DNA of 52,022 bases, counting the filler, from Sphacelaria rigidula (lineage: Eukaryota): the NCBI GenBank assembly GCA_964200075.2. It is 3 parts of 3 records of this genome, joined end to end, with 100 filler letters (N's around TTAATTAATTAA, not from the genome) between each part and the next. Parts side by side here need not be neighbours in the genome. Positions count along the whole stretch, not along the records: positions 1 to 17,275 come from CAXNAA020001123.1; 2 more parts are not named here. The stretch is one strand, 5' to 3'. A program made the position numbers and the translations under genes. The notes beneath the pieces are model-generated. The model was given only the letters and a program-made list of their open reading frames with translations. It did not search any database and was not told the origin of the DNA. Shown here piece by piece: positions 1 to 52,022 of the stretch. Within the stretch, counting starts at the first letter, position 1, and each line of letters opens with the position of its first letter.

Positions 1-50
1 CCCAACCGTCAGAGGGTTCCGAGGTTACCAACTGAGCCACCGGGGCGACC
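1..50 (-). mobile_element. 5' tRNA-like head of a SINE-like repeat, truncated by the window edge
   Basis: The reverse complement reads GGTCGCCCCGGTGGCTCAGTTGGTAACCTCGGAACC, containing the Pol III A-box TGGCTCAGTTGG. It is nearly identical to the head at 39934. Confidence 0.7.
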
Positions 51-864
51 AACTACTGTGAGCATATTAATGCTTTCAAGCTATCCAGTGTTTTTTCGCC
101 TTGCTTGTATGGCGAGTTGTTCGGTCTGCGCTTGGGGTAGACAGCAATTTCGTTTCAACCTTTCGCCAAAATCATGACACCCGTTGTGTGAGATGCGGGA
201 TGGAGAGCATCTGGTCGATATTCTGCACGCCAGTGTACACCTTTCGGTATATGTGCGTACATGAGCCGCGGTCACATTGTAGGGAGGTCAGCGCAAGAGT
301 TTTTAGTTTGTTGTGATATTCCTCGTTCCATTTGCAATGCTTGTCTTGTCGGCCATCTCGAGGGGGGTTCAGCGATCCCTTTCCGTCGTCCACCGTCTGG
401 TCAAATCTGGGTACCCACAACATGGTCGCAGTCGTCTGTTGGACATGATGGAGGAAAATCCCAGATCGTGTGTGCGTTCACCGGAATTCGAACGTACCTC
501 CCAATTGCCAGGACGTTTCCAGGCAACCATCCGAGCCACCGTGGCAGCCGGCTCGCGGTGGTGCAAAAACTGGTCGTTTTCATTCTGATGCCGATACTAC
601 TGCGGTCGTGTGCAGTGTTCCGTCTCCCGCCCCCCCCCCCGTGTGGTTCCTTACGGTTGGTCCGTTGAGGGGGATGGCTTCAACGACCATAGAATGCGAG
701 TCTCATTTTAAGGAGACTCACGGAGGAGAAGCGGCAGTATGTCCAGGCTTCCGTAGCCACTTTGTCGTGAAATCTTTCTGTCAGTTGGGGCCATCGAAAC
801 AGTCGGGCATGTAGGATCGCGCGCACGTAACACTGATTTGTGTATCGTCATTGTCGAATTGCAG

Positions 865-1251
865 GATGAACAGGGTGCCAGAAGAGAAGCTGACTTCCTG
901 GTGGACAATGCACTGCTGCATAAGGTGGACGACTTCTTTCGGCTGCACGATCTACTGTTGGACTTCATCAGACTGGAGTGTAGAAGCAGGCAGGAGTTGG
1001 TCGATGAAGCTGTCAGACGCCAAACGCAATTCCTGGGCAGCCTGGCGGTGGTCCGGGACTTTGATGTCAACGAGGGACTGAACACGGACTTTTACGCGCT
1101 GATCCGTTTGTGGCGTCCACTGGAGGAGCTGTCCGGCAATACGCAACTGGAGGTGGAGACTTACGAAGCCAGCCTGGGGGAGTTGGGTCAAGCTGAGTCG
1201 ACAGACGTGGCCGATTCGTATGCGCTTATCGCAAGACTATTTGATCTGCAG
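865..1251 (+). CDS. Internal exon of an NB-ARC-TPR (NLR-like) gene: winged-helix/post-NB-ARC region
   Basis: ttgcag| acceptor at 864 and |gtgggt donor at 1252; 387 nt, phase 0/0. Encodes DEQGARREADFLVDNALLHKVDDFFRLHDLLLDFI...ARLFDLQ, where LHD is the equivalent of the NB-ARC MHD motif. It ends in Q before the TPR exons, as in brown algal NB-ARC-TPR genes. Upstream exons lie outside the window. Confidence 0.85.
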
Positions 1252-1579
1252 GTGGGTGCTTGATGTTTTTGGCCATATTTTTTTAGGGAAGACACGTGTA
1301 AGCAGATGAAGCATGCTGATTTGTCTTTCAAAACGCCCCCAGCATCAGGTGAGAGATGTGACCTGAGGCAATGTTGGCGTGGTTTCCACGGCAAAGGCGA
1401 GAGTCACTGTGACGTTGCCTGTCCGGAGCAAAGTCTGTCGCTACGGCTGGGTTTCGTCACAACGGGGTCAGGGTGTCGTTGTGGCTACTCCCGTGCGATC
1501 AAAATATGACTCGCTTACCGCAGCCCTGCCATGTTGTGCGAAAGTTTCGCCGTCACTGGGCGCTCGTAGTTTCACACAG

Positions 1580-1671
1580 CGTGAATACACCGAGTCTGAG
1601 CCACTCATCGAGCGGGCACACGCCATGCGAGAGAAATCTTGAAACATCCAGACGTGCTGGGATCGACTCTG
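1580..1671 (+). pseudogene. Degenerate TPR pseudo-exon
   Basis: cacag| followed by REYTESEPLIERAHAMREKS, then a frameshifting deletion and HPDV in another frame. Matches the kinesin-light-chain-type TPR consensus GxYxEAEPLYERxxAIREKxLGPEHPDVA. The 3' end is approximate. Confidence 0.75.
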
Positions 1672-4599
1672 GTGGGACATGAAATTAAGCGACTTGGCAT
1701 GTTTTGATGTCACTGTTCGTGGCTTTGTGAAACTAGTTGGGATAAAGAGTCTCTCTCGAACCTACGGCCACGCGAAGTCACGTGATATGGCCCTGAATTA
1801 TGTCGTTTGATTTGCTTCTGATGCCGGATGAGTAGCTCGTGCCGTGCGGTGACCGTGATGGCTACAGAGCCACAACCGCGTCGGCCGACAGCCCGCGGTA
1901 GAGGCCTTCAATACAGCTGTACCTTTGGCTGTGCTCGAGCCAACTTCGTGTAGACGAGAAAGCACCGGACTGCCGCCAAAATGTGGTCCAAAATAATTTC
2001 GCCCTCCCGCAAAATATCAGTCTCGGTACTGAATAGTTGATCATCAACTAGAGCTCGCCGCGTCTATTTCAAGAGTGTCCAGGCACTCCCCACCTGCCGC
2101 CTGACGTAATCCCCACCTTACGCTTCATTTTTTGCCTGTTTTATGACGCAGAAAAGTCCACATGTGTGAGCAACCTGAACGATGACACATCTCTTGTCAT
2201 GAAAGGCCACCCATTAGTAACGTCTTTTATTCCGCAACCCAATAGTAACCAAGAAGCCGTTCTACGCCGATGACACTTTCTACGACACCCTCCCCCCCAC
2301 AAGTGGCTCGTTTGGGGAGGCAAAATCCACACGTGAATCGAAATGAAAAACGCCGAGCACAACGAGCATCTGGGAATTCCAACGCTTGGCTTCATTTTCT
2401 CCAATATCGCCCATATGAGGCGCTTCATGCAGCCTGAAACCAAACATCAGGCGCTGTGTATGACCATTTCCTTTGTGACAGTTCTGGGCTATAAAAAGTG
2501 TCTCCGTTCTTTCGGATCTTCGTTGCACCCAAAAAAAGTGAAACGACAAACGATAGATCAGGGCGACCCCCAGAAGACCTTGTAACGACCGCACATAAGG
2601 GCGGCGAAAGTCTGGGGCGATGATGAGTATGGACGTGCGAAAGCAAACGCACACAGGGGTTAGAGAACCGTCCGCGAACAAATAAGCTACATGCACTCGA
2701 ATTCGTACATTCGTCGTGCACTCCGGTACTAGTTACTGAAATGCTATCTACTTTCTCACCCGAGTTCTCCAGAGTTGGATAAAAAAAGGATGTGTGAGGC
2801 GTGAGGCCAGACGCACGAGCCCCTTCAGGTTCCGATGCAATGCAGTCTTCTCTAATCAAGTCACTGAGAAAACAAGGCCACTGTCGTACTGTCACCAAAT
2901 GTACACGGACGATACGGTCTGATCCCTGCACTATTTGTATTTATACACGTATCCGAATGTGGCATCCCCAACAGCAGTCGGCAGGAACAATTCCAACCCT
3001 AAAGATGAACAAGACTGCGGTCGCCCAAGCTTCTGCTTAAATCCCCTCGTCCGAGATAGAAATTCGCACTCGGGTAACTCAAAACAGTCTTGACATTCTA
3101 CTTTGTGATGAAGCTTGGTGGCAGTGAGATATCACGATGTGTGGGTCTGCTCGTAAACCCTGGATTCCGTGACGCGTTGTTACTGCGTTTGCTACCGTCA
3201 TTGGTTAGGATTGTCCGGCCGCGGCCAGGACCCACCTCGATCAGTTGCTGCCTTCCCTTGGTCTCTAATCTGGGCCATCACTACGCTCTGTTCCAATGGC
3301 TGCGCCGCGGCTGTACTGAGTAAGGGAGCTGCTTGTAGATATAACATGACGCTATGAATCACGTGAGTTTCAGATCAGCAGTATACATGGATGAACCTAC
3401 TGTGATTGTTCATGATGGATAGCTATAGGTCGTACGGTATACCCACGTGAGAGCTTGGGTTAGCTGGACCCAATGGTATCTCTTGGTACTCGTGCTGAGA
3501 GACCTCAGCCAGTGCATTAGCTGTCACATCATTATAACAACTTACTACTACCTGCCTCAACCAAATCAAGAACTCACCGAAGCCCATCGCCTTCACTCTC
3601 TGGCCGCTGAGGTGAGTATCTGTTGCCTCCGCATCATTTACGCTCGAGAAAAGAGTAGATAATTCCGATTCGACAGATGGTCGACCCTGGTGATGGAAGG
3701 AACATTTATATATATATATATAATATTATATATATACCTACATCTGATGGAGGATCCTAAAAAATGAGGTTGAACGCTCAACTGCGGATAAAGTCGCCTT
3801 TCGAAATACAGTATAAAGGTGTGTGATGTGCTGCACCCCTCCTTCTCATGTGACTACAACGCTACGGTGCTCTGCAGTGCAACCGTGCACAGTAGTATTC
3901 TGTCGCCTGTAGTCCAATACGGCGTGCACTGGGAACACAACAGTAGATGCCCTGTTGATGCCGACATGATTGAAGGCATGTCGTCTGGCGGGGCGGTGTG
4001 GCGAAGCTCAACCCACAGTGCTGCCAAGTACGGTTGTGCACTTGTTCCCAATGCTCCTGTGCTGCCGCAGGGGCGCAGCCGTTACGTCGGTATTGTTCCG
4101 TACGAGGATCATGCGGCGTAACTGCAGCTAGTGTCCCATTGTTCGTACCGGAGCACAGCCCTTTCCTTCCCCGAGCAAATTAACCAAAGCGAATTCCGAT
4201 TTTCGGCGATACCGTCTGCATGCCCAGGGGTACATCAGGGCTGGAAATGACCAACCCCAATCCCCTACGAACCCTTTTTTTGGGCCCGATTTTTTTAACA
4301 AGAACATGTAATTCTTTTTTTGACTCGTACATTGCCTTTTTGTGCTGCGTTGGTTTCGAGGCGAGGTTTTGAGGTGCCAAATCATTTGTGCGCTGGAAGG
4401 CGACATGGGCAGGGTGTGTGCGCAATGAAAAAACGTGTGGGGGGACGAGGGAGATGGGTGGGTGGGTGGGGAATATCCCGCTGACCCAGGTCACTTTCGA
4501 CGGATGAACTCAATTTCTTTCTGCTGGGAATTTGTGCCGCCTAGTCGCAACCCATCTTGCACTCTTATTCATGTTGAAAGGCGCAATCAGCGAGCATGT

Positions 4600-6500
4600 T
4601 TCACGACATTTGCGTGTGACTCTTCTTACGCTGACCGCCGTGAAGGGTTGCGGTTGCTGCAACCAAGAAGAAATTTGTCTGACCCGCGGTCACTTTCGAA
4701 TATAGCAAGCGCAGTCGACAATGGTATGAAGCTTGCGAGCTCTGGTGTAGACTGCTGCATAATCGTGTTAGTAGGGGGACACTCACTCGCAGGCAGAAAA
4801 CTACTCCAAGCAGTATCCACTCGTAAACACGCTGAGCTGGAGGCCCTGCAGGTCCCGGTATGGAATACGCCACCCGTATCACTACCTACTTGGACGACAG
4901 TGGCCTTCGAGAATCACAAGAGAACCGCCTTTTCGCAAGCCTCAAACGTCCACGCTGGCTCCTAGGTTGCAGGACCGATTTATCCGCCTGCCCTGCTGTG
5001 CTTTCGACCGAACTGGACCTGCCACGCTTTTTACGCCCCTCATGTACCCGCCTACCCCTTCCCGTGCTAATATTTTGCTGACTCTGCGCAAGATGATTGT
5101 CTTCTTGTTCTTGCTCTTCTTGTCCCTCTTCGTCTTCGTCTTCGTCTTCGTCTTCTTCTCCCTCTTCCTCTTCGTCTTCCTCTTCGTCTTCCTCTCCTTT
5201 TTCTGCTTTTTCCTCCTCGTCCTCCTCGTCCTCCTCCCCATCCTCGTCTTCATCCCTGCTGTCATCTACACTGACATCTGTGGAACTCCCGTCTCGGGTT
5301 GCCGTCGCCCGTTCTGTCGTGTTCCAATCAACCTCCTCGCAGTCTTGTGTGCCGTTTTGCGCGGTCTACCCCTTCCCGCCCCGATAATTCTGGGGAGCCG
5401 GAAAGGAGATGTTCAGCGTCTAGCCCGAACAGGGAAAGCGCCCCGCCGTCAACTCCAAGGTGGTGGGCTCTGCAGGGGATGACGGCGTGTCAAATGTTTC
5501 CAATATGACGTCGCTATGTTCGACCACGACAGCCTCCGGTCCCAACATCGCTGCCGACGACCACCTCGACATCAGCGGCCTCTGCGCCTCTTCTGTCATC
5601 CGCTGCGGTATCTAATGTAGCTGCTGTTTCCGTCTGAGGTCGGCTCGAGGCATCTGGGGTTCCCAACATCGTCTTCGTGGAGCTAGCCGATTTCTTCACC
5701 ATTCGCTTCCTGGCCATGTGACACAGCAACAAAAAGCGGCCATCGATTCTTGAACGTTTGAACAACTTTTGTCAGCTCAATCAGGTGGTTCGCAAGATTC
5801 GCAAAAACGATAGCACTCTGTAATGACTAAGGGGACTATTTTTCTCGCGCGCGCATCCAAAATTTTGAGGTTTCGATAACACCGCAAGCACGCGCTGACG
5901 GGAACCTTACTTGTGGTTCTCCGAATTCTTATGTCGTTGGACCACGGCTTCGGTCAGCTTTTTCACGTCTTTGCCGAAGACGTGATCGCACAAGCAGATC
6001 CACTCGCCGGCAGGGTTTTTTGTTGCTATGGTAGCAATCGGAAGCTCGGCTTCCTTATCCTGCGACTTTGTCGTGTTCCTATCGCACAACTTCGAAACAA
6101 CACGCAGGTGACACCGTCGAAGAGACAATTTTACAAGTTTAGGTAAAGGTGCATATGCATAGGTTGGGGACAGAGTTCATGAATGTATTTTTCCTTGCGC
6201 GGCCTAAGCCGGACGATATGAACGGTTGGCTGTTTCACGGAGAAAGTGGAGGAACGATATCGCGGGAAACTCAAACCCTGACAAACAGAACGCACTTGTT
6301 CCTCGCAGACGCCTCGTGCTATCTCAGCCGAGCCTCTCCCATTCCTCTCCCCGTACTGTCGAAAGGCTGCTTGCAAATCTTGCACCCCATCTTCCCTGGT
6401 CCAGTCTCCCGCAGAAGCCTGGCTACGACAGCCGCAACCGTTTCCTTTCCAGCAGATCTCGATTGTCTGCTGATGATTGCGCTGGTCGAGTTGGCAAATC
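4600..6500 (-). pseudogene. Decayed spliced gene with two U1/matrin-like C2H2 zinc-finger exons and a long acidic tract, antisense inside the NLR intron
   Basis: Exon ~6500-6296 encodes GCKICKQPF...LR*HEASARNK|gtgcgt. Exon 6078-5911 (168 nt, phase 2/2) encodes WICLCDHVF...QRHKNSENHK|gtaagg. The next exon starts at 5709 (KRMVKKS...) and continues with a frameshift, TAG stops and a D/E-rich run at about 5100-5260. Outer limits are approximate. Confidence 0.6.
5097..5255. repeat. (CTT/CGT/CCT)n imperfect trinucleotide tract
   Basis: Visible run of ttc/gtc/ctc triplets; it encodes poly-D/E on the minus strand. Confidence 0.9.
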
Positions 6501-7712
6501 CGAAGGATAAAGATTGATTGATCTGATAAATTGATCATGGCACTTGAACTGACCCCCCAGGGATGCAACCGTGGTCACATGATAGACGTATCCGGTAAAA
6601 ACGAGACTGGAAAAAATACTCCCTGTAGAAAAAGAAAAAGGAAGAAAAGTTATACCAAAATGCCGAGCAAAACGACACAGGAGGCTACGACGTGAAAGAA
6701 GAAACAGAAGTTAAAATCAGATGAAATAAAAAAAATGAAGAGGAGACGAAACTATGCGGGAGGCTGAATGGTTTTCGTGCCATAATTTCCTGCGCCTCGG
6801 CGGCACGTCAGCTAAGCGACCCCGCTTCTCTCGTGTGGCGGGTGACCAAGCCGATCCATTACCCGAACCCTTGAGAAGTTGAATTGCAATGAAGGTAGGT
6901 CATAGTGCAGCGCATGACGTTGACTCGTTGCGGTATGGTTCGAGAAATACACCGGGTTCAAAGCCAACCGTACTTATGCAAAGTTAGAAACTGCACTACA
7001 GTATACCTTGCCGCAAACCGGTACTGGCAGTTTGTCGTGGACGAAAATGTCTCGGCCGCAGGGTGATGTGCAGACGGCAAAACCGCCGCGCTTCGCACAC
7101 GTTGATGTCGCATTGCTATTCATGTCACCTTCTCGGGCGTACCCCTGTTGTCCTACTCTGGTGTACCATTACAACATGTTCTGTTCATTGCTTTCCTGTT
7201 CTGCTGCTACGACATCCAAACAAGCTCACCTTGCATGCAGACGTGTTGTTGTTCTCGGTTTTACATTCCTCAACTTCCTTGAAGTGCCTGCACCAGCCGA
7301 ACTATCAGCCACTGCTGCGGCGCTGGTGTCGGCCATCCCTTCAGCTGATCCACGCTGATTGCGGTCCACTGCACTAACAACTAAAACTCTGCAAACCTGG
7401 TGCTTAGCAGATCCAAAATGCCCCTCTTCTTTTACTTTTTCCCCTTTACACTTGATGGCTAAATCAGCTGAGTCCGTTGGTCAGGGGGACACTCGACCGT
7501 ACACTGTGCGGATCTATGTATATGCTTCTGTCACGTTGAAAACACTTTGCGTCTCACCACCCAAGCTCTACCCAGTATCTCAAGCAACACTGAAGAGGAC
7601 CACACTCGCTGAAATGTGTAAAATCTGTACAGGTCGACGTCCAGATTCGGCACGTGTTTATGTTTGACCGTGCTCCAGTGTCTATACAGTCATCCAATGA
7701 TGATCAAACCGT

Positions 7713-7810
7713 ACACTAACATCAAATATTCGACTTGACACACTGAATTCAAGTAGTTGTTGACTACACTAAGTCCAAGTAGTTTACAACTACACTACAG
7801 TCAAGTAATT
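7713..7810. repeat. Short degenerate tandem repeat (~26 bp, ~4 copies)
   Basis: Recurrent ACACT-N4-TCAA(G/A)TA motif. Confidence 0.5.
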
Positions 7811-9531
7811 AGCGCGGGCTTGCCGCCCGGCGCCCCNNNNNNNNNNCAGATGATTTTTTGAAACAACAAATCCCAATTGATTTCCAACACACCTCAATCC
7901 AATACCTAGCCCTCGCCTTGCCCCCCCCGCCCCCCCCCCCCCCCCCCCCTCGCCCAACCCCCCTTTTTTTTTCTCGAGTTTGGAAAAGGTGGGGGGTTCT
8001 GTTCCATGAAAAATAATATTGACGTACCCTTGGTATGCCCTCAAAACGGCCATCTCGCAGCCGAGATTCTGTGCACGGTGAGTGGATGCATATGTGAACG
8101 GTAGCGCACTCACTTTCGCATCATGATCACCTGGTCTGATGACAAAACACTTTTCACAACACGAACGCGCCGATGGACAGAGGATCCGCGCATATAGCGG
8201 CGTGTTGTTGGGTATGTGGTATCTTGATTGCAGCGAACACAAAGCGGTGAAAGTGTGGATCCACACCAACCGTGACTGTATGCATGGTGAATACTCAATA
8301 TAGGAGATGACATACTGCTTGAGATGCCAAGGTTCACCAGTATGGCGGCCTCGACAGTATAATTCGAAACTCAAGGCTGGAAACTACTTGATTTTTCTTC
8401 CAAAAGTAACCGTTTCGTCCACCTTCGGTACATGTATCAGGTAATAACGGCTGGGTTCTTGGAGACCAAAACATTTGGGTGACAACCAATGACCACGAAA
8501 ACCACTCGTCGGAGAGACTTCTACAGCACATCGAAAAAGGCGGAAGTGGGCTTGTGCTATAGTACAGAATAGTATGACGTGTCACACCCTTCATTTCGTC
8601 ATTCGATTTTGAAGAACTGCTCGGTTTTGGTCAGGCGTTCGAAACGGGGGGCACATGTCGATCAGGAACCTGGCCGTTGATGGAAGTGCGGAACCATGGA
8701 GGTCACTTTTGTTCCAAATGCCCTCAAGTGGTTCCGGGAGAGTTGGTTTCTTGCGGGGCTGAAATATGGATGCGATTTTAATTTCGAACGACTCCCATCA
8801 GAGTTGGCGTAAGGTTCACCCACAGGAGAAGCGTGCCTTGACCCAGGAGCGCCGGAATTTTCGGTGCAAGGGTCGCCCAGCGGGCATGGATTGTTGAGAA
8901 ACGTTGTGGCCACGATTACGGTATTCGTTCCCCGAGATCATACCTCTGTATGAGCGTTACCAGGCGATCGGGGAGGACCTGGAGTTGGCTGTAACGCTTT
9001 AGTACGTACATGCACTGTTCGATTCTTGCTCAGCGGGGACACACAGTCGCTTTTTGTTCCGTTGTCGGACCTTCAAATCACCTCAAGTCGCTGCGGGTTC
9101 CACGAGCGTAACCTTTCGGGTTGACCTGGGAAGCAGCTTGATTTTGTGTGACATAACACTCTTTTTCCATGTCCCAGTTCGTGGCCAGCTTCCGTTACTT
9201 ATCTCGGGCTGTATCGCGCTCGAACGCGAAAACTTTCGAACAAGCGGTGTGGGGCTGAGGAAGGAAACACGATATCGGTAATTTCGGCAGTCCAGACTTC
9301 TCTGAGCCATCACTGCTATCCTCTTCATCTTCGTCTTCCTACAACAAGAACATCACGGAGACGAGATATTAACTACCCAGCTACAATCAACCATATCATT
9401 GGTGATGGTTCACGAGAAATGACGTGTCATCAGCCATGTGTGGTGTGCGACAGTCGCTGATGATTAACCCGAACGATTGAGACAGATAAACTCGCCGTAC
9501 GTGGGAGCCGTGAAGACCTGGCGTAGTACCG

Positions 9532-9658
9532 TTCGTTGTGAGCACACAGCGCTCACCGCCTGCACATGCGGGCGGGGCGGTGGAGCCAGCGTGTCACCGC
9601 AGTCGTAGGTCGATCTGTGAGTGAGACACGACGCCCTCGCGCTGTGTACTACAATGCA
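9532..9658 (+). repeat. Intronic TPR-cassette leader, copy 1 (ends in the splice acceptor)
   Basis: 127 bp identical to 10078-10204; followed by G (completing AG) and then the TPR exon. Confidence 0.9.
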
Positions 9659-9659
9659 G

Positions 9660-9691
9660 GGGCGGTACGCGGAGGCGGAGCCGCTGTATGA
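9660..9691 (+). CDS. TPR exon of the NB-ARC-TPR gene, 5' part (the rest lies in the N gap 9692-10077)
   Basis: aatgcag|GGG CGG TAC GCG GAG GCG GAG CCG CTG TAT GA = GRYAEAEPLY(E), phase 0. Confidence 0.9.
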
Positions 9692-10077
9692 NNNNNNNNN
9701 NNNNNNNNNNNNNNNNNNNNNNNNNNNNNNNNNNNNNNNNNNNNNNNNNNNNNNNNNNNNNNNNNNNNNNNNNNNNNNNNNNNNNNNNNNNNNNNNNNNN
9801 NNNNNNNNNNNNNNNNNNNNNNNNNNNNNNNNNNNNNNNNNNNNNNNNNNNNNNNNNNNNNNNNNNNNNNNNNNNNNNNNNNNNNNNNNNNNNNNNNNNN
9901 NNNNNNNNNNNNNNNNNNNNNNNNNNNNNNNNNNNNNNNNNNNNNNNNNNNNNNNNNNNNNNNNNNNNNNNNNNNNNNNNNNNNNNNNNNNNNNNNNNNN
10001 NNNNNNNNNNNNNNNNNNNNNNNNNNNNNNNNNNNNNNNNNNNNNNNNNNNNNNNNNNNNNNNNNNNNNNNNNNNNN

Positions 10078-10204
10078 TTCGTTGTGAGCACACAGCGCTC
10101 ACCGCCTGCACATGCGGGCGGGGCGGTGGAGCCAGCGTGTCACCGCAGTCGTAGGTCGATCTGTGAGTGAGACACGACGCCCTCGCGCTGTGTACTACAA
10201 TGCA
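10078..10204 (+). repeat. Intronic TPR-cassette leader, copy 2, with no exon after it (empty site)
   Basis: Identical to 9532-9658 up to ...ACAATGCA, then continues TGCGACGTTTCG instead of G|GGGCGG. Confidence 0.85.
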
Positions 10205-10522
10205 TGCGACGTTTCGTTTGCCGGGCTACTCTGCGCGCACTGCGAGATGATTCAGGTGCGGTTTCGATGCCGACCGTATTCGCCCGGCGATGTCAATATC
10301 GTCATGGTATGCTCCGCCGTCTCCATCCGATACCCACAGGAGGAGTCGTGTAAGTCGTGATGGTAGCCGGCCCGCCACAGTTGCTGTTCCATCTCTGTTC
10401 CAGAAACGGTGTAGCGGATGCCGGCGGTGATGCAGTATTTATTCCGGGTCGGGCGCTCAGAGTTGCAGTTGTTGTTGTTGTAATATGTGTGCGGTCGTCA
10501 CCGGAGGAAGAGCGGTGATGTA

Positions 10523-11800
10523 CAGGCTGGGCGAGCCTCGAGAGGGATTTATGCACTGAAAGCGATATCTCAACGACACTGACGAGTTGGGTCGTGATCG
10601 ACATATCGTATCAATCGTCTGATCAAGGGGAAGGTGCCCATCTGCTCAAAAATTTTGTTCATTTTTTTCCTCTGGTTCACATTCCTAGTGGTGATGGCGC
10701 ACACACTCGAATCTATATTGAACCCCGAACGATCGATGAAGCGGATGAAGATCATTTTTGATGTGGACCCTTCCTGGAGCATGGGGAAACGAGAGCTACC
10801 CTCACTCTCACCAATTCGTTATCTATCTCGAGAAATAGCGCACATGAGGTTCCATACTAAAGTCAGTATACTATGAGCAGGGGCACTAAATGACCTAAAT
10901 CTGGATATCGCGTCTCAGGTTCTGAGAGTTGTCCCATTAAATTTGGTATGGAGAACCGCTAGGGCATAACAAAAAAAATACAGCTCCCACGTTTTTTTTC
11001 TCTCGTTTTCTCTCACCTTTTCTCGTGTTTTTAGGAGGTTTTCGAGGATAAATGAACAATGCTCTCGGGTTTGACTCAATTTTTGAGCTCAATCTTTAGA
11101 ATTGTGAATTGAAACTTGGCATGGAGAACGACAGAGGTATGCTGAGTAAAAGAAAGTGGGCTTTCATTTTTTCTTTTCATAAAAGGTTCGGGCGTTCTCG
11201 TAAAAAAATCATCGTTGCCACACTTCAATGCCCGCAATCAGTGAAAAAATAATATGAAGCGCAACCTCCCCCATTTTACTTGATTCATCACGACCTAGCA
11301 AGGTCCCGCACAAAGTAATCAACCAACACCAAACGTGGGCCGATAAACGGCTTGCAAAACACTGTTTCGAATTCCCGCCGCCTCGGTTTTTCAAGTGCAA
11401 TGTCGCAATTTACTTCTTGCTCATAGGCAAGATTTATTTCCTTTCCGTTCGTGCTCATCGATGAATCTGTAATGTTTTGATCCGACTAGGGCTGCCGCTG
11501 TACGTTGGCTATGCTCGGCGAATTTGTAAATGTAATGTGGACTTGGAAAGTGAAATTTGGTATGGAAAATCAACAGTGGAGAACAAGAGCGGTCTATGAG
11601 GTCCCAACGTTATTTTTTTTTGTTCGTGAGTTCAGGGCATTTCACTAAAACATCAAGTAAAGAAATCGTTGGGACCTCGCAGACAGCTTTTCTTGATGAC
11701 CTGTTGATTGTCCATACCACATATCATTTTCCAACTCCCAAGAAAAAAATTGCGAATTTGCCTGCAAAGTACAAATCCGCTTGTAGGCTGGCCCAGGCTG
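10523..11800. mobile_element. Non-autonomous Tc1/mariner-like TIR element (TA target) in the NLR intron
   Basis: TA|CAGGCTGGGCGAGCCT ... AGGCTGGCCCAGGCTG|TA. The internal sequence is shared with ~18850-19170 and 33684-34440. Confidence 0.7.
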
Positions 11801-12937
11801 TAGGTAGTTCGAAAATGGAGGTGACAGTCGGTACTGTCTCCCCCTCAGAAGTGCGATTATGGCCGCAAGCTTGTTGTGGTTCTGTATTCTGTTGTTGTCG
11901 TGTTGTCCGCGTAATCACGTGTTGTGTCGTGGGTCTTCAGCTTCGATGTTCAAATGTCGGTGATGGTGGGTGCCGTACTGATGCGTAAGAGATTATTCAT
12001 GTCCGTACCCCACACGCGCGAGAGCCACGCATACCATCCGGAGGAGCGGCAGCAGCTGATATATTTCCGTCAAAAGTTTCCGATGCACATGACATCCCGT
12101 CGGGCAACAGGGTGAATTTCACCGCCGCAAAGAAATTCTTCAGCGTGTCTTCAACCGTCCAGCCGAATTCAGGAGTTCCTTGAATCCGTCGTGTTTTTCT
12201 CTTGGCCTGCAGAAATCTCGTGAGTTTGCATCAAGCGCATCATCAACTATTTCATGGATAGTCAATCGTGATCCCAAACCGAAGCAAACGTGTGCGTTGG
12301 AATATCTACACTAATGCGCCCTGTTCCAGCAAGCTCGCGGAAAGTCTCTGCTGAGGGAACCACGCTCACTCAATCCAGGAAGAGCATTGCGGCCCAGTTT
12401 CAGTTCTTGCTTGTGCCTGCTCCGGTTGTACGTGACAGTCGTCTCTGAGTTCTTCTCCCATGCTGCACAGCTGCTGACAAGCTTCGTGTCATCTTGCAGC
12501 ATTCTTAGCGTGGTTGTGACGGTGCGCGTCAAAGTTGTCACACGTTCTCTCGCCGCGTTTTATTGAGAGAAAACTGGGAAACACAGTGTAATGCCACGAT
12601 ATGAGACGCGCCCGATACTGAGGTCAGTACAACTTTATCGCCAAAACCACATCAATCGAACAGAGGCAGAGCCGTGCGTGACCAGGTTGCGATATGCTCA
12701 CACCGGCTGAGTCAGGAATATTTGTGTACTCGAAGGTTCTACAGGCTATTGGTAACACTCGGTCCCGATCTGTAAGTAGCAGATCACGATACGCCCCGAT
12801 ACTTGACGTGCTACCGTAGGCACAATGAATCTCGCAAAGTATTTCGTGGACTGGGGTCCACAGTGCATTTGCCAACTCGTGTGCGTGTCCGCTGGTTGCC
12901 TCTTTTACACATTCCTGTGCCCCCAAAACACGTGCAG

Positions 12938-13075
12938 GGAATGTACAAGGAAGCCGTAGCTGGCCTTGAGAGGGCCTTGGCAATTCGCAAAAAGTCGCTG
13001 GGGGAACATCATGAACACACTGTCGCCACGAAGCGTAAGCTGAATGACTTGAGAAGAACACAGCTTCGTTTATGA
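12938..13075 (+). CDS. Last TPR exon of the NB-ARC-TPR gene, reading through a dead donor to TGA
   Basis: gtgcag|GMYKEAVAGLERALAIRKKSLGEHHEHTVATKRKLNDLRRTQ is exactly 126 nt (12938-13063), followed by CTTCGT, LRL and a stop. Confidence 0.85.
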   Translation, partial: GMYKEAVAGLERALAIRKKSLGEHHEHTVATKRKLNDLRRTQLRL

Positions 13076-13198
13076 GCCAAGGCAGAGGATGGATCGTAGC
13101 TGGCACTGTAGCTCAACATTTACCGTCGAGTCGTACCTTCGCCTCCGACAAGTATCGATCTCCAGGAGGATATGCTGCTCATTGTCAGCATTCTGTAG

Positions 13199-13546
13199 GC
13201 GAAACCTCCTCGATGGTGGCTACGCAGGACGTTCTCAAGTAGACGAAGCCGTAGTGCGAAAGCTGAACACGGAACTCAACATGTCGTTTCTCCGGGCAGA
13301 TGGCACCGAATTCATGAGCATTGGCCAAAGCCTCGAACGGTCGGTGCGAACGTGGATGTTGCCAGCATACATCGCGACTACTTTTCTCGTCCTTGGAGAC
13401 TGGTTCATGAATGCAGAGCTTGGAAGCTCGAGAGCTTTAGTATCAAAAGACGGGTCACGGCATTGTGCGTTGAAACTGCATCCAACGGAGCGCCTCTGTT
13501 GGAATCCGTTTCGGTTCAGCATAAGTTATTGATCGTCGTAAAATGA
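13199..13546 (+). CDS. Probable terminal tail exon of the NB-ARC-TPR gene, possibly orphaned
   Basis: ttctgtag| acceptor; the phase-0 frame is open for 115 codons (AKPPRWWLRRTFSSRRSRS...TQHVVSPGRWHRIHE...). The phase matches the end of the 126-nt exon. Confidence 0.45.
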   Translation, partial: AKPPRWWLRRTFSSRRSRSAKAEHGTQHVVSPGRWHRIHEHWPKPRTVGANVDVASIHRDYFSRPWRLVHECRAWKLESFSIKRRVTALCVETASNGAPLLESVSVQHKLLIVVK

Positions 13547-16500
13547 AGAGGTCGAAAGTTTTCAGTAGTGTTTAGCTCGTATACTAAGTCAGCATATCGC
13601 CAGAGAAGTGAAGAGTTTGGCATGTAGAGTATTAGTATCAACAGTCCGGACACACAGTTTATAGTACGCAAGATTCTTCTTGAGAGATTGGCATGGCCCT
13701 ACCCTGCCACTCTTTGAGGCCTCTCACCTCAAGCGGGCCCACCAGCTTCGCATCAGTTTTCAGTAGAGTAAACACTGATCGTGTTTGATTTGCGTTCGGT
13801 CAAGCGAAGCACCAAGTGAAAACCATATTATTTTTTTTTTCCTGCACGCAGGAAATGTTTCATCGATACTGTGCATCCTCTGCGAACTCTTTCGCTAGAG
13901 CTGGGTTCACGAGTTGAATCGATTGTTCCTGTTTAGTTTGAAACACGGTTGAACAATGTGTACTGTGCACGAGGAACAGTCACACCCCTTTCAACCTCCC
14001 TCTGTGCTGTAAGCAGTTTTGTGCTTGGCGTTTCCTCGTATAACATTATGTCACATGCCTCCCGGAAGCATGATCTGGAACAAGGTATACGGTGCGTCGA
14101 TATGAAATAATGAGGAGGATCCGCTCAACATCACCAAGTGAAGGGTGAAGTTAGGCCGACGGGCCCGCACATTTCCCGCCTCCCAGCTAATTCGTTCGGG
14201 CTACAACCACATCTTACGGATACAAAACACTATTTGAAGAACACTGTTTTGTTGACTTTTTTGCGGAAGAACCACTCACAGACACGTTGAGTTGTGAACG
14301 TCTTGAGCCTGGAGGAGTCCATGTTCCGGAAAAGAAAAAAGTACAAGAGTAGAAAATATTTCGCAGAGATGGTGCTCGTACGCACATATTTACATGTTTG
14401 AGTGCACATGCGTTCCTCTGTAACTTGCACCGGTATTACCATGGGTATTCGTGAAATGAAACCTAGGGCACGAAGTACGTGCAGTTGAAAATCTTCATAT
14501 AGGATGTGGGGGTAGCCGAAGGCCCGCGTGTGGTACGAATGACATCTCTTTCTTTTTTCAGAAATAAAAAGAGAGTTGCATGCTGGTTGAACTTCACACA
14601 GATTCACAATGCTTTTCCAGATCGGAACCTCTTGCCTGTCGTGTTCTGCAGTTGTAAGGCGGAAAATCTACCACGCATATTCGATGTGCTTCGAAGAACT
14701 TTTAATCAAAACCTTGATTGTGGGGACAACGGTATGTCGCCCCCAGTTTACTCTATTTCGACGGAATAACAAACGATATACACTGAAATCGAATCCAACC
14801 CCGACTGAGCAAGAAGGCTGCGCTGACATCGTGACCGGCGGATTTTATCACGTCGCTAGATGGATATTTTTACACTAATTCAGAGCCGTTCCTATCTATA
14901 CAGTTTTTCGGAGATCCCCCCGAGATTTTTGGCGTTTTCGTACATGGCGCTTGGCGCATGGCGTTCTCCGAAAATGAAGCGGTTAAATGATTTAGCCAAG
15001 CCTTCACGTGTGGCGTACGCCGAATATTTCGGACCACAGCGCTATACTCGGCAGAGCTGCCCCAAGCGAAGGGCTACTTGATGTGACCTACGGGTATTCC
15101 AACGAGAGGAGAGGGTGTCCGTTTGTAACGGTCACGGACACGCCTCCGTACGCGCCGTGGTTGCATTACCCGGCGTGACCCTGGGTTATACTCTACGTGA
15201 ACAAGAACGAGTTAAGAGCTTTTCATGTCAATGTACTGACGAGGCAATCTTAACCATTGTTGATAGCACCGCGACTAGTCTAGGCGCCGTGATTGTTAAC
15301 CGAGGATTTGTTTTTCAACGGAAAGTCGGGGAAGGCCCGGCACGGGCGTGATTCGTGCGCAACAGACATGGCACGGGCACATTGCATTTCAACTCCCAGC
15401 GGCCGTCATATGAGCTCGATTCCTCGAACACTCTAGTTCGATCCCTCCGAACCGTGGTCACGGGGTGCAAGGAGTATACCACCCATAACAGTAATAGCGA
15501 GACTTGACAGAGGAAGTCTTCAAACGAAAGCGATAATCAAGAAGAACGAGTCCGAAAAAACGATCGAACTACGAGGAACTTACTGCAAGCTGAAAAATTG
15601 CCGGTGTGCGATCTAGATGCCCAACTTGCCACCCACTGCTGTATAGACGTGTAGTGACAGCAGACGCATGAAATCGAAATGTCGCAGGGAACACGAACCA
15701 ACCCCTAATAGACGTAGTGATGCTGGACAAGATCCCAGGTTCAAGGAAGTAAGAAAATGGCTTCATCACCGAAGCATCAGCTGTCACATCAACTGACCTG
15801 ACTCAACATCAATATCAAGCGACTTGATCACCCTATACGAGTACTACTAGTTCAAAGCAACTTTCCTGAGCTAATCTAAGTTCGAGAAACTTGATCTTCC
15901 CGCCCAAATATAAGATAAATCATGTTTTCACCAGCTACATGTAGAACTCAGGACACTCCTCCCCCACCCACCTCCCCCTCTTGGCCCCAAAAGCGCCGGA
16001 AAGAAAAAGAGTAGCCACGGTTGGTGGAAATCGATTTCACCACGTTTCTGTACGAGCAAAGAAAGATGAAGCTCAGGCACAGAAGACGACAGAACGCCGA
16101 AAGAAACGGAGCCCAAGATGAGGAGACACGAAGCCGCTGAACAGTCACAGATACTGCCAAAAGCTGACGTGAATGATGTCAGATGTGAAGTCGGTAATGT
16201 TTGAATGTAGGCATCTGGTTTTGGAACGCATCGCAGTAGAAAGAAGGTAGGCAAGGGCCAGAGTAAAGGAACGACGAGACGTGAACAAGCATGGAGGCTA
16301 GCGACTGCACTAAGGAATCTTGAAAGCAAGAAAAAAAGTCACCGATAAAAGCAAGCATTGATGAAGGTGGGAGAGGGCAGAAAGAAAATGGGACTAAACG
16401 ACACTTTCTACGACAGTCCTCCCCCCCCAAAAGTGCAACTTTTTCATCAAAATCTACGAATCACGTGTTTTGAGCGGAGCACAAATTGGTCGAGTTCGCC

Positions 16501-17275
16501 AAGAAATGTAGCGTTCAGTATGAAAACGGTGTTTGCGTAGGCGTTTACGAATTCTGACAATGTGGGACGTACGTACAGAAAAACGGTACGGTGTCTGTCC
16601 TTGTTTCCCAGCTGCAGTGCCGCTGCCAGTAGTGAAGTTGGCCATCGCAGCTAGGTTGCCGCACACACGAGTACAGATACCATCACCAGCAACAAATAGC
16701 ATTAATCTAGCAGCGGCCGACTGGTATATGCAGCACAAGTAGGGAGAAGTAGGCACGAACTAGCGCGTTTCGCAGAGGATCGATCGACTGCTGGTTTATG
16801 GTCCTTTTGAACCAAGGTCACGTGGTTTCAGAACAACCTCATCGCACCATCGTATCAGCCTATCATAAATCCCTCCAAATGTTGCCATTGTTACCACCTC
16901 AATAACGTGTTTCCAACTAACACATATTCAACAGCAAATTGTGCGAATTGAGGTTCAACTCTGAATTGAGGCCCAAGTGGGCAACTCCACTTGCGCACTG
17001 TTTGTAGCAGAAGTACCGAGGACAAGCTCTTATTCGGAAGAAGTAACCTGTGGAGGTGAACCCGAAACGCGTCATGTTCCGTATGTCGAAGAATCGAGAG
17101 AAGTTAGTCGGGTGAACACTCTTGTTCCTCTACATCACGGGGGAAAAGGTGGCAGCGCACGGATTCCATGTCTTGCGCGAGGAACAGCATCCTGATCATG
17201 CCCGACAGGGTGGAGGGGGTGGGGGTGCTCGTCAGGCATGACTAAGACGGGCACCGTTCGTGTCTTGGTATCGAT

Positions 17276-17375
17276 NNNNNNNNNNNNNNNNNNNNNNNNN
17301 NNNNNNNNNNNNNNNNNNNTTAATTAATTAANNNNNNNNNNNNNNNNNNNNNNNNNNNNNNNNNNNNNNNNNNNN
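17276..17375. other. Assembly linker (44 N + TTAATTAATTAA + 44 N)
   Basis: Symmetric 100-nt spacer with six-frame stops; the same structure occurs at 34650. Confidence 0.95.
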
Positions 17376-17489
17376 CGCGCCGCTTTTTGTGCTTATTTTA
17401 TGATTTTTTTCACAGGAAAAAAATAAATAAATCCGCTCCTTTAAACGGGCTTTTTTTTTTTTTCCCAACTATTTTACTTTTTTCATTGT

Positions 17490-18090
17490 TTTTCCGGGAT
17501 CCCAGTTTTGTCCGAAAAACTTGATCCAGTCGGACCCCCGTAAAACGGTTGAAAACAAAAAAAAAACTCGTCCTTCCAAAATTGCGTAATGACCCATAGA
17601 ACACCTGTGCAAAATTTCAGGGTCTAACTCCTCAAAACGCCGTGAAGTTTTTTGCGTTTGTGCGATGAACCTTGCTGTGCCACGGAACAACGGCAAACTA
17701 CTAGATTTTGGTATGAAAATGGCGTTTTTTCGACGTGAACATGAAAATTCAAGCACCAGGTGATGGATTTTGGCCACGAAACGTTGTGGGGTTCTTCCTT
17801 GGGTGTGCAGCGGCAAAGCGTTCGCGAAAAAAATGAAGAAAAAGACTTTCGTGCCGGTTTTCCGGGGTTCCAGAATGGACGACCTCGAAAAAACGACTCG
17901 GATCCCGTCGGACCCCCGAAAAACGGTAAATAAATCCAGAAATAGAAGAACCTCGTTGATCGAAACTTGCGTGATGATTTATAGCGCATTTGTGCAAAGT
18001 TTCAGGGTCAAACTCCTGAAATGCGTCAAGATTGCGCGTATGTGCGAGGATGTGAGCCCAAAACGTGCAAACTCCTAACTACTTGGTTTG
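17490..18090. repeat. Dispersed repeat with two ~220-bp internal direct subunits
   Basis: GTCGGACCCCCG...GTGCAAA.TTTCAGGGTC.AACTCCT occurs at ~17530 and ~17905; a related copy lies at ~37790-38090. Confidence 0.6.
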
Positions 18091-19172
18091 AGTATAAAAC
18101 ATCTTTTCGGGTGAATTTTACGTCGAGGAAGGAGAAATTGTATGAGATTTTCGAGTTTCTCCACAAAAAAATTGTACATGTGTTCCTTGGACCATCCTGG
18201 GACGCATCATGAATTATTTTTTCTTTTGAGTCATTATGTACCGCCTTTCGGAGATCTTTGTACTGGGACCCCCAGAAGCCGGTAGAGAACGGAGAAACCT
18301 TGAACCCTTACCAAGAACAAATTTTTTCCATTTGGAGCATCGATACCTACGGAACTGTCATGTTTGAGGATGATCTGAGCTTTTCTACAACAGATATAAG
18401 GGAAATCGTCACGAGGCTCCCTGAGTCTTTCCTGCGTATCGACGACGACAAACTCCACATCACCGAGACATTACGTTTTCGGGTATACTTCGACCCCATT
18501 GGAACCGTTTTTAAATCCTATTCTCCCGTTAGATTCTTGAAGTGATGACGGTCACTACGGTTTGAACCATGTGGAGATTCGGTGGAAATTGGGCTTGGAA
18601 TTCGTATTTTAAAATTTCGGAACAGTTTTATAAACGCTGATTGGTCGAAACACATTTTTGTCCATAGCGCCACCGCTATAGCCCTAAACAATAATCCGGC
18701 TATGTCACCCTCTTCGTCTATTCATTGCGGTCAGTATGATACCATGTATGCGACTATTGAGTTCGTGTTGCCGAAGGCATTTGCTGATGACAGGATTTGT
18801 TTTTTTTTCTGTGAACCTGCCTGTATACTAAAGTCTACATGAAATCCCGAACGATATATACAGCGGATGATGACGAGTTTTGGTGTACACGTTCCCTGGA
18901 GCACCGGGAAACGAGCGACACCCTCACTTTTGTTTAATTCGTTATCTATCTCGAGATATGGCGCACATAAGGTTCTATACGAAAGTCAATATATTTCGAG
19001 CAGAGGCACTCAATGTACTGAATCTGGATATTGAGTCTCAGTTTTTGAGATTTGTGCTTGGAGAGACTCACCAGTGCATAATGAAAAAAAACATCGTTTT
19101 TCGTTTTTCTCAGTTTTTTTTTTCAGTTTTTCTTTCTTCTTTGTTTTTTCGGGGTAATTATCAGGAAAAATT

Positions 19173-20871
19173 CAAGGTTGTTTTCTGTAGGGTACGGTTT
19201 TCTCCACGTATACCCGGGGTATTTTGCCAGGAATTTACCGTACTTGCCAATTCTGTGACTTCTGTAAGACTTTCATACCGGTACCCGACATTTCTGTAAT
19301 CTATGTAAGACTTACCCTTACCCGATACTTCTGTAATCTCTGTAAGACTCCCGTACCGTTACCGGGGCGCACGAGTACGCTCTTCATAAGATACCTGATT
19401 GCAGGCACGGTTTTCTGTGCAACCTCCATACCCTACCCGACAGTTTCTGTGAGTTCCGTACATAATATTTACCCGTACTCGGAGCGCGGGTATGCTCTTG
19501 AAGAAGTAACCGATTGCCAGTACCGGTTTTCTGTAAGCCTCCGGCACCGTACCCGACAAGTTGTGTAATTTCTGTGAGACTTTCACCCAGTACCGGTACT
19601 CGACAGTTCTGTGAGCTCTGTAAGCCTCCCATACCCCTACCCGGGGTTCGGGTATACCGCTATAGATATACCCGATTCCAATTATGAGCACAGGTATATA
19701 CCTTGGGGAGGTACGGATACAGGTTCAATCCAAACACAACCTCATGACCTGAACATGCGCCTCCCATCGATCAACCCACCCAATTCCTTCATTCAAAACT
19801 GCACACCAACAATAGTTCAGTGTTGAAAAGTTCTTCAGTTTGAGATCTGACGGGATACGAGGTACCGCTGAGTGGAAACACGAAACATGATTAGCCCCGC
19901 AGACCATCAGATTTGATCACCCCCAGACTCGCGCGTGGTAGCTCGAGCGGGGGTGGTTTATCTGCGCCACCAGAGGATCAAGTAGCAAGACGCACGTCAT
20001 CGACGTTGATGGTGGTTGTGTCGTGGTCATCAAACCCCAGGCCATTATCGACATGTACAGCACACAGTATATGAGCTGCCACCGAAAGTCATCAAGGCCG
20101 TCGGCGATTTTGTCGCGTGCCGAAGGGCTTCCAGAGAACGGGCAGCCGTGAATCCTCCTCCATGTACTCTCTGAGAGTGTACGTGAAACCGACAGATGTT
20201 GACGATCCACATCCTACTGTGATTTTTCGTGTAGTCTTTCTCCATCAACCCCGTGAAAGCCGTTGAGAGTTGTCGTGTGCTGTCATCTGTATTTCGCCGC
20301 TGTTGTGGTCACGTAGGTCCCACCACAGGGGCGATGATAATACCAAGGTCGTGTTGTGTAGGGTACGGTTTTCTGTATACCCGGGGTATTTTGCCGGGTA
20401 TTTACCGTACCCGACAGTTCTGTGAACTCTGTAAGATTTTCATACCGGTACCCGATAGTTCTGTGAGTTCTGTAAGCCTTCCGTACCGTCACCGGGTATG
20501 CTCTTTATAAGGTACCCGGTTGCGGGTACGGTTGTCTGTGCAACCTCCATAACCTACCCGACAGTTTGTGTGAGTTCTGTGAGCCTCCCATATACTTACC
20601 CGATAGTTCTGTGAGTTCTGTACAAATACTTCGCCCTAGCCTGACGGCGGGTATGCCCTGAAAGAGTTACCCGATTGCCGGTACCGATTTTCTGTAAGCC
20701 TCCCGTACCGTACCCGACAAGTTCTGTGATTTCTGTTCGACTTTCATACCGTTACCCGACAGTTCTGTGAACTCTGTAAGATCGTCATACCGGTACCCGA
20801 CAGTTCTGTGAGTTCTGTATGGAATCTCACACCCTACAGAACGTACCCGTACCTTACAGAACACAACTTCG
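19173..20871. mobile_element. Composite non-autonomous TIR element with 8-bp TSD (P- or hAT-like)
   Basis: TSD GAAAAATT at 19165-19172 and 20872-20879. Imperfect TIRs CAAGGTTGTTTTCTGTAGGGTACGG / CCGTACCTTACAGAACACAACTTCG. Internal GTACCCGACAGTTCTGTGA subrepeats and a second left end at 20344. Confidence 0.8.
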
Positions 20872-21494
20872 GAAAAATTGACAATGCTGTCGGACCTCAT
20901 CTCAGTTTTTCAGCTCAATCTGAAGAGTTGAGATTTGAAACCTATCATGGTGACTCGGGAAGTCATGCCGAGAAAGAAAATAGATATGACATCTTGTTTT
21001 TGGAGAGGAATGAGTGTTCTCATGAAATTATGGTGTTTACTATACTAAAACGTCCTAAAAAAGTGAATATATATATATACATCAACATTTCCCACTTTTT
21101 TGGTTGGTTATGGCCTAGCGAGGTCCCAGACAAAGATTCAAAACACAAGTACCGAACCTGGGCCGGTAAACAGCCTGGAAAATATTGTTCCGAATTTCCA
21201 CCGACCCGGTTTCTGATCGCCCCGTCTCGCCTGTAGCCAAATGATACCAAGCCGTGAGGTTTCAGTATAATCGCATGCATGATTGGAGCTGTGGCAGGGG
21301 ACAGGGGATCCTGGATTGATGGCCTTTTTTGTGTGGACCCTTGCTGTCTGGCTCGTGATCTGTTGATCACTCCGTGATAATAACAAGCTGGAAGAAACGA
21401 CTTGTCGGGCACGAGGCCAGTGATACTGGAGGAGTCCCTCGCTGGAAGCCCTCTTGTCCAGACCGTCTGGAAGAGGCTAAACACCTCAATTTTA

Positions 21495-21714
21495 CGAGTT
21501 GGACTTTGATATTTGGTACGGAGGAAGAATAGGGCATGCGAAAACGCTGTCGGTCGGGCCGTGCAGATTTGTTGCATTTCGTGAGTCAACGGTATTTTTC
21601 GAATATCATTACAATTAACTCACGAAAAAATAAAATCCGTATGTCCCGATCGACAGTGTTTTCGCATGCCCCATTCCTATTCTTCCTCCGCACCAAATTT
21701 CAAAGTCCAACTCG
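21495..21714. mobile_element. Palindromic MITE, TA target
   Basis: TA|CGAGTTGGACTTTGA...TCAAAGTCCAACTCG|TA with ~70-bp inverted arms. Confidence 0.8.
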
Positions 21715-22167
21715 TAACATCCAGGGTAGACGGGGTCGGCAAACCACAAATTCGCGCCTAGGCCGGCCCAGCTCGTATCATGGTTTATTTCCTATTTTCC
21801 CACAGATTCTCTCTTTTTGTCCTCATCATGTATAAAGTGGCGACCATTATGTTCCGTGTAGTCACTAAAGCGCGAACGTTAATATGGCATAGCACACGAC
21901 GACATGTAACGAAGGTAGGGTCATGAATCAGAAAAAGATCTTGCAGAGCTCAGCAACGCCACTAGCTCAGGTTGTAGCTGTAAGAGGTGTGAGCTAGTGT
22001 CTTGAGCGCAAGCGTGGGGGCGTGCATTATTACATGTACACTGCATTATGGGCCATACTTGTACACAAGTGCTAAAAGGGCGACGAAGTGTAAATAAGCT
22101 CCCGTGATATCCAACTTGGATTTTGCCAAAGCAGCGCCGTTGGAAATATGTTAAGTTGCATCGCTAA

Positions 22168-24617
22168 GACTACTTTGTATGGCAGGCAATCCCCAATCTG
22201 GCTGGACCCGAATCTGTGCCAAATCGGGCGGACCTAGATTCATGAAACTCAGATTGATTTGTTAAAATTATTCTGTACACGAACAGTCATTTTCTGGGCG
22301 GGTGTGGTATCACAGTGAAGCCGAAGAAAAGGCAGGCAGTGAATCATCCTTCAAGAGCAGCGTCGTACCGTGGTACTTTAGGGTACGATGTAGTGCAGTA
22401 CACTGCACAATCACAGTACAGTACACGATAATGCCGTGTGGTAATACATGATGGTACAGTCGGTATTGCGGGAATAGTGCACAGTCTGCGACAAGAGTTC
22501 ACGAGTGCAGTGTCATTCATCACCGTGCAACAATCGCGGCAGCAGTGTAGGATAGTACAGTACCGTTCGTTATGATAATACATACAGGAGCACAGTTCAG
22601 CGTGAAATTTTGCCATCACCGCAGGGTACGGCGTCAACACTTCTTGTCCGCTTGTGAAACCCTGTGCGGAGCTGCTCCAGCAGCCGGCGCTCGCAGACAC
22701 TGTCTGTGCTGTCACCAGACCGTCTGCTGCTGTAGTCGCAAAAATACCACACCCTGGACAATACAATATCTTTTCAATATATATTAGCCGATCGTATTGG
22801 AATTTTGTGATATATTGCCGGTGCAATATATATGGGCACCCTTAGACTGCACATGTATTGCGCACCCAATACGTATTGATGTCGTGGGATTGCATACATA
22901 TTGCCCGCCCAATATATATTGCTACTATTGGGTTGAATACATATTGTCCCATCAATATATATTGGGGCAGCGTGGACGACAGCATATTGCACGACCAATT
23001 TATATTAGGGTCGCATTAATGAGAACATATTGACCGGTCAATATATACATTGGGTCTCAAAGTATGGTGTACGCTTCAAGAGAGATCCAGACGTGGTGGA
23101 TGCCGGAGCCCGTACAGATTGGGAAAAGCTTCGAAGGGAGCCGCAGAAGTTCGCGTGCATTCCTCCGAAAAGTTGTCGAATGCGTTTGATATACATATAT
23201 ATATATATATATGTATGTGTGTATTCTGGTCAGAAAATATGGTGACAGAAGAGGCGACCCGGTATTTATGCCTCCTGATACCTATCTGACCACCGGTTTG
23301 GGGCCGCCCATCCCCTTTCCAGCATGTAATATAAATATCTTGGTTAAACATCACGACGACAGAAAACGCGGGTCGATATGCGCCTTTTGGTACCCCTCTG
23401 GTCACCGGGGCTGTGTTGCTTATACCCTGGACAATATAATATGTTCCAATATGATAACAATACTTCGTATTGGAGCCAGTGCAAATATTGTCCCTTCAAC
23501 ATATATTGTGTTGAGATGTCCTCGGAGATATTAAAGCAACAACATATATTGCTCGTGTCATGATCATGAAGTAATGTATGACAATATGTATATTGGACAT
23601 GCAGTTGCTCCGAGAATAAAACATTCAGTATATGTTGTGCATGCCGGCCGTGTGTGTATTGAAGTGTCAATGTATATTGAGTCGAGGCGATACGTAGCAT
23701 ATTGTTACCACAATATATATTGAACGCAAACCATGCAGAAGCATTATTTTTCCAATATATATTGCGCACGCTGATCGGATAGCTATTGTGCAGCCAATAT
23801 ATATTGAACACGCTTGCGGAGGAATACATTGAGCGTTTTCGGCATGTAAAATATGTCTTTGAATGGCGCCCACGAACATAGAACTGCCCACCATACTAAT
23901 TCCAAAACACTTTCCAATCTATACGTTGAAAATCAATATATTTTGCTACACCAACATGTATTGTGACCGTCGGTTCCCTCGTGTATTGTCCGCCCAATAT
24001 ATATTGGACGCATCGACGCACGACATATTGGGGCGGCAATATATATTGGCGCTTCGGGTGTCAAGTATATTTAATCGTCAATATATATTGACCTCGGGTG
24101 GCAGCCAATATATATTACAAATATATTTATGTTGGTGCCTTCTCGCCCCAACATATTTCTCGGCCAATATATATTGAGGTGGCGCGTGTCGTGATATATT
24201 GTTCGGTCGATATATATTGCATGTCTCGAGCCTTGATATATTGATGGCACAATAGATATTGATCCTCTCTCGTGTCATCATATTGCTCGCCCAACATATA
24301 TTGACCACCCGACGCGTTGATATATTGAGCGAGCAATATATATTACATATTGTATTGTCCAGGGTGTGAAAAATACCAAACGCCTGTTGCCCCACCATTG
24401 TACGTCAACATACGTACGTCAGTCGCTCCAGATTCGGGGAACCTCGATTTTCCACGGATCTGGGCGCAGATTCGTGTAAAACCGTTCTCAAATCGTGACA
24501 AACGAATCTGAGCTTCCTCGATTTGTGCCGATTTGGGGTCCATACAATGCATTTCCAGATCTGAGGTCCCCTGATCTGCGTTCAGATCCGTTTTTTCGAC
24601 TGCCATACAAAGTGGTC
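22168..24617. mobile_element. PIF/Harbinger-like non-autonomous element (TAA TSD) hosting a nested insertion
   Basis: TAA|GACTACTTTGTATGGCAG ... CTGCCATACAAAGTGGTC|TAA. Confidence 0.7.
22748..24368. mobile_element. ATATATTG-rich non-autonomous TIR element with 8-bp TSD (hAT/P-like)
   Basis: Perfect 22-bp TIR CACACCCTGGACAATACAATAT. TSD AAAAATAC at 22740-22747 and 24369-24376. An extra internal left end lies at 23421. Confidence 0.85.
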
Positions 24618-25264
24618 TAATCAAGCGGTTCTATCGATTGGGTTGGGCGGCCGCTGGCTATCGAGATAATTACTCACCTCGTCGTCGATGTTTTAATTCG
24701 AGACCAAACTGATCCATCCCGAACTCCCAAATACCCGTGCCACCGCTTTCGGCGCTGCCGTGCTTTCAACGGGAGCGTTCAACAGGCAGGTATTGTCTGC
24801 GCCGTGGGGAACGCACCAATATCGATATCTGACAGAAGTACCCGGCACACGCGTCATGGCAACCGGTGCTGAACTGTGAGTGTACCCAGCGATCTCGAAA
24901 AACTGCGACAACCCGTTCGTAGAGCCATCTGGAAGTGTCTACTGAGTTTTGAAGCGTTTGGGGAGGATATGCACTTCCCCAGCATCTGCTAGCTGTTGTG
25001 ATATAGCCTCGTTTCTTCATTCTACTTGCCTGCTGATTAGGTCCGATGGCGCCGTCACTGCAGAGCTGCGTCTCGATACACTGTGGTGGAAATGCAACGG
25101 TGCCCTCATGTTCTGTAGCTGCGAAATAAGTAGATCAAGTACTTGATGGAAGCTCCCCTTCATTTCTATCGCGGGAGTGCGTCAGACACGCCGCACTGTC
25201 GGGCAGGCGGCACTTGAACTTGCCAGTTCACTCGCAATCCTGAGGTTTTCCCGGGCACTACTGA

Positions 25265-28252
25265 ATGAGGCGACTTGCCTTTCTCGAGGAGGTTTCCACA
25301 TCAAACGGTGAACGGCAGCCACTATCGAGAGAGCTAGGGTGAATTTTATTGGTGATTAGCAGCCAGACCCTCCTCATCCTCGCAATCCTATCTGTTTTTG
25401 CTTCCGCGCTCATCCTTGAAAACTGTTTGGTTGACCCTCGAAACAGTCCAAGCGACATTTCGCTGCAAATAAAGCACTGCCAGGAGCTCAGCAAAGTCGT
25501 GTACGATGAAGGCGATGCGAAGTCGTTGTGCGAGGCTGTTAAGCGGACGGGGGCACATCTGAAGCAAAGTTGGGCGCCAAGCCACGTGGGGTCGGGATGC
25601 GCCGCTCTCACGGCCTTATTGCCTTTAGACGATACCGAAGTGCTGGTGGTTGCGTTCCGCGGGACGGCTGCGACGGCCGAATGGATTGAGTACCTGAAGA
25701 GTGAATCGGATCGGGGTGAATTTTCGGTGTGGATGGATACCCTGGATAAGGTGAGATGGCTGATTTTCACTCAATCAGGCAAAGGATCAGGCGCTTATTA
25801 TGCAAGGAAGCATCAGAAGTGGATACTCTGTGGAACTTCCCCCCTACCTCCCTATACCCCAGCGATTGACGTTGCCCTTCATATGTATCATGATGTATTG
25901 ATCACCACTGGCGCTGTGTCGGTTGCGGGGCGAGCATTTGAAGTGCCAACAGAGGGTGTGTCTTCCGTGCTTCCTTTTGACAACTGATGGGTCATCTTAC
26001 CCATGCATTGCCGATGTGCATTGTACCTTCACTGTCATCAAGTATAGTCTCCTTAGTGCTACAATCAACTGATGGATGCAAATCGACCGACACCCCCACC
26101 CCCACCCTTGCCCTTTCCTTACGTCATTCAATTACGAGATCTAGATCAATGAACCCCCGATTCAACGACCTTCTGGTGACTGAAGGACAAGTCGGATATC
26201 GGCAGTTTTCAGGGTACCTACATACTGAACATGACGTGAACAATCAGAAGTCTGCCGCACACACCACAGGTTATTCGCAGTCCGTATTCATTGAAAAAGA
26301 CTGAATGTATCCCAAAATATCAGCCTGAAGGAGCGTCGATATCGAGGTGGTGACCAGGAAACACTTTTCATCACAGATCTTGACCAGTGTGGGGTACGGT
26401 GGCCAGCGAGATTTCCCATGGCATGGATAGTTTCCAAGTATATTCCAATATGTTATGCTTGTCGAGGCGACGCGGTGATGCTCCCTTGTTTCACACGTAG
26501 TAGAAGCAAAGTACGAGCAGATGGGTGAGACGATGCGCGGCAGAGCTGCAAGTACTCGGATAAAGTCTCCGGAGCCGATCTGTATCCTCCTCGAGTGGCC
26601 CCCATTGGCAAGGTCAACTTGTTCGTGTATTCCGCGATTGGGATCACGTTTTTCTGGTCACAGCTCACAGATTCTGGTCGCTGTTGTACGTTTTTCAATA
26701 CGTTTTTGTGCCTTTTTGTGATGATGCGTTGTGCCTTTTGTGAGAGGGAACGGGGGGTGGTCGCTGCACCGATGACGACGCATCACCCACAATGCCCAAC
26801 TTGCTGTATTCGCTGTGAGAAACAATGCTGCCTGCTGTCACCTCAAGGATCTCACGGCACCTTCAATATCAAGGTGTATATCTTCTGACCACTGCTTTCT
26901 AAAAAACGCGTCACGGCGGTAAAAAGCCTTACCTGTAACGCTAGTACTCATTGTGCACATCACCTGACAATGAAGCGCTGACTTCCCAGCTTTACAACGA
27001 GATGGACTTGTCATGTGCCCTGCATCAGCGGCAGTAACACCGAAGTTTCGTACGACCTTGATGGAGTTTGGTCCAGTTGATGTGACAATTGCCATTTCTC
27101 CTACTAGTCACCGTCTCATTCCAGCTCGCGGAATCTAATTTGGCCACACTGTAGCAATCAACAGTGGATTCTCGAACATGGGGTTGAAGAACAAAAAAAG
27201 GTTAAACTCAAAAGCCGTGCTTTCCCTGATCTAAATTCATGACAAGTTACTTTCATACGGACCATCCCATCCCTCCCGACCTCCCTAAAACTATTTTGGG
27301 GGATTTCTAGCCTTCCATTCCCTCAAAGGGAATGTGCGAAAGCACACATTTGCCGATTTCGGGGTGAAAAAAAAAGTTTTTTGGCCCCCAAATCGTGCTT
27401 TCGCACATACTCTGTGGGGGAACGGAAGGCTAGAAATCCCTTGAAATAGTTTTAGGGGGATCGGGAGGGATGGGATGGTCCATATGAAAGGCATTTGTCA
27501 TGAATTCAGGTCGGGGGGAGCACGGAGTTTGAGTTTAACCTCATTTTGTTCCCAACGCCATTTTCGAGAATCCACTGTTAATCGCGATGTGAACACTACC
27601 TATGTGAGGTTTCAATGCGTCGTCAGTTATGTTTGTCGACTGTGGTGGGTGTTCCCCCTAGAGAAGCGAGCAATCTCTGCAAACCTATCGTTCTCGTCAT
27701 TACCAGATGTGGACAGAGCAAGGAACCATGCCAACAAGCCAGACGGGGCTGACGATGAAAGAGAGCATCGTGCACCACTTGGAAGAGAGAAGGCCTGTAT
27801 GGCTCACAGGACACAGCAAGGGTGGGGCGGTGGCCACCACCGCCGCGGCGCGTCTTGTCTGTGGAGAGGAGGTTGTTGGCATTCACTCGGCGGAATCGCT
27901 CTGTCTCTCCGTCGTGACCTTCAACTCCCCAAAGGCGCTCGAGCTCCCGTTTGCAGACGCGTACGACGAGGCTTTCGAGCAGTTCGGCCTGCGTCACTTG
28001 AGAATAGAGCATGCCAATGACGTGGTGCGCAAGGAACCTGCTGGGTTATACCACGTCGGTAGGCAGGTAAAAGTCGAAAGTCTGCCCGCCGAACTTTCCG
28101 GTCTGTTTACTTCTGGCCTGTTTGCAGCCGTTTCCGCCCATGGATTTGGGGCGTACGAGGATGACTTCGACGACAACACGGGCGGCCGCGATGATCATCC
28201 CCGGTCTCCGCAGCCTCGTGCCTACCCTGCACAATGTGAGGAAGGCTCGTAG
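25265..28252 (+). CDS. Class 3 lipase (alpha/beta hydrolase); exons 25265-25338, 25447-25750, 27707-28252
   Basis: Motifs VVAFRGT, WLTGHSKGG (27809-27826), VVTFNSPK, EHANDVVRKEP, YHVG and SAHGFGAY give a Ser-Asp-His triad. The GT-AG junctions are phase-compatible (2, 0). Exon 1 is the least certain. Confidence 0.8.
27162..27577. mobile_element. Foldback MITE in the lipase intron
   Basis: CAGTGGATTCTCGAA...TTCGAGAATCCACTG with ~190-bp inverted arms; flanks TCAA and TTAA. Confidence 0.85.
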
Positions 28253-28880
28253 TCGCCGAATCAACGGCAGACTGTAGATGAAGCTCACATATATTGAACG
28301 GATGTTGATCCCAGAATCACAAATGTAATGCTTCGAAGGACAAAAGATCCGCGTAACCGCGCTGCCTGGTACTCTGGGTAGAGCGTGCAGCGTATGATCT
28401 AGAACCACGTGATTTTCGCTTGACTGTCAACACGAAGCTGCACGCCTTTCCTAAATGGCATCACGCTGGAAGCGCCAAAGTCTGCATACTTTTCGAGTCT
28501 AGTGGCACCCGCCCCCCCGCAAAGCAATATTACTACTCGTATCACCAGATACGTTTACTGCGATACTACCGTGTTTTTTTACCTTGTGCCGAGTGTCCCG
28601 ACAGAAAACAACCTATCCTGTACCTCTACCGAATTGTATGTACTAGCATTCTGTTTTCTCCTCCTTTCCAATCCAGTTGAAGGCGAATCTGCCGCATTTT
28701 TCCCGAGATGGCATATTTCAGTGTTCGTGCACATGATGACGATTCTCTCTGTCTATTGTCAGCGGAATCAGCGTTTCCCCCGAGACGTTGTTCCGGCTCC
28801 GGTTCTGCGTTCAGCTCCAACGAAGCCCTGACGACACACCACGGTACTATACATTGTACAGTTGATTACATTATACGCAG

Positions 28881-29130
28881 GATGGCTGACTCCACCTTTG
28901 AGCAGTAAGGATGACCAGGCTACATGCGAACAAAATATGAAACATACGCTGAGTCATGGAAGAGTACTTGAGGTCAAAGACGGCGACTCCACTCGTGTGA
29001 AAGGCTCGCGTGAAGGATCTCGCCAGTGGTCGGAGGGCGTAAATATGACGAAGGTTATCCAAATTCCAGTGTTGAGTACCTGGCTCGAAAATCAAACGCG
29101 AAACGTACGCCAATGCGGACAGGGTATTGA
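28881..29130 (+). CDS. Probable upstream exon of the GTPase gene (in-frame ATG at 28937)
   Basis: acgcag| acceptor, open frame, and a GA|gtgagc phase-2 donor that matches the phase-2 acceptor at 29961. Confidence 0.45.
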
Positions 29131-29960
29131 GTGAGCACGAGAGCGTACCTGCACTACCAAGGTAACCGCCTTGACATGTATCACCTGTTTTGACAGTCTC
29201 GAGCTACCACGTACATGTTCATGTCGTCGGAATCTACCATCACCTCAACCTGCGCATGTGCATACTCTGCATATGGAACAATCTCTCTGTCTCGGAAACC
29301 ATGCAGGAAGGGTCTGCTGTTTTTCTCCCTATTTTGCAGATCGATACTAGAACGTGGCCTGGCGTTTTCCCTGTTTTTTTGTCGTTGTTTCTTCTTTTCT
29401 GTTTTATTTCTTGCTATTTCCCTACGTGTTTCCACTTCGCCTCGTTTATTCTGCGCCTTTCCCCCCAGTCTCTTTCCATTCTCGAGTTTGCGCAGCAAGG
29501 ATTTCATTGGTCCCCTTCGGTCGTATAATTTGTGCCCACGACCAGATTTTGTAGCAGATCTAATGGTTTATGATAATCAAGTAATTAAGTTCTACAAGAG
29601 GTCTGGTCGAATCCGTTGTTCCATGACGGCGTATAATTGGCAACAATGCCGTTTGCCGATGTCGAGCGATGCTGGTGCAGCGTTGCTGGCTCCTGGGCTG
29701 TTATGACGACATTATGCATTTTGTCTCGTATGTGCGGCCCTCGTGCGCAGGCCATCTCGAGGTCGCCCTACGTGCACGAATGAGGCGTTAGTGAAAATAT
29801 ACCGGATTCGTCTCACCAGTGTAAACGACAGGGCGCGGGTACAAACTTGAGAAGGAGTTGCGTCATGGGTACCAAAACGGCCTCTCCGAAACCCCATCAT
29901 TCGGCAACCAGTTACACAATCTTGTTATGGACCACAAACACGATGATTGTCTCTACGCAG

Positions 29961-31128
29961 AGAGCCCCAACCCGTCGTAGGCGGAGATTACCTCAAAGAC
30001 GTACGAGCCGCACAAGAACCACTTGTCTCCGGCGCACGGAGTGCTCTGCACGTCCACCTCATTCGAGCTGTTTGCGCACTCCCCTCCGCTCGCGTTGACA
30101 ACCTGGCAGGGGGAGCGGATGACGAAGGTACGGCGCCGCGCACGCGCCACCAGGGAGTCGTTCCTTACACCGTTGTTCTCGTGGGCAAGGCTGGTGCCGG
30201 CAAGTCCTCACTGGGGAATCACCTGCTCAATATAGGAGTCGAGGCGGATGACTACGAGGATTTCTTTGAAGAAGCAGGTGGTCCTGAAGCGTGTACGACG
30301 CGGATCCAATATGTTGTGTCAGCCGACGGGAGGTTGGCGGTCGTCGACACCCCCGGGATGCCCGACACGACGCCCCCCAAGACTCTGGAACTCTTCGACG
30401 ACATGGTCAAGAAAGTACGTGCCTTGGAGCGCATCAACCTTCTGCTGTTTGTTGCCGTCGAGGATAGGACGAACCCAAAGCAGTACGCCGAGTACCGCAC
30501 ACTGATCAAGCAGTTCAACTCGCTGCCTTGTGGGAAGCTCCTGGTGTGCCGCCAGCACGACTACTCTCGGAGACCTCCCTCCACCAAAGCGCGGGACGAG
30601 AAACGTGCCGGCGGCCTGAAGTTCGCGACAGGCATTCTGGACCATAGTGAGATGGACATGCCATACATACTGCACATGGGCGGCTCCAGCCCCGAAGCAC
30701 AAGAGAGCTTGGATGCGATATCCAGGGTAGCTCGTAGTTCCATACCTGTTCCTGTGGGGCGGTTGCTACGTACGTACGCCGAGCGCAAAGCGCACGTGAG
30801 GAGGCTTGCGTGCAAGAGGGATCGACTTGGGGCTTTGAAGGAAGAGATGGAGGAGTTGGAATCCGCCGTGGAAAATGCGCTATATTGGCAAAAGGTCCAC
30901 ATTGGGTGGACCCTGGTGGCTGGGGTTGCCGAGAAAGTGATAAATGGAGGAGATCTCTTGGTGGCCGTTGTAGGAGAACCCTTGATTAAAAAATACGATC
31001 GCATCGTCCACAGGAGAAGGGAAAAAATGAAAAACGTGCAGGAAGAAATCGACGCGGGCTGTGTGGTGGAGGGTGAGCTGCAGAAGGCCCGAGAGGAGCT
31101 TGCCGAGCTCGAGGCTCTGGCACGTTAG
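29961..31128 (+). CDS. AIG1/GIMAP-like (TRAFAC class) P-loop GTPase with C-terminal coiled coil; large terminal exon
   Basis: G1 VVLVGKAGAGKS (30184-30207), G2 ACTT, G3 VVDTPG (30346-30357) and an INLLLFV strand. The C-terminus has heptad-rich helices around a hydrophobic segment. There is no in-frame ATG before G3, and a tctctacgcag| acceptor ends at 29960. Confidence 0.85.
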
Positions 31129-33683
31129 TCTTCGATATTCACCATCTGCACCACAAGCGTTCGGTTGACACTGATATCTTCGCTCAATTTGTCGAAGCGG
31201 GCGTCGAACCCTGCGTGTTGATGTGAGTAGGTTGACCTCCCATTAAACTTCTGTTCTTGGAATTGGCGCTGCAGTGATGCTTGCCACTTTTCGTTTTTGT
31301 TTCGAAAACAAAGTTATACTTGGTGCGGTAGGGTGGCTGTTGTGCCCTCTCCACGCTCCATGTATCAGTCACCCATGGTGCCGGTGCATCATTTATAGAG
31401 ATAATCGAAATAGTCGATAACGTACACACTTGATTTGTGTGTGTTGAGAACTTAGCAAGGGCATATGATGCCAATGAGACACATGCAGGCACCCAGGCAC
31501 CACGGATGGTGGTACGCCTCTATAATGGCGTTTCAAAATGGTAAATTAAGGCGGTGTCGTCCGCGTGTGTTTATCAGCGGCGCTCTGCTGTTTCCCTTTT
31601 TTTTTATCATTCTTTGTGTTCGAATTTTGATTACCGCTGAAGCCATCGACAGCCCTGTATGCAGTTGTCTCTTTGCCGTGTTTCGATGCACATCGATCCG
31701 CAGTCGTATATTGCTCGGTTGTGTGCCTACCGCTAGTAGTGCCAACGCTTTTTCGTGTTGTCGTGATTAGTGACACTGATGTGTGATCGTGAAGAATACC
31801 GCCTGGTGTGGCTGTATGTAGATGGCGTTTTGATCGGCATTCTGTCACACGTTTTGCGAGTGGTCGGTGGCGTATAAGGAGTGTCCTTGGTGACGATCTT
31901 CTCTGATTTCGTGGTCAAAATTGCGTTGCTCGCGATTTGCGTTGGCGAACGAGTGGAGTTTGATAGTATGCGGTTTTCGCGTGTACTTGTGCGATAGGTC
32001 ATAACATGACCACGTTTTGTGAAAATGCGATGACCACATTGTATTCTAATAGTGGAGTGAACACACGTGCTTGACTGCGTGCGCGTGGTACTAAATGTCT
32101 TACTCCCTTGTGGTCGGGGGCTTTGTGCAGTCGCAACCCTCGGACTTCGTTTCTCGGTGAAATATGAACTGTCATTGATTTTTCGATTGGCAACCCCCAC
32201 GCATATTATGGTCGTCTTCGACACAGGGCTACGTCCCCTCAATTGATGGTCAGGTACCTTATTTGTAATTCACTCTGGCTTCTCAATCTTGCGTGTGCTT
32301 GAATTCGAATTGTCGTGAAGTGGTACCGAAGTGCTGACTTATCGGTCTACGAGACTATGTCTCTCTTTGGTGCTTTACATGCACGCATGCGATCACCGAT
32401 GCTGGTAAACCGTTACGGACTTGGCTGTCATGGCGACCATAGCCAGCGGTTTGAGGACTCGTCTCGCTCTGACGTCTCGTTGTCTTGTTCTTATAATTGC
32501 TGTGACGATGACCAGTAGCCACTTGCAGGCTTCGCATTTTATGTCACCACTTGATGGAGGTGTACAAAGAAACGCAAGAGATGGGCGAAGTGAAAAAGGA
32601 ACGCCCTTGTCGCTGTGTGTCCCACTTCCGTTATTAGTCCTTTGATGTTCCAGCATAAAGAATAATTGAAATGATGCAAGAGCTGATTGCATGGCGCCGG
32701 AAATATACGTATTGCCTTCGGTAGCAATTGAGTTGCACGGCAGCATCGATGGCACGATGTTGAGATTGAAGTTTGTGTGTCGGCTTCATCGCAAATTGCG
32801 GTACCACGTGCGAAGGGAGGTGGACAGATTGCTCGAAGCAAGGTGTGCTATATCCCAGATTAACCGGGCGCCGTTGGCACCGATTTGAGCCCAAGCATGT
32901 GCTGCACACTCGTGCTCACGCTGAGGGCGTGCCTGGGACTGAACCCTGTTGAGATCCGAACATGGTGGCTACACTGCAGTAGCTAAGTTAACTGCGTATT
33001 ATCGCTGAGCTGGGGTATACTCTACCGCTTACCGCATGCGATCTGGATCTGGAAACTTTTCGTCAGACACCTCGGGTGAATTCGGTGAAAGTGGATTTTA
33101 CCGGATCACCTGAACCAATATTCTAGAAGTTTGGTGATGTGATGGTGCAATGATTTGGCCGTATAAAATACATCGCCAGTGCATGGAGGCGACTACACCA
33201 GACGCCCCCCCCCCCCTCTCCCCCCGCATTGGTTCATGTCCCTCACTATACTATCGTGTCTCATGCGTGTGGTGAGGCCGTGTCTTTTCCAATTGATTCC
33301 GACTCAGGGCGTGTCTGACCATTTTATTTCGACTCGAAAACTTGCGGTCGAATCGAGTTGATACGTCAACCGCATTTATGTTCTCAGGTGGCTTCACGTC
33401 CATTTTACATCTCACAAATATTTGCGCACGACGGGGAGGATGGCAAGCAGAAAAGCGTTGCTTTTCCTAGCGAAAACGAGCGGCGAAAACGACCGAAGGG
33501 GCACATGACTCTCATGTTGCAGATAACCATGCCAGATGCCACCCTTTCACAGAACTATGCAAACCCCACATGGCGCAGCTACCAACTGAACCCTGCAGCA
33601 TAGATTACGAGCTGCACACAGGGGTATACCTATACTGCAGTAATGAATCAAAACTACCATCCTCTAGGCGTGAGATTTCTTTA

Positions 33684-34440
33684 CGAGCTGGGCCAGCCTA
33701 GACACGGATTTAAGCTCTCAAACCAATATCTCGTCGACACGGACGAGTTTGGCCGTGATCCACATATTGTTTTAATCGTCTGACCACGGGGAAGGTGCCA
33801 ATCTTCTAAAAAATTCGGCCCCATATTTTCTCGTTGATTAAACCCCGTGTCTAGTGATTCCTATATCTACACCTGAAGGAGATAGCGTCCAAACTGCAAT
33901 TTCTATGAAACCCTCGATCGATACATTCAGCGGATGGCGACGAATTTCGGTGTGTAAATTCTCTGGAGCACGGGGAGACGATAGGTACCCTCAACTTCAC
34001 CTAACTCGTAATCTATCTCGAGATATAGCGCAAATACGTTCCCATACTGAAATCATTATATTCCGAGCAGATGCACTAGATGAGCTAAACCTGGATATCG
34101 CGTCTCAGTTTTCGAGAGTTATGCGATGAAAGTTTGTATGGAAAACCGCTAGTGCATAATAAAGCTTACGAACACGGTTTTGCTTTTTCAATATTTTCTA
34201 TTTCTTTCATTTTTTCGGGTTTCTGGGGCAGTTTTGAGGAGAAATGAACACTGCTCTTAGGCTCTATCTCAATTTTTTGGGTCAATTTTTAGAATTGTGA
34301 TTTGAAATTCAGGATAAAGAACCACAGAAGTATACTGAATAAAAAAAAGTGGGCCCTCAGTTTTTTTTCTTTGGGAGAGGATCGGGCGTTCTCGAAAAAA
34401 ATGGCGGTTTCCCTACTGAAACGCCTAAACCAGTGAAATA
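33684..34440. mobile_element. Truncated copy of the mariner-like family at 10523
   Basis: TA|CGAGCTGGGCCAGCCT left end; collinear similarity with 10523-11250. Confidence 0.7.
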
Positions 34441-34649
34441 GTAAAAAACAATCCACCTGAAACACGGGATGGATCTATTGTTGGGAGTGAGAACCCCGGA
34501 TGTGAAGTGATGAGGGGTGAAGGCACCTTGTGGGGGTTATTATAATGGTGTTCACTCCGAGATTGTTCCAGGTTCAGACCTCTGCGTACGTTGTTTGGTA
34601 ACTCAGCTCAGCAGCGCAGGCTGATCCCAGTTGTTTCACAAAGGAGACA

Positions 34650-34749
34650 NNNNNNNNNNNNNNNNNNNNNNNNNNNNNNNNNNNNNNNNNNNNTTAATTA
34701 ATTAANNNNNNNNNNNNNNNNNNNNNNNNNNNNNNNNNNNNNNNNNNNN
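34650..34749. other. Assembly linker (44 N + TTAATTAATTAA + 44 N)
   Basis: Same structure as 17276-17375. Confidence 0.95.
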
Positions 34750-35708
34750 GTTGCGCCGCCCCCCCCGACAACCACCGCGCGGGATAACAACCCAGAAAAA
34801 CCCCCCCCCCCCCCCCCCCCAAGTTGCGGTTAGATCTGTCATTGCCGCAACACCGTTCTTGCTGGTATGTGTGTGACAAAGAACAGTAGCGGTCACGAAA
34901 TCATTGCTTTGTTTTTCAACGACATCTTTTGCAGCGCACACAGGCGCGTCCTGGCCAAAAAGAGAGACACTGAGGAATCGATCTTTGCATTGGTAAGCTC
35001 CATAGACAAGAAGAGATTACACCCCTCGGCACCTCGGTGTTCTTCGGAGGGATATGCAACATGAACCTGCCTACCGGCACATGGGAAACTGGGTACATGC
35101 TGGTAACATGCACGATGTCAGTCTCTCGAGTGAATGAGAATCGCCGAGCGAGGACGCCAAAAGGACACGGGCGAGAAGCTTCCTCTCTGTCGCTACTCCT
35201 CCGGTGGTGTCGTCAGTGGAACGCGCGTACATTGCATTCGTTCGGTGCACCCAGCCACAACTGCTTAACTGCTGCAGGTTTTTGGAGGAGAAGATGGCAT
35301 CCATTGGTGTAGCTGTTTCGCGCCATTCCTGCAAAAACTTTATGCCGGTTGATCCCCATTTCAGTGTTCAACCCCATTTTTCAAGATCGGCTGTTGGAGG
35401 TTGTTTCAAAATTCTCGCGTTTCACCCAATTGATGAAAATTTGCGGGCAAGACGCGGGGGTGATTGAACAGTCCCTGCTGTCCGAATTTCGAAGACTCAC
35501 AACAGCAGAACAGTATATATGTGGGATTTGAACAGCAGAGGCTGTTCGGAAGTGCTTTTTTGCTCAATTTGAGGACAAATTGGCGGGCAAAATGAGGACT
35601 CTCGAGCACCTTCTGCTAGTCGAATCTCATATGCTGGTTTATGAAATATTTTAACAGCCTCTGCTGTTCGAAATAAATACGTCATGCCGAATTCCAGAGT
35701 GGAATTAG

Positions 35709-36123
35709 GAGCCGATCATCGAAGATGAACATGGAGCTTTTCATTGAGGATGAGGACCCGGAGAATGAAAATCTTCGTGTCCACACCAAATCTTCGAAAT
35801 ATGGTTCCATTTCTTCATTTACTGGTAGCTATTGACAACTATTACACGCCATACAAATGTTGGGATGGTAGTTGATTTTTGTTTCTCGGAGAATTTCAGC
35901 AATTCGATGGGATCCCCTACATTACCCAATTTGTTTCACCTAGCACCCCAACATGTCGGTTGTCAAGATCCAAATTTTTATGGCGTGTAGTAGTCGTCAA
36001 TAGCTACCATTAGGTGAAGGGATGGAACTATATTTCGAAGATTTGGTGTGGATACGAAGATTTTCATTCTCCGGGTTCTCATCCTCAATAAAGAGCTCCG
36101 TCCTCAATTTCGGTGATGGGCTG
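35709..36123. mobile_element. Palindromic MITE (same family as 40666-41104; half copy at ~37520-37775)
   Basis: Long inverted arms GAGGATGAGGACCCGGAGAATGAAAATCTTCG / CGAAGATTTTCATTCTCCGGGTTCTCATCCTC. Confidence 0.75.
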
Positions 36124-39100
36124 TAAATTGGGCACAAATGATTCATTTCGAACAGCACAGGCTGTTCAAATTCCGCATGTTCATAGCACGAGTTCCTTCA
36201 AAAACAATCCAGACAGAGGACTTCGAATATCGACACAGACCTTCGAGGGAGACACCAGTGTTGAAAACCCTCTAGAGGATTGCGAATACCCAAGATCGTC
36301 TAGTGGGGATTTCAAAGCGGACGGAATTGAGGGTGACGTTTGCAAAATCCCCTGGAGGATCTTCGACGGTTGCCGAATGGCTGCGTGTGTACTGTAATAA
36401 TGGAGTGTCCTGCACTGTATTTACCCTAGGGTACGACGGTACCACACGGTACGTACTCGAAGGATTATTCACCGCCTGCCTGCTCTTCGGCTTCGTGCAC
36501 GAGTAGGCGATACTACAGTCGTCCAGAAGATGGCTTTCTGGGTACAGAAGAACTATTTCACAAATCTATGATACCATAAGGCGGTCCCCCCGATTCTGAG
36601 TTCGCGAATTTGATTCCCCCCGATTTGAAAAAGTCGGGGTCTCAAGATAATCGAGATTCGTTGCCATAAAAGATCATCTTGTCAGATTTGAGCAGGGGGT
36701 GCATGGTGATGCAGGGGACGAGGAAGTAGCTCTCTCCGGAGAAGGATACAACGGTGAATTTGGGGGTGATGTTCGCCATTGTATCCTAAAGCGTATGGCC
36801 ATACAGGCTGGTTCACGCATAAGACCCAAAATTGTGTCATCAGCAAATGCCTTCGCAATACGCACTCAGTAGTCGCATACATGGTATCATACTGACCGCA
36901 ATGAAGAGACGAAGATTATGACATAGCCGGATTTTTGTTCAATGCAATGACGTGGCGCTATGAACGAAAATTTGTCTCGACCAATCAGCGCCCTTCAAAT
37001 TGTTCCAAAATCAAAAGCACGAACTCCGAGCCCACTTTTCTCCGAATCTCCACATGCTTCAAATCGTAGTAACCGCCATCAGCTCGGGAATCAAACGGAA
37101 GAAACAGGTCTGGAAACGGTTCCAACGGGGTTTAATTATTCCCCAAACCGTGATGTTTCAGCGATACGGAGTTGTGGCGCCGTCAAATTTCCACCAATAG
37201 TTTCCGGAGAGTCAGTCCAGGGTGGAAGCTTTGAAACTTCAGAGTGGACGCAAAAAGGTTCATGGCGGAAGCTGATGTGACGTGGCTTGACGTGGATCTT
37301 TCTTGTTGCAGTGACTGGCCGCAGGTTGCCCCGCCAAATGTGCGATCGACCAGCGTTCAGTGTCCAGTTCGGAAATGTATAGGCCGGCACAGCACTGACT
37401 GTACACTACGCTTCACTGCATCTGCAGTACTGCAATCCACTACGGCGTACTACATGGCACTGTGGCACGGCAAGATTCTTCGCAGAAACGCGAAAAACTT
37501 CACGCCGTTGAGGTCCTAGGTGAAAACCCAGTGTCGGGGAATTTTGGCGATCCGACCGGATCACCCAAATTCCCCAAAATTGTTTCTTCATATAGGATGC
37601 CATCATTTCGGTTATCGAAATCCAAATTTGTAGGGCGTGCAGCAGTTGTCAAAAGCTACAAGTGGGTGAAAGAGTGGAACCATTTTTCAAAGATTTGGTG
37701 TGGATACGAAGATTTGAACCCTCCGAGTCTCATCCTAAATGAAAAGCTCCATCCTCAATTTCGACAATCGGCTGTTCAATGTGCTATGGATTATTACGCA
37801 ACTTTGGATGAACGAGGCTTTGAAAAAACATTCTACCGTTTTACGGGGGTCCGGCTGGATCGAAGTACCCCGAAAAAACTGGGACCTCCGGAAAACGGTG
37901 AAGAAAGTCAAGAAGAACAAAAAAGTCGTTCTTCGAAAGTTGCGTAATGACCCGTAGCATATACGTTGCGTGATGACCCATAGCATATTTGTGCAAAATG
38001 TTTGGGTCTAACTCCTCGAAACGACGAAAAGTTTTCGCGATGAGAGTTTTTTGGGTCTTGTGAGTCAACCAGCCGGCACTTTTGGATATTGTCTACTAAT
38101 ATATATTTTTTATACACTTGACATGTAAAACGTTGAAGAAAAAGCACCTTACCCAGGGGTCTAATGTACGCATTCCGTCGTCCCCCCCGAACAGGATCAC
38201 ACGAGTGGTATATCTACCGTTTTGACCTGTTACACACGAACGGCGATGCATCTGAACACACGAGTGCATCGATAGAACGTGTGAACAACGAAGTGTTTAC
38301 TCACGACCCCCATTTCGCCTCACAAGCGGATGAAACCGCTTTTTGATCCCCTTCCCAACCATGACTGGAGGTGGCACCTTCCGTTGTGACTAGTAACATA
38401 CAATCTGGGTCAGCCCGTAAAAAGTACGAATGCACATCACACAACAACTTCTCCAGTTTCCCGAATCAGCCCGATTTGAGCATATCGCTGTGAACTGCAC
38501 CCCACGACAGACGCTGGGTTTAGTCGACGGGATCACCTTAGTTTAGGCTATTGCTTTGCTAGTTTGTTTTTTTTCCTTCTTTCGCTTCACTCCTTTCACA
38601 GGGTGTTACATGGTCATCGACGGGCAACAGTGACTTTTACGTATTTTCTCCGAAGTGTCGATGCTGTTACAGTCCTTCATAGGTACAGTAGTGGGCGGTC
38701 TAAATATTCGTGTTGTGGCATTTTGTGATTTTTTCGTAATTGGCGATTTTCTTGGACTCTTTTTGCTCATTTCGCACGGATATCTCAGACGAGGGATGGG
38801 TGGAGATTGACTGTTACTGTTTGGTTCTGTAGGATCACGGTTTTCTGCCTTGTTTCGATTCTATATTTTTTTTCGGGTTTTGTCGTTGTTTGAAGTTTAA
38901 ATGAGTTCATGTTGCGAAGATTTCTCGGTTATCGTTCCCGTTGTGCAGGATCAGTGTCTTCTGTCTCGTTCTGATTCCTTTTCGGTCGGGTTGTATCGTC
39001 GTCGAAGATGTTTGATAGCCCAAAGAGGCAAGGAAGAAGGAGAACGAGTTATCTCTGAATCATACCTACGTCTCTAAGCGCCCCTGTATGTGGGCGGCGG

Positions 39101-39933
39101 CTGATGCAGGTAGCAACACTCCTCAGTACCCTTTGCCTTGGGAAACGCTCCATTAAGCAGTGGCGCGAAGCGCCAAAACCCGTGTACAAATTATAGCAAT
39201 TACAATTCGGCTCAAACATCTTCCCTGAAGACAAATGTCATTTCGCTCTCCAGCTCCCACAGGGCAGTAGTTCTCTTTTATTTGATTCTAAAGTACATGT
39301 TTTTCGCTGAGACCTCTCTACGAAATATTTCGGGTTCATCTTTCTGAAAAGTGAGGCTCATTTTGCTCCGCTTGAGTTTCGAGTGCATACGCTTTCCGCG
39401 CTGTGTACTGCATGACGTTCTGACGTTGCGATGCGTTCCGGTTGATGCATTTTTTCTCTGGACGTGTCGGTGGACCTTGTGACCGTCGGAGATGTCACAT
39501 CTCGACGGCACACACGCCGCATTAATTCGTGGAACCGGCATCGTTTTCACTTGAAAATTGAATCGGTATCATGCTCAGTTGAATCGGAACGGTACGAAAC
39601 GGCGGCGTAGCCTCGCTCTCCGTTAACCATTTTGGAACTCATTGACGATTTTTTTTGCGTGAATCGACATCATTTTCAGTATTTTTCAAGTCAAAATGAT
39701 GCCGATTCACAAAAACAGGAAATCGTCAGTGGGCTCTTAAAGGGTGACCTCTCGGGGGCACACCTCAAGCATGTGATCTTGCGCGTATGTCGCATCGTCT
39801 CGACTGTACTTCATTCTAACTCTATCTGGACTGCTGTTGTAGCTGGTGCTGCTACTCTACCGTTCATGCGATTTTTTCATCATGAAGCGCTGAAAAGACC
39901 AGGTTCTACTTTTTCAGATTTGAGTCGGCAGCC

Positions 39934-40440
39934 GGTCGCCCCGGTGGCTCAGTTGGTAGCCTCGAAACCTTCCACACCCTGTACAACTACAATAGTTGGT
40001 TGTTTCTAAAACAAACAACCGTTCAGAATCGTGTGCAACTGGTTGTTTCCAAACAACTACTGTTCCAAAATCGTGTGCAACTAGTTGCTCCCAGACAACC
40101 AATGTTCCGAATCGTGCGCAACTGGGTTTTCTCAAACAACTTGGTTAGCAGTTGAGTCGTGGGTTCGAATCTTGGTGCAGTCACACGATCTGGAATTTTA
40201 TCTCACACCATGCCCAACAGTGGAGAGCGAGTATGTCGTGGGCAGACAAAATTCGACTCCACAGTCGACGTGGAAAAGGGACCGCTGAAGCTCTCTCGCG
40301 ATAAAAAATAAGGCAAGTACCGCAGAAGGAAGGCGGATAACTAAAACAAATAAAAAAGGGAAAAAAACCCTGAGTTGGCCGTTCTCCTGTGTGACACGTA
40401 ACGTACACAACCATCCCTGTTTCGCACGGGTCTCACACAC
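39934..40440 (+). mobile_element. tRNA-derived SINE-like element with tandem repeats between the A and B boxes
   Basis: A-box TGGCTCAGTTGG at 39945-39956 and B-box GGTTCGAATC at 40162-40171. The head is shared with positions 1-50. The 3' end is approximate. Confidence 0.7.
39996..40140. repeat. ~41-42-bp tandem repeat (3.5 copies) with an internal hairpin
   Basis: Units of the form CTGGTTGTTTCCAAACAAC...GTTCC.AATCGTGTGCAA start at ~39996, 40039, 40081 and 40122. Confidence 0.85.
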
Positions 40441-40665
40441 AGGTCATCGTTTCTCATTGAATTCTGAACAGGTTTGTGCAAGGCCACGCACAGCTCAGCT
40501 CATGAGCAGCTACGGATCACAGCTGTGTCTTTTTGGTTTGCGGGGGCAAGGAGTTCTCCGCGTTCACCTCTGATTGTGTTGGGTTTGTCATGTGTCAAGC
40601 CTTCGCATTAGCCTTTCTCAACGGGACACCTATATTCCTTTTCCGGCTTGAAACGAGGCAAACAA

Positions 40666-41104
40666 CAGTCGATAATCGAAATTGAGGATGGAGCTTTTCT
40701 GTTAGGATGAGACCCGGAGGGTTAAAATCTTCGTTTTCCCACCAAATCTTTGAAATATGGCCCCATTCCTTCACCTACTGGTAGCTATTGATAAGTACTA
40801 CACGTCCTACAAATTTGGATTTCGATAACCGACATGTTGGCATCCTAGATGAAGAGATGATTTTGGGGAATCCAGGTGATCCGATCGGATCGCTGAATTT
40901 CCCCGACGTTGGCTTTTCACCTAGGACCCCAACATTTCGGTTATCGAAACCAAAATTTGTAGAACGTGTAGTACTTATCAATATCTACCATGAGGTGAAG
41001 GAACGGAACCACTTTTCGAAGATTCGGTGTGGATACGAAGATTTTAACCCTCTGAGTTCTCATCCTCGATGAAAAGCTTCATATTCAATCTCGATGATCG
41101 GCTG
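40666..41104. mobile_element. Palindromic MITE
   Basis: CAGTCGATAATCGAAATTGA...TCAATCTCGATGATCGGCTG, with CAA on both flanks. Confidence 0.8.
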
Positions 41105-41375
41105 CAAAAGATATTGATTTCTGGGATCGGCATTATCTTCACTCAAAATTAGTATCGGCATCATGTTCAGTTGAGAATCAGATAAGGTATGAAACAGCGG
41201 CGTGCCATATTTGTCGACTGAAGCGTGTTGTGATCTTGCATGCATTTCGCATCGTCTCGACTGTACTTTTTTCTTTGTCTCTGGACCGCTGCTGTAGCTG
41301 CTGCTGTTGCTTCTCCACCGTGCATGCGATTTTCTTTTCAATAGGCACTGAAAAGTAAGATATCTACTTGTTTGA

Positions 41376-41473
41376 CCCTTCGACCGCCACGGTAGGTCAT
41401 CTGGACCACGCAGTAATTATTCAAGCGCAAGTGATATCGATTTAACACATGACCTACCACGGCGGTCAAATGG
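41376..41473. mobile_element. Tiny MITE, possibly piggyBac-like
   Basis: TTGA|CCCTTCGACCGCCACGGTAGGTCAT...ATGACCTACCACGGCGGTCAAATGG|TTAA. Confidence 0.55.
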
Positions 41474-42771
41474 TTAAATTTGAGTCAACACCATTCCAAA
41501 ATTGAATCGGCATCATTTTCGAATCGTTCATCATCGTTCTGAATCGATTTGTGCGAGGTCATGCAAAACATTCCAACAATCTTCACCGGAGTTGTGGTAC
41601 AATCTACCCATAGTTGAATTACTTGGGTTGAGAGTGAACAACGAGAATCGGATCTTTGGTGAGGCTTGACTGTCGCGTGTGCTCCTAGCGTGCGCACAAC
41701 GTGTTTTCGTCCAAGTCCACTTCCACAACGTGGTGAGCAGCTACGGCGTTTCCTTCAACGCATGACTTGCGTCATTACGCAACGCACACAACCATCACTG
41801 GTGCTCATGTATCTTGGCTCTCGATCCACTGGCTGAGCGTGGCGCCGAAACCGTTGCATTAATATTAAGAATACATGTCACTGTGTATGTACGAGGATCT
41901 TATTGGACGCCAGGAAAATGCTAAAGGTTGGGCAGGACGCGGAATTGATGGGGAACAGAAGAGAGCGATCGGTGCAGCCCTTGTTGAATGTCGCAGACAC
42001 CGCTGTGGTACTGTCGCTAGACACCCGGCGCCAACTATCTGGCGCACTTTCATCTGTGACACGTTATTTAACAACGACAGCTATAATAAGTCTGGAGTCC
42101 ATCGGGCTGTCAAGGCCGTTGGGCCAATCGCGCCCGGTAGTTCACCCCACAGCTGCTGATCCTGTAATCAGCACCGCAGTTGACCAAGTCAGTGGAACGA
42201 GGAAGGTCCTCTGTGCCACTTCTTCTCACAATAAAGAGTGCTGTACACGATCACTGACACAATGCTGAACAGTCAGCGTCACTGCTGGCTCTTATGGTTC
42301 AGCACCGTGGTATATCTGCGACATCATCGTATCATGGACTATACTCTATGGCGCCTGTGTTGGTCGGCAAGCAACTGATTGCTCAGTACATGTACAGCAA
42401 CCGCAGATCCGCATCACGAAACAGTTGGACCGTTGCGTTGTATGTACTAATAATAATTAACCCACTTGAAAAAGTTATGGCCCGGTGTTCCCACTATATC
42501 AACCATTATTTTGTTGAACGTCGAATACGCACGCATACATATGTACAAACCAAAACGTTGGACAACTTACCTGAAAACGTTCAAACAAGTTGTTCTACAC
42601 TAGCAGATTTCGAGTATCGCTCGGGAGCATTGTTCTGAACTGGTCGATTTGTGCCAATATTCAGGGAAGTTGTTCTGGATTCACAGATATTTGGCGACGT
42701 TCGTGAGCGTTGTTCCCGACTTCTGGATATCTGCTAACGCTTGGATAATATTTATACGCTATAACAGGATA

Positions 42772-43123
42772 CACACGCGGCCATTTGGCCACCCCCATAA
42801 TTCCTCCAGATCGATCAAGTTTTCAAGCCTCCAGAGGAATTAAACGTCCCCGGAGGGGTGCGCGGCCCTCTAGAGGAGAATGTTTTTGTTTCCTCCAGAG
42901 GGATTAAACGCCTCTGGAGGCTTGTTCTGCCTCTGGAGGGCCGCGCATCCCTCTGGAGGCAATTTGCTACCCCCAAATTCCTCCGGGTGGGTGCGCGGCC
43001 CTCCAGAGGGGAAATGTTTGGTTTTCTCCAGAGGGATTGAAGGCCTTCAGAGGCAAAACAAGCCTCTGGAGGCCTTCAATCCCTCTGGAGGCATTCTGGG
43101 GGGTAGCCAAATGGCCGTGTGTG
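42772..43123. mobile_element. Tc1/mariner-type MITE with internal CCTCCAGAGG/CCTCTGGAGG repeats
   Basis: TA|CACACGCGGCCATTTGGC...GCCAAATGGCCGTGTGTG|TA. Confidence 0.85.
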
Positions 43124-43844
43124 TACTTGCATATGTTGAAAGGAGTTGTTGTCGAGTTACAAGGTATATTTGTTTGTGTGTGTTGAACACATTAGTCTGA
43201 AATGAACGGGTGGGTGTTCTAACGTTTCACGAGCACATACCGTGAACATGCATCCTATAGTAGCTTCTGTTAGTTTCTGTTGTGTCGTGCGCGTGTGGTA
43301 TATCCGATGACTGGTCTCGAAAAGAAACGAGTTGAGCTCACCAGCCAACTGATTTGAGAAATATGAGTTCACAGCTGAGCTCATGTGTGAGATGGCTGCC
43401 CGCTCTTCAGCTCATTTAGGTATGGGGTAAGGGGGGTATAGCATAGCACCTGAAGTATTGTGTGGAAATATGTTCCCAATAAACGTTTCAGCTTTAATTG
43501 GCACGGACGTGTACTTCCGATCCTGTACATGTGGCCGTAATTGCAGGGGTATCTAGGAGGCGCCCATGTCTCAGTCAGTTGTCAACCTTCATAACATTTC
43601 ATCATCATGGAGTGCCCTACCAGGCACCAACGTGCTAGAGACGCCGGGTATCATCCCGTGTGCTGGTCATTATCCACAATCCTCCCACAATCGTTCAGAA
43701 TCCCCGTGCCCCCAGTCATTATCCAGATCACTACCAAATCAACGTAACGGCGTAATTCCGTCACAGCTCTTACGGTGTTTGATTTATTCAGTGTTTCGGT
43801 CAAGCCCTGCTTACAGGCCATAGCCGGCATACTCACAGTTAATC

Positions 43845-44075
43845 ATTGCCGTTGTTGCTGTTGCTGTTGCTGTTGCTGTGTTGTTTCTTCTTCCTTTTTG
43901 TATTTCACCAGTATTGTCACTGTTATTACTTCATTTTCAATTTTGCATTTAGTTATTAATGTTATGACTTCATCATTACTGCAAGAATGCTTATCATTAC
44001 TATTGTTACTATCATCATATGTACTAATACTGCTGTTGTTACTTTTATTACCACTAGTATTACTATTATTCTTCA
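43845..44075. repeat. Low-complexity (TGC/TGT)n and (TTA/TCA)n microsatellite tract
   Basis: Directly visible triplet runs. Confidence 0.85.
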
Positions 44076-46999
44076 TCTTGTATTGGCCTTTTGACATTTT
44101 AGGATTCACAGTTGGCTTTGAGGAATAGCAAGGACACGAAGATCTGTAAATAACTCTTAAAAAGAAATAATAAGGACTCGTCAGTTGTGTGAAAACACCC
44201 GACCAACTTCAGGAACGCTTCAGCGAAATCCGCTGCCTCTCATATTCATCAAACAGAACGTTTCGGAAAAAACATCGTTTTGTCTGTAGTAGTGAAGGAG
44301 ATTGTTTGGTCAAGTGCGTGTCTCGTCGAGACGAGGAGGATCATGTTCAGAAATCATTTTAGAAGGTGACTTCAGCTCGTGGAAACCATTTTGTGTCCAA
44401 CCGAGAATACACGTTTATTCCCCACACTGGTGTTCCTTGCAGTGCACGTAGGCCCAAACAGCGCTGAACATCTGAGCAGGCCGCGAGAGGACATACACTG
44501 AAACACGCCACATCGGCACAACAGAGCCCAAATAACTACGCACACACACGTGCTACCCGAGCAGCAGTTGTTCCACGGCAATCAGTTCAGTATTGGAGGA
44601 AGGGCGGCATTATATATGCAAAGAAACGCAAGTACCTGCAGTCGTTGACTCTTCGTGGGAATTTATGTGTGGAGTGTCTGACGCAAATAATCGGATCTCC
44701 TCCAAATCATTCCAAATACCACGGGTTTTGTAACGTCTCAAAGTGCTTTTCTGAAATCAAGGTCTATCCTGATTCTTTTCGGGAGTTTTTATCGCACGAA
44801 CGGATGACGAGATATGAAAATGAAATTGTATTTTTCGACGATGATTATTTTTGTCTTGACAAGACACGGCATAACAGGAGGAAACGCCGGTAGTCTCCTC
44901 GCAAAAGTTGTCAGCGTAACATGAAATGACGTAGCTTTTCCGCACGTCCTGATGAGCTTGCACCTGTTGCGAAAATCTAGACGATGCAGTCTATATTCAT
45001 CGTGTGTGAATGAAGTCGTTGCAACAAAAGATAGCGGTACAATCTGTTACGGTTCAACGAAAGTTCGAGCCATGTAATGCTGTTTTATTCGTATCTTTTT
45101 CACGAAGAGTACCTCTTTTGTGTTCATTTACAGTCTACCTGTTTGAATGACGTTTCAAGTAGGATATTGCTGGAGTGGATGTGTTGCCATTATTTGTCAA
45201 TGAAAGATACTCTAGCAGAGTATTTAGGCCACGTTAGCTGTGAGACATCTTGTGTGTAAGTTTGCACGTGATCCGAGCTAAAGAAGTGACAAAGCTACCG
45301 CGTCAGCAGTAACGAGGTTAAAGTGGATGATACGATTTGAACCTACGTACGTGTAGAAGTCGTTACTTCTTTTTCCAGGAATGAGCATGTTTGTAATCGG
45401 TGGTTCCCATCGCCCTTGCTATCACTCTCCCGAGCTTACCCAAATCTTCTTCGCCCTCTGCTTGCAAAAGAGGCTGGTTGACTTTGTTCGGCCAAAGTGA
45501 AGAGCCCCAAAAACCAGTTGTCTTTTGACTTTCTGTCTACTGCAGAAGCAAGCGGTTTAACCACCACTGTGCAACCTCTGCTTTACAACTGTCTTCGTGA
45601 CAGTAGTCGGTCTGTGTCGAGAAACAGTACCAAACACCACAAGCCGAATATTTCCAATAGCACCAAGCACTTTATTTGTTTGCTTCTCTTAGAACAAACA
45701 CCCTTGAGGAGGTCTGCATGGCACTACAGTATACTGTCCGGACATCTCACGATGCGCACCATATATATGGTCCCAGCACGTGCAAATCTACACTGCAGAA
45801 GCCCCCTACAAGTCCAGTGGGGATTCCATGGTCTGACACTTCGTAGCCCGAGCCATTGCCCTATTGCTCATACTTTGACGTTATTGTCAGTATTTCGAAG
45901 GATCGTTTGAATCTGGCTGCAGACAACGCCCAACCGGTATAGCTTGCCTCGTATGGTGACCCGTATCTCTTCGCTGCTGCTCTAGAAACAGCCTGCCTTT
46001 TAGGCGAGACTTTCACTTTCAGCACTAGACGGCATGAGCTACAAATAAACGGCAGGAAATTCGTGTAGAGGGGAAACGTCATTGGTCGTGGTAGGATCAT
46101 ACCTTGTACCTGTGCAAAGTTGCACACGTCGGGCAGCTCATAAGCTACCTCAGAATTACTCATTTTTAGTGTACTGATCCGGATCATGAGCCAGCTCACT
46201 TGGGCCCTTTTTCGTATTTTTCTCCTACAGTGCTGGACGCCGAGCACGCGGAGTAGCGCAAAGGTAGCGCTCTGGCTTCTCGGACACAGCTGTTGTGTAT
46301 GTGTGTCGTCGGGCAAGGGATCTGAGAATCTTCTTCGATTAGCTATTTTAGGTAGCTCATGAGCTGTTCGACGTGTGCACAGTTGTGCTGGCCTCGGCCA
46401 AGTACAGGAGAACGCTAAGGTTTTTAGCTAACGTTCGTAGGTGTTTGCATCTCATAGCGTGTACATCTCGTGGAGCGATTTCAAGAGCAACGTGCGTGAC
46501 TTAAATACTACTTGATTTCAGTATGGTGACTTCTCCTAACGTTTCGAAGTCGTAAGGATGAAACTCCCTCCAGGAGGGTGAGAGGAAGTGCAGGGGTGGT
46601 TGAAATTTCAACTTGCGGGTAACGAAGTAATTTTTAAAAGAGGACGTAATGTCTTTGTTTTCAATGAGGTTCAGTCCCACTTTTATACCACCTGCAACGT
46701 CGCCTGTGGCGATAGCGATATTTCCAAACAAATGTTTGTAGACATCAGACCATGGTTTTTTATCAGATCGAGGAGCATTTTCTTGTTTCTGCACATGGCC
46801 CGGATGACGAACCATTCGGTTAACGCACTCCGAACGAAGTTGGAAGCCCGTGCTTATGAGAACCGTATATCATGTCTGGTTCTCCGACACGGCAACATCT
46901 GGCAAAACACAGCGGTCTCTTGAAGACGGTCCAAATGACGAACTTGATCTCGCCCTTTCTACGTGCTCACCATGAATTTCGACGGATATCTACAACTTA

Positions 47000-47538
47000 C
47001 AGTTGCGGGCGGTCCGAATATTCATTTTTGGGCATTTTGTTTTTGTAATTGGCGATTTTCTGGGGCTCTTTTCGCTCGCCACCGCTTATCACATTGGGGA
47101 TCTCAAGATATTTGTATCCACTCCACATTTCAAGAAAACAAAAGTTATGTGTACTCTATATCGGGTGACTTACGGGCTGACCGGTCATCGGGGGTCCGGC
47201 CACGTTTCGATTCTTACTCTTCGGTATTTTCGGTCGATCGAGCCTGTCCCGATCATATTTGTGAAGAAATTGAAAGTTTTATTTTTCAAAATTCCACCTC
47301 CTCATTGCACTAGAGCTGAAAACCTGTGCTTCATGGTCAATAACACCCTCCTGATAAACGGGGTATTTACTCGTATCGGTCGATAACCCCAACCAACACG
47401 AACCTAGGCACTTTGTTTCGAGTATGATCTGTTCATCGTACCAAAATCTGCCGACGCTAGCAATTTCGCGTTCTATCAAAGAGTAGTACGCGAGGAAACC
47501 CCCAGAACACCCGTGAATAGTTAGACCGCCCACCACCG
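47000..47538. mobile_element. Mariner-like MITE (left end also present at ~38686)
   Basis: TA|CAGTTGCGGGCGGTCCGAATATTC ... GAATAGTTAGACCGCCCACCACCG|TG. Confidence 0.6.
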
Positions 47539-47831
47539 TGGCCGAGTGAACTGCTATCAAATTGAAAAAGTAGGCAAGGCATATTGTGGCTACGACAAAA
47601 GGCTCCGATATTTCTTCAGGGTTTGTCGAGTGAGTAGTCAACCATCCACTTCAATACTGCAAAAGATAATAACAGGCATGGCCTCTCGTCTGCAAAAACA
47701 GATGCGATCTGATGTTTACGAAAATACTGATTATGTATAGCCACGTAGCAAAACCGACAACAGTAAAAAAACAAATTAACGCCCTGTCCCCCGATCGCCC
47801 CGTTGCTCGATTGCTCGGTGACCGTCACTAG

Positions 47832-48125
47832 GGCATCGGCCCTGTATTCTTCTCGGTGGTTTTCGCCGCATCCATCAACAATGGCAATCCGTTCCCGTTC
47901 GACTTCCACCTCGTGTATCTCCTCATGGCCGTACTTATGGTCCTCGTGATAGTGATCGGGTGGCACTCCATCAAAACTGCGCACGACGGAGAATCGTTTT
48001 TGGTATTACAAGGTGGGAGCAACACAGATGAAGCTGAAACAGCCGCTGAGAGTGAGGGTGGAGCTTCTCCCGAGAGTGCTGACGCCTTTCCTGTCTCTGT
48101 GGCCGATAGTGCTGCATATGTCTGA
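47832..48125 (+). CDS. Terminal exon of an MFS transporter (ZIFL/DHA1-like C-terminus); upstream exons not found
   Basis: cactag|GIGPVFFSVVFAASINNGNPFPFDFHLVYLLMAVLMVLVIVIGW...stop. This gives two TM helices with a PFPFD-H-V loop, a pattern I recognise from ZIFL-type MFS proteins. Confidence 0.65.
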   Translation, partial: GIGPVFFSVVFAASINNGNPFPFDFHLVYLLMAVLMVLVIVIGWHSIKTAHDGESFLVLQGGSNTDEAETAAESEGGASPESADAFPVSVADSAAYV

Positions 48126-49741
48126 CCTGGAAAAATGTATGGAAAGAGCGCAGAGCTTCTAGGTGTGAACGGTGTGAACTATCAACGCGAGACGATGATC
48201 CGGTTTCTTGTTCATTACGCAAGGATTGACAATAGTCGGGGTGTTGGGCACTTAGATTTAACCTGCACCGGTACGGAACAGTTGTTTGTGTTATGTTTTT
48301 CTGTTGTTCTTCTGTGGGTGGTGACTCCCCAGGGCTAAACGGTGGCTCTTTTGTGTGGAACTCTTGTACCCTTGTGGATTCTTGCCTAAGGTCCCGGAAA
48401 CTCGGCTGTACAAATAAAGGTTTGGCCCTCTCGAGCAAGATGGGCGTTTCGGCCCTCTCGACCTGTCCACGGTTAACCTGTTCCTATACTGGCTTCGTCG
48501 CCGGTTCACATGTCATGTACTATACGTCATCACCCCACGCATACAACATAGCGACCTCCATACAGGGTGGAGTAGAGACGGAGTGCAAGCATTTTGGGAA
48601 GGTACTCTAGTTATTACGAGATGCACTCCCTACTGCAGAGTGTGAATACTCTAGGTGCTTTGGGGTATCAAGTACTATCCTGGGTGCTGCGAGTACCGGA
48701 CCGAGTATTTCGAGAGATGGGAATTCCAAATCCTATGAAGTAGTCAGTATTATAGAGTACGGCCACTCCAGATAGTAGGGGGTGCCGAGTAGTGTGGTAG
48801 TTAGTAATAGAAGCACCACACCGAGTAGTTGGGCAGACGGATACTCTACGTAATCTCTGTTTATATGAGGAAGGCGCATCGCTGGGGTAGACAGAGACCT
48901 ACAGGCAAGACTGTCGTTGGAGACGTCGCCTAGATGCCGAAGAAGATCCGAGGCTAGTGATGTTTCTTCTCGTGTAATGTAAGCAACGGGGTCAGACTAT
49001 AAGTCGAAGTGATGCACCATGAGGTGCACCCTTCTCCTCGGGGGATGTTGGGCCACCCTGATATTGGGCTCTTCATGGCATCATCACCCCGAGTTGTCTA
49101 GTGTCGTTGGCCTTACAGGATCCCGGTAATCGGGGCCTTTCGGACCGTTCCTACCTTGTGCCCACATGCTCTGGTTCGTCATACATGTGTGGTATCAATT
49201 TCCGATGTGTCATTGCAAATTTGCAAGATATGTCTTCCACACTTCCCCCTCCTTAATGCGCCTCAAGCCAATCAGGACTGTGTCTGGTGGGACGAGGTGA
49301 TCATCGGCTTTTTCTGATATTATATACGTGGAAGCGTCTTCGAGTGAAGGTCAGATTGAGTCACGCCACTGCTAATCGCAAAGGTGGCTTTTCTCTATAC
49401 TTTGGAGTTGATTGAACAATTGCAGTCAAATTCAGCTATCCGTGGTCATAAACAGTGCATGCATTTGCGAAACCTTGGATTTCGGTATCTTGTATCGTCC
49501 TGTCATGTTGTGTGGGCAGGCGGGTTATTGTAGCACAGCCGCGGAAACAACATCACGGGATGCCCCGGTTGTCGTCTCCTGTCGTGCAATGCTACGGCAA
49601 GGGGGCACTTTTTGCGTAAAGTCTTGTCTAGTTCAGGATCTCTTAACGATTTTAGATGCACAAGAATATGGATCAAGGCATTACCGTTTGAAAAGTTATC
49701 CGGGATATTCCCAGCACATTGAAATCGTAATCCTGGCGTAG

Positions 49742-50228
49742 TCCAAAAGAAAAACCACCGTCGTCAGGGTGAGGCGGATTTCGAACAGGAGGACGTCCCT
49801 CTAAGCACTACGGAACACGTAACAAAGCATACTGAAAACATACCTATTTGGACTAGTCATCGAGATTTTTGAGCGCCTCTTGTTGAGCATCTGAGAGAGA
49901 CTTCATATTGTTGCGCCGGCGACGACCGCCGTCAGCGAAACGATCCAATACGGCGACAGACGCCAGCGATCTTTGAAACACAGCAACATCCAGCAGTCTG
50001 CTGAGATACGCTATCACCAGAGTACAGCATCACTACAGTACAGTCGTCAGTTGGATAAAATAGATGCCCCACAAAAAAGCTGCACACACACACAACGGGG
50101 GTTAGCGTTAGCCCCACGCTTGGGGTTGCTTCGCCAGCAGCGCCCATGAGAGGCGCTTCATCCAGTCTGAATCAGCTATCACGCCTTGTATGACCACTTC
50201 CACCGTGGCTGTGTTGGGAACTGGTTTA
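49742..50228. repeat. Direct repeat copy 1 (diverged duplicate of 51585-52022)
   Basis: Shared blocks such as GGACTAGTCATCGAG...GTTGCGCCGGCGACGACCGCCGTCAGCG...GAGGCGCTTCATCCAGTCTGAA. Confidence 0.85.
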
Positions 50229-50401
50229 GAGGTGGGACTGTCGAAGCATACTGTAGTGCAGCGCGCTTGAAGAATCCGAGCCGTTTATCTAATTTAGAAC
50301 CCGCATCAGCTATATTTTCAATTTGTCTCCTCTGGGTCTCGAAGGGGATCTGAACGAGCGACGGAAAGTGCTGGCACCCTCTTCCTCAGATATATTTTGT
50401 G

Positions 50402-51422
50402 CACACCCTGGACAATACAATATATGATATATATATATATATATATTGCCCGCACAATATGTCAACGCCTCGGGTGGCCAATAAATATTGGGTGAGCAAT
50501 ATGATGGCACGAGAGACTAATGCCGAGATAGCCCCCCCACAAAACGTGCACCGGAAACCATCCGACAAACCGGCTGCGATCCCACTATTGGGCTCGTCTG
50601 CAGCAATTTCGCCCACATGAGAGACGTATAGCAGTCCGAAATCAGCTATAACGCCCAAATGAGTCGGGTTGTGCAGCACGAAACCAACTCTAACGGCATT
50701 AATAACCATCGCCTCCGTGCCCTTTTTTGGCCGGTACGGAGGGGGGCTATCTCGGCAGCAGTCGAGATAGGGTCAATATATATTGTGCCATCAATATTTC
50801 AAGGCTCGCCACATGCAATATATATCGACCGAATGATATATCACGACACGCGCCACCTCAATATATACTGGCCGAGTAATATGTCGGTGCGAGAAGGCAC
50901 CAATATGTATATATATATATATGTCGAGTAATATACCGGCTGCCACACGAGGCCAATATATATATATATATATTATTGATGATTTAATATACTCAGCACC
51001 CGAAGCGCCAGTATATATTGCCGCCCCAATATCGGGCGGACAATACACGAGGGAACCGACGGTCACAATATACACTGGCGTGGCAATATATATATATATT
51101 GGTTTTCAACATGTAGATTGCAAAGTGTATTGGAATTAGTATAGTGGGCAGTTGTATGTTCGCGGACGCCATTCAAAGATGTATCACCACATGCCGAAAA
51201 CGCTCAATATATTCCTCCGCAAGGGTGCGCAATATCTGTTGGCTGCACAATAGCTATGCGATGAGCGTGCGCGATGTATATGGAAAAAGCAACACTTTTG
51301 CATGGTGTGCTTACAATATATATTATGGTAACAATATGATATGCACTGCTTTGACTTAATATATATATATATATATTGACACTTCAATACATACACGGCC
51401 GGCATGCACAATATGTATTGAA
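50402..51422. mobile_element. Truncated, inverted copy of the 22748-24368 element
   Basis: Starts with the TIR CACACCCTGGACAATACAATAT and is reverse-collinear with 24368-23620. Confidence 0.8.
50515..50763. mobile_element. Nested MITE with 4-bp TSD GAGA
   Basis: TIRs GACTAATGCCGAGATAGCCCCC / GGGGGCTATCTCGGCAGCAGTC. The empty site is visible in the sister copy near 24260-24275. Confidence 0.8.
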
Positions 51423-51584
51423 CAGCCTTGATTCGTTTTTGAGGTTCAACATTTAATTGAGGTTCAACGGACCATCGAAATTTCATTTAGTTTGTTCGAA
51501 AGGCTCGGGATTCGCAACCGCTTTCGACCATGTACCCCTAACGTAAAAGGTTTTGCACGGCAGCGAAAGCATGATGGTGAGCAG

Positions 51585-52022
51585 CCCAACAGAAAAGCCA
51601 CCGTCATTCATTGTGCCGCATCTTTTGAGCAACCCCTCCCTGCGTCTAAGCGCTGCGGAACACGGAACAAAGCATGCTGGAAACATACTTACTCGGACTA
51701 GTCATCGAGTTTTCGAGCGCCTTTTGTTGAGTATCTCAGAGAGACTCCATACTGTTGCGCCGGCGACGACCGCCGTCAGCGCAACAATTCAATGCGGCGG
51801 CAGACGCCAACGATCTTTGAAATGCATCATCATTCAGCAGTCTGCTGAGATATACCGGTGCCCCACAATAAAGCTGCAGACACACACAACGGGGGTAAGG
51901 GTTAGCCCCACGCCTGGTGTGGTTTCGCCAGAAGTGTCCTTGCGAGGCGCTTCATCCAGTCTGAACCAGCTATCACGCCTTGTATGGCCACCTCCGCCGT
52001 GGCTGTGTTGAGAACCGGTTTC
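51585..52022. repeat. Direct repeat copy 2 (runs off the window)
   Basis: Collinear with 49742-50228. Confidence 0.85.

Follow-up and report, generated by a model that had tools for sequence, protein, structure and literature searches.

The closest described system to the locus reported here is the NB-ARC-TPR gene family of the brown alga Ectocarpus. As set out in the available sections of the article on these genes (Zambounis et al. 2012, PMC3341825), each TPR, 42 amino acids long, is encoded by an exon of its own, the exons carry the signature G[K/R]YxEA[E/D]PL[Y/F], and 'inactivated' TPR exons are found in the introns. The same sections mention assembly interruptions inside the repeat domain, compare exon shuffling with the cassette assembly of lamprey VLRs and with V(D)J recombination, and state that the mechanism of shuffling 'was not investigated in depth'. 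A literature search found no published resolution of this mechanism, and the available part of a second article (PMC11378527) states that neither somatic recombinant loci nor site-specific recombinases have been reported in brown algae.

The DNA analysed here, a stretch of 52,022 nucleotides from Sphacelaria rigidula that is called the window in the following, contains a gene comparable with this family. A sequence-only reading of the window had drawn attention to a scaffold gap in this gene, before which a piece of intron leads into a TPR exon and after which the same piece recurs with no exon attached, and had seen in the two forms a filled and an empty cassette. Caution is called for, because the look of filled versus empty cassettes is probably, for the most part, a k=127 assembly drawing the edge of a many-copy unit composed of intron and exon. 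What remains real is a single fixed junction, in a gene of the NB-ARC-TPR type, at which a TPR exon is missing, with borders that nearly coincide with its two splice sites.

The window contains two 100-base spacers, at 17276-17375 and 34650-34749, each consisting of 44 N, TTAATTAATTAA and another 44 N, a linker with stops in all six frames. They mark the window as an artificial join of three scaffolds, so that sequences on either side of a spacer are not natural neighbours. An open frame with a class-3 lipase domain (27662-28252, +; Pfam, E 3.9e-12) and another with an AIG1 or MMR_HSR1-type GTPase domain (29947-31128, +; Pfam, E 4e-8 and 3.5e-8) lie on the middle scaffold, not on that of the receptor-like gene. 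At 19208-20819, a cluster of direct-repeat families (D2, D3, D5 and D7) was observed, with a unit like TACCCGACAGTTCTGTGA.. and a spacing of 41-1167 bases.

The host gene and its TPR exons

Judged by its likeness to known proteins, the host gene is a plus-strand gene of the NB-ARC-TPR type of brown algae, with its 3' part within the window. The exon just before the TPR array (865-1251, +; ..LHDLLLDFIRLE..ARLFDLQ), bordered by the acceptor TTGCAG/G and the donor CAG/GTGGGT, was aligned by tblastn to P0001 of Sphacelaria rigidula (residues 502-633) and to the EukProt entries P0002 (515-644) and P0003 (513-642), at 55-63% identity and E values of 1e-43 to 3e-36. All three proteins carry the NB-ARC family PF00931, and the aligned segment is in each the one right after the NB-ARC part; the best match, at 63% identity, is the Sphacelaria protein. 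No NB-ARC match was obtained in the five ORFs scanned with Pfam, nor for residues 1-514 of P0002 when the window was searched by tblastn, and the NB-ARC domain would sit upstream of window base 1.

In P0002 and P0003, the segment ends in ..FELQ or ..FDLQ, after which come 7 to 13 repeats, each 42 residues long (G-N-Y-..-PLYERSLAI..SLNNLAGL..SQ), and a divergent last unit. This layout, in which ..FDLQ is followed by TPR exons of the G-x-Y kind and these by a distinct terminal TPR, is common to the two proteins and the window gene. The divergent terminal TPR that closes the array here is encoded at 12938-13075 (+; GMYKEAVAGLERALAIRKKSLGEHHEHTVATKRKLNDLRRTQLRL, then a stop; GMYKEAVAGLERALAIRKKSLGEHH..), behind the acceptor GTGCAG/G, and matches the last repeat of P0002 (1190-1227, E 3e-6) and of P0003 (936-988, E 6e-6) in tblastn as well as TPR_12 in Pfam (E 4.9e-5).

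Inactivated TPR exons on the coding strand are also present in the introns, with one example and a second, weak one. The former, at 1578-1714 (+; REYTESEPLIERAHAMREKS, a stop at 1640-1642, then HPDV.. in another frame), has the likely donor GTTCGT; its match to Pfam TPR_10 (E 0.014) lies below the curated cut-off, and its stop and frameshift were read from the sequence. The latter, at 8913-9026 (+), may be a degenerate remnant ending in a stop (..IPLYERYQAIGEDLELAVTL, then the stop codon), as a match to residues 642-685 of P0002 suggests (tblastn, E 0.16, 34% identity). The donors that can be read in the gene are thus GTGGGT and GTTCGT.

The exon on which the proposed cassette was built begins at 9660 (+), and its first 32 nt (9660-9691), GGG CGG TAC GCG GAG GCG GAG CCG CTG TAT GA, encode GRYAEAEPLY, with GA left over, in phase 0 and up to the contig end. 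It has both the signature start and the phase of the Ectocarpus exons, its readable part in the window being these 32 nt, after which the gap follows, and contigs of public reads adding a further 17 bases. The sequence-only reading had spoken of an NLR-like gene, with reference to brown algal NB-ARC-TPR genes of one TPR per exon, and had placed a phase-0 TPR exon here, running into the gap; both statements agree with what was found, the first through the matches to PF00931 proteins, the exon signature and the terminal TPR, the second through the reading of 9660-9691, behind which only Ns follow.

Between 10205 and 12934, tblastn returned no TPR-like match at E up to 1, so the stretch behind the gap and the second copy of the repeat is the last intron of the gene model (10205-12937, +). 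It is single-copy at its start and harbours a very high-copy repeat at about 10508-10900. This dispersed repeat is extremely abundant, with a summed contig depth of up to 390,121 in one public run (X1), against 29-32 for the flanks; it has many internal joints that skip 69-169 bases and many loose ends, and relatives at 33682-33830 and 18936-19055, the window copies being 78.5% and 84% alike. It is probably a small non-autonomous mobile element, for which it is a candidate.

Other features of the same scaffold were noted in passing. The long intron of the receptor-like gene includes an imperfect CTT/CGT-rich tract with a period of 9/12 nt (5088-5267; direct-repeat family D1), which on the minus strand falls in a Glu/Asp-rich frame (4886-5365) that has no Pfam match. 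A run of 10 N (7837-7846) lies beside a G/C-rich low-complexity tract. Just 5' of the repeated stretch, an open frame of 102 codons (9152-9460, +), in which no TPR likeness was seen, ends at the window's sole GTGCGAC heptamer (9445).

The repeated leader and the assembly gap

The stretch 9532-9658 is identical to 10078-10204 at 127 of 127 positions by direct sequence comparison, with both copies on the plus strand, as the sequence-only reading had stated. At no more than 3 mismatches, it has just these two matches within the 52-kb window, and none of 100 shuffles gave any match. The first copy belongs to what is called here the leader, the 3' part of an intron ending in ..ATGCAG (9485-9659, +), whose likeness to other members of its family sets in at about 9485 and within which the exact repeat spans 9532-9658. 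The G at 9659 is the last intron base and completes the acceptor at copy 1; the repeat itself stops one base short and does not share this G, so that the earlier statement of a repeated segment ending in a splice acceptor is right for the intron before copy 1 but not for the repeat.

The exon start at 9660-9691 is followed directly by the scaffold gap, 386 N at 9692-10077, which probably conceals the remainder of the exon, one or more further introns and perhaps additional units. Copy 2 (10078-10204, +) opens at the first base past the gap, so it forms the first 127 bases of the right-hand contig, and it is succeeded from 10205 by TGCGACGTTTCG. Shared flanks were found at one of the six N runs of the window, namely this gap. 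As copy 2 is flush with the gap, 127 is a lower bound fixed by the contig end and no biological unit size. The leader was also considered as a structured RNA or a member of a known RNA family, and this was rejected, since it has no significant fold (z -1.32) and 0 matches in Rfam. In JGI metagenome contigs, neither the leader end nor the exon start had a match (0 for each).

Public reads give a view of the locus from outside the assembly. The left flank is present in nine public runs (labelled 'organism A' or algal metagenome), and the k=31 contigs of four of these (X1, X3, X4 and X5) were compared with 8900-10900. Such contigs lose rare variants and give depth as an average; their summed depth, which does not equal copy number, is read here only as 'many copies'. 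X4 and X5 come from different years and studies, and their contigs are equal in length (775, 167 and 93 nt) and depth (6.61 and 20.5), so that the two may be one data set rather than independent samples. Both have zero cover at 10240-10373, and X1 and X3 are the runs that provide the evidence on the exon-less junction.

The leader and the start of the exon form a many-copy family, and the flanks, from 8900 on the left and after copy 2 on the right, are single-copy. In X1, flank depths of 32.3 (8900-9435) and 29 (10240-10507) stand beside summed depths of 4437 and 3760 in the leader bins, that is 116-137 times the flank, and of 6485 in the exon-start bin; in X3, the flanks have depths of 14.3 and 13.8, the leader bins 1374 and 723, and the exon-start bin 936. 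Variants occur among the contigs of the family at a dozen positions. The left single-copy contig reaches 9534 in X1 and 9512 in X4 and X5, and contigs of the family begin at 9485 or 9501.

Both continuations of the leader were recovered from these reads. On the exon side, four X1 contigs extend past 9691 with GCAGTGTCAGGCTATCG (agreement 1), by which the frame continues as E Q C Q A I, in agreement with the PLYE..AI of its relatives. On the other side, a 456-nt contig spanning 10175-10630 with 0 differing letters joins the last 30 leader bases to TGCGAC, and it was found both in X1 (record 5, depth 29) and in X3 (record 13, depth 13.8), where the flanks are at 32.3 and 14.3. The exon-less junction is thus seen in two of the four runs at flank-level depth, and it is the sole retained path into the downstream sequence in the k=31 graphs. 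Several contigs of the family have 9658 or 10204 as their precise last base (X1 records 3 and 4, X4 records 18 and 20), as would be the case if the last 30 leader bases could be continued in two ways. The junction is real DNA, assembled independently of the window and dominant in these reads, and the claim that the second copy joins TGCGAC with no exon between stands, although a filled form in the minority may have been lost from the contigs.

The number 127 nevertheless has a meaning in assembly. Adjacent contigs in a de Bruijn graph overlap by k bases. For brown algae, the part available of a 2024 publication with short-read assemblies (10.1101/2024.02.19.579948) gives SPAdes with -k 21,57,71,99,127 and 150-nt pairs, so that the overlap found here, 127 nt, 100% identical and from the contig's first base, equals the final k in published brown-alga assemblies. 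This length, the position flush with the gap and the divergence immediately after it fit a k=127 node with two outgoing paths, which would later have been scaffolded with an estimated gap, as we infer from the number and the geometry. The picture of a 127-bp cassette is given up for this reason, its exact size and its position at the gap being what a k=127 graph yields. The likeness to a plain k-overlap at a scaffold gap is close in all these respects, with the difference that both continuations exist in the reads, so that the node is repeated in the genome itself, in two contexts, and is no spurious duplicate. A pure artefact would be a duplicated stretch that has no second genomic context, and both contexts are present in the contigs.

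Since both paths are real, the genome must hold two or more copies of the 127-mer. A 148-nt family contig (X1 record 3, depth 530) differs from it by 2 letters, so that the identical second copy points to a very recent and most likely local duplicate. In addition, the gap was estimated at +386, while a single leader would need -160, which favours two leaders at the locus; these would be separated by no less than the remainder of one exon plus an intron. The earlier proposal that the gap hides a collapsed tandem array is in part sustained, as leader and exon start are many-copy and could not be resolved by the assembler, but the content of the gap itself is a matter of deduction.

The exon-less junction and its possible origins

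At the junction, between 10204 and 10205, the left endpoint is set 1 nt inside the acceptor. Behind copy 2, the sequence opens with TGCGACGT and is single-copy from its first base; sensitive blastn and local alignment of 10205-10700 with the upstream intron and the window gave chance-level likeness only, except for the repeat at 33682-33830. Its sole likeness to the upstream intron is a short motif. Just 5' of the leader block, other family copies, known from contig loose ends at 9485 and 9501, read ..AG GTGCGGCGT / GAT[A/C]AAC.., and 7 of the 8 bases of TGCGACGT equal their motif (G)TGCGGCGT minus its first G. If this motif is the intron start of the unit, the junction is an acceptor end set against a donor start, with a G, the exon and another G missing. 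On the letters at the two ends, an absence of one exon from splice site to splice site is plausible, and the endpoints, which do not look random, are easier to reconcile with an event directed at splice sites than with a random deletion.

The breakpoint is moreover the centre of the palindrome GCATGC (10202-10207), with which ATGCAT overlaps; the chance of this is 1 in 64, for a junction that is a single case picked by eye from a very large scan. The palindrome could be a coincidence or a repair footprint. The sequence-only reading had taken TGCGAC for a donor of the GTGCGA type that has lost its G, and the 7/8 match to the family motif supports this in part; the only GTGCGAC heptamer of the window, 40 nt before the leader block (9445), points the same way. 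Against it, the other readable donors of the gene are GTGGGT and GTTCGT, and neither AGGTGCG nor GTGCGA is enriched in the window, for which reason GTGCGA as a common donor was rejected. The 21 bases before the family motif, furthermore, cannot be read as the end of a TPR exon, and in one copy they contain TAG.

Three routes to the junction were discarded on the letters observed. A microhomology-mediated deletion between CAG/G borders would leave ..GCAGGTGCGAC, while ..GCATGCGAC is observed, with neither the GG nor any microhomology. Tandem duplication needs two downstream copies, and the downstream sequence is single-copy. An exon-skipped cDNA, if recombined into the gene, would have taken the introns away as well, and these are present.

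An account on which we would rely with some reserve, and which we regard as probable, takes the locus as the 3' part of an NB-ARC-TPR gene with a homogenised many-copy unit, the edge of a k-mer assembly and one fixed, germline, exon-less junction. The internal TPR exons would be contained in a recently homogenised unit made up of the leader and a 126-nt exon, through which a short-read de Bruijn assembler would be unable to walk. The left contig would accordingly stop 33 nt past the leader, the right one would begin with the 127-mer node common to both paths, and the scaffolder would add its estimated gap of 386 N. The last leader copy would abut the single-copy last intron, 2.7 kb from the terminal TPR exon, and the junction would be the point, fixed and in the germline, at which the repeat block ends on its right-hand side. 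Most simply, it may have arisen in a one-off rearrangement, in which either one exon was lost along with about 1 base at either end, or a tract of duplication or conversion came to its end; unequal crossing-over or gene conversion would afterwards have prevented the leader from diverging from its neighbour. A blunt one-off deletion is a plausible and the plainest account of the junction itself, and the end of a duplication or conversion tract is equally so.

A rival reading gives the locus one leader only. The left flank, the leader and TGCGAC would then be contiguous, the exon run would be a wrong path taken from a paralogous copy, the gap would be spurious, and the locus would have a solo leader and no exon. 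The k=31 contigs leave room for such an arrangement, for they link the left flank to neither continuation and the last 30 leader bases are common to many contigs of the family, and the right contig opens exactly with the shared 127-mer. A scaffolder guided by read pairs, however, would hardly set +386 for a true offset of -160, an adjacent unique contig would normally have been joined, given the behaviour of assemblers, and the 2-letter difference between the 127-mer and X1 record 3 marks the identical copy as very recent and most likely local. We therefore hold a single leader to be unlikely, while giving it appreciable weight. It is much harder to see the filled and the empty form as two alleles of a heterozygous indel that were both written into the assembly, next to one another, at the gap. 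Heterozygous indels often give rise to duplicated gap edges and the two copies are 100% identical, but the junction contig has the depth of both flanks in X1 and X3 rather than half of it and has a single retained predecessor, and the exon continuation does not rejoin TGCGAC in the visible sequence, so that this explanation is most improbable.

The sequence-only reading went further and assumed that TPR exons are removed or inserted at the splice-site CAG/G, by which the solenoid would be diversified; on this view, the leader that lacks an exon would be an empty site of recent date. The endpoints lend it some colour, with one lying 1 nt inside the acceptor and the other, through the 7/8 motif match, 1 nt inside a donor-like start, at the centre of GCATGC with its probability of 1 in 64; a place is also left for it by the available sections of PMC3341825, according to which the mechanism of shuffling 'was not investigated in depth'. 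Nevertheless, there is one such junction among many leader copies, and not several empty and filled sites with one junction rule; the k=31 contigs yielded no second example, and the 456-nt contig is unbroken in X1 and X3, with no second abundant predecessor and no other junction of the same start. Its depth is that of the flanks (29 against 32.3, and 13.8 against 14.3), the other donors of the gene and the 21 bases before the family motif do not agree with it, and no transposase or recombinase family was found by Pfam among 10 ORFs (9 of the 21 of at least 170 aa, and one of 159 aa). The available part of PMC11378527 likewise states that somatic recombinant loci have not been reported in brown algae. 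Such a turnover of exons is in our judgement very improbable. There is as little reason to expect the junction to be the trace of a process by which exactly one TPR exon, together with 1 base on each side (G, 126 nt and G), is taken out or left uninserted, and the cut that would belong to it, between the two letters of the acceptor AG and of the donor GT, leaving GCA/TGC where the leader meets TGCGACGT, shares in this low probability. An excision or insertion system is thus unsupported, and the account with a homogenised unit and one fixed germline junction is retained.

Relation to known repeat-bearing receptors

If it were true, a DNA-level exon cassette mechanism addressed by splice sites would be the missing mechanism of receptor exon shuffling in brown algae. 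One junction is too little to carry such a claim. If more junctions of the same rule were to be found in long-read genomes of brown algae, the question of receptor exon shuffling would become testable.

Among the systems with which the locus may be compared, lamprey VLRs and V(D)J recombination share with it the idea of swapping repeat modules of a receptor. The palindromic bases at the junction resemble the footprints of hairpin opening. The difference is that no signal sequences, recombinase, somatic variation or second junction were found here, in the ORFs scanned, the leader and the k=31 contigs. Fungal NLRs, whose highly similar internal repeats change in number by unequal crossing-over, also have a repeat array in the sensor domain, with near-identical DNA prone to the gain and loss of units; their repeats, however, lie within one exon, whereas here each repeat is an exon of its own with a co-amplified intron.

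The NB-ARC-TPR genes of Ectocarpus remain the nearest parallel. The locus differs from them in that it belongs to another organism, with a Sphacelaria protein as its best match, at 63%, and in that the end of an intron abuts a motif like an intron start, the exon being cleanly absent. A clean absence of this kind is not described in the available sections of PMC3341825, of which supplementary table 1, on inactivated exons, may bear on the point. In other respects the two agree, as the window has a phase-0 exon with the published signature start, introns that carry decayed TPR exons in coding orientation, a distinct terminal TPR, and an array that is likewise interrupted by an assembly gap. The locus therefore belongs to an already known kind, the NB-ARC-TPR genes of brown algae with one repeat per exon and with decayed exons.
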